Source: Promethearchaeota archaeon (GTDB taxonomy: Archaea > Asgardarchaeota > Lokiarchaeia > Sigyniarchaeales > SOKP01). From it: a stretch of DNA of 64,000 bases. The notes beneath the pieces were generated by a model, which saw only the letters and a list, made by a program, of their open reading frames with translations, had not been told where the DNA came from and searched no databases. Position 1 is the first letter of the stretch. Each line of letters opens with the position of its first letter. The DNA lies in NCBI GenBank assembly GCA_019058295.1, contig JAHPZI010000015.1:44679-108678 (forward strand), in the 5' to 3' direction. Both the position numbers and the translations under genes were made by a program. This document shows, piece after piece, positions 1 through 64,000 of this stretch.

Positions 1-14
1 ATAAATATAAAGAA

Positions 15-3000
15 TTATTTAATTATTTTTGCTCCACATCGAGTACAGAAATTTTTGCATAACTTTAAATCTGCGCCACATATGGTGCAAAAATGAGGAG
101 ATTGTATTGGTTTACTTAGGGTTTGTGTCGACTGGGTCTCAGAGGGATATGTATGAAGTGTAGGTGGTAGTGTAGGGGATGTTATATCCCTTTCTGGCAA
201 TTTTCCTTTTTTCTTAACAATTTTAATAATTATAAAAGTTCCTGCAACTCCTGCTCCAATGAGAACTGCCGAAATCATAATTAGACTTACCATATCCATA
301 TCATCTCCGTCATCGTCTCCCCCTCCTCCACCTCCTCCTCCACCTCCACTTGGAGTTCTATCACTTCCAGTATCGGTTAATGATACTTTATAACCTAAAA
401 CTCTGATATCGTCTATTAACCATCCTCTATAATCATTGTCATATTCGTCCCATGTTTCAAAATAAAACATTAATTGAATTAGTCCCATATCAATTAAATC
501 GCTTATATCAATAACCAAATTTTCCCATGGATCAATATTACTCCAATTGAAATATCTCATATAATAATAACCAGTTTCAAAGGAATAAATATAGAGATAG
601 GAGGTATCTGAGAATTGATCAGTTTCTCTCCAATGATAAAAATCTAAAAATACATATTCATAGCCAGATATGTTAAATGGAATACTTCTTATTTCTCCAT
701 ATACTGCATTTCCCGTATCATAATTTCCTGTTTCTTCATCTCCAAACCACATCGAATGCGTAGGAGAATGACATGGATAGGGCCATAAACTTCCAGTATC
801 AGTTAAGTGCCAAAGTCCCGAAATTAAGTCCCATTTTGAGAGATCATTCTCAAAATTATCTTCGAAAAGAATATCAGGTCCTATTACTTTTGGTCCTAAA
901 AGTGGACCAAGAGAACTTGATCTTTCAGTATCAGAACAAGCAAACGAGTAACTATATGTTCCTACTTCAGGTAAAGTGATACTATAAATGTATAAACATC
1001 CATCCATGTAATTGTTATCCAAAGGATCTTGTTTAATCATCAAGAATATCATATGATTTATTGTTAGGGTCACATATTCAGCTAGATTATTATCTGCATC
1101 TGTGTAAATTACAGAAAATTCAAAATAAGTAAAGTTTAGATAACCAATATCAGGATCAACATTACCACTGGTCAAGACAGGAGCATTAATATTACCTCCA
1201 TCAAAAACCGATGGACCAATAATAAGCTTGGTTGTATTAGTAAAGAGCCCATCAAAACAATAAAAGAAATACTCATAAATTCCAGGCTGTAAATAAATCA
1301 ATGATTGATACATACACCCATCTGTATAATCATCGTCTAGTAGATTTTGTTTTTCCATTGGAAATGCTGTTCCATTAATTACAACATTGATACCATAAGG
1401 TCGATTATTGTCTTGATCTGTATATAACACACTAAAGGCAAATTCTGTGGTTTGAAATCCTGATGATGGAGAAAGAAATTCATCTGTTAATTTTGGAGCA
1501 TAATCATTTATAATAATATCAAATTCAATATTAGAATCTACGAATGTAAAAGTGTAATCATTAAGATATCCCATAATATCTTCCCAGTAAAATGTTCCAT
1601 CTAAAAGAATTCCTGTGCTTTTTTCATACCAAGCAATTCCAGGGGTTTCCAAATCTTCAAGTACCCAAACCTCAACAGGTCCCACTCCAGGCAGATTATA
1701 TAATAGTTCACTTGTTATTTGGAAATCATGGTCACCAATACCATCAACAGTTATCGGGATTATATCATTGAGCTCAACATCTGTATGAATCCAAGCAGGC
1801 GTATGTGATCCATCAACGAAAGCAAGAGAGCCATAACAATCTTCGATAATTCTCGTCTGTTTATCAATATCCCAGTAACTTTTACCATAAAAATCTTTCT
1901 CCCATTCTACATTGTAAATTTCACCTGATTCATGAGAATATCTGAAACTTGAAGGAACATCTGGTTGACCCCAAATGCTGAATAAATGGTTAATATAAAG
2001 ACCATCGAATATTCCAATCATTTTTTCCACAGTTGGTCCAGAATAAGGTCCATCGATATCAGTAGACTTGCCATCAAAACAGTTGAAAATGTAACTAAAA
2101 GTTCCGATTTCATTGAAGATAATATCATATATATAAATACAGCCATCCATGTAATTATTATCCATATAATCTAGTTTTACCATAGGATAAGTCACTGAAT
2201 TTATCGTTACATTGATATCCTTTGGAGCGTTATTGTCTGCATCTGTATATATTACTGAGTATCGAAAAACCGTAAGACCTTTATAACCATTATTGGGATT
2301 AACTTCTCCATTACTCAGTAAAGGAGGATTATCATTACTTTTTTCTAAAACTGTTAGATCGGTATATTTCTTAGTGTAATTAGAGTATAAATAATCTGTA
2401 CAATTGAATGAATACTCATAACTTCCCGGTTGTAAATATGTTGAAAATTGATAAATGCACCCATCAGTATAATCATCATCAAATTGATTTTGTTTTTGCA
2501 TTGGATAAACAGTGTCATTGATTATTAAATTGACATAAAAGGGAAAATTATTGTCTTGATCAGAATAATTAACTTTAAATGTAAACTCAGTCATTTGGTC
2601 TCCAGATGTGGGATCCAAATCAACATCAGTTAATTGAGGCTCATAATTATTCTCGAAACAAGTAAAATATATTGAGAAATCATCAGTCGTATCCGTCAAG
2701 CCCTGATAATTATTGTAAAACCGTGTATCAACGCCTAAATTTAAACCGCAAGTATAACCATAATAAGAGTCTATGTATGAAATATAATCATAATTAAAAA
2801 TTATTTCCCCTGATTCAAATAAAACTACTTGGAATGTTCCAACTCTCTCTCCATAATAATGATCCATGTCAACCCATGATACAACCCAAAAATCTTCAAA
2901 TGATTGAACATAAATCTCACCGCTTCCCCACTCAGGATCGAGATCCGCCCAATGAGGTGCAATTAAAAAGTGAGTGCTAGGATCTGCTGAAGGTATTGGT

Positions 3001-5897
3001 GGAGGAATATATTCATCAGGACTAGAATCAGCAAAACTAAGATATCCATTAGACCCTACATATATAGTGGAAAAATTGTGTTTATAGAATTCAAATTCAA
3101 ATGGTAAAGTTTGTGCGGAATATCCATCATCAGATAAGAATAATTCCGTACCTCCTGAGGCATCGATCCAGTTATATGGAAAGTCGATTAACATCATATA
3201 TTGGTGGAAACTCGTTACATGCGGTCCTATATAAGGTCCATCTGAACCTAGAAAATCACCATCAGAGCATGTAAAGGAATAAGAGTAGACTCCTGGATCA
3301 TCTAATAATGTGCTATAAATATATAAACAACCATCCGTGTAGTTATTATCCGTGTAATCTTGTTTATTCATTGGAAAAATATCTGAATTTATTGTCACAT
3401 TTACATACTTAGGAGCAAAGTTTTCAACATCTGAATATAAAACGGTATATTCAAATAACGTTGTTCCATTCACACCTCTATTAGGATTAACCTTTCCATT
3501 ACTCAAATCTGGAGCAAGACTATTAGTACCTTTAGAAACCGTAAGATCTGTGTGAGTCTTTGTAAAGTTTATATATTTCCCATCAGAACTTTTAAAATAA
3601 TAATTATAATCTCCTGGTTGTAAATATGTCTGAAACTCATAAAAACAACCATCCATGTAATTATTATCATCTGAATCTTGTTTTTCCATAGGATAAGACG
3701 TTTCATTAATTAAAACATTGATATATGCAGGAGGATTATCATCAGCATCAGTGTATTCTACATTAAAAGTTAAGAGTGTAGTTTGATCTCCCGATGTGGG
3801 TGAAACTGATTCCGATGTTAGTTTTGGTTCAAAGAAATTAGGTTGAGCCATAAGAGTCGCTGTAGGATCACCAAATAGATTAATTTGATAATAGCACCAT
3901 CTCATTGCTTCCTGAGAAATATAATTAATATTATCTTCCTTAGAATCCTGATTTGCTGGCCCAATTTGAATAATGTTTTCTTTAAAAATTGCATCGAAAA
4001 ATTGCCGATCGTAGTATTGAGACGCACCATCAGTACCGTAAGGATCTCCCCATCCATACCTGCTGTTTCCAATAAATGCAAAAGAACCATTTTCCATATT
4101 TACGAGATGTTCTACTATACAATCATAATCGTTATACATCATATAAGGATCTCTATTATCAAACGCCCCATCATAACAACCTTGGCTGTAGCCAAAAAAA
4201 TATTTATCATTTTTAAGGTTATCAACATCATCATTATACATTTTTAGAACATAATCATTTGCTGCATGTCCTAGATGATTTATTATGTGGTATCCTTGTT
4301 CTATAAGATCTATAATATCATATTTATCCCATCTATCAGGATCGATATCACGATCATATATTGTATCTACCGTGAAATCAGTTCCGTTAAAACCAGAAGT
4401 TGAATAACCATTTGTGTTGGAACCATCTTTTATCTCATCTTTATAATCCGAACCCCACACAGGCCAATAAAGATCTTCTCCAGCCATTAATGCCTTTGAT
4501 AAATAGGGATCATTAATCATTTCATGAATAAGTGTTTTCCTAACAAAATTTGCAACTTCTTCCTCGGAATCAACAGGTGCTCTTCCTACATACACTTCAG
4601 CATAGAGATCTTCTTCACCAGGCTCCCCCCAATATCCATCTTCGTCATCATTCCAGGTTCCATCTAATCCAGCATAATATAAATCAGAAGGGATATTACT
4701 ATCAACATCACCATAAGCAGTTGCATATAGCCCTCTTGAGGGAACAATTGGACTCTCACTTTCGCCACCTAAATTTGCACCATCTCCATCACCTCCAAGA
4801 AGGATATATTGTGTACCCCAATCATTATATGCATCAATGATAAAATTCCGTATCTTTTCTTGATTGTCATCACCAAGATAATTAGCGTAAATATATTCGA
4901 CTGTAGTTATATTTGTGGTAATACCGAGTGATTCTTTATAATCAGCGAGGTCTTGAAAAGTAAAAGCTTCATTTGAGTTCTTTAGAGCCTCATTTGTTAT
5001 GATGACATAATCGTATGAGGCAGGTGGTAAACTTAGAGGTGATATTGGAGAATTTTCAAGATTTTTGTTTGAAATATATGTGTCAACGAGTTCTGGATTA
5101 TCCACAGTTTCTAAGACATGTTTTTCGTCTCCTTCTCTACCTTTGAATAATGAATTACAATTCATATTTTCAACCAAATTTACTTGAACTATAAAATCTT
5201 TAAAGTAAATAATTTTACCAGAATATGGAATATATTTCACTGGATAAATATTTAAGATCAGAATTCGATAACCTTTTAATTCATATACTCCCACTATTGA
5301 ATAAGGTTTATCTGGATGAGGATGTCTAGATTGATAAATTACCTCATCAATAGTAAACTCAGGTATTGTATCTATACCAATTCGAATCTGTGCTTGAGCA
5401 GGTTCAATTTTATAATTACCTTCTAATATGTGTTCTTGACCAGAAATGACACTAACTTCATTTAAATCTTTTCCATAAGGTAATAATAACTTTAAAGTTT
5501 TAATTGGAAGTTTTGGATACCCTACTTGTCCAATATTTTCACAGTCATCCATGTATACTCTTTTATAAATGTCACCATTAGGGTATTGGATATCTTCTAC
5601 TTTTACATCTGATAAGGATAACTTAATTTCAATTTTATCTCCATCTAAACTCTTTTTTCCTTGATTTTTGGTTATCCAGGCATTCTCAATTTCACTCTCT
5701 TTTTGCCCGATTTCTCCCATGTTTGAGTTATATTGCTCAGATTCAAGAATAATATTCTCATCTAATTGGTTTTCAGTATTATGATCATCCTCATTGGTTG
5801 GAACTTGAGGAATAATAAAATTAGTATTTAATGATACTACAATAAACAATGACGAGATAATTAAAACTCGAAGTACCTTCGAATTCGATATATTCAT
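15..5897 (-). CDS. Giant membrane-anchored gingipain-family (peptidase C25) cysteine protease: propeptide, C25 domain, six ~100-aa repeats, NIDO-like and jelly-roll domains, C-terminal TM and zinc ribbon
   Basis: C25 motifs YVIIT, YILLGGD, SDLYYA, VYVGRAP, INHLGH (catalytic His), SQGC (catalytic Cys), NLFGDP. Hydrophobic signal segment follows the ATG at 5897 (ORF track starts at 5951). TM LIMISAVLIGAGVAGTFIII; C-terminal CTIC...CTRC. Confidence 0.88.
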   Translation of the reverse strand: MNISNSKVLRVLIISSLFIVVSLNTNFIIPQVPTNEDDHNTENQLDENIILESEQYNSNMGEIGQKESEIENAWITKNQGKKSLDGDKIEIKLSLSDVKVEDIQYPNGDIYKRVYMDDCENIGQVGYPKLPIKTLKLLLPYGKDLNEVSVISGQEHILEGNYKIEPAQAQIRIGIDTIPEFTIDEVIYQSRHPHPDKPYSIVGVYELKGYRILILNIYPVKYIPYSGKIIYFKDFIVQVNLVENMNCNSLFKGREGDEKHVLETVDNPELVDTYISNKNLENSPISPLSLPPASYDYVIITNEALKNSNEAFTFQDLADYKESLGITTNITTVEYIYANYLGDDNQEKIRNFIIDAYNDWGTQYILLGGDGDGANLGGESESPIVPSRGLYATAYGDVDSNIPSDLYYAGLDGTWNDDEDGYWGEPGEEDLYAEVYVGRAPVDSEEEVANFVRKTLIHEMINDPYLSKALMAGEDLYWPVWGSDYKDEIKDGSNTNGYSTSGFNGTDFTVDTIYDRDIDPDRWDKYDIIDLIEQGYHIINHLGHAANDYVLKMYNDDVDNLKNDKYFFGYSQGCYDGAFDNRDPYMMYNDYDCIVEHLVNMENGSFAFIGNSRYGWGDPYGTDGASQYYDRQFFDAIFKENIIQIGPANQDSKEDNINYISQEAMRWCYYQINLFGDPTATLMAQPNFFEPKLTSESVSPTSGDQTTLLTFNVEYTDADDNPPAYINVLINETSYPMEKQDSDDNNYMDGCFYEFQTYLQPGDYNYYFKSSDGKYINFTKTHTDLTVSKGTNSLAPDLSNGKVNPNRGVNGTTLFEYTVLYSDVENFAPKYVNVTINSDIFPMNKQDYTDNNYTDGCLYIYSTLLDDPGVYSYSFTCSDGDFLGSDGPYIGPHVTSFHQYMMLIDFPYNWIDASGGTELFLSDDGYSAQTLPFEFEFYKHNFSTIYVGSNGYLSFADSSPDEYIPPPIPSADPSTHFLIAPHWADLDPEWGSGEIYVQSFEDFWVVSWVDMDHYYGERVGTFQVVLFESGEIIFNYDYISYIDSYYGYTCGLNLGVDTRFYNNYQGLTDTTDDFSIYFTCFENNYEPQLTDVDLDPTSGDQMTEFTFKVNYSDQDNNFPFYVNLIINDTVYPMQKQNQFDDDYTDGCIYQFSTYLQPGSYEYSFNCTDYLYSNYTKKYTDLTVLEKSNDNPPLLSNGEVNPNNGYKGLTVFRYSVIYTDADNNAPKDINVTINSVTYPMVKLDYMDNNYMDGCIYIYDIIFNEIGTFSYIFNCFDGKSTDIDGPYSGPTVEKMIGIFDGLYINHLFSIWGQPDVPSSFRYSHESGEIYNVEWEKDFYGKSYWDIDKQTRIIEDCYGSLAFVDGSHTPAWIHTDVELNDIIPITVDGIGDHDFQITSELLYNLPGVGPVEVWVLEDLETPGIAWYEKSTGILLDGTFYWEDIMGYLNDYTFTFVDSNIEFDIIINDYAPKLTDEFLSPSSGFQTTEFAFSVLYTDQDNNRPYGINVVINGTAFPMEKQNLLDDDYTDGCMYQSLIYLQPGIYEYFFYCFDGLFTNTTKLIIGPSVFDGGNINAPVLTSGNVDPDIGYLNFTYFEFSVIYTDADNNLAEYVTLTINHMIFLMIKQDPLDNNYMDGCLYIYSITLPEVGTYSYSFACSDTERSSSLGPLLGPKVIGPDILFEDNFENDLSKWDLISGLWHLTDTGSLWPYPCHSPTHSMWFGDEETGNYDTGNAVYGEIRSIPFNISGYEYVFLDFYHWRETDQFSDTSYLYIYSFETGYYYMRYFNWSNIDPWENLVIDISDLIDMGLIQLMFYFETWDEYDNDYRGWLIDDIRVLGYKVSLTDTGSDRTPSGGGGGGGGGGDDDGDDMDMVSLIMISAVLIGAGVAGTFIIIKIVKKKGKLPERDITSPTLPPTLHTYPSETQSTQTLSKPIQSPHFCTICGADLKLCKNFCTRCGAKIIK
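880..3830 (-). repeat. Six ~100-aa coding repeats in three tandem A/B pairs within the C25 protease
   Basis: Recurring YTDxDNNxP...V.IN...YPM.KQ...D.NY.DGC.Y motif. Pairs lie at about 3830-3215, 2645-2030 and 1500-880 (boundaries approximate). Confidence 0.85.
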
Positions 5898-6197
5898 TGA
5901 GATCTTTGCTTTTTTATTTAAAAATAATTGAATATCATGTAAATATATCATAAGATCTTTTTATATCTTTGTAAAAAATATTGATGGCAATAGGTACTGA
6001 TTAATACAGTGGAAAAAATCCATAAAGCAGGTATAGAATATCCTTTACCATACCAAATTTCAACACCAGAGTTCTTTGTTAAATTAAAAAATCAATTAGA
6101 TAAGGCTAAAAAAGATTGAATAATTAGTGTTGTTTCCTTTTTTTAACATTTTATAAAATAACTCAAGATAAACCTTATAAAACGCTGATCAACGAAA

Positions 6198-6563
6198 TCA
6201 ATCGTTAAAATCGCCCAAATCTCTAAAATGTGAAATGTCGCCAGCTAAGGCTTTATTACAAATGTCAATAATCTTTTCGACAATATTATCCAAAACATTC
6301 CAAACTTTTATATAATTATCTTTATCCTGAAATTTCAAATCAATTTTTTGAGATTCATCGTCAATATAGATTTCCATGGCAATATCTTCATTTAATCCAC
6401 CAAACATCCTTAACATATCTTTAAATTCAATTTCAGATGCGAAAGTACCTTTTAACTTTTCGTCACTTTTTACGATTATGCTAATTACCATATCTTTCTC
6501 ATTTGCTTTAATTCGTACTTTATCTTCAAATAATGCTTTTGCGTCTGCCACAAATTTTTCCAT
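6198..6563 (-). CDS. Hypothetical protein (121 aa, acidic)
   Basis: Open frame with typical codon/aa composition, co-oriented with both neighbours. No motif recognised. Confidence 0.7.
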   Translation of the reverse strand: MEKFVADAKALFEDKVRIKANEKDMVISIIVKSDEKLKGTFASEIEFKDMLRMFGGLNEDIAMEIYIDDESQKIDLKFQDKDNYIKVWNVLDNIVEKIIDICNKALAGDISHFRDLGDFND

Positions 6564-6612
6564 TTTTATCTACTCATGATATATTTTTTTTTATTGTTTT
6601 TTACTATTTTCA

Positions 6613-8448
6613 TTATTTATTTTTCCTAGGAATAACAGGAAGGTCTATATACGATGCATGAGACTCATTTCGAGATATTGTGATCGTTGGCTTACCTTCA
6701 CCTTCATCGGGATATTGTTTGAAGGTATCTTTATCTGCTCCAGCAATAGCGATTCTTAATCTATTACCTTTTGGAATAAGAGCAGAGGTTGCACGAGTTC
6801 CAAATTTCACTTCCATTATTTCGCCGGGTACGACTGGTAGGGAGTCTTTTTTCTTAAAAGAGTGATAAGGGATCAAAGTCTTGTAGGGAGGTTGCTCTGA
6901 CGATATTTTTCGATGAATTAAACGTAAATTTCCATCGGTAATAAAAAATACGTTTCCACTTTCATCCACGGTCTCTAAATATGCATGAATCGCTCCATCT
7001 TCGTGTGTGGAAGATAAGAATAATGCTATAATAGGATGTCCCGTGATCTCCATATTTTCCTTAAGTGGAGGACTTGTATAAGTTAATAATTTCTTATCTG
7101 CTTTAGTTCTATTTGAATAATCTATTGGTAACCCTAGCAGGGTCCACCACCTATTGAATCTACCTGTTGTTGCTCTAAAATTAACCTTGTAATTATCTTC
7201 CCCTATTTTTTCTTCAGGTTTGGATGTTGATAAGGAGTTATTTTCTGTTAAATACCATCTTTGCCTTTTCTGCCCATTGGGGGGCCAAATTTGTGTCTTT
7301 TTCCACTTTTCTTCTCCCATTGTATAGTAATAAAGTGTTTTACCTTTAATTCCTTCACCATATAAAATTTTATTAAAATAATCAATCCATTTAGTAATGC
7401 GTTCTTCAGGGGTGGGAGACACTTCAACTTTACTTGGATTTAATGAATTGCCAATGTACATTCCTCCATGATTCCAGTCACCAATTATACATATTTGAGG
7501 ATTTTCCAAGTTAATGAAGCGATTAATAGCAGCATCAATATACCCAGAATCCAGCCATGAAATCCAACTTATAATAGGTATATTTGATTTTTCAAGCTCT
7601 TTTTTATAATGGAAAATGGAAAAATCATCTATTTTTGTTCCATCAGGGAGAATCTCATCCCTAAAATCTCTATCCTTAGTATGGTCGGATACATATTCAT
7701 TGGTTGAATGCTGTTTTACAGCTTCATTTAGTTGACTTAGAGCATTATCATTATCTACTGGTTTAACGCCTTTCATGATAAGCCATAAGATCGGCATTAA
7801 TTGTTTAAATGGTTTTGCATTATTGTTATCAAGTTGTTTTCCGAGAAAAGACCAAATTTGCATGAATGCTGAATCATAACAACCTCCAGGAAAAGCAACA
7901 TCGGTATATGGATCCCAAAAACCATGTCCTGGCATAACAGCCTTCACAGCAGGATGATTATTCACTCCAAGCAATTCTGCTGTTGTTCCTGGATAGGAAA
8001 TACCGTTAGACACTATATTCCCGTCTGACCACGGTTGACTAATGATCCAATCGGCAATATCTGCTCCATCTTTAATTTCTTCTTTAGAAAAGGGGAAAGA
8101 TCTGGTCCCATAAGATGCACCACAACCTCTCACATCGATGTAGACTATTGCGTAACCATGATTTGTAAATATTCTAGGAGTGGGTAAATTTATTAAAGTT
8201 TCTTTAAATATCCATCTAAAAGGTATACGAAGCTCAGCCGCCCTCCAATAACGTGTTTGATATAATAATGTAGGTATTTTCTTTCCAGCAGATAATCCTT
8301 TTGGAATACAGATCGTAGAGGCAATCTTCACTCCATCACGCATCTTAATGTATTTTGAACTAACTGTATAATCCTCATAATGAATTTTAAGAGTGGCTTC
8401 ATCTAATACCTTAAAAGGATTATTTTCTGAATTATGAATAGCAACCAT
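6613..8448 (-). CDS. CocE/NonD family serine hydrolase (peptidase S15 / X-Pro dipeptidyl-peptidase-like)
   Basis: MRDGVKI, TRYW, DVRGCGASYG, WSDG, nucleophile GISYPG, IGDWNH, C-terminal jelly-roll (LTYTSPPL...ITGHP). Confidence 0.9.
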   Translation of the reverse strand: MVAIHNSENNPFKVLDEATLKIHYEDYTVSSKYIKMRDGVKIASTICIPKGLSAGKKIPTLLYQTRYWRAAELRIPFRWIFKETLINLPTPRIFTNHGYAIVYIDVRGCGASYGTRSFPFSKEEIKDGADIADWIISQPWSDGNIVSNGISYPGTTAELLGVNNHPAVKAVMPGHGFWDPYTDVAFPGGCYDSAFMQIWSFLGKQLDNNNAKPFKQLMPILWLIMKGVKPVDNDNALSQLNEAVKQHSTNEYVSDHTKDRDFRDEILPDGTKIDDFSIFHYKKELEKSNIPIISWISWLDSGYIDAAINRFINLENPQICIIGDWNHGGMYIGNSLNPSKVEVSPTPEERITKWIDYFNKILYGEGIKGKTLYYYTMGEEKWKKTQIWPPNGQKRQRWYLTENNSLSTSKPEEKIGEDNYKVNFRATTGRFNRWWTLLGLPIDYSNRTKADKKLLTYTSPPLKENMEITGHPIIALFLSSTHEDGAIHAYLETVDESGNVFFITDGNLRLIHRKISSEQPPYKTLIPYHSFKKKDSLPVVPGEIMEVKFGTRATSALIPKGNRLRIAIAGADKDTFKQYPDEGEGKPTITISRNESHASYIDLPVIPRKNK

Positions 8449-8570
8449 CTTTTTTTCATTTCTTTTTAAATTAATTATTATATGTGTAAAAGTTATTTAT
8501 ATAGTTATAATCTTAATATGCTCTTTTAAAAAAAAATCTTTTTTAGCAATAAAGGTATTTTAAAATTACT

Positions 8571-11024
8571 ATGGTAAGTGAAAAACTACTTTATTTAGAT
8601 TCTAGTCAACCTATTGAAAAAAGAGTTGATGATCTAATTTCAAGAATGACAATAGAAGAAAAAGTTGCTCAACTCGGATCTCAATATGCTCCATCATTAA
8701 TGGAACGGACTGAACTATCTCATGATAAATTGAATAGATTAATGGGTAAAGGAATTGGCCAAATCACTAGAATTGGTGGCACTATGAATATAACCCCGGA
8801 AGAATCTGTTAAAATCGCAAATGGTATCCAAAAATTTTTAAAGGAGCAGACTCGCTTAGGAATTCCTGCTATTGTTCACGAAGAGTGTTTATGTGGGTAT
8901 ACAGCCAAAAATGCCACTGTATTCCCTCAAATTATTGGTGTGGCATCGACATGGGAACCAGAATTAGTAGAAGCTATGACAAGAAAAATCGGAGAACAGA
9001 TGCGTGTCGTTGGTGCTCATCAAGGATTATCTCCTGTTCTTGATATTGCGCGCGATCCTAGATGGGGTCGCACAGAAGAAACATTTGGGGAAGATCCTTA
9101 TCTTGTATCGCGGATGGGGGCAGCTTATGTAAAAGGTCTACAAGGAGTTTCTCTTCAAGCGGGTATAATTGCTACCGGTAAACATTTTTTAGGTTATGGA
9201 TATCCTCAAGGGGGCAGAAATTGGGGTCCATCGTTTATCCCTAAAAGAGAATTACATGAAGTATTCGCAAAACCATTTGAAGCTGCAATCCACGAATCTA
9301 ATATAGGTTCAATTATGAACTCTTATTCCGAAATTGATGGAATTCCTTGTGGAATTTCTCGTGAAATTCTGACCAATTTATTACGCAACAAACTTGGTTT
9401 TAAAGGTATGGTTGTTTCGGATTACGTTACAATTGAATTAAACTGTAAAATGCATCGAGTCGCTAAGAATACTACAGAGGCAGCTATCCTTGCGTTTAAT
9501 GCAGGTCTTGAAGTAGAGCTTCCAAGAACTGCTGGATTCGGGAGATCATTTGCCAAGGCTGTTAAAAAGGGAAAGGTTAGCGAAGAAGCGTTGAATCAAT
9601 CAGTTGCCCGTATATTAAAGAAAAAATTTGAACTTGGATTATTCGATAATCCATATGTTGACGATGATCAGAAAATACTCGCTAATGTCTTTAAGAATCC
9701 AGAGAATAAGATTTTAGCAAGCGAAATTGCTCGTAAATCCATAATATTATTAAAAAATGATGATAATCTTTTACCTCTTAACAAGGACTTAAAATCAATT
9801 GCTGTTATTGGTCCTAATGCTAATAGTGTTCGTAATTTACTAGGCGATTATACATATGTAAGTCAATTCGAAGCCACTGCGAGTAATGCTACAGGCGTAA
9901 GTGAGCTTGACGAGGAACAAGATGCTCTATTAAAACAATTATTTGATGATGAAGATCCGGACGCATTCACGAGGAATTCCTACGACATTAAAAGTATTTT
10001 AGAAGCAATAAAAGAAAAGGTTTCAAAAAACACGGAAGTCAATTACGCTAAAGGTTGCGAAATTCAAAGCGATGATAAAAATGGGTTTAAAGAGGCAATT
10101 GAATTGTCAAAAAAATCGGAAGTTGTGATTCTAGTAGTAGGGGAAAAAGCTGGATTGACAAGAGAATGTACGAGTGGAGAATCTCGCGATCGTTCTTCAT
10201 TAACTTTGCCTGGCGTACAAGAAGAATTGGTTCGGGAGATTTATGCAACAGGCACTTCAATCGTCTTGATTTTAATAAATGGACGGCCTCTCTCAATATC
10301 TTGGGAAAAAGAAAACATTCCCGCCATATTAGAAGCATGGTTACCTGGTGAAGAAGGTGGTGCTGCAGTTGCCGATGTTTTGTTTGGGGATTACAATCCT
10401 GGAGGAAAATTACCAATCTCTGTTCCTCGAAGTGTAGGGCAAATTCCAATTTATCATAACTGTAAACCTACTGGAGGAATTTCGGTATGGGCATGGAACT
10501 ATGTAGAAGAAAACACTACACCTTTATTTCCCTTTGGATATGGCCTAAGTTATACTCAATTTGAATATGATAATTTGGTAATAAATAAGCAAAATGTCGA
10601 CTCAAAAGGTACGGTGGAAATTTCTGTTGATGTTAAGAATGTTGGTAAAGTTCGCGGGGATGAAGTGGTACAATTATATTTACACGATAATGAAGCAACA
10701 GTTACGCGTCCTCTAGAAGAATTATTCGGATTTAAACGGGTAACCTTAGATCCTGAAGAAAAAGCTACAGTTATTTTCACAGTTTCAATGAAACAACTTG
10801 GATTTTATAACGAAAATATGGAATATATTGTAGAACCCGGGAATGTTAGCGTTTACATAGGGAGCATATTTGGGGATTTTGGACCTGAACTCTTGGAAAT
10901 GAAGGATCTTTTTGCTCAGAAAGATGTGAAACTGAAAGGTAAATTTAAAATTATAGGGGAAACTATAGATTTGAGTAAAGATAAGGAATTCTTTTCTAAA
11001 ATTGTTGTAAAAAAAAAGGAATAA
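8571..11024 (+). CDS. Glycoside hydrolase family 3 beta-glucosidase/beta-xylosidase
   Basis: MTIEEKVAQL, RLGIP, RDPRWGRTEETFGEDP, KHF, VVSDY (nucleophile Asp), PLFPFGYGLSYT, Fn3-like C-terminus (EVVQLY). No signal peptide. Confidence 0.93.
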   Translation: MVSEKLLYLDSSQPIEKRVDDLISRMTIEEKVAQLGSQYAPSLMERTELSHDKLNRLMGKGIGQITRIGGTMNITPEESVKIANGIQKFLKEQTRLGIPAIVHEECLCGYTAKNATVFPQIIGVASTWEPELVEAMTRKIGEQMRVVGAHQGLSPVLDIARDPRWGRTEETFGEDPYLVSRMGAAYVKGLQGVSLQAGIIATGKHFLGYGYPQGGRNWGPSFIPKRELHEVFAKPFEAAIHESNIGSIMNSYSEIDGIPCGISREILTNLLRNKLGFKGMVVSDYVTIELNCKMHRVAKNTTEAAILAFNAGLEVELPRTAGFGRSFAKAVKKGKVSEEALNQSVARILKKKFELGLFDNPYVDDDQKILANVFKNPENKILASEIARKSIILLKNDDNLLPLNKDLKSIAVIGPNANSVRNLLGDYTYVSQFEATASNATGVSELDEEQDALLKQLFDDEDPDAFTRNSYDIKSILEAIKEKVSKNTEVNYAKGCEIQSDDKNGFKEAIELSKKSEVVILVVGEKAGLTRECTSGESRDRSSLTLPGVQEELVREIYATGTSIVLILINGRPLSISWEKENIPAILEAWLPGEEGGAAVADVLFGDYNPGGKLPISVPRSVGQIPIYHNCKPTGGISVWAWNYVEENTTPLFPFGYGLSYTQFEYDNLVINKQNVDSKGTVEISVDVKNVGKVRGDEVVQLYLHDNEATVTRPLEELFGFKRVTLDPEEKATVIFTVSMKQLGFYNENMEYIVEPGNVSVYIGSIFGDFGPELLEMKDLFAQKDVKLKGKFKIIGETIDLSKDKEFFSKIVVKKKE

Positions 11025-11045
11025 AGAATTTTGTTAATTCTTATT

Positions 11046-12113
11046 TTATTTTATGTTACTATATACTGATTTTAATCTTTTTTCTGCTTCATTGACAATA
11101 GAACTAATTATATCTGATACATTTTCTATGCTATTTATAATTCCAATACTTTGACCTAATAGCACTGCTCCGTCTTCTGTATTTCCTTCGTAAATTAATC
11201 GATATGCCTTAGATTCTTTTAAAAACTCCTCAATCGTCGTTTTCTTTTCCATAGCCATCTTTTCTTCTTTAGACCCTACTTTAGGATGAGTTGCAGCATA
11301 TGGATTTTTCCATAACCTTATGGGTCCAAAAGCTCCAGTGGCTAATATCGTATCTTGAGCTTTTGCTGGAGGGACTATCTCTTTGTATGTTTGATGAAAT
11401 TCGCTTTCAACTGAGGCGATAAATCTAGAACCCATCGCAACAGCGCCTGCACCCATAGATAAAGCGGCAGCTAATCCTTGACCCGTAGCAAAGCCTCCAC
11501 ATGCTACAATAGGAAGATCTGGATATTTCTGGATAACTTGTTGCAACAAGACCAAAGTACTTACTTCTTCATAGGACTGATGACCCCCACCTTCTGTTCC
11601 GGTTACAACGACTCCATCAACTCCAGTATCTGCACATTTTCCTGCCAGCCATAAAGCGGGAGCGACATGAAAATGCTTTATGTTTGAACCACTTTCTTTT
11701 AATTTTTGGAAAGATTTTGTTTGTGGTAAGACCCTGGAGGATCCGGCACTGGTAATTGCGTATACACATTGTTCTTTAAGTTTTGGATTTTCCATGATAA
11801 ATTTTGGAATTTCTTTACATAACAATGGTGCATCTATTTGTACTCGAGATGTTCTAATATTAAATCCAAAGGGTTTATCCGTGTGTTCTACTACGTACTC
11901 CATGTCTCTTTTCATAACTTTTAAGGTCCTCTCTCTATCTTGCATACTTTCTTTTATAGACTTTTCAAAATCAGAAGCATGACTAATAACACCCAAACCT
12001 CCAGCCTCGGAAACCGCTACTGTTAAATGAGTCGTATTGAAAGGTCCCATAGGTGCAGCAATAATTGGATGTTTAATCCCTAACATTTTGGTTATATTTG
12101 TTTCAATTACCAT
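11046..12113 (-). CDS. Nitronate monooxygenase / FabK-like FMN-dependent oxidoreductase
   Basis: PIIAAPM, AVSEAGGLG, GTEGGGH, ACGGF, AALSMGAGAVAMGSRF, GQSIG. Confidence 0.88.
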   Translation of the reverse strand: MVIETNITKMLGIKHPIIAAPMGPFNTTHLTVAVSEAGGLGVISHASDFEKSIKESMQDRERTLKVMKRDMEYVVEHTDKPFGFNIRTSRVQIDAPLLCKEIPKFIMENPKLKEQCVYAITSAGSSRVLPQTKSFQKLKESGSNIKHFHVAPALWLAGKCADTGVDGVVVTGTEGGGHQSYEEVSTLVLLQQVIQKYPDLPIVACGGFATGQGLAAALSMGAGAVAMGSRFIASVESEFHQTYKEIVPPAKAQDTILATGAFGPIRLWKNPYAATHPKVGSKEEKMAMEKKTTIEEFLKESKAYRLIYEGNTEDGAVLLGQSIGIINSIENVSDIISSIVNEAEKRLKSVYSNIK

Positions 12114-12311
12114 ACTTTATTTGCCTCTCTTGATTAATATTTCAAAATTAAATTAATTAAAAATAAAAATCATAATTAAATAAATTATTTGTTTAGATAT
12201 TGATTATTTTATAGCTTAGTTTTATTTAACTTATTTTGTCCAAATATTTTTTAGTAATTTATTATAATTTGTTATTAGCTAAATTTTTAAATTGAATTAA
12301 TATGAAAAACT

Positions 12312-13454
12312 ATGGGTAAAATTATGTATTCTAAGCCAAAGAAAATAGGTAATTTAGAAATTAAAAATAGATTTGTTAGATCAGCAACATTTGAGGGTAT
12401 GGCTACTGAAGAAGGTAATGTAACAGAAAAACTTATAAATCTTTATAAAGAGTTAGCGGAAGGGGGAGTTGGATTAATAATTACTGGTTATTCATACGTT
12501 CAAAAAAGTGGAAAAGCATTTGATAACCAAACGGGGGTCGATGATGATGATTTAATACCAGGGCTAAGTAAAATTGCGAATATTGTCCATGAAAATAGTC
12601 AAGATTGTAAAATTGCTTTACAAATAGCGCATAGTGGTCGTCAATCCCGTCATTTAGAAAACACTTTAGCACCTTCTGCTGTTTTGGATAAATTGACAAG
12701 AAAAGTGCCAAAAGAAATGACAATTGAAGAAATAAGAGAAACTATTGAAGCTTTTGCTCAAGCAGTAAGGAGAGGAAAAGAAGCAGGATTTGACGCAGTC
12801 CAATTTCATGGTGCACATGGATATCTGATTAGTGAGTTTTTATCACCCTATACAAATAACAGAATAGATGAGTATGGTGGGAGTACTGAAAAAAGAATAA
12901 AGTTTGTTGAAGAAATTTATAAGAGCAGTGTAGAATTAGTGGGAAAAGATTTTCCGATTTTAATCAAAATGAATGGTGTGGACTTTTTAGAAAATGGACT
13001 TACATTAGAGGAGTCTAAGCAAATAGCAGAAAGATTTTCAAAAATGGGTTTTGCTGCTATTGAAGTTAGCGGTGGTATGTGGGAAGTATGTAAACGAAGT
13101 AAAAAAGAACTTGGTTGGAAGCCTACTTTTTTACCTGAAAGCCGAATGTTTGTGGGAACTAAAAATGAAGCTGCCTACAACTTACCTTTTGCTAAAGAAA
13201 TTAAAAAGGTAATAGATATCCCATTAATAGTAGTTGGTGGGATCAATTCACTCGACTTAGTTGAACAAATTTTAACTGAAGGAAGTGCGGATTTTGTTTC
13301 TTTATGCAGACCCTTGATTCGAGAACCTGACTTACCAAATAGATGGCTAAAAGGAATTGGGGAATCTAAAGTTGATTGTATTTATTGTAATAGTTGCCTG
13401 TCAAGTTTAGTTACTACAGGGTTGCGATGTGTTAAAAAAGAACCCTCTGAATAA
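12312..13454 (+). CDS. NADH:flavin oxidoreductase (old yellow enzyme family)
   Basis: KNRFVRSAT, GGVGLIITG, GFDAVQFHGAHGYLISEFLSP, NRIDEYGGS, C-terminal CIYCNSC. Confidence 0.92.
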   Translation: MGKIMYSKPKKIGNLEIKNRFVRSATFEGMATEEGNVTEKLINLYKELAEGGVGLIITGYSYVQKSGKAFDNQTGVDDDDLIPGLSKIANIVHENSQDCKIALQIAHSGRQSRHLENTLAPSAVLDKLTRKVPKEMTIEEIRETIEAFAQAVRRGKEAGFDAVQFHGAHGYLISEFLSPYTNNRIDEYGGSTEKRIKFVEEIYKSSVELVGKDFPILIKMNGVDFLENGLTLEESKQIAERFSKMGFAAIEVSGGMWEVCKRSKKELGWKPTFLPESRMFVGTKNEAAYNLPFAKEIKKVIDIPLIVVGGINSLDLVEQILTEGSADFVSLCRPLIREPDLPNRWLKGIGESKVDCIYCNSCLSSLVTTGLRCVKKEPSE

Positions 13455-13572
13455 CTAAAATTAATAAAATTGTTTTTTTCTTATAACAAATCATAAGTGA
13501 GTAAGAAAAAATAGAATTTTTAAGCTTCAATCTTTTAAAAATATAATAACGCTTAAAAGTGAAATATCAGCT

Positions 13573-15312
13573 ATGAGTTCCACATATAACAAGATTTCAG
13601 AAGCGCTCTCTCAGAAATTTAAGGAAATTATTGGAGATGAATACTTTTTCTCAGAATACGAAATTAGATGGACGTATGCGTTTGGGGGTACAATTTTTAG
13701 AAAGGAATGGATACCCGATTTAATTTTATTGCCTCAAACTGTTGAACAGGTTTCTCAAATTTTAAAGTTAGCAAACGAGAATAAAATTCCCGTAACTCCA
13801 AGAGGAAGTGCTACCAGTCTATCCGGCGGTCCTATGACACCCTATAAAGGTATAAGTCTTGATCTAACTAAGATGAATAAAATTATTAAAATAGATATTG
13901 AGAACAACCTTGTAGAAACCGAAGCTGGCGTTATTTGTGATGATTTAAACGAAGAATTAAAATCTCATGGCTATTTCTTTCCTCCTGATCCTGGTTCAAG
14001 CTCAGTAGCGACAATTGGTGGGATGGTTGCTACGAATGCTGGTGGTATTCAGGCGTTTAAATATGGGGTTACAAAAAATTATGTTTTACATTTAGAAGTT
14101 GTCCTGCCTAATGGTAAAATAATGAATTTAGGCACAGACGTTTTAAAATCAGTATCTTCATATAATTTAAAAGACTTATTTGTAGGCTCTGAGGGAACGC
14201 TTGGAGTTATTACAAAAATTGGTCTTAGAATTAGACCTTTACCAAAAACACGAAAATTAGGATTATTTATTTTTGATAATGTAGAGGATCTACAGAAGGC
14301 TTCAATTGAGATTCGCAAGAATGGGATTATTCCCAATCTATTAGAATTTATGGATAAACTTATATTAGAAGCAGTGACCGATTATTTAGGAGGAGAATTC
14401 GTAGATTTCCCGAATGGATATGTTCTCTTAGCCGAAGTTGACGGAGATAATACTAAAGCGGTAGATGAAAACTTCTCTGTAATGTTTGATATAATTATCC
14501 AGAATAAACCTATTTTCCATAGAATTGCTAAAAACAGTGAGGAACGAGAAAGTTTGATTCTAGCCCGAAAGGCTAACCTTCCCGCTTTATCAAGAATAAG
14601 ACCAACAACATGTGTCGAAGATTGTACGATTAAATTATCAGATTTCGCAGATGTAATTAAAAAGATTGAGAAGATTCCTGAAAGTATTAATGCCAAAAAC
14701 ATGCTTGTCGCTACTATCTGCCATATGGAGGGTAATTTACATCCTACCTTCTTATTTAATGAAAATGATGAACAGGATGTAAAAGATTTTGAAAAAGCTA
14801 TTGATTATCTATATAAAGAGATTATTATTCCAGCTGGTGGCACACTCACGGGTGAACATGGGATCGGAAAAATAAAGACGCCTTTTCTCGAATTGGAGCA
14901 TGGTTCTGAGGTTGTGGATATAATGAGGCAAATTAAGGAATTGTTTGATCCAAATGGAATTTTAAACCCCGGGATCGGAAAGGGAGACCAAAGACCTTTA
15001 AAAAAAGTTAGCGTTCAGAGGATTCTGAAAAACCAATCAGATAAAATTTTAGAATTAAAATGTATGCGATGTGGCTTTTGTATAAGTACATGTGCTTCAA
15101 GAATTAATTATTTAATTGAGCCCTATAGTCCAAGAGGTCGATTGAGTATTTTGAATGGTCTTGTTCATGGTGAGATCGAATTAAATGAATTAATCGTAGA
15201 TATATTTCAAGCTTGCACACTTTGTGGACTCTGTTATGTAAAGTGTCCTGCAGGAGTTCAGACTCATGATATTTTTGAAAAAGCAAGAGAAATTATTCAT
15301 AAAAATATGTGA
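13573..15312 (+). CDS. FAD-linked D-2-hydroxyacid (probable D-lactate) dehydrogenase, GlcD/Dld family, fused to a 2x[4Fe-4S] domain
   Basis: PRGSATSLSGG, FPPDPGS, TIGGMVATNAGG, GSEGTLG, GNLHP, GEHGIG, LNPG. C-terminal CMRCGFCISTC and CTLCGLCYVKCP. Adjacent to larA. Confidence 0.85.
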   Translation: MSSTYNKISEALSQKFKEIIGDEYFFSEYEIRWTYAFGGTIFRKEWIPDLILLPQTVEQVSQILKLANENKIPVTPRGSATSLSGGPMTPYKGISLDLTKMNKIIKIDIENNLVETEAGVICDDLNEELKSHGYFFPPDPGSSSVATIGGMVATNAGGIQAFKYGVTKNYVLHLEVVLPNGKIMNLGTDVLKSVSSYNLKDLFVGSEGTLGVITKIGLRIRPLPKTRKLGLFIFDNVEDLQKASIEIRKNGIIPNLLEFMDKLILEAVTDYLGGEFVDFPNGYVLLAEVDGDNTKAVDENFSVMFDIIIQNKPIFHRIAKNSEERESLILARKANLPALSRIRPTTCVEDCTIKLSDFADVIKKIEKIPESINAKNMLVATICHMEGNLHPTFLFNENDEQDVKDFEKAIDYLYKEIIIPAGGTLTGEHGIGKIKTPFLELEHGSEVVDIMRQIKELFDPNGILNPGIGKGDQRPLKKVSVQRILKNQSDKILELKCMRCGFCISTCASRINYLIEPYSPRGRLSILNGLVHGEIELNELIVDIFQACTLCGLCYVKCPAGVQTHDIFEKAREIIHKNM

Positions 15313-15319
15313 GGAATGT

Positions 15320-16609
15320 ATGAGATTTGACTATGGAAAAAACGGCTTAGAAATCAATCTTGATCCATCTTGGAATGTCACTATCTTCCATCCAAAGAAA
15401 CAGAAGGTTATTGAAAATCCAGTTGACGTTATTAGAAATAAAATTAAAAACCCCATTGGGAGTTCTCCTTTACGTGATATTGTAAATCAAAAGATTTCTT
15501 CCCAGAAAGTTTGTATTGTAGTAAGTGATGCGACCCGACCAGTTCCTTCGCATATTATTTTAGAGGCTATAATTAAAGAATTAAACGAATATGGAATAGC
15601 AAAAGCACAGATCACTATATTAATTGCACTTGGATTGCATCGTCCAAGTAATAAAGATGAAATAGAACGAATAGTTGGTAAAAATATTTGGCGTCAATGG
15701 AGAATTAATGTACTACACCCTTCACCTAAAAATAGATTGCATGTTAAAGAATTAGGAAAAACGTCTAATGGATCTCCGATATATATTGATAAAGATTTCT
15801 ATGAAGCCGATCTCAAGATTCTAACTGGATATGTAGAACCGCATTTCTTTTTTGGCTTTTCAGGTGGTAGAAAGGCTTTAGTACCCGGAATTGCTGGTCA
15901 AAAAACTATTATGGACAATCATTCAGCAGAAAACATAGCCTCTCCTCATGCTCGATTCGGGATTTTTAAGGAAAATCCGTTACATCAACATGCTCTTGAA
16001 ATAGCTAAAAAAATGGAGATAGATTTTATAGTTAATGTATGTATCAATGAAGATCATAAAATTACCCAAGTAGCTGCTGGAGATTTAGAAAAAGCTCATG
16101 AAAATCTAGTTAATTATCAGTTAAAACATGTATTCAGAGAAATTTCCGAACCTTACGATATAGTAATATGTGGAAACGGAGGGTATCCTTTAGATCTCAA
16201 TTTGTATCAAGCGGTTAAAAGCATGGCTATTGGTGAGATGGCAGTCAAAGAAGGAGGAACAATTATTTCTGTGAATGAATGTTCTGAGGGTGTTGGAATA
16301 GGCCAAGAAAAGTTTAAGGAACTCATTTTTTCGGGTATGAATCCCAAGGAGATTTATGATAAGATTCTAAATAAAGAAATTATAGTCCCAGATCAATGGG
16401 AAATTCAAATTTTAGCAAGGGTATTAATGAAAGCTGAAATATATGTCATATCTAAGCTAAAAGAGAAAGAAATTGGAAAGATTGGATTAAAATATGCAAA
16501 ATCTGTCGAAGAGGCGATTAAATTAGGTTTAGAAAAACATGGTAGGGATGCCAAAATTCTGATCTTGCCAAATGGACCACAATTGCTTCCTGTATTGAAA
16601 AATAGGTAA
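15320..16609 (+). CDS. larA: Nickel-pincer (NPN)-dependent lactate racemase
   Basis: SDATRP, GLHR, EPHFFFGFSGGRK, NHS, GYPLDLNLYQAVK, DQW are the LarA catalytic and cofactor motifs. Likely start ATG 15320 (MRFDYG), 7 nt after the upstream stop, with GAGG upstream. Confidence 0.9.
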   Translation: MRFDYGKNGLEINLDPSWNVTIFHPKKQKVIENPVDVIRNKIKNPIGSSPLRDIVNQKISSQKVCIVVSDATRPVPSHIILEAIIKELNEYGIAKAQITILIALGLHRPSNKDEIERIVGKNIWRQWRINVLHPSPKNRLHVKELGKTSNGSPIYIDKDFYEADLKILTGYVEPHFFFGFSGGRKALVPGIAGQKTIMDNHSAENIASPHARFGIFKENPLHQHALEIAKKMEIDFIVNVCINEDHKITQVAAGDLEKAHENLVNYQLKHVFREISEPYDIVICGNGGYPLDLNLYQAVKSMAIGEMAVKEGGTIISVNECSEGVGIGQEKFKELIFSGMNPKEIYDKILNKEIIVPDQWEIQILARVLMKAEIYVISKLKEKEIGKIGLKYAKSVEEAIKLGLEKHGRDAKILILPNGPQLLPVLKNR

Positions 16610-16620
16610 AACAATTAATT

Positions 16621-17232
16621 CTACCATTCTGAAAAGAACTTTTCTTTTGAATAATCTCTTTTTAAAGGCTTTCCTGAAAGCATTGTATAGTATCTCAACA
16701 TCGCAGATTGTTCTGCTCCAGTAACATTTTGGAGGGCATCATATAGAGTATTCCCCTTAGCAAATACACCATGAGCTCTTACAACCACAATAGGATAATT
16801 TTTCAACATAGGAGGGACTTCTCGCGCCGCATCTGTAGGGCCCGCGGGATTATCTACCTCAATAACAGGTATTTTTCTATACATATAAATTCCCTCTGCA
16901 TCAAGACAAGTAATCTCGTCTTCTATCAGCGATAAAATAACGCAAAAAGGATTATGAGCGTGAATCACGGCCATTGCATCTGTATTTAAATAAATTTGGC
17001 GATGTACATTCGTCTCTGTGCTAGATAGCATAATTCCAGAATCTTGAGTATAGAGATCAGTCTCAATAATATCTTCAGGCTCTAGAAAACCGAGCATGGC
17101 ACCCCTTCTTTTAATAAGGATCTTCCCTCCAGCCCTCATACTAATATTACCTGAATGGGAAGTATTATACCTGTGATCAGTTAATACTTTGCCTACAATT
17201 TTAAATTGTTTAAAAGTTTCAGGATCAATCAT
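16621..17232 (-). CDS. Class II (Zn) aldolase, FucA/RhaD superfamily; probable rhamnulose-1-phosphate aldolase
   Basis: SGNISMR, SSTETNVH, HAH, AHG metal ligands. Substrate inferred from the rhaA/rhaB context. Confidence 0.85.
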   Translation of the reverse strand: MIDPETFKQFKIVGKVLTDHRYNTSHSGNISMRAGGKILIKRRGAMLGFLEPEDIIETDLYTQDSGIMLSSTETNVHRQIYLNTDAMAVIHAHNPFCVILSLIEDEITCLDAEGIYMYRKIPVIEVDNPAGPTDAAREVPPMLKNYPIVVVRAHGVFAKGNTLYDALQNVTGAEQSAMLRYYTMLSGKPLKRDYSKEKFFSEW

Positions 17233-17261
17233 TATTTCTCAATAAATTTTATAGTTTAAAC

Positions 17262-19058
17262 TTAAATTAATCTTTTTAATGATAATTTTTCTAATAAACT
17301 GTCAGTAGGGATCCCATTTTCATCCCAATTTCTTACCTTATAATATTCATCAATTAAATCATCGAGAGGGACAACCCTCCCTTTCGAGGGACCATCTTGT
17401 AATGGAGTTTCTAGAAACCTTTTTGGGAGGATATCATCTTTTCTCGAAAATCCTTCTCTTATGTTAAAAAGTCGCTCTAGGGTGTATATTCTTTCGCCAA
17501 TAGTGATTAGATCTGTTATTGAAATTTTTCTATCTAATAAAGTACTTAAAAATCGAGCGGTAAATTCGAAACCTAATGCATATCCCACAAACTTGCAAGT
17601 GACTAATGAATCTTCCACTGCGCTCTGATTTTGCTTTAAATATAACAGATCTGATTTACCTCGAACAGAAAATCTATTGATTTTTTTAGGAGCTCCCAAT
17701 ACTTCTAATGCAACCAAAAATCCCGTTAAGTGACAGGCCCCGCGTGAACTTACAGCATAATTTAATGCATGACCAAATGCTCCTCGGGGATCATATGCCG
17801 GAATTTCCATTCCCTTAACCTGCATTGCATAATCTTGAGCATTATATTTTCTAGAAAATCTCAGAGATCCTTCAGCTAATTCGTTTCCTATGCCTTTTCT
17901 CAGAGAGATCTGCTCAATTAGTTCACATAAGCTATCTTTATTTCCAAAAGTTAAAGAATCATGTTTTATCAATTCTTTTTGTTGTAATTCCATAGCGCAC
18001 GCAATAGTTGCTCCAGTAGACATTGTATCCAACCCATAGTCATTACATAAATAATTTGCATGAGTGATTGTTTTTAATTCAAAAATTCCTATTAATGGTC
18101 CTAAGGCCCAGAGTGATTCATATTCTGGACCTTTTCCACTCGCCTCTCCAGTGTTTGTCATTCTGCCACACCTTATTATGCAATTGTAACATCCTTCGCT
18201 TTTTTCTAGAAATCTCTCTCTTAATCGCTCTCCACTAACTAAATCTATTTTTTCAGGTTCTGTATATGCGAATTGATAATTATTAACGGGGAACATCCCA
18301 AATGAATTGATAACTTTAACTAAGGCAGCAGTTCCAAATAATGCCATCCCTTGGGAGGTTATGGGAACAACTTTAATTTTATCTCTGGCCACAATCGCTA
18401 ATTTTTTCATATATTCTTTATTTTTAACGGGAAATTTGAGCGTACCGTTTTTTACGACAATAGCTTTTATGTTTTTAGAACCCATTACAGCCCCTACGCC
18501 ACCTCTACCAAAAGCTCTATGAGCTTGGTTCATAATAGCGGAAAACTTTACTAAGTTCTCACCAGCTGGTCCAATACTTAATACTTGACAATTTTTTCCT
18601 TCCATTTCTTGAATCTTTTTTAAGGTTTCAGATGTCTTAAGGCCCCATAAACTTTCAGCATCTTTGATTTCAATTTTATCATATCCATCTATTAATATGT
18701 ATCCTTTGTTATCAGAAGAAAGCGTCCCTTTAATAAACAAACAATCATATCCACATCGTTTGAAATATGGACCCCAAAATCCCCCTGAATTTGAGTGGAA
18801 TATTGTATTAGTTAGGGGTGATTTTGTTACTAAAGAAAATCTTCCACTTGTTGGAGTTAGAGTTCCAGTAAGGGGGCCAACAGAAAAAATTAATGGATTC
18901 AATTTTGATAAAGGATCAGTACTTTTCGGTAGGTAATCGGTAAGAAGTTTTATCCCTAATCCTCTACCTCCTAAAAAGTCAGTAAAAATCTCTTCTTCAA
19001 TTGGTTTTTCAGAAACTTTTTTTGAATCTAAGTCAATATTTAAAATTTTATTATTCAT
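17262..19058 (-). CDS. aor: Tungsten/molybdopterin aldehyde:ferredoxin oxidoreductase (AOR family), paralog 1
   Basis: FLGGRGLG, KSPLT, IGPAGENLV, GRGGVGAVMGSKN, CYNCIIRC, GPEYE, YGLDT, AYDPR, RGACH, YYKVRNWDENGIP. Confidence 0.92.
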   Translation of the reverse strand: MNNKILNIDLDSKKVSEKPIEEEIFTDFLGGRGLGIKLLTDYLPKSTDPLSKLNPLIFSVGPLTGTLTPTSGRFSLVTKSPLTNTIFHSNSGGFWGPYFKRCGYDCLFIKGTLSSDNKGYILIDGYDKIEIKDAESLWGLKTSETLKKIQEMEGKNCQVLSIGPAGENLVKFSAIMNQAHRAFGRGGVGAVMGSKNIKAIVVKNGTLKFPVKNKEYMKKLAIVARDKIKVVPITSQGMALFGTAALVKVINSFGMFPVNNYQFAYTEPEKIDLVSGERLRERFLEKSEGCYNCIIRCGRMTNTGEASGKGPEYESLWALGPLIGIFELKTITHANYLCNDYGLDTMSTGATIACAMELQQKELIKHDSLTFGNKDSLCELIEQISLRKGIGNELAEGSLRFSRKYNAQDYAMQVKGMEIPAYDPRGAFGHALNYAVSSRGACHLTGFLVALEVLGAPKKINRFSVRGKSDLLYLKQNQSAVEDSLVTCKFVGYALGFEFTARFLSTLLDRKISITDLITIGERIYTLERLFNIREGFSRKDDILPKRFLETPLQDGPSKGRVVPLDDLIDEYYKVRNWDENGIPTDSLLEKLSLKRLI

Positions 19059-19060
19059 TC

Positions 19061-19081
19061 AAAGTAATAAAAAATTACTTT
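19061..19081. promoter_or_regulatory. Perfect inverted repeat AAAGTAAT-N5-ATTACTTT in the 34-bp divergent spacer between aor and rhaB (candidate operator)
   Basis: Seen directly. Abuts a TATA-like TTTAAATA at 19079-19086. Confidence 0.45.
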
Positions 19082-19092
19082 AAATAATAAAA

Positions 19093-20595
19093 TTGGTTAA
19101 AAAACAAGTAATTCTTGCTGTGGACCTTGGAGCTAGCTCTGGAAGAGTAATTCTTGGAACACTCAGCGTAAGCAAGAAATTGAGTCTAGAAGAGATATAC
19201 CGGTTCCCTAATGAAGGGATCCAGGTTAAAAACGAGCTACATTGGGATGTTCCGTATTTATTCAATGAAATAAAACATGCTATGACTAAATATGTTAAAA
19301 AATATGGAGCTGATTTAAATTCTATAGGAGTTGATACGTGGGGTGTAAATTTTATTCTTTTAGACAAGAATAACAGATTTTTAAGTCCAATGTATCATTA
19401 TCGGGATAAAAGGACTGTAGGAATGCTCGAAAAAATGTTTAAAGTAGTCCCAAAAGAGGAAATTTTTAAACAGACCGGCATTCAATTCCTAGAACTTAAT
19501 AGTTCAACTCAGCTTTTTTCTATGGTATATAATAAATCACCTCGTCTTCCTTTGACTAAAACCATAATTATGTTTCCAGATTATATCAATTATTTATTAT
19601 CGGGAGTGATAGCCTGTGAATTTTCTGACGCAACAACAACTCAACTTTATAATCCAGTGAAAAATGAATGGGCCTATGATTTGATAAAACGCTTAGGTCT
19701 CAATCCAGAGTGGTTTATTAAAGTTATTTATGGAGGGACCATTCTTGGTCCTATTAAAAAGGATGTGGCTGATGAAGTTGGGCTTAGTAGCGACACTAAA
19801 ATTATTGCGCCTCTTACCCATGATACGGGATCCGCTTATGTAAGCGTGCCAGTAGATATGAATAAGTATTTTGAGGGAGATTTTGGGATTCTCAGTTCTG
19901 GTACTTGGAGTGTGTTGGGTGTAGAGTTAAAGAAACCCTTAATTAATGATAAAGTCCTTAAATATAATTATTCTAATGAGGGAGGTTTTAACGGAACCAT
20001 TCGATTTTTGAAAAATATTACGGGTATGTGGTTAATCCAAGAATGTAAAAAAATCTGGGAAAAGGAAAATATGAAATTAGATTGGGATAAGATTGCAATT
20101 GAAGCTGAAAATGCAGATGCATTTCAATCTTTTATAAATCCAGATGATCATAGCTTCTTAGCACCCTCCAATATGATTCAGGCAATTCAAAAATACTGTA
20201 GAACTACAAATCAGAAAGTTCCTGAGACCATTGGAGAAATATCTAGAACGATTTTTGAATCAATTGCCTTTAAATATAAACAAGCTGTAGAGAATCTGGA
20301 AGATATTATTGAAAAAAAACTGAAGATCCTCTATATTATTGGCGGAGGTAGTCAACTTAATTTATTAAATCAATTTACAGCAAATATATTAAATATTCCT
20401 TTAAAGGCGGGACCATCAGAAGCAACAATAATAGGCAATATATTGCTTCAAGCCTTAGCGTTAGGAGTAGTGGAAGATTTAATTGAATTAAGAGAAATTG
20501 TTAGAAAATCGTTTGATATCAAATCTTTTTTACCTAAACATCATGAAAAATGGAATGACGCTTATTATTCTTTTTTAGATAAAATAAATCATTAA
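19093..20595 (+). CDS. rhaB: Rhamnulokinase (FGGY family)
   Basis: AVDLGASSGR, EIYRFPN, SIGVDTWGV, YRDKRT, TGIQF, HDTGSA, SSGTWS, NEGG, RFLKNITGMWLIQEC. TTG start; adjacent to rhaA. Confidence 0.92.
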   Translation: MVKKQVILAVDLGASSGRVILGTLSVSKKLSLEEIYRFPNEGIQVKNELHWDVPYLFNEIKHAMTKYVKKYGADLNSIGVDTWGVNFILLDKNNRFLSPMYHYRDKRTVGMLEKMFKVVPKEEIFKQTGIQFLELNSSTQLFSMVYNKSPRLPLTKTIIMFPDYINYLLSGVIACEFSDATTTQLYNPVKNEWAYDLIKRLGLNPEWFIKVIYGGTILGPIKKDVADEVGLSSDTKIIAPLTHDTGSAYVSVPVDMNKYFEGDFGILSSGTWSVLGVELKKPLINDKVLKYNYSNEGGFNGTIRFLKNITGMWLIQECKKIWEKENMKLDWDKIAIEAENADAFQSFINPDDHSFLAPSNMIQAIQKYCRTTNQKVPETIGEISRTIFESIAFKYKQAVENLEDIIEKKLKILYIIGGGSQLNLLNQFTANILNIPLKAGPSEATIIGNILLQALALGVVEDLIELREIVRKSFDIKSFLPKHHEKWNDAYYSFLDKINH

Positions 20596-20603
20596 TGGAT
20601 AAT

Positions 20604-31133: not shown

Positions 31134-31586
31134 TTATTTTCGATATTTTTTAGCTATCTGTCTCGCGAGATTCATTTGTTCCTTCGTTTCTAAACTACAG
31201 GGTCTAAATTTCCGGATCCACTTTACAGGGTCCATCCCATTAGGAATATGTCCATTAAAAGCCGCCCATGCTACTACCATTATACCAGTCCTTCCACAAC
31301 CTGCTACACAATGGACTGCTATAGGATCTCCGATCTTATTATGTTTGTCTGTAATATTGAGAAATTTTTCTAATTGAGAATTTGTAGGTGTGCCATAATC
31401 TGGAATATTTATATGATAATATTTAAAGGACTTAGAGATTTCTCGTTTATTATCGAACTCTGAACAATTCACCACAACTTTTATTCCTTCCTTTTTGTAT
31501 ATCTCTATTTCACGAGAATCAGGCCACCAACCTGCAGCTAATTTATTCTTGACGATCCACGTAAAGGGGGTTGTTCTTTCAGGCAT
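31134..31586 (-). CDS. Dual-specificity / protein-tyrosine phosphatase (Cdc14/DUSP23-like)
   Basis: P-loop HCVAGCGRT (HCx5R), general-acid loop IPDYGTP, RPCSLET..Q. May start earlier at ATA 31616. Confidence 0.9.
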   Translation of the reverse strand: MPERTTPFTWIVKNKLAAGWWPDSREIEIYKKEGIKVVVNCSEFDNKREISKSFKYYHINIPDYGTPTNSQLEKFLNITDKHNKIGDPIAVHCVAGCGRTGIMVVAWAAFNGHIPNGMDPVKWIRKFRPCSLETKEQMNLARQIAKKYRK

Positions 31587-31752
31587 CCCCCCCTTAGGCC
31601 AATACCAAGGACGTATTTTAATTTCCTCCTTTTCATTTGATTTTTTTAATAATGAAGGTAACTAACAAAAACTTAATTAAAATTTTTATTTTTCGATACA
31701 TTAAGACGCAATTTAATATTAATGTAGATTATAGAAATGGAAAAAAAAAAGA

Positions 31753-34263
31753 TTAATTAATATTATTATTAAATTCATAGTCAATAAATTCATAGTCATC
31801 TCTTTTCTTACGAGCTGCTTTTATTCCAAAGATCGTAATTATTATCACTGCTGCGATGCAACTACCTATAATAAGCAAACCAAGAGGGCTTAAAAGAAAT
31901 TCTAATAGAGTCATTTCATCCACACCTCCTCCGTTGTCATCATCTTCTTCATCCAGAGGCAGAACTTGTCCAATCGCTTTAATTACTATGAAAAATTTTC
32001 CATTATGGGGTGCTTTAAAACTAATTAATTCATTTTTTCCTGTTATTGATGAAGTAGCTGTAGCAATTGGCTCCGGTTCACCATAAATATTAGGTGTATT
32101 GTTATAAAGATGTAAATCATAATCTCTCCCTACTGGAACTGACAATTGAAATGAATAAAGTTTATCCTTTTCAAGATTGACATATCCGGCATAGGCATGT
32201 TTACTATACGGATCTTCATTTGAAGCCTTAAGAGTAGTAGGTACAATTATAGTAGAATTTATAAAATCGGTTAAATTATTTGTCCAAGCTTCAATGGCAG
32301 CATCAATATTTAATCTTCCATAACCTTCATGTACATCTTTTCCGCCTCGATCTAGAGTAGGGCTATAAGCTTGGTCATAATTTCTTTCCAAAGGATAAGT
32401 TTCTGTAGCTGTCATAAGTAGTATTGATTTAACCAACTTTGATTTATTTCCATCAGCCCAATTCCAACTATTGCCTCCACCCATTGCTTGAATTAATAGA
32501 TTGGCAGCGCCTGCTACAACAGGACAGGACATTGATGTCCCTTGAGTTCCCATTAAGTCATTACTAAAATCATCAGGATTAACACCTTCAGCGTCATTAT
32601 CATTTGTATCTGCAGAAAACATTTGAAGAACATAGGCACTCCCACCTGGAGCTGTTATATCAGGTTTAGTGGTTTTTTCGGTACTTGATTTACCCCCTTG
32701 GCTACTATAGACGGTAATTTGATCATCAATTGTATTGGCAGCAACTGTAATAACATAATCTGCATCTCCAGGCGAATTGATCTTATTTCCGCCTGTATCA
32801 CTATTTCCAGCGGATGCTACAGCAACAATCCCCTTTTCAACGGCATTATTCACAGCATCAATTAAACCAGTTTCATCATCATTAAATCCAAAACTCATAG
32901 ATATAACAGTAATATTATGAACTTCTCGATTAAGAATGCACCATTCAATACCCATTATCGCATCCGATAACGTTACCGCATATACACCTCCTCCGTGCTT
33001 ATTAAATATTTTTACACCTACTAAATTAGCATTTGGAGCAACACCTTTCCAAATATTACCGCTTCCATAATCTGAAGGATTATTATTCCAATGAACTTCT
33101 GCTTCAACAGTAAAATTTGCATTATTGCATTTAGTGCCAGCATCACCCCCATCATTAAATATAATCAAAGCATATACACTGTAAATCCCTAATTGGCTAC
33201 TAGAAGTGATATCATATGTTATATTATTTTTCCAATCTCCTGGTGTACCTTTCCCAATATAAGTTAAATCAACACCTTTTTGTTCAAGGTAAAAATAAGC
33301 TGATACGTAATCGGTAGATGGAGTAGAATCATTAAAGGTGCATTCAATTTCCATCCCACCTAAAGAATCTACTTTGAATGTGCTAATAATAGGTAGATAT
33401 CGATCTCCATCATCAGGATCTTCAGCTGGCAGCAAATCTGTTAAATCAAGATAAATGGAATTTGTAGAAACTGTTCTTCCCTCTCCATCTTTATTTGAAG
33501 CACCTAAACCTGCTGCTATTCCCGCAACATGAGTTCCATGACCATTATCATCATATGCGGAAGAATTATCTCCACCAGGTGTAAAATCAACCCATGCAAC
33601 GACTTTTCCTGTTGAAGAATTATCAAAAAATGTGTGTTCTTCATCAATTCCAGTATCTAAAATTGCAATTGCACTATGATTATCTCCAGTATAATTAAGT
33701 GTATTCCACACATAAGGGCGGAGTCTCAGATTTCGAGAAGTATAATATAAATGTGCACTACCCTTCTCGTCCCCTTCAATTAAAAATGGAACGTCATAAT
33801 CTCTTAGTTGATTATAAAAATTCAAAAAATTATCATAATTAAGACTTCCGGCAAAACCATTAATCGCAGCATTATATTTATATTTAACAATTCCTCCATT
33901 ATTTTCAAAGAGAGAAATGGCTGGTGAATAATTATACTTATCACGGAATTGAACTATTATTCTAATTTCTTCATTAAGTTTATTTTTAGTCGAAAGGATT
34001 TCTTCGAATCGGTCGGTTATTCCATTTTTATTTCCATCTGTATTTTCCCAATTATTTATATTAGATTGAATGGAACCAATATTAATATCTTCAATTTGTT
34101 CAGATAAGCTCGATACTAAGTTTAAATCCTCTGTAATTGAATAATCCCCGCCAAAGTCATTATATTCATGAACTATAAAGGTTGGAAAAAAACATGTAAA
34201 AATAAGTAGAAGAAGTGATAGATTTATTTTCCTGCGTTTTTCAAAATTTAAAGCTATCATCAT
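31753..34263 (-). CDS. Membrane-anchored subtilisin-like serine protease (S8) with propeptide
   Basis: Triad ILDTG, HGTHVAG, GTSMSCP; oxyanion SAGN; TKPDITAPG; GYGRLN. N-terminal signal and C-terminal TM followed by RKKR. Confidence 0.92.
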   Translation of the reverse strand: MMIALNFEKRRKINLSLLLLIFTCFFPTFIVHEYNDFGGDYSITEDLNLVSSLSEQIEDINIGSIQSNINNWENTDGNKNGITDRFEEILSTKNKLNEEIRIIVQFRDKYNYSPAISLFENNGGIVKYKYNAAINGFAGSLNYDNFLNFYNQLRDYDVPFLIEGDEKGSAHLYYTSRNLRLRPYVWNTLNYTGDNHSAIAILDTGIDEEHTFFDNSSTGKVVAWVDFTPGGDNSSAYDDNGHGTHVAGIAAGLGASNKDGEGRTVSTNSIYLDLTDLLPAEDPDDGDRYLPIISTFKVDSLGGMEIECTFNDSTPSTDYVSAYFYLEQKGVDLTYIGKGTPGDWKNNITYDITSSSQLGIYSVYALIIFNDGGDAGTKCNNANFTVEAEVHWNNNPSDYGSGNIWKGVAPNANLVGVKIFNKHGGGVYAVTLSDAIMGIEWCILNREVHNITVISMSFGFNDDETGLIDAVNNAVEKGIVAVASAGNSDTGGNKINSPGDADYVITVAANTIDDQITVYSSQGGKSSTEKTTKPDITAPGGSAYVLQMFSADTNDNDAEGVNPDDFSNDLMGTQGTSMSCPVVAGAANLLIQAMGGGNSWNWADGNKSKLVKSILLMTATETYPLERNYDQAYSPTLDRGGKDVHEGYGRLNIDAAIEAWTNNLTDFINSTIIVPTTLKASNEDPYSKHAYAGYVNLEKDKLYSFQLSVPVGRDYDLHLYNNTPNIYGEPEPIATATSSITGKNELISFKAPHNGKFFIVIKAIGQVLPLDEEDDDNGGGVDEMTLLEFLLSPLGLLIIGSCIAAVIIITIFGIKAARKKRDDYEFIDYEFNNNIN

Positions 34264-34484
34264 ATTTTTTCTACCTTAATTTATATCTTTGATTTCATTG
34301 AATAAAGTTTTTGATTTTATATTTTTTATAATAATAAGATAATTTCCTTATAATTATTTCTCAATTATAAATTAATTATAGTAGAATGTAGAATTTTAAA
34401 ATATAAAAATAAGAAGTAAACTAATTACAATTAAACAAATTTTATTATTAAACACTAATTTAAAAAAAATAAAATAGAAAAATC

Positions 34485-34955
34485 ATGGATAAAAGAGACA
34501 AGCTTACTGTATTTGATACGAGAAAATATCCAGTTCGTCCACATGTGGGAGTTGGGATTTTATTAATTAGGAATAATCATCTACTTTTAGTTAAAAGAAA
34601 ATACGATCCAGATGCGGGTTATTGGTCAATTCCTGGGGGTCATTTAGAACTTGGTGAGAGAGTTCAAACTGCCGCTGAGCGAGAAGGTTTTGAAGAAACA
34701 GGACTTAAAGTAAAAGTTTCTAAGTTAGCCGGAATTATTGATAAAATTATGTATGATGACTTAGGAGAAATTGAATATCATTATGTATTAATTAATTATT
34801 TTGTAGAACAAATCGAAGGCAAATCAGATCAACCACCTAAAGCTGCGTCCGATGCTCTTGAGGCTAAGTTTGTACCTTTTGAGGAGCTAAAAAAATACAA
34901 ATTAACAGTTTCCTTAATCGAACTTTTAAAACAATTAAAGATTGGATTCGATTAA
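34485..34955 (+). CDS. NUDIX hydrolase (ADP-ribose pyrophosphatase-like)
   Basis: Nudix box GGHLELGERVQTAAEREGFEETGL; P.VGVG, WSIPGG, YHYVLI, SDA. Confidence 0.92.
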   Translation: MDKRDKLTVFDTRKYPVRPHVGVGILLIRNNHLLLVKRKYDPDAGYWSIPGGHLELGERVQTAAEREGFEETGLKVKVSKLAGIIDKIMYDDLGEIEYHYVLINYFVEQIEGKSDQPPKAASDALEAKFVPFEELKKYKLTVSLIELLKQLKIGFD

Positions 34956-35091
34956 GTATTGAAATTGAAAAAAAAATTTGATTTTAATTTTAATAAATAA
35001 GCCAAAAAAATATAACTCTTCTATTACTATTTTGAAATAAGTAATAAGTTCATAAGATAAGATTATTAAAATTTGCTTAAGGTCTTAAGAT

Positions 35092-36420
35092 TTGTCCTCG
35101 TTGATGAAATTAGCCAAAGACGGAAAAATTACTAAAGAAATGGAGATTGTTGCCAAGAATGAACAGGTAGATGTGGATTTCATCCTTCGAGGAATAGCTA
35201 AAGGGAGAATAATAATTCCTAGATCAAATAGGCGCGGCGAGTTGAAACCACCAATAGGCATTGGTAAAGGATTACTTGTAAAAATTAACGCTAACATTGG
35301 CTCATCGAAAACGATTTGCGATATAGAAGCAGAAGTCGAGAAAGCAAAAACTGCCGTAAAATTTGGAGCTGACACGGTAATGGATTTGAGTACCGGTGTT
35401 ACAGAGGCAGATGTAAAAAACATTAGAAAACGAATTCTCAGTGAAATCAAGGTTCCTTTAGGGACAGTTCCAATTTATCAGTCTGCTTTAAGGGCACTTG
35501 AAAATAAAGGTGCCATCATTCATATGGATGAAGATGATCTTTTTAATGTTGTAGAGGAGCAAGCTAAAGAAGGAGTAGATTTCTTTACCATTCATGTTGG
35601 AGTAACAAAAGAGATAATAAATTATTTAGAAAACCATCCGCGAACAATGGGCATAGTTTCAAGAGGTGGAACTTTCATAGCGTCTTGGATTCTAAGAAAC
35701 GACATGGAAAATCCTTTTAATAGACGATACGACTATTTACTGGAAATGGCGAAAGAATACGATTTCACCTTATCCTTAGGTGATGGATTGCGACCTGGGT
35801 GTATATTTGACTCCACTGATTATGTCCAAATACAAGAGCTACTTGAAATCTCAAAATTAGTAAAGCGTGCTTGGAAAAAGAACATCCAGGTTATGGTAGA
35901 AGGACCAGGACATATTCCGGCTAATGAAATTGAGAGAAATATTACCATGCAAAAATCACTATGCGATGAAGCACCTTTTTATGTTTTAGGACCACTCGTA
36001 ACTGATATTGCACCAGGATACGATGATCTTGTAAGCGCAATTGGAGGCACAATTGCCGGTTTAGCTGGAGCCGATTATCTATGCTATGTTACTCCTTCAG
36101 AGCATTTAGGTTTACCAAACAAAGAAGAAGTTAAGAGAGGAGTAATCGCTTCTAAAATCGCTGCTCACGCAGTTAATATTGCTAGATATGGTAAAAGAGC
36201 ATCAAGTTGGGATTATAAAATGGATATTGCTCGAAAAAATCTTGACTGGGAAGAAATGATAAACCAGTCGATTGATCCAGAATTATCACACGAAATTCAT
36301 TATCGGGATGGGAGCGCTCCAGAAGATAAAGAATGTTCAATGTGCGGAAGGTTTTGTGCAATTAAGATTTTAAAAGAAGCTTTAGAGAAAAAAAGATCGA
36401 CATCAAAGAAGATTTTATAA
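35092..36420 (+). CDS. thiC: Phosphomethylpyrimidine synthase
   Basis: KINANIGSS, GADTVMDLSTG, GTVPIYQ, IVSRGG, SLGDGLRPG, MVEGPGH, APFYVLGP, CYVTPSEHLGLP, CSMCGRFC. Confidence 0.95.
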   Translation: MSSLMKLAKDGKITKEMEIVAKNEQVDVDFILRGIAKGRIIIPRSNRRGELKPPIGIGKGLLVKINANIGSSKTICDIEAEVEKAKTAVKFGADTVMDLSTGVTEADVKNIRKRILSEIKVPLGTVPIYQSALRALENKGAIIHMDEDDLFNVVEEQAKEGVDFFTIHVGVTKEIINYLENHPRTMGIVSRGGTFIASWILRNDMENPFNRRYDYLLEMAKEYDFTLSLGDGLRPGCIFDSTDYVQIQELLEISKLVKRAWKKNIQVMVEGPGHIPANEIERNITMQKSLCDEAPFYVLGPLVTDIAPGYDDLVSAIGGTIAGLAGADYLCYVTPSEHLGLPNKEEVKRGVIASKIAAHAVNIARYGKRASSWDYKMDIARKNLDWEEMINQSIDPELSHEIHYRDGSAPEDKECSMCGRFCAIKILKEALEKKRSTSKKIL

Positions 36421-36482
36421 ATTAAGTTAATATACTTTCTTTTTACTATTATGCTTTGAAATATTAAATTGAGTGAATTTAA

Positions 36483-37316
36483 ATGAAAAAAGTTTTAACG
36501 ATTGCAGGTTCAGATTCAGGTGGAGGTGCTGGGATTCAAGCTGATTTAAAAACTTTTTCTGCTCGAGGGGTTTTCGGTATGAGTGCGATTACGGCACTTA
36601 CAGCTCAAAATACCATAGGAGTTAATGGGGTTTTTGAAATAGATCCTAAATTTGTGGCAAAACAAATTGATTCGATAATGTCTGATATGGGGGCTGACGC
36701 TTGGAAAACTGGTATGCTTTCAAATGCTGAGATTATACAGATCGTGGCAGATCGCGCAACTAAGTATAATATTAAGCTTTTAATAATTGATCCTGTTATG
36801 GTCGCAAAAGGCGGTGATCCGCTATTGAAATCAGAGGCAACTTCTACTCTCATCTCTAAGCTTCTTCCCTTAGGATATGTTTTAACCCCCAATCTTCATG
36901 AAGCTAAAGTTTTAACAGGAATTGATATAACAACAATAGAGGAAGCACAAGAATCCGCATTAAAGATTTTTGAGATGGGAGTTAAGAATGTGGTAATAAA
37001 AGGAGGACATTTACCAAATATCAATGAAGCTATTGATATTCTTTATGATGGAAACACTTTTACCGAATTTAGAGTGCCTCGTGTTAATACAAATAACACC
37101 CATGGCACAGGATGTACATTTGCTTCTGCATTAGCTGCAGAATTAGCAAAGGGAAATAATATAATAAAAGCAGTGCATATTGCTAAAGCATATTTAACCC
37201 AGGCAATTAAAAGTGCAGATGATCTCCATATTGGAAAAGGTCATGGACCAACAGATCATTCTCAAGGAACTATCGTGGATGTTGATCTTTCTATTGTTAA
37301 TGTGAGAGAATTATAA
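36483..37316 (+). CDS. thiD: Hydroxymethylpyrimidine/phosphomethylpyrimidine kinase
   Basis: LTIAGSDSGGGAGIQADLKTF, TAQNT, KTGML, DPVMVAKGG, TPN, KGGH, HGTGCT, GKGHGP. Confidence 0.96.
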   Translation: MKKVLTIAGSDSGGGAGIQADLKTFSARGVFGMSAITALTAQNTIGVNGVFEIDPKFVAKQIDSIMSDMGADAWKTGMLSNAEIIQIVADRATKYNIKLLIIDPVMVAKGGDPLLKSEATSTLISKLLPLGYVLTPNLHEAKVLTGIDITTIEEAQESALKIFEMGVKNVVIKGGHLPNINEAIDILYDGNTFTEFRVPRVNTNNTHGTGCTFASALAAELAKGNNIIKAVHIAKAYLTQAIKSADDLHIGKGHGPTDHSQGTIVDVDLSIVNVREL

Positions 37317-37898
37317 TTGAATGAGCTTGATTAAGTGGAGTATAATTTCGAGTTTTCTAATAATATCTTTAGAATTTTTACCAAATAATCTCATCATGGG
37401 TTCTTTTCCCATTGCTCCTTTATCCCAGATAATATCCGGAATTCTTCCCTTTTTATGTATATTTTCTTTGATCAACCATTGCATAGTTGAATATTCTTTT
37501 TTCTTAACTTCTTCTGGTTGCTCTTCTCTAAGTATTTCTTGTAGTTCTAAGTCTGAATCATCTTGAATTGATTTAATTAATTTGGGTATATATTTTAAAT
37601 TCATAACAAAATTAATTGAATTTTCAAATTCTTTCGCTGTAAGAATTAATCTAGCAGTATGATCAGAAACTCCAAATTTAATTTCACCTGAAGCCTTGGG
37701 GAACCCATCTATTATCGTAATCCTTCCCTCAATTCCAGCAATTTCGCTTTTATTTTTTGCGTTAGGTAATGAACCTGAAATATTAGTGCGAACTTCTGGT
37801 ATTAATTTACTAAAACTCTTGTTAGAAGAAAAAAAATTGTAAATTTCCTTGATTTGATTAATTATTTCTAATTTTTCTTTAGGAAGGGAAAAATTCAT
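37311..37898 (-). CDS. thiN: Stand-alone archaeal thiamine-phosphate synthase (ThiN family)
   Basis: LIPEVRTNI, AGIEGRI, FGVSDHTAR, EYSTMQW, PDIIWDKG.MGKEPM. Convergent with thiD (6-bp overlap). Confidence 0.88.
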   Translation of the reverse strand: MNFSLPKEKLEIINQIKEIYNFFSSNKSFSKLIPEVRTNISGSLPNAKNKSEIAGIEGRITIIDGFPKASGEIKFGVSDHTARLILTAKEFENSINFVMNLKYIPKLIKSIQDDSDLELQEILREEQPEEVKKKEYSTMQWLIKENIHKKGRIPDIIWDKGAMGKEPMMRLFGKNSKDIIRKLEIILHLIKLIQL

Positions 37899-37915
37899 AA
37901 AATTAAACCATTATG

Positions 37916-38500
37916 TTATTTTACTCTATCAAAAGCCCATTTGGCTTTTTCGCTTAATCCAAGGGCTTCATAAGATTTACCAATATATAAAAATGCGTCT
38001 GGAAAATCAAAATCTTCTTTTGTAAGTTTAAATAAATGACCAATAGCCATATCATATCGTCCTTTTAAATAATAAGTTTTTCCTCTTAAGAAAAGAATTT
38101 TATGTCTATTATCCTTAGTTAAATCTTGACTATCAAATATATTTAACTTTTCGAGAGCTTTATCATAGTCTTGTTTCTCTAGAAGATTGGTAATCGCATC
38201 AACTTGTTTTAAAAACACGATTTTTTCAGCAACTTGCTTAATCCTTGCTCTTCTCTGCTCTAACAACTTTTCTTCAAGAGATATATTTTTCTCTTTATCT
38301 TTTTGTTCTAAATAAGTTTTAATTTTTGCCATTATATATGAATCATAATCTCTATCACATAATGGACATTTTGGAGAGTGAAGTGACCACTCTGCTAGAC
38401 AAGATTCGTGAACAGGATGCCCATTTGGACAACTGTATGACTTTTCAACATCTTTACCATCATCTCCTATATCCATATGGCAAATCAAACAAGAAGGCAT
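37916..38500 (-). CDS. RING-H2 finger + coiled-coil + TPR protein (putative E3 ligase)
   Basis: C4-x2-C7-x16-C24-x3-H28-x2-H31-x2-C34-x3-W-x6-C45-P-x-C48. C-terminal TPRs (FLRGKTYY..., AFLYIGKSYEALG). Confidence 0.85.
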   Translation of the reverse strand: MPSCLICHMDIGDDGKDVEKSYSCPNGHPVHESCLAEWSLHSPKCPLCDRDYDSYIMAKIKTYLEQKDKEKNISLEEKLLEQRRARIKQVAEKIVFLKQVDAITNLLEKQDYDKALEKLNIFDSQDLTKDNRHKILFLRGKTYYLKGRYDMAIGHLFKLTKEDFDFPDAFLYIGKSYEALGLSEKAKWAFDRVK

Positions 38501-38683
38501 ATGCGGCTTATTTATATATAATTTTATTTATTATAAACGTTTAATAAAAAACATATTATAATCATAATCTTAATAATTTATAATAATATTTTTTTTCCTA
38601 AGATTTTTAATACTAATAGAGTGTTATTTATATTTAATAAACAATTTGAATTCAAATAATTACAATGTTATGAGATTATTCTT

Positions 38684-40243
38684 ATGTCGTTCAATATAAC
38701 AAAATCATTTAATATTCTTTTTAAAAATTTCTTGGAAATAAACAGTGATGTAGTTGCATTAATAGTCTCTGATAAAGGAGGTCTCATTGTTGCGGGGGAA
38801 ACATCATCAGATGTTAATATGGAAATTATTTCAGTTTTAACTGCGATTGTGAATCCAATTTTAGACAGAATTCGCAATGAATTCGCTTTTAAAAAATTTG
38901 GAACTGCTTCTTTCGACACAGATGAATATCGGCTTTTATTTATTTCTGTTGATGAAAACATAACTTTAAGCGTAGTATTAACCACGTTAGCCTCTGTCGA
39001 TAAAGTTTCACCTTATGCTTACTTCCTTGCAGAGAAAACTGCGCAGATTGTCAATGCCGAAGAGGGTGATGTTATTCAGCTTGAGATTCCTAATTTTGAA
39101 TATGAAGGAGAAACAGTTGAAAGAATGAAAGACCAGATTTATCAATTGAGATTAGAAACTGGTGGAACGTATCGTTTCAAATTTATTATTATTGGGGATC
39201 ATTATGTTGGAAAGACTTCCATCGTGCGACGCTACGTTGATAGAAGGTTCTCTAAAGATTACCGGGCGACAATAGGTATAAATATAATCACACATTCGTT
39301 TGATTTTTTTGAGAATGAAATAAATTTATCTTTATGGGATATAGGAGCACAACAGTATTTTAAACGATTTAGGCGTACATATTATATGGGTTCACAAGCT
39401 GCTTTTATCGTTTTTGACTTAACTAACCGCGAAACTTTTGAGAATGTAAAAATTTGGTTCGATGAATTAATTAATTTTTTAGGGAAAATAGATCTTCCAA
39501 TTGTTATTGTAGGAAATAAAACTGATTTGAAAGAAAAGAGAGAAATTAGTTATGAAGAAGGCGTTTCCTTAGTACCAGAATTAGCTGAAAAAGGAGTATC
39601 TAAAATTTCTTATATCGAAACGAGCGCATTGACGGGAGAAAATATTAATGATGCATTTAGTTTAATATCATATCATTACATAGTGAAAAGTAAAGAAAAA
39701 GAAGAAGAATTATTAAGAAAGAGTTTAGAGGACGGGATTAACTGCATTTTAACAGATAGAGAGAAATTAACACTTACATTTATCACGGAAAAAGCTTTTT
39801 GGAATCCCGGCTTACAAATCATGTCTGAATTGATTGAGTTAGGAAAATATGTAAAAAAAAAGGATACAAAAGAAGAAAAGATCTTTGAATATCCAAACGG
39901 TTTAATTCTAAAAAGTCATCTCACTAATAATTTTGATTTATCTGATTCCGATGGCGCCTTTTGCATATTTGATGCGCGCGGCAAAGAGCATATTGATCCA
40001 AAGTGGAAGGAAACATTGATTGAAATCATTGAAAGTATACAAGAAAATAAAGTTGTATTAATAGGTGTAAGAGTGGAACCTGAAAAATTAGACTGGTCAG
40101 TTTTAATGGAAGAATTTGACGTTAACGAGCAGTTGGAGAGAAAGATGGTATCGCTCTTATTCTTTAAAATTGGGGTTGAATATCGCTTAGAAATTTACGA
40201 TCAACTAGAAGTCATGCTAAATACTATTAAAACTATATCTTAA
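38684..40243 (+). CDS. Roadblock/LC7 domain + Rab-like small GTPase fusion with C-terminal degenerate G-domain-like region
   Basis: N-terminal ALIVSDKGGLIVA roadblock pattern. G1 GDHYVGKTS, G2 YRATIG, G3 WDIGAQ, YY.GS..AFIVFD, G4 GNKTD, G5 ETSA. Confidence 0.88.
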   Translation: MSFNITKSFNILFKNFLEINSDVVALIVSDKGGLIVAGETSSDVNMEIISVLTAIVNPILDRIRNEFAFKKFGTASFDTDEYRLLFISVDENITLSVVLTTLASVDKVSPYAYFLAEKTAQIVNAEEGDVIQLEIPNFEYEGETVERMKDQIYQLRLETGGTYRFKFIIIGDHYVGKTSIVRRYVDRRFSKDYRATIGINIITHSFDFFENEINLSLWDIGAQQYFKRFRRTYYMGSQAAFIVFDLTNRETFENVKIWFDELINFLGKIDLPIVIVGNKTDLKEKREISYEEGVSLVPELAEKGVSKISYIETSALTGENINDAFSLISYHYIVKSKEKEEELLRKSLEDGINCILTDREKLTLTFITEKAFWNPGLQIMSELIELGKYVKKKDTKEEKIFEYPNGLILKSHLTNNFDLSDSDGAFCIFDARGKEHIDPKWKETLIEIIESIQENKVVLIGVRVEPEKLDWSVLMEEFDVNEQLERKMVSLLFFKIGVEYRLEIYDQLEVMLNTIKTIS

Positions 40244-40421
40244 AAAATTATTATTGCCTTAGAAAACAATTTATTTGATTTGATTGAAAATTTCTAAATT
40301 TATTCAATATTAGGATTATCCCAAATAAAATTGCTGTTTTACTGACAAATATATATTACTACTAACATAAAAATTAAAATAAAAAAAAAGAAATTAATTT
40401 TTTAAGCTCTAATTTTTTATC

Positions 40422-41549
40422 TTATCCAAAATTATTTAGAGTCTCATTTCCAAACGTATTAGTTCCATAATCTCCAAATGCAATATCATTATTCAGAGCT
40501 GTATTTCCTATTATTGTATTTTCTAAACTTACTATTGTCGGGGCCTCTAAAATTACAATCCCATGTCCATAATTCATTCCATCGAATTTAAAATCATAAA
40601 TTGCATTATTACATATAGTGTTATAGCTTGATTTATAAATCTGAATCCCCGAAATATTAGAACCTACGTTGACCGTCATTCCTCTAATTAAATTCCCTAT
40701 AATTGTTGTATAATTACTGCTGATCAGCTGAATTCCATCAGCACTTCCCATAATTATGTTATTCGCGATTGTATTATAATGACCATATAAAAAGTATATA
40801 CCCATTGCAGCCATATCCTTAATTATATTCCCTTCAATCGTATTATTTTCACCTCCCATATCAGGACTAGTCCAACTATATGCTATACCGCTCTCACAAT
40901 TAGAAATAGTATTTGCATGGATATGTGTATTGTTCCCTCCCGAAATCCTAATTCCAAATTGTATTTGATAAAAATAACAATCTTCAACCCAGACATTATT
41001 AGAATGAATATCGACTCCCTCGCCTTTTAAATCCGAGTCACCAATAATTTCAACCCTCTCAATATGAACCGAATTAGAATTCGTTTCATTTACTAAAATA
41101 ATCTCTTTCTCCATTTTTACGATATCGGATGCATTAATAATTAAATCCCTTATAATACAAGATTTGGCGTTAGTTATGTTAAAAGCAGTTCTATCTCCTC
41201 CACAATCTATTGTTGGTACTCCTGTTCCTTGTATAATATAGCTACCTCCTCCATCAATATCTATATGTGAAGTTAGAGTAATTGGTCTTGTTATCATAAT
41301 CTTGCCATTCCCAGTACCAATCATATCTATAGCATTATTTATATCTGCCTCTGAAGAGCAAGGATACTCATTTTCAGTTTTATATACTATTGTAGTTATC
41401 CCAGCAGGCCCATCGTCTCCATCATCTCCATCGTCACCTTCTACTGCTCCCGTTTGAACACTAATTAAAGAATACGCTCCGACTCCTAATCCTATAGCAG
41501 CTAATATAACGGCTATAATAGCAATTGTAGACAATTTATTACTTTCCAT
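40422..41549 (-). CDS. Membrane-tethered right-handed parallel beta-helix protein (NosD/pectate-lyase-like) with short Gly-X-Y linker
   Basis: N-terminal TM, GDDGDDGDDGPAG, repeated GI.....N.I..N.I rungs. Confidence 0.8.
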   Translation of the reverse strand: MESNKLSTIAIIAVILAAIGLGVGAYSLISVQTGAVEGDDGDDGDDGPAGITTIVYKTENEYPCSSEADINNAIDMIGTGNGKIMITRPITLTSHIDIDGGGSYIIQGTGVPTIDCGGDRTAFNITNAKSCIIRDLIINASDIVKMEKEIILVNETNSNSVHIERVEIIGDSDLKGEGVDIHSNNVWVEDCYFYQIQFGIRISGGNNTHIHANTISNCESGIAYSWTSPDMGGENNTIEGNIIKDMAAMGIYFLYGHYNTIANNIIMGSADGIQLISSNYTTIIGNLIRGMTVNVGSNISGIQIYKSSYNTICNNAIYDFKFDGMNYGHGIVILEAPTIVSLENTIIGNTALNNDIAFGDYGTNTFGNETLNNFG

Positions 41550-41768
41550 TCTTTTTTTACCTCTATTATTTTTAATTTATATTTTATTGAATTTATTGTA
41601 AAAAAGATTTAAGGAGTAATAATATTACTTAGTATTTATATGCATTTTTCCTATTAATCTACTCAAATTCTTTTTTAAAAGGGAAAAAGGCTTTTTTTAA
41701 CGACGATTTGTTATCTTACTTTTCTTTATTTATTCCAATACCATTAAATCAGACATAAATAAAGAAAT

Positions 41769-43196
41769 TTATTTGGTTCTCTTAATATTCATTATTTTAG
41801 TCTTCTTTTTTAACATTAAAACCCCTTGTACGGCTTCTTCAATGCTATGAAATACTGGAATATTTGAAAGCTCTAAAGATTCAATTATAGATCCATATTT
41901 AGGTATATAAGGTATGAAGCATAGAACTGGTTTTTTTGATATTGTCACTGTATTAGCAATTCGTCGTCCTATCTGAAAGGTTATAGACGGAGTATAGGGT
42001 AGAATTAAAATAATAATGCATTCAACCCTATCTATTTTTGAGAGATATTTAATTATATTCTCTAAATCTTCATCTCTAGCCGATCCTGTAAGATCAATTG
42101 GGTTTTCAAATGTTGCTATCCCTCGTGCGACAGGATTTACCAAATTCCTCATTTCAAGTTTTTCTTCTTGAGTGAAATCCACCGCCGTTAAGCCATAGTT
42201 TTTTAATAAATCTGCACAAATAACTCCATGACCGCCCGATAGAGATAGTATAGCAACTTTACCCTCCATAACGAGATTAGGGTCGAATGGCTTTTTCTTA
42301 TGAGATAAAATGTCTAATAACTTTAAATCTGTCAACAATTCGAGTTCTGTAAGTGGTTGTATTATTAAATATTGCTCTAATGCTGCCTGAAGTATTTTTT
42401 CATTGCCTGAAAGACTAGCAGTATGAGATTGAGTTGCTTTTTTGCCTTTTTCAGTCATCCCTCCAAAATATACAATTACATCATTATCAGATTCTTTAGC
42501 TAATTGGAGAAATTTTCTGCTCTTTGAGGGTTTAAACGCCTCTAAATAAAATGCAATATTAGAGGTGTCTTTATCTTTAGTGCTAAAATATTCTAAAAGC
42601 ATTGTTTCATCTACAACTGCTCGATTTCCTATTGAAACTGCTGTGGAAACTCCAATATTAATTTGATTAAATTTATGAAAGAATTGATCTACTAAAACTC
42701 CACCTGACTGACTAATCAATGCGACGGACCCCTTTGGAGGTCGTGTGATTCGCTCTGTAGGCATAAAAATTGTGTCCAACAAGGGGGGTGAATATACACC
42801 TATACAATTGGGACCTAGAACTGCGATATCATTCTCTACTGCTATTTTTATCAGCTTTTCTTGATATTTTTTTCCTTCTCCTCCTATTTCAGCAAAACCA
42901 CCGCTTATGATTATGCACCCTGGAATATTATATTCCGCACATTGTTCTACATATTCTAAAGTAGCTTTTGCAGGTATTGCAAGTACCATAAGTTCCGGAA
43001 CTTTTGGTAAATCCTCTAAACTGGTAAATAGCTCTACACCTTCAATTTCGCCCCCTCCCAGATGAATCCCAAACACTTCAACTTGCATCTCAAATACATT
43101 CTTTATAAAAATGATCCTTCCTGGACTTAATGGATTGGTTTTACTAATACCTACTACTACCATACTCTTTGGTTTAAAAAGTTTCTCTAAATCCAT
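41769..43196 (-). CDS. Acyl-CoA synthetase (ADP-forming) alpha subunit
   Basis: LFKPKSMVVVG, IISGGFAE, LGPNCIG, ISQSGG, SIGN, SHTASLSG (phospho-His), NPIDLTG. No ATP-grasp beta domain fused or adjacent. Confidence 0.88.
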   Translation of the reverse strand: MDLEKLFKPKSMVVVGISKTNPLSPGRIIFIKNVFEMQVEVFGIHLGGGEIEGVELFTSLEDLPKVPELMVLAIPAKATLEYVEQCAEYNIPGCIIISGGFAEIGGEGKKYQEKLIKIAVENDIAVLGPNCIGVYSPPLLDTIFMPTERITRPPKGSVALISQSGGVLVDQFFHKFNQINIGVSTAVSIGNRAVVDETMLLEYFSTKDKDTSNIAFYLEAFKPSKSRKFLQLAKESDNDVIVYFGGMTEKGKKATQSHTASLSGNEKILQAALEQYLIIQPLTELELLTDLKLLDILSHKKKPFDPNLVMEGKVAILSLSGGHGVICADLLKNYGLTAVDFTQEEKLEMRNLVNPVARGIATFENPIDLTGSARDEDLENIIKYLSKIDRVECIIILILPYTPSITFQIGRRIANTVTISKKPVLCFIPYIPKYGSIIESLELSNIPVFHSIEEAVQGVLMLKKKTKIMNIKRTK

Positions 43197-43376
43197 GGCT
43201 TTTCAGTAATTCTCTATGATTATTTTTTATAATTTTCCTTCTTAATAATTTTCAAGATCTTGTATATAATTCATTTTAAATTAATATTTTATAACTATTA
43301 GAATTTTAAGTGTAAAAATATAGATTAATTTAATAAATAGTATCAATCAAAAATAAATAATTGAGAAGAAGCGGAA

Positions 43377-43691
43377 ATGTCTACATATTTGATTAGTCCA
43401 GAATTTGTGTTATTCATACGAATTGTATCTATACTCGGATTCATATTTTTAGGATCATATACTTTTTATTCATACTTAAAAATCAAGAATTTAACGCTAT
43501 TATTTATTTCCTTGGCGTTTTTCGTTATTGCGTTTTCAATAATATTAAGAGTTACAGTTATTCCAATAGCAGAAACAGCATATGGCGAGACAGAACTCAT
43601 AGAAGCATTATTTGAAGGAATCCAATTTATAGCAGCTTTTTTCTTTTATGCTGGTTTAAGATTAATCCAACGTAAAAAGGAGGGAGAATAA
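43377..43691 (+). CDS. Small 3-TM membrane protein A
   Basis: Three hydrophobic helices; pattern Y.K.KN..LLF..LAF. Confidence 0.78.
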   Translation: MSTYLISPEFVLFIRIVSILGFIFLGSYTFYSYLKIKNLTLLFISLAFFVIAFSIILRVTVIPIAETAYGETELIEALFEGIQFIAAFFFYAGLRLIQRKKEGE

Positions 43692-43693
43692 TA

Positions 43694-43996
43694 ATGGTGC
43701 TAGAATTAACTCATTTGATAGAATATGGTGTTGAAATAGGCTATGGGATTATTTATTTGATTTTAGCAATATCAACTTTTCTAAAATATAAAAAAACTGA
43801 TAATAAGCTAGCATTATATTTTTTCGCTGCATTTATTTGCTTGGCATTTTCAGGATTTTATGGAGGAATAGCGGGGATTTTAAATAAATCGGGATTCGAG
43901 ATGATACCTATTCTTGGCGATAAGATTTTAGAGATTTATGAAGGAGTAGCACTCGTTGCATTAATATTTTTTATAATCGGATTAATAAAAATCTAA
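43694..43996 (+). CDS. Small 3-TM membrane protein B (paralog-like to A)
   Basis: Three hydrophobic helices; pattern YKKT.NKLALYF..AF. Starts 2 nt after the stop of A; GGAG/GAGG upstream. Confidence 0.78.
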   Translation: MVLELTHLIEYGVEIGYGIIYLILAISTFLKYKKTDNKLALYFFAAFICLAFSGFYGGIAGILNKSGFEMIPILGDKILEIYEGVALVALIFFIIGLIKI

Positions 43997-43998
43997 TC

Positions 43999-44463
43999 TT
44001 GGAAAATGAAGATAAGATGGCAGAAGAGTTATGGATAATCGATACTGGGGGTATATGTTTTTTTCATAGATGGATTAATAAAGAAACCATACTAGAAAGC
44101 ATTGAAAAAAAAATTCAAATAAAAGATCAACTATTCAGCGGTCTATTATCAGGAATATTAACTTTTACATCGAAAGTCACATCAGATAAGATCGAAAAAA
44201 TTCAAATGTCTGAAGGGAAGTTCTTATTTTTTACGAGTAAAAATTTAATCTTTATTGTTAGAGCAAAAATTAAATCATCAGATAACAAATTAAAAAAAAA
44301 AATTAAATTATTAGAGGATTTATTCCTAAAAAAATTTGAAAAGAAATTAGATAATTTTAATGGCGAAGTCTCATCATTTAAAATTTTTGAAGAAGATTTG
44401 GATGAGATTTTTAATAAAATGACAAAAGTTGAGAAATGGGGTAAAGGAATTTCAAATTTATAA
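43999..44463 (+). CDS. Stand-alone longin-like domain protein
   Basis: LWIIDTGGICFFHR...QLFSGLLSGILTF...IEKIQM...LIFIV...LF.KKF...FNGEVSSF..F, the pattern of Asgard longin (sedlin/sigma-adaptin-like) domains. Start TTG 43999 or ATG 44017. Confidence 0.75.
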   Translation: MENEDKMAEELWIIDTGGICFFHRWINKETILESIEKKIQIKDQLFSGLLSGILTFTSKVTSDKIEKIQMSEGKFLFFTSKNLIFIVRAKIKSSDNKLKKKIKLLEDLFLKKFEKKLDNFNGEVSSFKIFEEDLDEIFNKMTKVEKWGKGISNL

Positions 44464-44569
44464 GTCGATTTTATCCACTTTATTAATTAAATAATTACTT
44501 TTAATAATATTTTTTAATAGATTTTCTATAATCGTAGGTTAGAATAAAGACTTTGGTGGGTGATTTAAA

Positions 44570-46405
44570 ATAATCAAAGGGTTTAGAGGAAGATTATTAC
44601 GAGTGAATTTGTCGATAAAAGAGATATCAACAGAACCATTAAATGAAAATTATGCTAAAGATTTCTTAGGAGGAGCAGGTTATGCCTGTCGGTATTTACA
44701 TGATTTTATCGATAAAGCTACAAATCCTCTATCTCCTGATAATATTATAATGTTCATGAATGGCCCATTAAATGGAACATTTGCTCCTAATACTGGTAGA
44801 TGGGTGGTGTGTTCCAAATCACCATATACTGGAATTTGGGGTGAATCAAACTGCGGCAGCTGGTTTGGTGCTGAAGTTAAGAAGGCGGGTTATGATGGTA
44901 TCATTATATCTGGTACTTCGGATAAACCAGTATACCTTGAAATTAAGGATAATAATGCAAAAATTAAAGACGCTGAGTCTTTATGGGGTAAAGGTACATT
45001 TTATACTACAAAAAAGCTTAAAGAGGTTTTTGGAGATGAAAAAGCTATGGTAGCGTGTATCGGTCAAGCCGGTGAAAACCTTGTAAAATTCGCAAACATT
45101 GTATCAGAACAGAGGGCCGCTGGTAGAACTGGCATGGGTGCGATTTTAGGTTCAAAAAAGCTAAAAGCAATAATTGTAAAAGGGAGTAATATTAAATTAG
45201 ATGTAGCCAATCCCGATAAATTGAAGGAAGTAATAGCTAAAACAAGAGATAATGTTAAATCTTCAATGATGACAAAAATCTTAAATAAATTTGGGACTTC
45301 TGGTGGTGTTAACCTTTATAATACAACTGGAGAATTACCAATCAAATATTTCACACAATCAAATTGGGATTATGCAGACAATATCTCGGGAGTCACAATG
45401 GCAGAAAAAATATTAGTTAAAAATAGATTCTGCCATTCATGCGTTATTGGCTGTGGAAGGAGAGTTGTTATTAAAGAAGGTAACTACAAAACTGATGAAA
45501 TTGAGGGTCCTGAGTATGAAACACTTGTGAGTTATGGAAGCCTATATTTAAATGATAATTTAGAAGCTATCGTTGATATTAATACAAAATGCTATGATTA
45601 TGGAATTGATACTATTAGTTCTGGAGCCATAATCTCGCTTATAACTTATCATTATAATCAAGGGAATATTAAATTAGAAGCCCTTGATGGATTAATACCA
45701 GAATGGGGTAATAATAAAGTAGCTGAAAAGTTTTTGGAAAAAATTGTTAAACGTGAAGGAATAGGAGATCTTTTGGCTGAAGGGTCCAATGCTGTTGGTA
45801 AAAGATTTAATATTCCTCAAGATGAGATTGCTACAGTTTATGGTTTAGAAATAACTTATCATGATCTACGTTCAAATTATGGAATGGCGATAGCATATGG
45901 GATGGGGTTAAAAGGGCCTTCACATAATTTACTTGATGCTTATTTTGTATTAACAGGCATTCCATTAGAAGAAATTGGGATAAAATTAATAGATAAATTC
46001 TCTGATAGTAGGGATATGGCTGAATTTTGCTCTTTACTTATGGATTACCGAGCATTATATAGTTCAATGATAATGTGTTCTTTTTGTAATCCTTTACCTT
46101 CTCAAATTGCATCTATAATTGAACATGCTACTGGATTAAAATTTGGACTTGACGAGATTAAATTATATGGAGAGAGAATAGCAACAATTAAACGATTATT
46201 TAACATTAAAATGGGGTTAACTCAAGAAGATGACAATTTACCACAGATTTTGTTGAGACCATTTTCAGATGGCGGTTCAGCGGGTAAATCCCCAGATTTT
46301 AAAAAATTAAAAAAGTATTTTTACAACTATAGAGACTGGGATCCAAAAACCGGAATCCCAAGTGACTTTAAACTTAATATATTATCATTAAATACTCTAA
46401 GATAG
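44570..46405 (+). CDS. aor: Aldehyde:ferredoxin oxidoreductase (AOR family), paralog 2
   Basis: FLGGAG, KSPYTG, IGQAGENLV, GRTGMGAILGSK, CHSCVIGC, GPEYET, YGIDT. The N-terminal GFRGRLLRVNL motif begins upstream of the GTG at 44603, so ATA 44570 is proposed as the start. Confidence 0.9.
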   Translation: MIKGFRGRLLRVNLSIKEISTEPLNENYAKDFLGGAGYACRYLHDFIDKATNPLSPDNIIMFMNGPLNGTFAPNTGRWVVCSKSPYTGIWGESNCGSWFGAEVKKAGYDGIIISGTSDKPVYLEIKDNNAKIKDAESLWGKGTFYTTKKLKEVFGDEKAMVACIGQAGENLVKFANIVSEQRAAGRTGMGAILGSKKLKAIIVKGSNIKLDVANPDKLKEVIAKTRDNVKSSMMTKILNKFGTSGGVNLYNTTGELPIKYFTQSNWDYADNISGVTMAEKILVKNRFCHSCVIGCGRRVVIKEGNYKTDEIEGPEYETLVSYGSLYLNDNLEAIVDINTKCYDYGIDTISSGAIISLITYHYNQGNIKLEALDGLIPEWGNNKVAEKFLEKIVKREGIGDLLAEGSNAVGKRFNIPQDEIATVYGLEITYHDLRSNYGMAIAYGMGLKGPSHNLLDAYFVLTGIPLEEIGIKLIDKFSDSRDMAEFCSLLMDYRALYSSMIMCSFCNPLPSQIASIIEHATGLKFGLDEIKLYGERIATIKRLFNIKMGLTQEDDNLPQILLRPFSDGGSAGKSPDFKKLKKYFYNYRDWDPKTGIPSDFKLNILSLNTLR

Positions 46406-46441
46406 AATTAAAATTATTTAATATTAAAAATAAATAAAAAG

Positions 46442-47932
46442 GTGAAAAAGACGAATAAAGAGGATATTTGCTTTATGTCAGCTTGCGATATGATAGATAA
46501 AATTAAAAGGCAAGAATTAACATCGCAAGAAATAACTGAAGCTATAATCGAAAGAATTGAAAGAATAAATCCAATAATTAACGCCTATTGTACTCCTACC
46601 TTCGATCTTGCAAGAGAAACCGCTAAGAAAGCGGATGAGGCCGTGAAAAAGGGAGAAAAGCTAGGTTTGTTGCATGGAGTCCCTACTTCTATAAAGGACG
46701 AAGTAGAAACTAAGGGTATAAGAAGTACTTTTGGATGTGTAATATTTGAGAATTACATCCCAGAAGAGGATGATGTCGCAGTGGCGAGGTTAAAAGATGC
46801 AGGTATAGTTATGTTAGGAAAAACCAATACCCCAGCATTTGGATATGCCCCAATTACGAATAATAAGATTTTTGGACCATCTAAAAACCCTTGGGATTTA
46901 ACCAAAACGCCTGGTGGTTCAAGTGGTGGTGCTGCTGCAGCATGTGTCGCTGGATTGGCCCCTATTAATCTTGGGGGTGATGGGGGAGGTTCTATAAGAA
47001 TTCCTAGTAGTTGGTCAGGATGTTTTGGAATAAAACCCACCTTTGGCAGAGTCCCTCATTTATTTGCTAAGTTAGGTGGAACTGCAGCAACTCTAAGCCA
47101 AGGAGGACCTCTCGTAAGGTATGTGAAAGACGCGGCGTTATATCTTGATGTAGTATGTGGCCCACACGAATCAGATAAATATTCTGCACCAAAACCTCCG
47201 TATAGTTTTCTTGAGAAACTGAACGAGACGCCTAAAAAACTAAAAATTGGTATTACTTTCGATATGAACAATGTACAAGCAATTGATCCCGAAGTTAGGA
47301 AGATTGTCTTAGATAGCGCTGAAAAATTAACCCAAATGGGTTGGACACTCGAAGAGAGTAAATTAATTAATCTGAAAGAATCCTCAAAAACTTTGCTTGG
47401 TGTAAAGAGGCCTAAGCTTAGAAGTCCCTCCATCGTCATAGGAACAATCTGGGCAACGAGCTTTGCACATGTTTTAAAAGTAACTAAGTTATATAATAAA
47501 TGGAAGGATAAAATGGACGATACATTAATAACTATGTGTAAAATGGGGGAGGCATTCTCAGCACAGGATGTTAAAGTTGCTGAATTACAAATAGAAATGA
47601 TTAATGAAAATATCGCAGAACACTTTAAGGAATACGATATTTTAATATCTCCTGCAACGACCATTCCTGCACCACCCTTCGACACTACATTATTAGACTT
47701 AATTGAAGTAGATGGGAGAAAGACGAATTCTACTGATTGGGCGGCTTTTACTTACCCATTCAACTTTAGCGGTCATCCGGGAGCGTCGATTCCGTGTGGA
47801 TGGCATAGTAGCGGACTACCCATAGGAATGCAAATTGTCGGAAAGCGATGGGACGAAGTCACTGTCCTTCAAGTGTCAAAAGCTTTCGAAGAAATAGCTC
47901 CATGGCAAGATAAAAAACCTAATTTTAATTAA
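46442..47932 (+). CDS. Amidase signature family protein
   Basis: LHGVPTSIKD, GKTNTP, NPWD..KTPGGSSGGAAA, DGGGSIRIP, GLPIGMQIVG. Confidence 0.93.
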   Translation: MKKTNKEDICFMSACDMIDKIKRQELTSQEITEAIIERIERINPIINAYCTPTFDLARETAKKADEAVKKGEKLGLLHGVPTSIKDEVETKGIRSTFGCVIFENYIPEEDDVAVARLKDAGIVMLGKTNTPAFGYAPITNNKIFGPSKNPWDLTKTPGGSSGGAAAACVAGLAPINLGGDGGGSIRIPSSWSGCFGIKPTFGRVPHLFAKLGGTAATLSQGGPLVRYVKDAALYLDVVCGPHESDKYSAPKPPYSFLEKLNETPKKLKIGITFDMNNVQAIDPEVRKIVLDSAEKLTQMGWTLEESKLINLKESSKTLLGVKRPKLRSPSIVIGTIWATSFAHVLKVTKLYNKWKDKMDDTLITMCKMGEAFSAQDVKVAELQIEMINENIAEHFKEYDILISPATTIPAPPFDTTLLDLIEVDGRKTNSTDWAAFTYPFNFSGHPGASIPCGWHSSGLPIGMQIVGKRWDEVTVLQVSKAFEEIAPWQDKKPNFN

Positions 47933-48116
47933 CAGATTTTTTTATAAATTATTTTATTTATTATTATTTTTTTCTGACTTTTTTTCTTGGTTATTTATAT
48001 AGAGAGTGGTGACTTTTCTAAAATGCCTTTAGAAGTTCCGTAAGTGTCGAATTGAGATTAACTAAACTTATTATTAAACACTATAAAACAAGATTTAGAA
48101 TACTGTATAAGATTAG

Positions 48117-48908
48117 TCAAATAAATGCAATTAGAAATGTCAATGAACTTATACTTAAAATAAGAATAAGTAGAATTATTATTGATGAGCCCTTAGTCTC
48201 TTTTTCTCGAACAGCTAAATAAAAACAAAATATCCCTACTATCAATAGTATTGTCGTTCTTATCGCCATTTTTTCAGGAGTCCAGAGACCAAGTGGTGGA
48301 ATATAATTATCAAAATCGGGTATTTCTGGTCTTACTAAAAAATTAATCCAATCACAGATAAAACTCATTACAATAACCCATCCTGTTAAATAAAATAATA
48401 TGATTCTTTTTCTCTCTTCATCAAAAAACTTTTCAAATCGCTCTGGTCTCTCATTGAAATCTACATTATAATAATTCGTAACAAAATAGGTTCCAATAAT
48501 GAGTGTTCTTAAAGGAATAGCCAATACCCATAAAGTTATGAGATATATAATGGTAAGTGGATGTGTTAATGGATACACACCATAATTATACCATAAAATC
48601 CAGGGGTATCCAATCCAATTCCAAAATCCAGTAGACAAGCTGTCAATTATACCATCGAGAAATATAAAAAAAACAATAATGATAAATGCCTTAAGAGGTG
48701 TAGTTGCATGTCTTGGAATATAAATAGAGCAAAGCAACCATACTACCATCATAATTGAAAATAAATCCCATCCAAATAGGTCAGTTTTAGCGATTACATT
48801 AATTATGATCATTATAACTGTAAATAAACTCATTAAAACAATATAGAGTAACTCCCAATTAGCATCGATAAATTTGATGATCATATTTTTTTTAGAGAAA
48901 TCTGCCAT
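48117..48908 (-). CDS. Hypothetical multi-pass membrane protein (~7 TM)
   Basis: Multiple hydrophobic, Trp-rich segments. No family recognised. Confidence 0.7.
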   Translation of the reverse strand: MADFSKKNMIIKFIDANWELLYIVLMSLFTVIMIIINVIAKTDLFGWDLFSIMMVVWLLCSIYIPRHATTPLKAFIIIVFFIFLDGIIDSLSTGFWNWIGYPWILWYNYGVYPLTHPLTIIYLITLWVLAIPLRTLIIGTYFVTNYYNVDFNERPERFEKFFDEERKRIILFYLTGWVIVMSFICDWINFLVRPEIPDFDNYIPPLGLWTPEKMAIRTTILLIVGIFCFYLAVREKETKGSSIIILLILILSISSLTFLIAFI

Positions 48909-49147
48909 AAACTTGATTGTTCATTATTAGATTATTATTATTATTAACTTAATTCATAAGAATGTAAATTTTACGGTTTCAAATAAAGTATTTTCTGAAT
49001 TTAGAGAAGAATTAATTAGTTTAGTATAAGACAAAATCTAAATTCTTTCATCATATACTCTGGAACCATTTATTACTTGCTGCGAAATTACTGAGAACTA
49101 AAAATAAAGAGAGTTCAGAAAAAAATCAAGAAAAGTTGATAATATTG

Positions 49148-50212
49148 TTATTTTTTTAATTTATTTCTCAATTTTTCCGAGATTAAATCTCCCATTTCTT
49201 TAGTTGAGAGAGTTTTTAAATTAGGATTTTTAATGTCAACTGTTCGCCCCTCTTTAAGACCTTCTTCAACTGCAGTCTCGATTTCGTTTCCTATTTTGGA
49301 TTGAAAGGATTCCTCCATCATTAATTTTACGCTTAGAATCGTGCCAATTGGATTGGCAATTCCTTTTCCCGCAATATCTGGAGCAGATCCATGTATTGGT
49401 TCATACATGGAGGTTTTATTTGGATGAATATTGCCACTTGAAGCCATACCTAAGCTTCCAATCAGAAATGCGGCCTCATCACTAATGATGTCTCCAAACA
49501 TGTTTCCAGTGACGACGGTTTGGTAGGCGTATGGTGTTCGGATGAGCCATTGACAAAACGCATCAATATAGATATCCTCCTTCTTTAAATTGGGATATTC
49601 TGAGCCAATTTCATGAAAAATTTTACGCCATAGCTGGCTTGGTTTTAAAATATTAGCCTTATCAACAGATGTTACTTTTTTATGACCCTTCCTTTTAGCA
49701 AATTCAAAAGCGAATTTGATAATCCGTTCACATCCTTCACGGGTATAATGCATTATATTCTGGGCTTCATTCTCCTTTAAATACCCGATATTTTTATATA
49801 AACCCTCTGTATTCTCTCTGACAAAATAAATATCAATTCCATCACCAATCAATTCATCCCTTAAAGGACATCGATCCCTCAATGGTTCATAAAGTTTTAT
49901 TGGTCTTAAATTCACATATAAATCTAATCCCTGTCTAATATTCAAAATTGCAATTTCGGCTACTCCTTGAGGTAATCCAGGAATTCCAATTGCCCCAAAT
50001 AACAACGCATCCGAATTTTTAATTGTTTCAAATGATTTTTCAGGCAAACTTTCACCATATTTTTTCCATACAGCACCACCCGCTGGAGCTTCTTTGAATT
50101 CAAACTCAAAATCAGTATAACTACTAATCACTTTTAAAATCTTAATGCCCTCGTCTACTACCTCAGGACCTACCCCATCCCCTTTGCAAATAGATATTAT
50201 TTTTTTAATCAA
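49148..50212 (-). CDS. leuB: 3-isopropylmalate dehydrogenase
   Basis: GDGVGPEV, LFGAIG, NLRP, RENTEGLY, VDKANIL, NMFGDIISDEA, YEPIHGSAPDIAGKGIANP. Confidence 0.88.
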   Translation of the reverse strand: MIKKIISICKGDGVGPEVVDEGIKILKVISSYTDFEFEFKEAPAGGAVWKKYGESLPEKSFETIKNSDALLFGAIGIPGLPQGVAEIAILNIRQGLDLYVNLRPIKLYEPLRDRCPLRDELIGDGIDIYFVRENTEGLYKNIGYLKENEAQNIMHYTREGCERIIKFAFEFAKRKGHKKVTSVDKANILKPSQLWRKIFHEIGSEYPNLKKEDIYIDAFCQWLIRTPYAYQTVVTGNMFGDIISDEAAFLIGSLGMASSGNIHPNKTSMYEPIHGSAPDIAGKGIANPIGTILSVKLMMEESFQSKIGNEIETAVEEGLKEGRTVDIKNPNLKTLSTKEMGDLISEKLRNKLKK

Positions 50213-50588
50213 ATTCTAATCCTTTAATTATGCTTTAAATAATTATTACGATATAATGTTATTAAATTTTCAGAGAATTACTAAAAAATTATATGGAAAT
50301 TAAAAGCCTCTTTTTGTTTAAACTTTAATAATTGATGCTTATCATCATAATTGATTAATATTAACCTTATTATAAGGATATTTCATTATATAATTTTGAG
50401 TAATAACCCCGAGCACCTTATTTTATATCAAGATCTCAGAGCTAACAGCTCGGTTTAATCTCGTGGCTTTTCTTCTAAGACTTCTTATTTTCATTTTTCT
50501 GTCGATCGGATAAAATATATTAACCCAAACATAATAAATCGAAAAATTTACGCAATCTTTAAATATTTGAAAGAAGTATTATTAAATA

Positions 50589-50683
50589 ATAAAGTTCATG
50601 TTAAAAAATGTGGACTTTGTAATAAAAAAAAATAAAAAATTCTATCTTTCGGTTAATTAACCGAAATAATTAAAAAGTGGAGG
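50589..50683 (+). promoter_or_regulatory. Putative structured 5' leader of the histone gene (two hairpins + GGAGG)
   Basis: TATA-like TTTAAATA at 50558-50565; G-U-rich hairpin 50589-50620; perfect 20-bp palindrome TTTCGGTTAATTAACCGAAA 50647-50666; GGAGG 50679-50683. Confidence 0.5.
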
Positions 50684-50692
50684 AATAATAAA

Positions 50693-50905
50693 ATGGCTAA
50701 AAAAGTTTTTGCCTGGAGTCCAGTCCGAAAATTAATGAAAGATAATGGCGCTGAAATGGTTGCTCGAGATGCTGTAGATGCTTTAATTGATTATTTAGAG
50801 AAAACCGCTAAAGGAGTCACAAATAAAGCATTAGAAATGACTCGACACGCTGGAAGAAAGAAACTCACTCTAGAAGATATGGACTTGGCAATGAAATTAA
50901 TGTAA
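50693..50905 (+). CDS. Archaeal histone (HMf family, tail-less)
   Basis: SPVRKLMK..GAEMVARDAV..L...LE.....A.....HAGRKKL..EDM.LA histone fold. Strong SD upstream and T-rich tract downstream. Confidence 0.95.
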   Translation: MAKKVFAWSPVRKLMKDNGAEMVARDAVDALIDYLEKTAKGVTNKALEMTRHAGRKKLTLEDMDLAMKLM

Positions 50906-50961
50906 AAAAATCTTTAACTAAATTAAAAAATTATTTATTCTCTTTTTTTTTATTAATTTTT

Positions 50962-51543
50962 GTGAAATTTAACGATTTAAGCATAAAGACTCTTTCATGT
51001 ATTCAAGTTATTCTCGCAGTAATCATCTCACTCATATTTACTTTTGTTGTTCCACTTGAATGGCAACCACTTACCGCAAAAGAGATAGAGCTTGGTATAT
51101 CTCCTTCTGAAGTGGGCGGTTTAGGGCCAATTCCTTATCATATATTTACATTAAGTCAATGGTATTTTTCGTTTTCAATAGTCTGGTTTATTAAACGTGA
51201 TAATCCGTACTTAAATAACTACCTCGTTGTGTCATTTGTCCCTTTAGTCTCCATAATCATTTGGGAATTTTTCTTCTTAGGGCTTTATTACGATTATATC
51301 CACATTCTTCCAGCAATTATTAGTTTCTATATATTTTGGAAAAAAGCAGATACTCTGGAACAGAAATTAATGATAATTTATGCATGTATTTATAGTGTTT
51401 GGTTTAATATAGTGTGGATCCTAGAGCTGGCTTATGGTGGTGCTTTACTTGTCATTGTTATCCTACTTTTTTATGTATATCCTCTCTGCTTTATCCTCTT
51501 CTCCTTTTATTTTCGGAATAGAGAAAATGATAGAGATATTTGA
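50962..51543 (+). CDS. Hypothetical multi-pass membrane protein
   Basis: About 6 hydrophobic segments; GTG start. Confidence 0.7.
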   Translation: MKFNDLSIKTLSCIQVILAVIISLIFTFVVPLEWQPLTAKEIELGISPSEVGGLGPIPYHIFTLSQWYFSFSIVWFIKRDNPYLNNYLVVSFVPLVSIIIWEFFFLGLYYDYIHILPAIISFYIFWKKADTLEQKLMIIYACIYSVWFNIVWILELAYGGALLVIVILLFYVYPLCFILFSFYFRNRENDRDI

Positions 51544-51660
51544 AGCAGAAGGGAAGCTAAATCTATTTAATCCACCCCCTTTTAAACATTATAATTGTTC
51601 AATATGCTTTTCAAAATTAAAAGACTAAATTTAAAATATCATATAAAACCGATTGACAGA

Positions 51661-52440
51661 TTAATCTTTTTTAATTGTCTTTCTTAATGAGTTTTTAATT
51701 AGATTTCCCAATATATTGGCTATTTTGTATTTAATCGGATTTACTCTTACATCAAAATAAAACTTTTTGTCGTTTAAGGGCTTATAAAAATTGTAATCAG
51801 CAGTTAAGATTTCATCCATACCTTCTACATCCGCAATTGCTCTGAAAGCTGTAAATTGAATCAAATTTGAGAGGCTTGGAGACCAATTACTATTTGAAAG
51901 TTTTTTATAAAATTCCTTAGCGGCTTCAGCTATATCTTTATCTTTCTTCTTAATAATTTTATCTTTGAGTTTAAATGGTGGAGTAATAACACCTAGAACA
52001 GTATTGGATCTAAACCCCCATATACTAGCTACACTTTTTAAATATTTATTAACTTGTTTTAATCCCATTCCACCTGTTGTCGATATTATCATAGCATCTT
52101 GGTTAAAAAATTGAGGACGATGGCCATTATAAGCAAGTCTATCAATAAATTTTTTCATTAAAGCGGTAACATTTAACATATAAACCGGCGAAGCGAATAT
52201 TACTCCGTTTGAATCAAGCATTTGTTTTATTATATTATCTCTATCGTCTTTGAGTGGACAGTGTTCTTTTCCAATTCGAATACAATTAAAGCATCCAATA
52301 CACTCCTTTAAATCGGATTCCTTAAGAAATATATAATTAAAGTCCACATTCCTGTATTTTTTTAAGTTTTTCTCAAATTGTTGAGTAATTTTGTATGTAT
52401 TTCCCTTGCGAGGGCTTCCCATAATTGCTAAAACTTTCAT
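51661..52440 (-). CDS. Flavodoxin-fold iron-sulfur flavoprotein / NADPH-dependent FMN reductase family
   Basis: GSPRKGNT, CIGCFNC...CPLKDD, ASPVY, MKKFIDR. Confidence 0.9.
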   Translation of the reverse strand: MKVLAIMGSPRKGNTYKITQQFEKNLKKYRNVDFNYIFLKESDLKECIGCFNCIRIGKEHCPLKDDRDNIIKQMLDSNGVIFASPVYMLNVTALMKKFIDRLAYNGHRPQFFNQDAMIISTTGGMGLKQVNKYLKSVASIWGFRSNTVLGVITPPFKLKDKIIKKKDKDIAEAAKEFYKKLSNSNWSPSLSNLIQFTAFRAIADVEGMDEILTADYNFYKPLNDKKFYFDVRVNPIKYKIANILGNLIKNSLRKTIKKD

Positions 52441-52536
52441 AATATTAGATAAAATTTTTTTTTTTATTTTTACTCATATAGAAAATGAATAGAGATAGAT
52501 GGCATAGAAGAAAAATTTGACTCTCTGTAGGAGATA

Positions 52537-52785
52537 TTAGCCTCCAGCAATAATTGGGAATATAGCAACCGTATCTCCATCTCTAAGAACAAAATCACTT
52601 TGAATATGTGGTCTTCCATTAACCATAATAATCAAGTTTTTATCGTCCTTAGGAATTTTATATTTTTTCAGAATTGATTTAATCGTGCTGCCTTCTTGTA
52701 AGTCTAGCACTTTTCGATCTGGTCCATATACCCTTAAATCAGCAAATAGTTTAACTGTTACTGATATAGAATTATTTTTAGTCAT
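52537..52785 (-). CDS. MoaD/ThiS/SAMP ubiquitin-like sulfur carrier with C-terminal GG
   Basis: VTVKLFADLR...IMVNG...LRDGDTVAIFPIIAGG*. Start at ATG 52785, overlapping the upstream stop. Confidence 0.9.
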   Translation of the reverse strand: MTKNNSISVTVKLFADLRVYGPDRKVLDLQEGSTIKSILKKYKIPKDDKNLIIMVNGRPHIQSDFVLRDGDTVAIFPIIAGG

Positions 52786-53068
52786 TTTCAACTTTATTAA
52801 AATACCATTTATACAACAATCCCATTCTTTTAGGGAAAATTGCGACTCTATCTCCCTCATTTACCTTTTTTCCAAAGCCAGAAAAGATTCCACTTACAAA
52901 AATATGGCTGGTTTCTGATTCATCTATAGCGAGCTGTTTAAGAATGTCGGATACAGTTTTTATTCCTTCATTTTCAATTATTAATGTTGTTGGAGCTCCT
53001 CCAGAAATGCTTTGTTTTTTTTCTTTTTCTCTTCTTAACTCTCCAAACAATTTCACTTGTATTGGCAT
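52778..53068 (-). CDS. MoaD/ThiS-like ubiquitin-fold protein lacking the C-terminal GG
   Basis: IQVKLFGELR...HIFVSG...VNEGDRVAIFP, then KRMGLLYKWYFNKVEND instead of GG. Confidence 0.8.
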   Translation of the reverse strand: MPIQVKLFGELRREKEKKQSISGGAPTTLIIENEGIKTVSDILKQLAIDESETSHIFVSGIFSGFGKKVNEGDRVAIFPKRMGLLYKWYFNKVEND

Positions 53069-53194
53069 TTTCTCTAAGCTTTCTAAATTAATGATATTTC
53101 CAATTTATTAAATAAATTAAGTCTAAATAAAATCTTGTGTTCTAAAAAATAGAATTTTATATAAACGGATGTTATAAAAGAAAACAAATAGCTG

Positions 53195-53271
53195 AAAAAA
53201 AAAATAAAAAATAAAAAAAAAGGTAATTTATGATTTTACTTATTAAAGTAATGAATTGATGATGTATCAAT
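53195..53271 (-). terminator. Probable terminator region downstream of AOR paralog 3
   Basis: Two short hairpins on the minus strand (ATTGAT-N5-ATCAAT at 53255-53271 and TTACTT-N4-AAGTAA), followed by long oligo-T tracts. Confidence 0.45.
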
Positions 53272-53284
53272 CTTTAATTTGCTC

Positions 53285-55030
53285 TTAATCTCCGAAGACT
53301 TTATCCAATTCATCATCAGGTACATTGAATACTTCATTAGATGGTGGAAGTTTCTCCTTCCTTAAAAATTCTGGAAGTCTATCATGCTCTTTAGTAAAAC
53401 CTGCTTTTTTATTATATTCTCTTTCCATTTTAAGGATTTGCATTCCAATTGTTCCTATATCATCCACCGTTAAATTTGTACCTAATACCCCATTAACAGA
53501 TTCAACCATTCCAACTAATGCTTCAGGTATATCAAGAACTGCGAAGGCAGTAAAAAGACAATATCCTGTAGAATCGACTACAGCTGTAGCTGCTTGTAAA
53601 TTACGAGATAATTCAGATTTCTTAGGGTCTCGAGGATCTGCTTGCCCTCCAACTCCCATAATCTCTGTAGCAATAGCATAACCAGCGGTGTGATCAGCTC
53701 CCATTGGAGTGGTTGCAAAGGTAACTCCTATCCCTTTAATAGCGCGTGGATCATAAGCTGGCAGGCTTTGACCTTTAACTACAGGGACTCTTGTTACTCC
53801 AAAAGCTTGACCAGTGTAGGCTGTACCGTTTGCTAAGATCCGCCCTATAGCTGTCTTATTTCGGATTTCATTCATTAATTTTAAAGAACCTTTTCCATCA
53901 CCAAACTTGGCTAATCCGCCTTCCATAGCAACTGCGATTGTATCTCCTGCTTCAATTGTATCTAAACCTAAATCATTACAAGCTCTATTAAGTTCACCGA
54001 CGTCATCTAAGTCATATATTCCACAATTAGGACCTAAAGCCCATACAGATTCATATTCTAAAACTCCCACAGGATCTTTTCCACCAGGTTTGGTCCATAC
54101 CTCAGAACATTGGATTACACATCCTGGACTGCATGGATGGGGACGAGTTCCGCCTCGTTTCTTTATTTCTTCTGCCTTTTTCTCACCTGATACATTTGCA
54201 GATCTATCATCCTGTCCAGCAGAAAAATTTCTCTGAGGTAATCCTTGTGCCTCGTTTATAATGTTAATTAAAACATCTGTTCCGTATGAGGCAAGTGCTC
54301 CATCTGGTTTCGTAACATCATGGGACATAAGTCCATCACGGAGCTTTTTTATACCTGCTTTAAATCTCTCTTGGTCAGCAATTTCGACTCCTGGAGCACC
54401 AGTTTCATCTATTACAATGAATTTTAATCCTTTTGAGGCCATTACAGCTCCAAGACCTCCTCTTCCAGCATATCTACTTGGACGCCCTTCAAGATCATTA
54501 AAGCTCACTCCAGAGCCTGCTCCTAATAATTCTCCAGCAATTCCAGTACCACTGATACCTACTTTTTCGCCAAATTCCTTATGCAATTGTTCGTATGCTT
54601 TATAGAGCCCTATTCCAGACCATTTATTAGCCTTTATCAATTCTGCTCCATCATTAGTAACTTTTAGCAGATAATAATCATCATCTTTCTTTTCACCCTC
54701 TATTATTATCGCTGCAATCCTTAATCTACCAAGCAATTGAGAAAAACTAGTACCTGCATTAGCTTCTTTTATTCCTCCAGTTAATGGAGATTTACCACCA
54801 ACTGAAATTCTACCGGAGGTTGGAGCAGCAGAACCAGTCACAATACCAGGAGCAAATACAAGCTTATTGTTAGGTCCCAATGGATGACAATCAGGAGGTA
54901 CTTCTTTTGATACAATAGTTGAAGTAAGACCTCGACCACCTAACGCTGCATATTCCGAAGGAAAATCTTCAAATTTAGCTTCTAATTTACCCATATCTAC
55001 TCTTAAAATTTTTTTAGGCAAAAATTTCAC
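53285..55030 (-). CDS. aor: Aldehyde:ferredoxin oxidoreductase (AOR family), paralog 3
   Basis: LGGRGL, KSPLTGGIKEANAG, GRGGLGAVM, CSPGCVIQC, EYES, LGLDTI, PAYDPR, GADH. Confidence 0.92.
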   Translation of the reverse strand: MKFLPKKILRVDMGKLEAKFEDFPSEYAALGGRGLTSTIVSKEVPPDCHPLGPNNKLVFAPGIVTGSAAPTSGRISVGGKSPLTGGIKEANAGTSFSQLLGRLRIAAIIIEGEKKDDDYYLLKVTNDGAELIKANKWSGIGLYKAYEQLHKEFGEKVGISGTGIAGELLGAGSGVSFNDLEGRPSRYAGRGGLGAVMASKGLKFIVIDETGAPGVEIADQERFKAGIKKLRDGLMSHDVTKPDGALASYGTDVLINIINEAQGLPQRNFSAGQDDRSANVSGEKKAEEIKKRGGTRPHPCSPGCVIQCSEVWTKPGGKDPVGVLEYESVWALGPNCGIYDLDDVGELNRACNDLGLDTIEAGDTIAVAMEGGLAKFGDGKGSLKLMNEIRNKTAIGRILANGTAYTGQAFGVTRVPVVKGQSLPAYDPRAIKGIGVTFATTPMGADHTAGYAIATEIMGVGGQADPRDPKKSELSRNLQAATAVVDSTGYCLFTAFAVLDIPEALVGMVESVNGVLGTNLTVDDIGTIGMQILKMEREYNKKAGFTKEHDRLPEFLRKEKLPPSNEVFNVPDDELDKVFGD

Positions 55031-55224
55031 CTTCTTCTTTTATTTGATCTTTGACAAAATATAGTCAAGGTAAAATTGTTATTGCTTCATATTTAATTAT
55101 ATCTTTAATGAAATTAAAGAGCGTTATGTACGTAGAGAGATAACGGTATTAAGATTATCTATAATAAGTATAAATTAAAGAAATTCTAATAGGAATTATT
55201 AGACTGATTATTATAAAAAATGTA

Positions 55225-55359
55225 CAGGCCCGGAGGGATCTATTCCCTCTCAAATAAATTTTAAGAGGTTTGAACCCCCGATTTCTAATCTCCAGCTGAT
55301 TTAACTAGCGATCTTCAGCTTAGGAGGCTGCTGCCTTATCCAGTCTGGGCCACGGGCCT
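55225..55359 (-). tRNA. tRNA-Arg(CCU) with two non-canonical 30-nt introns (45/46 at 55283-55312; 58/59 at 55240-55269)
   Basis: Removing both introns gives a 75-nt cloverleaf: AGGCCCG TG GCCC AGACTGGATA AGGC A GCAGC CTCCTAA GCTGA AGATC GGGGG TTCAAAT CCCTC CGGGCCT G. Anticodon CCT at 55324-55322. BHB motifs at both junctions; no encoded CCA. Confidence 0.92.
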
Positions 55360-55364
55360 ATTTA

Positions 55365-55526
55365 TTATATATTTAAAGAGCTTCGTACATAAGCAGTACC
55401 ACAGACACCACAGAAATATTTGTCTTTTATTTTAATTGCTTTATCAATCGGAATTTCTTTCTGGCAATTCATAACACAGCATCTCACAGTTTTCTTCTTA
55501 TTCTCTACATCATTTCTTTTTGACAT
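55365..55526 (-). CDS. Small zinc-finger protein (53 aa; not in ORF track)
   Basis: MSKRNDVENKKKTVRCCVMNCQKEIPIDKAIKIKDKYFCGVCGTAYVRSSLNI*; Cys pairs in a treble-clef/TRASH-like spacing. Confidence 0.75.
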   Translation of the reverse strand: MSKRNDVENKKKTVRCCVMNCQKEIPIDKAIKIKDKYFCGVCGTAYVRSSLNI

Positions 55527-55573
55527 TGAAATTGATTATATTTTTCTAGTCTTTAGTGGTAATAAATAATTCT

Positions 55574-58186
55574 TTATTTTTTAATTAAATCGTATAAAGA
55601 ACTCACTTTAAATAGAGTTCGAAGTTCTTGATGATTAATTAATTTATCTTTATTATTAAGAAAATTAATGTTTTTTATGGTAATAATTCTTGATTCTTGT
55701 TCCATTGAGAAGAAATTGTCTGAAGCTATAAAATCCACAATATTGGATTCAATATAAACATAGAGAGCAATATTTTTACTATTAATTGTAACCTTAAATT
55801 CAGGTTTCTCATCACTTATATCTTCAAATTCATAAGAAAGTTCAGGTTTATATAAAGAGAAGTTCTTTGGAGAATCAAATAACCGAAATCCATGATAAGT
55901 TATTTCATTTTCATTCTGTTTATCTCTTAATTTATAGAATATGATATTATTTCGCATTATGCTGTTTTCATAATTAATATTACTTACATCCAAAGTTCCA
56001 ACTTTCAATGAATAGCAAGGAGATACGATGGCATCATATGTTCCATTCCTTAGGATTTTACACTCTGAATTAAGAATCTTCCAATCCAATTGCACTTCAG
56101 ATTCTTTCGTTAAATCATTTGTTATCCAAAATTCGATTTCATTTTCTCCCTCTTTTACACTAGGAAAAATAGGTTGATAAAATCGTTTGGCAAAATAATG
56201 CAACGCCTTCCACCGGATAAAATAATCTAAGGAACTCCAACTCGCAACTGGCCAGCAATCATTTAATTGCCAATAAAGGGACCCCATACAATGGAAATCG
56301 TTTCGGTTTCGCCTCCAATGTTCCACTCCATACTCAATTGCTTCTGCTTGAGTAATTTGTGATAATATTATTTGTTGCTCAAATTTCTTTGGAATTGTAA
56401 ACCTTCTTCTCATATATCTCATTATTTTTTTATTACCAGCTGAATTCTTTTGATGGTTGTTCATAATAGGGGAGTAAAAATCAAATTGTTCAGGTGGGCA
56501 GAATGTCGCTATAGTTTTTAATGATGGAAAAGATTCAAATCCATATTCGGACATAAAGCGGGAATTGAATTTTCTGTAAGAGCTAAAGCTAGCTCCACCA
56601 TGCCAAACCTTCCAGAAGTGAGAATCTCCTTTATCTGGGGAATTTGGATCGACATATTCAATTTGATCTCGAATGCCTCCATTTGAAGGAGAACTCGGCC
56701 AATATGGGCGAGTTGAGTCATATTTATTTACAAGTTCGGGAAGAATTCTCTCAAATAGATCAATATAGCTGTTTTTAAATCTCGATATCATATCAGGGTC
56801 ATTAATATTTGACATAAATAGTAATGCTTTCCATAATTGCTCAATCTCATTATTTCCACACCACAAGGCTAGACTTGGATGATGTCTTATCCTTTTAATA
56901 TTTTGAATTGCTTCTTTTTTGAAATTTTCAATAAATTCTTCATGATGCGGATAAACAGCACAGGCAAAAGGGAAATCTTGCCATACTAAAATGCCAAGCT
57001 CATCACAGAGTTCATAAAATAAATCGTCTTCATAAATTCCCCCGCCCCAGACGCGAACCATATTCATATTAGCAATCTTGGCAGATTTGAGATTTTTCCG
57101 ATACAATCCTAATTTCTTACCCCTTGGAATAAAACTATCAATAGGAATCCAATTAGCTCCCTTAGCAAAAATTGGAATATTGTTTAATGTAAAATAAAAT
57201 GTTTCTCCCCATTTATCGGGATTTCGAATGAGTTGTATATCTCTTATCCCCAATTTTTGGGATCTTTTATCAATAATCTCACCATCATTTAAAATCGTAA
57301 CAGTTAAGTCGTAAAGATAAGGTACACCAAGCTCGTGTGTCCACCATAAATGGGGTTCATCAAGAGTTAGTTCAACAATTTGGTTTTTTTCTTTAAGAGA
57401 TACTTCATTAAAATATATATCTTTCTCTTGTGTTTTTAATTCAACCCTGATTGTATAGTTTAAATTACCAATATTCTCTATTATCGAATCTACTTCTATT
57501 TTAACATTAAGTTTTACTGATTCAGCTATAAAAGAGCTCTCCTTTAGATTCTTAATTATCCGAGGATCTTTATACGTAATTGTTTGAATGGGATATATTG
57601 AAGTAATTCTAAGATTGTTAAATCCTATTAATTCTACAGATTGCCATATTCCAATGTCGGGCAATTTTGGACCCCAATCCCACCCAAAAGAATATTGCCC
57701 CTTTCTTAAATATGGTGCTCCAGGTAAAGCCTCAATGCTAGTGACTAATCTATTTTTATATTTCTTTATTTCTTCACGAGCATTTTTCGTAGGACTTCTA
57801 ATTAGAACTTTCAGTTCATTAGAATTAGCTTTTAATCTACTTGTAACTTCAAAATCATAAACACGAAACATATTTTCTGTAGTTCCGAGTAGTTCACCAT
57901 TTAGATAGACTTCTGCAATAGTATCAATTCCTTGGAAACGAAGCAAAATCGTTGAATGCTCTAAGAAATCAGATTTGACATCGAACTTTGTTTCATAACA
58001 CCAATCTGATTCGTAAACCCAAGACATTTTATGCTCATTATTCCCATAAAACGGATCTTCAATAATATTATTTTCAATTAAGGCTTCAAATACCGATCCG
58101 GGAACCTGAGCGGTAATGTCAATTGATTTTTTTTTATGATTTAATTTCCAAATACCATTTAAGGAAATATTTTCAACATTTTGCAT
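55574..58186 (-). CDS. Glycoside hydrolase family 2 beta-mannosidase
   Basis: AQVPG, FQGIDT, RKGQYSFGWDWGP, KGANWIP, RVWGGGIYE, WQDFPFAC, WCGNNE, SEYGF, WQLNDCWP. Confidence 0.93.
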   Translation of the reverse strand: MQNVENISLNGIWKLNHKKKSIDITAQVPGSVFEALIENNIIEDPFYGNNEHKMSWVYESDWCYETKFDVKSDFLEHSTILLRFQGIDTIAEVYLNGELLGTTENMFRVYDFEVTSRLKANSNELKVLIRSPTKNAREEIKKYKNRLVTSIEALPGAPYLRKGQYSFGWDWGPKLPDIGIWQSVELIGFNNLRITSIYPIQTITYKDPRIIKNLKESSFIAESVKLNVKIEVDSIIENIGNLNYTIRVELKTQEKDIYFNEVSLKEKNQIVELTLDEPHLWWTHELGVPYLYDLTVTILNDGEIIDKRSQKLGIRDIQLIRNPDKWGETFYFTLNNIPIFAKGANWIPIDSFIPRGKKLGLYRKNLKSAKIANMNMVRVWGGGIYEDDLFYELCDELGILVWQDFPFACAVYPHHEEFIENFKKEAIQNIKRIRHHPSLALWCGNNEIEQLWKALLFMSNINDPDMISRFKNSYIDLFERILPELVNKYDSTRPYWPSSPSNGGIRDQIEYVDPNSPDKGDSHFWKVWHGGASFSSYRKFNSRFMSEYGFESFPSLKTIATFCPPEQFDFYSPIMNNHQKNSAGNKKIMRYMRRRFTIPKKFEQQIILSQITQAEAIEYGVEHWRRNRNDFHCMGSLYWQLNDCWPVASWSSLDYFIRWKALHYFAKRFYQPIFPSVKEGENEIEFWITNDLTKESEVQLDWKILNSECKILRNGTYDAIVSPCYSLKVGTLDVSNINYENSIMRNNIIFYKLRDKQNENEITYHGFRLFDSPKNFSLYKPELSYEFEDISDEKPEFKVTINSKNIALYVYIESNIVDFIASDNFFSMEQESRIITIKNINFLNNKDKLINHQELRTLFKVSSLYDLIKK

Positions 58187-58274
58187 AAGATTTCACTAAA
58201 TTTTCTCAGATGATATAGAGAAAGATATAAATTCAATTATTAAATATTTAAGTAAAGTTGAAATAAGAAATTAT

Positions 58275-58697
58275 TTATTTTTCTTTTCCAGATTTGGTGG
58301 GTGGAGCGGCTAATGCTAATATTTTACCAATTATCGCCACTTGCGAGGCTCCTTTTACTTTTCCTCCGGCCATTTTTCTAAGCCATTTTCCAGTCCCCCA
58401 GCTGCCCGCACTCATCATTGTTTGCAAAGTTGGAAATTTCCAGTAACCCCACCAATAAAGTTTATCCCTGCTTAAATTCTCTTTAGGCTCGGTTTCTATC
58501 CCCTCGACTGTAATTTCACCATTCTCAAGTGTGATTAATGCAGCCCATTTATTTTCTTCGTTCTGCAGAAGTACACGTGTTTTTTCCCCTCTAATTGCCT
58601 CATTGTATTCTTCCTTACCCTTAACAGAATTGATAACAGTATTTATAAATAGCGCAAAACCTTTTAATTTTGGTTTTTTTGGCTTTTCGCTAGACAT
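58275..58697 (-). CDS. Hypothetical protein, possible SCP2 sterol-carrier-like fold
   Basis: ALITLENGEITVE...AGGKVKG is reminiscent of SCP2 domains; fold assignment is weak. Confidence 0.6.
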   Translation of the reverse strand: MSSEKPKKPKLKGFALFINTVINSVKGKEEYNEAIRGEKTRVLLQNEENKWAALITLENGEITVEGIETEPKENLSRDKLYWWGYWKFPTLQTMMSAGSWGTGKWLRKMAGGKVKGASQVAIIGKILALAAPPTKSGKEK

Positions 58698-58855
58698 CTT
58701 AATCTCCTATTTTAAAATACATTTTATAGGTTATTTTTTTTAACCTTTAATAATGTTATATCTAAATTAAATTAAATGAAAAGGTTTTAATAACAATTGA
58801 ATTTTTAATAATTAGAATTTTTTTATGAATAATTTTTTTTTAGTGTATATTAGAT

Positions 58856-59128
58856 ATGGAACGAAAACCTCAACAAAGATCTCGTAGACCTATTGATTAT
58901 TTAAAGGAATCAATTGGTAAAGTAATTTTGATAAAAGCCAAAAGGAACCGATTGTTTAGAGCTACTCTTCTTGCATTTGATGAATATTTGAATGTGTGGG
59001 TTGATAATGCTTCTCAAATCTTCGAATACCAAGACGAAGAAGGGAATATCCACGAGGAACACGAAAACCTCGGCGAGATTGTAATTAGAGGGGATAACAT
59101 CATTTTCATTAACATGGCTTCACAATGA
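58856..59128 (+). CDS. Sm-like archaeal RNA-binding protein (SmAP/Lsm)
   Basis: RPIDYL..SIGK.I, L.AFDEYLNV (Sm1), LGEIVIRGDNIIFI (Sm2). Confidence 0.92.
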   Translation: MERKPQQRSRRPIDYLKESIGKVILIKAKRNRLFRATLLAFDEYLNVWVDNASQIFEYQDEEGNIHEEHENLGEIVIRGDNIIFINMASQ

Positions 59129-59273
59129 AGGTTATTTTTAAATTTGATAATGTTCCAACAATTAAAATTTACCAGAATCTTTATATTTCAATCTTGTGAA
59201 GTTTTTTAAGGTTTAAACTTATTAAATACTAAATTATTCAACCGTAAAAAAATAAATATCAATTAAGTGAGAA

Positions 59274-61295
59274 ATTATTTCAGAAGAGTTAAATAAAAAT
59301 AATAATTCGATCAATCATGGGCATTGTTATATAGTAAATCCTAATCTTGGGCATCCAATTATATTAGATCTCCAGTCAGAATTTAAAAAAAAAACGTATC
59401 AGACGTTCTTGTTATTTATTAGTAATTTAAATGATTTAAAAATATTTAAAGAACATATAAATAACAAAATTCAACTTGTTCCCATTCTTGAATATAAATG
59501 GAAATTAAAGCTTTTTACAAAAAAGATAAAGCCAGATAAAAAAGAAAGACGTCTTTTGAAAAAAAGCTTCAAAAAGTCAAGGCTTTCACTTAAATCATTA
59601 TTTAGAGAATATAAACCACGAGCTTTTCGTGGTGCTCCAATTTCTCTAAATATTTTAGGCATTGAAAAAGCCAAAATAACAAAAATTAACGATTTAGATT
59701 ATGATGAGTACACCAGCCCTCAGAAATATTTAATTACTCATCAAGTTTATAAAAACTCAGATATATTCTATAAGGTTAAAGTAGAATTCGTATTAACCAA
59801 AGAAATTCTTAAATTTTTAAAAAATCGAAATTTTGTAATGTTTGATATCCTTCATGAAAGAGAATCTAAATTACGGATTAATTATCATTCTATAGTAATT
59901 TCAAAGCAGAATTGGAAAAACTTTTGCTTTGTTCATGCGACAGATTTACATATAGCAGAAAGGAATGATAAGATTTATGAAATTATTAAAAAATGGAAGA
60001 AGGTATTTCGTGGAGATTATCTTGACGCGATGTTAAAAGAACAGGAGCAAGAAGTAAAAGAAGAAAAAAGGAAATTATTTAGACCATTAGAAGCACATAA
60101 ACCATTGAAAAAACGGATTATAAATCCAAATAATCAATTTAGGCGTTTTATAAAAATTATTAACAAAAAAGTTCTTCAAGACGAAATAGATTTTATAGCT
60201 TTAACCGGAGATCTCATAGATTTTTCTATTTCGAGTAAGATTCCAAAAGAGCTAAGACTTTTCGATTATGAACATAGTAATTGGAAAGTTTTCAAAAATA
60301 TCGTTTTAAATTTGCCTCAAAAAAAAAGGAAAGGTATGAAAAAGGGAGAAGAATTATTATGTCCCATATTTACAATTCCCGGAAATCACGATTATCGACC
60401 TTTCCATTACGATATTAGATGGGCAGGGTTGTATAGAAAAATGGGGCTAAAGGCATTTGAGGCACTTGCTTTAAACGATAAATTATTAGCATTACCTATT
60501 TCAGCGATTATAAAGAGTGAGAAATCTTTAATTGGGTATTGGTCAGAGATTAATCCTTCTTTAGATTATTTTTTAAAGTTAGGAAAATCCAATTTTATTT
60601 TTTTAAATACAGGGGCAGATTCATATAAAAATTTAAGCGATCTCATAACTGGTCATCCTTCTTTAACAGGGCTTAAAAATAAGCAAATCAGCTATTTAGT
60701 AAATCTAATTCGTAATAAAATTCAACAAGGAGATAATACTTTTCTTTTTCTACATGGCCCAGTAATTAATCCAAAGAAGAAAATAGGTCTTTTTAAAAGG
60801 ATCAAACACAAATTTGGGAAAAAAATTTTAACAAGAATAGATGAATTTAAAGAATCAATACTTAAAAAGTTAGAAAAGAAAACATCAAACCTCAGAATTG
60901 ATAAAAAATTTAACGTTAAATATGGAACTGTATCATCAAATTGGGAAAACCTTGTTGAATTTTGTAAAGAATACTGCGTTCTTACCATGACAGGCCACAC
61001 ACATACTCTTAAAGAGTTTAGATTAGGAGACCCAGAAAATAAAAAATCAGTAGTATTGGATGCACCTCCTTTTAGTTTAAAAAAAATAGTAAATCCGGCG
61101 GCAATATTTTATGATACTTATTCAGAGATTTTTGCAAATGCTAAAGATATAGAACAGTTTGGACCATTTGTTGTTCAAACACCTGCGCTTGGATTAGGAG
61201 GATATAGGAGCCCCCGATTGGTTGGTGCTTATAGAGAAATTATAGTTAAGCACGGAAAATTATCTTCTTTTAAAGTTAAGTATATGCATAGATAA
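59274..61295 (+). CDS. Calcineurin-like metallophosphoesterase
   Basis: HATDLH, TGDLID, PGNHD, FLHGP, TGHTH. The frame is open from a TGA at 59268; first near-canonical start is TTG 59409, but the upstream frame looks coding (possible ATT start). Confidence 0.85.
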   Translation: MISEELNKNNNSINHGHCYIVNPNLGHPIILDLQSEFKKKTYQTFLLFISNLNDLKIFKEHINNKIQLVPILEYKWKLKLFTKKIKPDKKERRLLKKSFKKSRLSLKSLFREYKPRAFRGAPISLNILGIEKAKITKINDLDYDEYTSPQKYLITHQVYKNSDIFYKVKVEFVLTKEILKFLKNRNFVMFDILHERESKLRINYHSIVISKQNWKNFCFVHATDLHIAERNDKIYEIIKKWKKVFRGDYLDAMLKEQEQEVKEEKRKLFRPLEAHKPLKKRIINPNNQFRRFIKIINKKVLQDEIDFIALTGDLIDFSISSKIPKELRLFDYEHSNWKVFKNIVLNLPQKKRKGMKKGEELLCPIFTIPGNHDYRPFHYDIRWAGLYRKMGLKAFEALALNDKLLALPISAIIKSEKSLIGYWSEINPSLDYFLKLGKSNFIFLNTGADSYKNLSDLITGHPSLTGLKNKQISYLVNLIRNKIQQGDNTFLFLHGPVINPKKKIGLFKRIKHKFGKKILTRIDEFKESILKKLEKKTSNLRIDKKFNVKYGTVSSNWENLVEFCKEYCVLTMTGHTHTLKEFRLGDPENKKSVVLDAPPFSLKKIVNPAAIFYDTYSEIFANAKDIEQFGPFVVQTPALGLGGYRSPRLVGAYREIIVKHGKLSSFKVKYMHR

Positions 61296-61408
61296 TACTA
61301 TAAAAATATTTTAAATATCTCCCATTATATTTTCAATTTAATTATTTATTTATATGTTAAATTAGTACTTTCATTATTAAATCTGTATAAAAGAGAATTA
61401 AAAGATCT

Positions 61409-62842
61409 ATGTTAATAAAAAATACTACTCAATTGCTTTCGAGTAAATTAGATGAAACTCAATTAAATCTAAGAAAAATAGGACTAGTGGCACTAAAGAA
61501 AGCAATAAATTCTGTTAAACCTAAAAGAATAATTGAAAAATCCATCAAAATCCAACAAAACAAACTAATAATTAAAAACGATATTTACGACCTTAATAAT
61601 TTTGAGAAAATATATATTATTGGAGGCGGAAAGGCCACTGCAGAAATGGCACTCTCATTGGAAGAAATATTAATTAATTATTCTAATATCGCCTACCAAG
61701 GATTAATAAATGTTCCGGAAGGTTTGGAAATAGAGGAAATGGATTTAAAAAGCAAAATAAGAATAATTTTTGCCTCCCATCCTATTCCAAACGAGGCTGG
61801 CTTAAAAGGAACAAAATCTATGATGGAACTCGTTAATAATTCAACGTCAAAAGACTTAATTTTCTGCCTAATCTCTGGAGGGGGATCGGCTTTATTACCT
61901 TTACCAAAAGAAAATATTAGCCTCGAAGATTTACAAAAACTTAATTCATTATTATTAGCATCTGGCGCATCAATCCATGAGATAAACACAATTCGAAAAC
62001 ATTTATCTGATTTCAAAGGGGGCAATCTTGCTAGAAGCATTTATAATACAAGTAAAGCAACATTAATTAGTCTAATAATATCAGATGTCGTAGGAAATGA
62101 TTTAGATTCAATAGCCTCAGGACCAACAGTACCAGATTCAACTACATTTAGGGATGCTTATGATTTACTTTTAAGTTATAACTTACTAAAAAAAATTCCA
62201 AAATCTATTAAACTTGTTATAGAAGAAGGTTTAAATGGAGTGATTGAAGAAAATCCTAAAGAAAAGGATAATTGCTTTAAAAATACACACAATTTCTTGA
62301 TTGGTAGTGTAAATTCTGCTGTTAAAGAGATAATTGTATTTCTAGAGAAAGAATCTTTTGAGATTGATTATTTTTCTTCTTCAATTAGCGGTGAAGCAAA
62401 AAATTATGCAAAAAAAATATATTCAAAAATTAACCAGAAACTCAATGAAAATCATAAAAACAACAAAAAAGCATTAATAGCAACGGGGGAACTGACCGTA
62501 ACTATTAAAGGCGATGGGATTGGGGGAAGAAATCAAGAAATGCTATTAAGTTTTCTTGATCTCATTATAAGGAAAGACATTTATTATGATTTTCTGATTC
62601 TTGCTGTTAATCTTGATGGTATTGAAGGTAACAGTAAGGCGATGGGTGCAATTATTGATAATCATTTATTAATTAAGGTTAAATCTAAAAAAATTGACAT
62701 AAAAAAATACTTAGAAAACAATGATTCAAATTCATTCTTCAAAACACTAAACTGTGAGATATTAACGGGTCCAACTGGTTGTAATGTAAATGATCTCTTA
62801 TTAGTATTAATTATTAAAGGTGATATTGAGAATAAATGGTAA
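61409..62842 (+). CDS. Glycerate 2-kinase (GckA/TtuD, MOFRL family)
   Basis: GGGKA, ASHPIP, LISGGGSAL, INTIRKHLS.FKGG, SDVVG..IASGPT, GELTV, GGRNQE, TGPTGCNVND. Confidence 0.93.
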   Translation: MLIKNTTQLLSSKLDETQLNLRKIGLVALKKAINSVKPKRIIEKSIKIQQNKLIIKNDIYDLNNFEKIYIIGGGKATAEMALSLEEILINYSNIAYQGLINVPEGLEIEEMDLKSKIRIIFASHPIPNEAGLKGTKSMMELVNNSTSKDLIFCLISGGGSALLPLPKENISLEDLQKLNSLLLASGASIHEINTIRKHLSDFKGGNLARSIYNTSKATLISLIISDVVGNDLDSIASGPTVPDSTTFRDAYDLLLSYNLLKKIPKSIKLVIEEGLNGVIEENPKEKDNCFKNTHNFLIGSVNSAVKEIIVFLEKESFEIDYFSSSISGEAKNYAKKIYSKINQKLNENHKNNKKALIATGELTVTIKGDGIGGRNQEMLLSFLDLIIRKDIYYDFLILAVNLDGIEGNSKAMGAIIDNHLLIKVKSKKIDIKKYLENNDSNSFFKTLNCEILTGPTGCNVNDLLLVLIIKGDIENKW

Positions 62843-63009
62843 ACAATTTAATTATAATTTGTCCAGTGTGTGGATTTAGTTTTAAGCCAGAATATCCACA
62901 TTCACATAACAGAAAACGGATTATAAAATGTCCAATGTGTGGGTATAAATTCTCTGAACCAGATATATCTCCCCAAAAGCAAGAGGACCTTGACAAAAGA
63001 TTCATTTAG
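62836..63009 (+). CDS. Small CPxCG-type zinc-ribbon protein (57 aa; not in ORF track)
   Basis: MVNNLIIICPVCGFSFKPEYPHSHNRKRIIKCPMCGYKFSEPDISPQKQEDLDKRFI*; its start overlaps the glycerate kinase stop. Confidence 0.8.
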   Translation: MVNNLIIICPVCGFSFKPEYPHSHNRKRIIKCPMCGYKFSEPDISPQKQEDLDKRFI

Positions 63010-63107
63010 AGAAAAAAATCACACTTTTTTAATATATTTCCTTTAATTAGGTTGATAATTTTGTCTATTTTTAAATGGTTTTATAACTATATTGGATTTT
63101 TATTTTT

Positions 63108-63142
63108 TTGATGAAATCTATATTTTATTGATGAAATCTATA
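63108..63142 (+). repeat. 15-bp direct repeat TTGATGAAATCTATA x2 (20-bp period) in an intergenic region
   Basis: Copies at 63108-63122 and 63128-63142; a third partial ATGATATCTA at 63164-63173. Confidence 0.6.
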
Positions 63143-63237
63143 AAAAGCATATTAATTTAAATTATGATATCTAAAAAAAAATTGTTAACTGATTATTAAA
63201 AATCTATTAAAAATTAAATTTAAGGAAATGTTAGATC

Positions 63238-64000
<763 letters not shown>

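What the first reader, a model, noticed from the sequence alone, without database searches (positions are those of the whole stretch)
43377..44463. 3TM + 3TM + longin mini-operon: possible split membrane receptor wired to a small-GTPase adaptor
Seen: two ~100-aa 3-TM proteins share a post-TM1 motif (Y.K.KN..LLF..AF versus YKKT.NKLALYF..AF) and are followed by a stand-alone longin-like protein; both gaps are 2 nt. Established: longin domains serve as GTPase platforms or GEF subunits in eukaryotic trafficking (TRAPP, Mon1-Ccz1) and are expanded in Asgard archaea. Inference: a heterodimeric 6-TM sensor signals through a soluble longin rather than a kinase or HTH output, possibly to a GTPase like the roadblock-Rab 3 kb away.
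Basis: partly seen in the sequence, partly recalled or inferred. Interest (0 to 1): 0.7.

Follow-up and report, generated by a model that had tools for sequence, protein, structure and literature searches.

The report
Membrane protein pair with longin partner
A few Lokiarchaeia (Asgard archaea) keep a small operon of two related three-helix membrane proteins and a soluble longin-fold protein. It is an untested candidate for how these archaea dock eukaryote-like GTPase regulators onto a membrane.

Summary
Three same-strand genes encode A (104 aa, 3 TM), B (100 aa, 3 TM, a paralog of A) and C. C most likely starts at ATG 44017 (148 aa), so the B-C gap is 20 nt, not 2.

C is a real longin. Its AlphaFold topology is beta-beta-alpha-beta-beta-beta-alpha-alpha, and its best PDB matches are AP sigma, zeta-COP, Mon1/Ccz1, HPS1 and Bet5. 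Two orthologs pass Pfam longin thresholds.

A and B match no known transporter. They are remote relatives of the uncharacterised DUF5985 family. Only 12 clusters were found among 1.84 billion proteins, and none is a fused form.

Linkage is conserved. A-B-C recurs in about 10 loci with unrelated flanks. In two other lineages the same A-B pair follows an SMCR8/folliculin-like longin protein instead.

In this genome, 4 of 13 other stand-alone longins follow a multi-TM gene, and five proteins fuse TM domains (one an MFS transporter) to the same longin family.

Binding of C to A+B got only weak support (0.55, best control 0.00). The proposed link to the GTPase at 38684 is not conserved, and no evidence supports a "sensor" role.

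Best reading (about 0.5): a membrane docking or receptor pair for longin-type GTPase regulators. This scan has noted other membrane-linked Asgard longins on other DNA, but none with a 3-TM pair.

The parts
43197..43376 (+). AT-rich intergenic region upstream of A; presumed promoter of the operon, shared divergently with the CoA-ligase-like gene at 41769-43196 (-)
   Evidence: Sequence read; ORF map. No promoter was tested, because the available scan does not cover archaeal promoters.
43377..43691 (+). Gene A: 104-aa membrane protein with 3 TM helices. Predicted N-terminus outside and C-terminus inside. Cytoplasmic loop 1 (Y-x-K-x-K-N) and a basic C-terminal tail.
   Evidence: K+R per region in orthologs: N-terminus 0, loop 1 2.7, loop 2 0.2, C-terminus 3.3. 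dN/dS 0.10-0.28.
43679..43684 (+). GGAGGG Shine-Dalgarno-like motif inside the 3' end of A, 9 nt before B's ATG
   Evidence: Sequence. It is consistent with coupled translation within one transcript (inference).
43694..43996 (+). Gene B: 100-aa paralog of A with 3 TM helices, an invariant S-G-x-Y-G-G motif in TM2 and K-I-x-E-I-Y before TM3. Same predicted topology as A.
   Evidence: model pLDDT 87.6. K+R: N-terminus 0, loop 1 4.0. A B-type ortholog, P0018, passes the Pfam DUF5985 threshold.
44017..44463 (+). Gene C: 148-aa soluble stand-alone longin-fold protein (alternative start TTG 43999, giving 154 aa)
   Evidence: Pfam Fuz_longin_1 E 1.6e-4, 22.3 bits, below the cut-off of 26.1. Orthologs P0004 (27.6) and P0020 (Sybindin 26.7 against cut-off 25) pass. 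AlphaFold pLDDT 78 with longin topology. Foldseek top hits are longin proteins.
44464..44530 (+). T-rich stretch after C's stop codon (TTTT at 44469-44472, TTTTTT at 44510-44515); a possible archaeal oligo-T terminator, followed by a 139-nt gap before the AOR gene
   Evidence: Sequence. Inference only.

Best explanation
A and B are paralogous small polytopic membrane proteins. They most likely pair into a six-helix heterodimer with both N-termini outside and both C-termini inside. Their conserved basic cytoplasmic loop 1 and C-terminal tails would form a docking surface for a soluble longin-fold protein (C). This places a longin platform, the kind of module eukaryotes use as GEF, GAP or scaffold for Rab/Arf/Rag GTPases, on the cell membrane. 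In two other lineages the same membrane pair is encoded with an SMCR8/folliculin-like longin-DENN-type protein instead of C, so the pair looks like a docking module for interchangeable longin-type regulators. Shown: the gene structure, the paralogy, the longin fold, the conserved linkage and the co-occurrence. Inferred: the heterodimer, the physical binding of C, and any GTPase output. The GTPase partner is unknown.
For: Longin fold of C. A/B are paralogs with the same positive-inside topology.

A-B-C recurs with unrelated flanks in L009, L010, L017, L018, L019, L020, L021, L041-43 and L044. In L022 a single A/B hybrid gene precedes C.

Co-occurrence in 151 genomes of the class: C orthologs (155 bits or more; next best hit 78 bits) occur in 6 genomes. 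Strong A/B matches occur in 5 genomes, all among those 6.

The same A-B pair lies directly downstream of a 364-365-aa protein in two lineages whose copies are 35% identical (L015/L016 and L040/L047). This protein has a precomputed Pfam SMCR8_C hit, protein-language-model similarity of 0.93 to C9orf72/folliculin clusters, an E-G-P-T-P motif like the 'GP motif' of GAP longins (PMC12290439), and homologs with a Folliculin-type N-terminus.

In the window's own genome there are 39 longin paralogs. Four of the 13 other stand-alone ones have a same-strand upstream gene with 3 or more TM helices within 300 nt, against a 7.2% background. Five proteins fuse TM domains to this longin family, one of them an MFS transporter.

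Complex prediction of C against A+B gave weak support: score 0.55, best of 3 controls 0.00. The pass mark was reached by 58 of 80 solved complexes and 2 of 110 mismatched pairs. However, scores of 0.60 or under were seen in only 7 of those 80 and in both mismatches that passed. Runs agree in at least 97% of contacts, and the partner's pLDDT is at least 64.
Against: There is no experimental or expression evidence. The only binding prediction is in the 'weak' band, which the tool rates as more often wrong than right without a good prior. The A-B heterodimer itself was not scored. One genome (G074, 94% complete) has a C-like ortholog with no A/B found. No small-GTPase gene is consistently near the operon, so the GTPase output rests on analogy with eukaryotic and bacterial longin/roadblock proteins. 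Longins belong to a wider PAS/GAF-like fold class and can have roles unrelated to GTPases (PMC4917890). The enrichment of TM neighbours is post hoc and rests on small numbers.
Confidence: 0.5

Rival explanations
1. A/B form a small heterodimeric transporter or channel for an ion or small solute, and C is its cytoplasmic regulatory or gating subunit with no GTPase involved. A hybrid of this with the best explanation is a 'transceptor', in which transport state controls recruitment of the longin.
For: Conserved polar and charged residues lie at or near the membrane: S54, E76, E80 and Q83 in A, and S-G-x-Y-G-G, K77 and E80 in B. Other longins of the same family in this genome are fused to an MFS transporter or follow a ZIP-like transporter. 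Small paired membrane proteins are a common transporter design (general knowledge).
Against: No transporter family matched A/B. The only Pfam hits are domains of unknown function plus a weak TauE hit (18 bits against a cut-off of 32.6). No specific solved fold matched. The same pair also combines with an SMCR8/folliculin-like protein, a class known only as GTPase regulators.
Confidence: 0.25
2. One reading: a six-TM sensor that signals through the longin to the roadblock-Rab GTPase encoded 3 kb upstream (38684-40243).
For: The GTPase gene is real (Pfam Ras E 1.9e-42) and lies nearby. One orthologous lineage (L041-43) has an Arf/Rag-like GTPase gene about 600 nt beyond C, after an opposite-strand gene.
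Against: Two opposite-strand genes separate the GTPase gene from the operon in the window. The flanks held for most of the other orthologous loci (about 0.5-5 kb, some cut by contig ends) show no GTPase gene. The outside-facing segments of A/B are only about 10-19 residues, with no ligand-binding domain. Published work on a cultured Lokiarchaeon notes that GTPase genes are generally not in operons with longin or roadblock genes (PMC10933270).
Confidence: 0.07
3. The three genes are neighbours with no shared function. For example, A/B could be structural membrane proteins and C an unrelated cytosolic longin.
For: There is no direct evidence of interaction. One genome has a C-like gene without A/B.
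Against: Order and spacing are conserved in about 10 loci with unrelated flanks. A and B overlap or are 2 nt apart, with an internal Shine-Dalgarno-like motif. Co-occurrence is near-strict in 151 genomes. The same pair is independently joined to another longin-type protein.
Confidence: 0.1

Closest known systems
Eukaryotic longin platforms: TRAPP Bet5/Trs23 (Sybindin family), Mon1-Ccz1, Fuzzy/Inturned, HPS1/HPS4, and AP sigma / zeta-COP
   Same: C has the same fold and topology. Foldseek hits to these reach E 1e-5 to 5e-4. The Pfam families Fuz_longin_1, Intu_longin_1 and Sybindin are the ones hit.
   Different: C is a single 148-aa domain. It is not a tri-longin protein and not part of a recognisable TRAPP gene set. 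Identity to solved longins is only 10-20%. No GTPase interaction is shown. Its gene partners are small polytopic membrane proteins, which none of these eukaryotic complexes has.
PQLC2 (PQ-loop amino-acid transporter) recruiting the C9orf72-SMCR8-WDR41 complex to lysosomes; SLC38A9 / LAMTOR1 with Ragulator-Rag
   Same: These are polytopic membrane proteins that act as a membrane receptor for longin- or roadblock-based GTPase regulators (PMC12290439). Here a 3+3-TM pair is encoded with a longin or with an SMCR8/folliculin-like protein.
   Different: A/B have no PQ motif and no Pfam PQ-loop or MtN3 hit, and no homology is claimed. In humans the contact is made through WDR41, which is not seen here. 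The resemblance is functional analogy only and is untested.
Asgard longin and roadblock proteins, including longin-GTPase fusions (Klinger 2016 as cited in PMC4917890; Tran 2024, PMC10933270)
   Same: C belongs to the expanded Lokiarchaeial longin family. There are 39 paralogs in this genome, compared with 41 reported for Lokiarchaeum. Some are fused to Arf/Ras-like GTPases.
   Different: The papers I read describe soluble longins and GTPase fusions. They state that GTPases are generally not in operons with longins, and they do not mention longins coupled to polytopic membrane proteins.
Pfam DUF5985 (with DUF7521 / DUF7471 / DUF6962): uncharacterised 3-TM proteins of about 90-100 aa from archaea and bacteria
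   Same: Size and three-helix architecture agree. B-type ortholog P0018 passes the DUF5985 cut-off over 9-83 of 86 positions, and 7 of 14 family members hit it. The B model matches a DUF5985 cluster model at TM 0.76/0.83.
   Different: The window's own A and B do not hit DUF5985 at E of 1 or below. The family has no known function and no papers in the library searched. Elsewhere in Asgard genomes the DUF5985-like module is the first three helices of 7-TM proteins, some next to or fused with Rce1-like proteases, not a tandem pair with a longin.

Membership tests
Longin domain superfamily (protein C) | Beta-beta-alpha-beta-beta-beta-alpha-alpha topology with no N-terminal helix (the N-terminal helix marks roadblock) and two C-terminal helices | tested here: met
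   AlphaFold2 model, pLDDT 78.2: strands 2-9 and 14-19, helix 37-54, strands 61-64, 67-74 and 77-83, helices 89-112 and 119-146, plus a low-confidence inserted helix 22-30.
Longin domain superfamily (protein C) | Profile match to a curated longin family above its threshold | tested here: inconclusive
   C itself scores 22.3 bits on Fuz_longin_1, below the cut-off of 26.1. Orthologs pass: P0004 scores 27.6, and P0020 scores 26.7 on Sybindin (cut-off 25). Own-genome paralogs score 28.4 and 27.8.
Longin domain superfamily (protein C) | Structural similarity to solved longin domains | tested here: met
   The Foldseek PDB top hits are AP2/AP3 sigma, zeta-COP, Mon1/Ccz1, HPS1 and Bet5, with probability 1.00 and TM 0.45-0.67. 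Roadblock proteins (LAMTOR2, MP1) also appear.
Longin domain superfamily (protein C) | Forms a dimeric platform that binds a small GTPase | not tested
This is compatible with a dimer but shows nothing.
Tri-longin GEF subunits (Mon1, Ccz1, Fuzzy, Inturned, HPS1, HPS4) | Three longin domains in one polypeptide | tested here: not met
   C is 148 aa with one longin domain.
Longin SNAREs (Sec22, Ykt6, VAMP7) | Longin domain followed by a SNARE motif and a C-terminal membrane anchor in the same protein | tested here: not met
   C has no hydrophobic segment (maximum 19-residue hydropathy 0.88) and no synaptobrevin/SNARE Pfam hit at E of 1 or below.
SemiSWEET / PQ-loop (proteins A, B) | Pfam MtN3_slv or PQ-loop profile match and a Pro-Gln motif in TM1 | tested here: not met
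   Neither family is hit at E of 1 or below by A, B or any of 14 family members. TM1 of A and of B contains no P-Q.
SemiSWEET / PQ-loop (proteins A, B) | Triple-helix-bundle fold like solved SemiSWEETs | tested here: inconclusive
   No SemiSWEET appears among the 50 best rows of Foldseek PDB (best E 0.59) or VIA-align wide. The top rows there are generic three-helix arrangements with Z of 11 or less, below the roughly 13 needed for helical bundles.
Pfam DUF5985 (proteins A, B) | Score above the curated cut-off of 27.3 bits | tested here: inconclusive
   The window's A and B have no hit. B-type ortholog P0018 scores 28.4; P0012 scores 24.0, P0014 19.0 and P0008 17.6. The B model matches a DUF5985 cluster model at TM 0.76/0.83.
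Folliculin / SMCR8 / C9orf72-type longin-DENN proteins (the 364-365-aa protein upstream of A-B in L015 and L040; not in the window) | N-terminal GAP-type longin with a GP motif, plus a DENN-like C-terminal part recognised by family profiles | tested here: inconclusive
   The L015 protein has E-G-P-T-P near its N-terminus, whereas the L040 protein has Q-S-P-M-P. L040 has a precomputed SMCR8_C hit. The local Pfam copy gives no hit. Atlas feature score is 0.93 to C9orf72/folliculin clusters. Homologs give C9orf72-like 14-15 bits (below threshold) and Folliculin 23.4 against a cut-off of 23.3 in a Rag-GTPase fusion. No structure was predicted.

The most novel reading that the evidence does not exclude
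A/B is an archaeal 'transceptor': a minimal six-helix membrane heterodimer that binds an ion or small solute and, depending on its state, recruits interchangeable longin modules to switch Rag/Arf-like GTPases. The modules would be a TRAPP/Mon1-like stand-alone longin in most lineages and an SMCR8/folliculin-like longin-DENN protein in others. This would be a prokaryotic forerunner of lysosomal nutrient sensing (PQLC2 with C9orf72-SMCR8; SLC38A9 with Ragulator-Rag), and part of a wider Lokiarchaeial habit of wiring transporters (MFS, ZIP-like) to longin domains.
Probability: 0.2. Interest if true: 0.85.

Novelty: new variant of a known kind. Interest (0 to 1): 0.6.

Why it matters
Asgard archaea carry dozens of longin, roadblock and small-GTPase genes. 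No one knows what they act on or how they reach a membrane. Published work notes that operons rarely help match GTPases with regulators (PMC10933270), and it asks whether gene context could reveal partners (PMC4917890).

This operon gives a small, matched and easily expressed set: two 100-aa membrane proteins plus a 148-aa longin. A sister arrangement uses an SMCR8/folliculin-like protein. Together they make the question "do archaeal longins dock on specific membrane proteins?" directly testable.

If binding holds, docking of longin regulators on polytopic membrane proteins predates eukaryotes. That would bear on the origin of the TRAPP, Mon1-Ccz1 and folliculin/C9orf72-type systems. If it fails, the operon remains a narrow lineage-specific curiosity.

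Tried and rejected
- **Expression:** no RNA holder was listed for the stretch. Only DNA runs from sediment metagenomes hold it, so I laid no reads.
- **Close fused forms of C:** a word-based search among proteins of 260-2000 aa found none. This is weak evidence.
- **Fused or longer forms of A/B:** the exhaustive profile search returned only proteins of 69-109 aa.
- **Homology between A/B and the membrane proteins next to other longin paralogs:** none was found. hhalign probabilities were 0.4% or less, BLASTP gave nothing convincing, and the A/B HMM hits nothing else in the genome.
- **A degraded longin gene after B in L015:** none found in any of the six frames.
- **SemiSWEET / PQ-loop:** not listed in either fold search. 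That absence is not proof that the fold differs.
- **Solved-structure match for the B model:** only generic three-helix bundles (BAR domains, MrpG, VTC, Orai), with Z of 11 or less.
- **NCBIfam:** no hit for C and only a chance-level one for B (vanZ_1, E 0.6), none for A.
- **P0007 (92 aa, L012):** a truncated C-like fragment. Only about 420 bases of the locus lie upstream of it, enough for one small gene at most, and they hold no A/B-like ORF, so it says little about linkage.
- **Literature:** no paper on DUF5985. I found no paper that describes longins coupled to polytopic membrane proteins in Asgard archaea. The Klinger 2016 paper itself is not in the library and was seen only through citations.

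Full report
**What is there.** The window comes from a Lokiarchaeia genome (3.2 Mb, 30 contigs, 79% complete). At 43377-44463 three same-strand ORFs follow a 180-nt AT-rich gap.
- A is 104 aa and B is 100 aa. Each has three hydrophobic helices (B model).
- They are paralogs: 32% identity over 76 aa, E 0.002.
Y33, A47, F48, S54, A86, F90 and G93 are nearly invariant across both paralog groups.
- The A-B gap is 2 nt, and a GGAGGG lies 9 nt before B's ATG.
- The third ORF is listed from TTG 43999. Every ortholog is 146-149 aa and starts M-x-E-E-L/F-W, which corresponds to ATG 44017. C is therefore most likely 148 aa, and the B-C gap 20 nt, as in orthologous loci (17-20 nt).
- All three genes are under purifying selection, with dN/dS 0.06-0.28.

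**Topology of A and B.** In orthologs of both proteins, basic residues concentrate in loop 1 and the C-terminal tail. They are absent from the N-terminus, and loop 2 is acidic. By the positive-inside rule both proteins have the N-terminus outside and the C-terminus inside. The shared post-TM1 motif is thus a cytoplasmic loop. Only about 10-19 residues face outward.

**Protein C is a longin.**
- Pfam gives Fuz_longin_1 at 22.3 bits, just under the cut-off of 26.1.
- Orthologs pass: P0004 scores 27.6 on Fuz_longin_1, and P0020 scores 26.7 on Sybindin (cut-off 25). Own-genome paralogs also pass.
- An AlphaFold2 model (13-row alignment, pLDDT 78) has beta-beta-alpha-beta-beta-beta-alpha-alpha topology without the N-terminal helix of roadblock proteins.
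- Foldseek's best PDB matches are AP sigma subunits, zeta-COP, Mon1/Ccz1, HPS1 and Bet5/Trs23. Roadblock proteins appear further down the list.
- C lacks the G-P motif of GAP-type longins (PMC12290439), so it resembles the platform/GEF-type longins more.

**Proteins A and B are nearly orphans.**
- An exhaustive profile search of 1.84 billion cluster representatives found only 12 relatives. All are 69-109 aa, and none is fused.
- A and B themselves hit nothing significant in Pfam or NCBIfam.
- Across 14 family members, 7 hit DUF5985. One B-type ortholog passes its cut-off over the full length. There are also weak hits to DUF7521, DUF6962, DUF6442 and MASE3.
- The B model (pLDDT 87.6) matches predicted DUF5985 and DUF7521 cluster models at TM about 0.8.
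- It matches no solved structure specifically. Foldseek's best E is 0.59, and VIA-align finds only generic three-helix bundles.
- No PQ-loop or SemiSWEET signal was seen.
- I read A and B as remote members of an uncharacterised family of small 3-TM proteins.

**The linkage is conserved.**
- A-B-C in this order occurs in L009, L010, L017, L018, L019, L020, L021, L041-43 and L044. The flanking genes are unrelated: PFOR, MFS, a glycosidase-like gene, an M28 peptidase, PhzF, CBS/RsmB and others.
- L009 has a second C copy upstream of A.
- In L022 a single 91-aa hybrid (TM1 of A joined to TM2-3 of B) precedes C.
- In 151 sampled genomes of the class, C orthologs stand out clearly: 155-240 bits, with the next best hit at 78 bits. 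They occur in 6 genomes. Strong A/B matches occur in 5 genomes, all among those 6. The exception, G074, has the most divergent C and no A/B.
- The module is therefore real but patchy. For example, it was found in 3 of the 8 sampled genomes of the window's genus.

**A second arrangement.** In two lineages whose copies are 35% identical (L015/L016 and L040/L047), there is no C. Instead A-B lies directly downstream of a 364-365-aa protein. The evidence on this protein is as follows:
- a precomputed SMCR8_C Pfam hit;
- protein-language-model similarity of 0.93 to C9orf72 and folliculin clusters;
- an E-G-P-T-P motif in L015 like the GP motif of GAP longins (PMC12290439);
- homologs that include Folliculin-type longin fusions to Rag-like GTPases.

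I did not fold it, so this identification is probable, not proven. The same membrane pair thus keeps company with two different longin-type proteins. This is the strongest context argument that A/B and longins act together.

**The theme recurs in this genome.** An HMM of the C family finds 39 paralogs, in line with the 41 reported for Lokiarchaeum (PMC4917890).
- Of the 13 other stand-alone paralogs, 4 follow a same-strand gene with 3 or more TM helices within 300 nt. The genome-wide rate is 7.2%. The binomial p of about 0.015 is post hoc and rests on crude gene and TM calling.
- The upstream membrane proteins are unrelated to A/B and to each other. One is ZIP-like.
- Five proteins fuse TM domains to this longin family:
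  - an MFS transporter with a C-terminal longin;
  - three 6-7-TM proteins with a C-terminal longin;
  - one protein with an N-terminal longin and four TM helices.
- Homologs of the SMCR8-like protein in other genomes sit beside a conserved 6-TM protein.

**Binding test.** One complex prediction (A, B and C, each with its own alignment; C scored) gave weak support.
- The score was 0.55 and the best of 3 controls was 0.00.
- The pass mark was reached by 58 of 80 solved complexes and 2 of 110 mismatches. Scores of 0.60 or under were seen in only 7 of those 80 and in both passing mismatches.
- The runs agree in at least 97% of contacts, and the partner's pLDDT is at least 64.
- This adds little on its own. 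The A-B contact was not scored.

**The GTPase link.** The gene at 38684 encodes a genuine Ras-family GTPase. Two opposite-strand genes separate it from the operon. Most orthologous loci show no GTPase gene in the flanks held (about 0.5-5 kb, some cut by contig ends). Only L041-43 has an Arf/Rag-like GTPase nearby, beyond an opposite-strand gene. The proposed partner is therefore unsupported.

**Reading.**
- *Most likely (about 0.5):* A and B form a six-helix membrane heterodimer. Its cytoplasmic loop 1 and C-terminal tails dock a longin-type regulator, either C or the SMCR8-like protein. This tethers a GTPase platform to the membrane.
- *Main rival (about 0.25):* A/B is a small transporter or channel with C as its regulatory subunit. 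The two merge in a transceptor model, for which human PQLC2 with C9orf72-SMCR8-WDR41 is the closest analogy (PMC12290439). No homology is claimed.
- "Sensor" is not excluded, but nothing supports it.

**Novelty.** Asgard longins and longin-GTPase fusions are known. In the papers I could search I found no description of longins coupled to polytopic membrane proteins.

This scan has noted other membrane-linked longins on other DNA: giant surface proteins with longin adaptors, and single-pass proteins with cytosolic longin tails. Those notes are unverified, and a later check priced the bold reading of one of them at 12/100. I therefore treat the general theme as recurrent within this scan, and the mechanistic claim as open.

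This case is a new variant: a minimal 3+3-TM pair with interchangeable longin partners. It is narrow in distribution and easy to test at the bench.

Noticed in passing
G000 contig C27:30250-31902 (locus L056; outside the window): A 550-aa MFS transporter (Pfam MFS_1, E 8e-15) carries a C-terminal longin domain of the same family as C (family HMM domain E 1.4e-11, residues 415-548). A transporter-longin fusion recalls eukaryotic transceptors such as SLC38A9.
   Followed up: partly
G000 C17:93852-94931 (L058), C9:19181-20269 (L059), C28:20202-21347 (L060), C21:177192-178016 (L057): Three 6-7-TM proteins have a C-terminal longin domain, and one protein has an N-terminal longin followed by four TM helices. 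The TM parts have no Pfam family.
   Followed up: partly
L022 (G012:C128), ORF 1507-1782 (-): A single 91-aa gene looks like TM1 of A joined to TM2-TM3 of B, followed by a C ortholog. It could be a deletion between the paralogs, which would imply a homodimeric version, or an assembly artefact.
   Followed up: no
L030, L031, L032 (genomes G010, G012, G004): Homologs of the SMCR8/folliculin-like protein (316-382 aa; L031 has a C-family longin N-terminus) are each followed, with overlap or no gap, by a conserved 266-310-aa protein of about 6 TM helices with no Pfam family. This is another membrane-protein/longin-DENN pairing.
   Followed up: partly
L046, L048, L049 (other Asgard genomes): A DUF5985-like three-helix module forms the N-terminus of 228-aa 7-TM proteins that sit next to an Rce1-like CAAX-protease-family gene. 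In L048 the module is fused to it (570 aa).
   Followed up: no
L034, L037, L038, L041:5667-7028: Proteins of 453-503 aa combine an N-terminal region (a Folliculin-type longin in L034 and L038) with a Gtr1/RagA- and Arf-like GTPase domain. This is a GAP-type longin fused to a Rag-like GTPase.
   Followed up: no
window 37916-38500 (-): A RING-H2 zinc finger (zf-RING_2, 28.7 bits, above its cut-off) plus a TPR protein lies head-to-head with the Ras-family GTPase gene at 38684.
   Followed up: no
L009:3603-4049 (+): A second copy of the C longin (73% identical to the downstream copy) lies 327 nt upstream of A, so A-B is flanked by two C paralogs in that lineage.
   Followed up: partly
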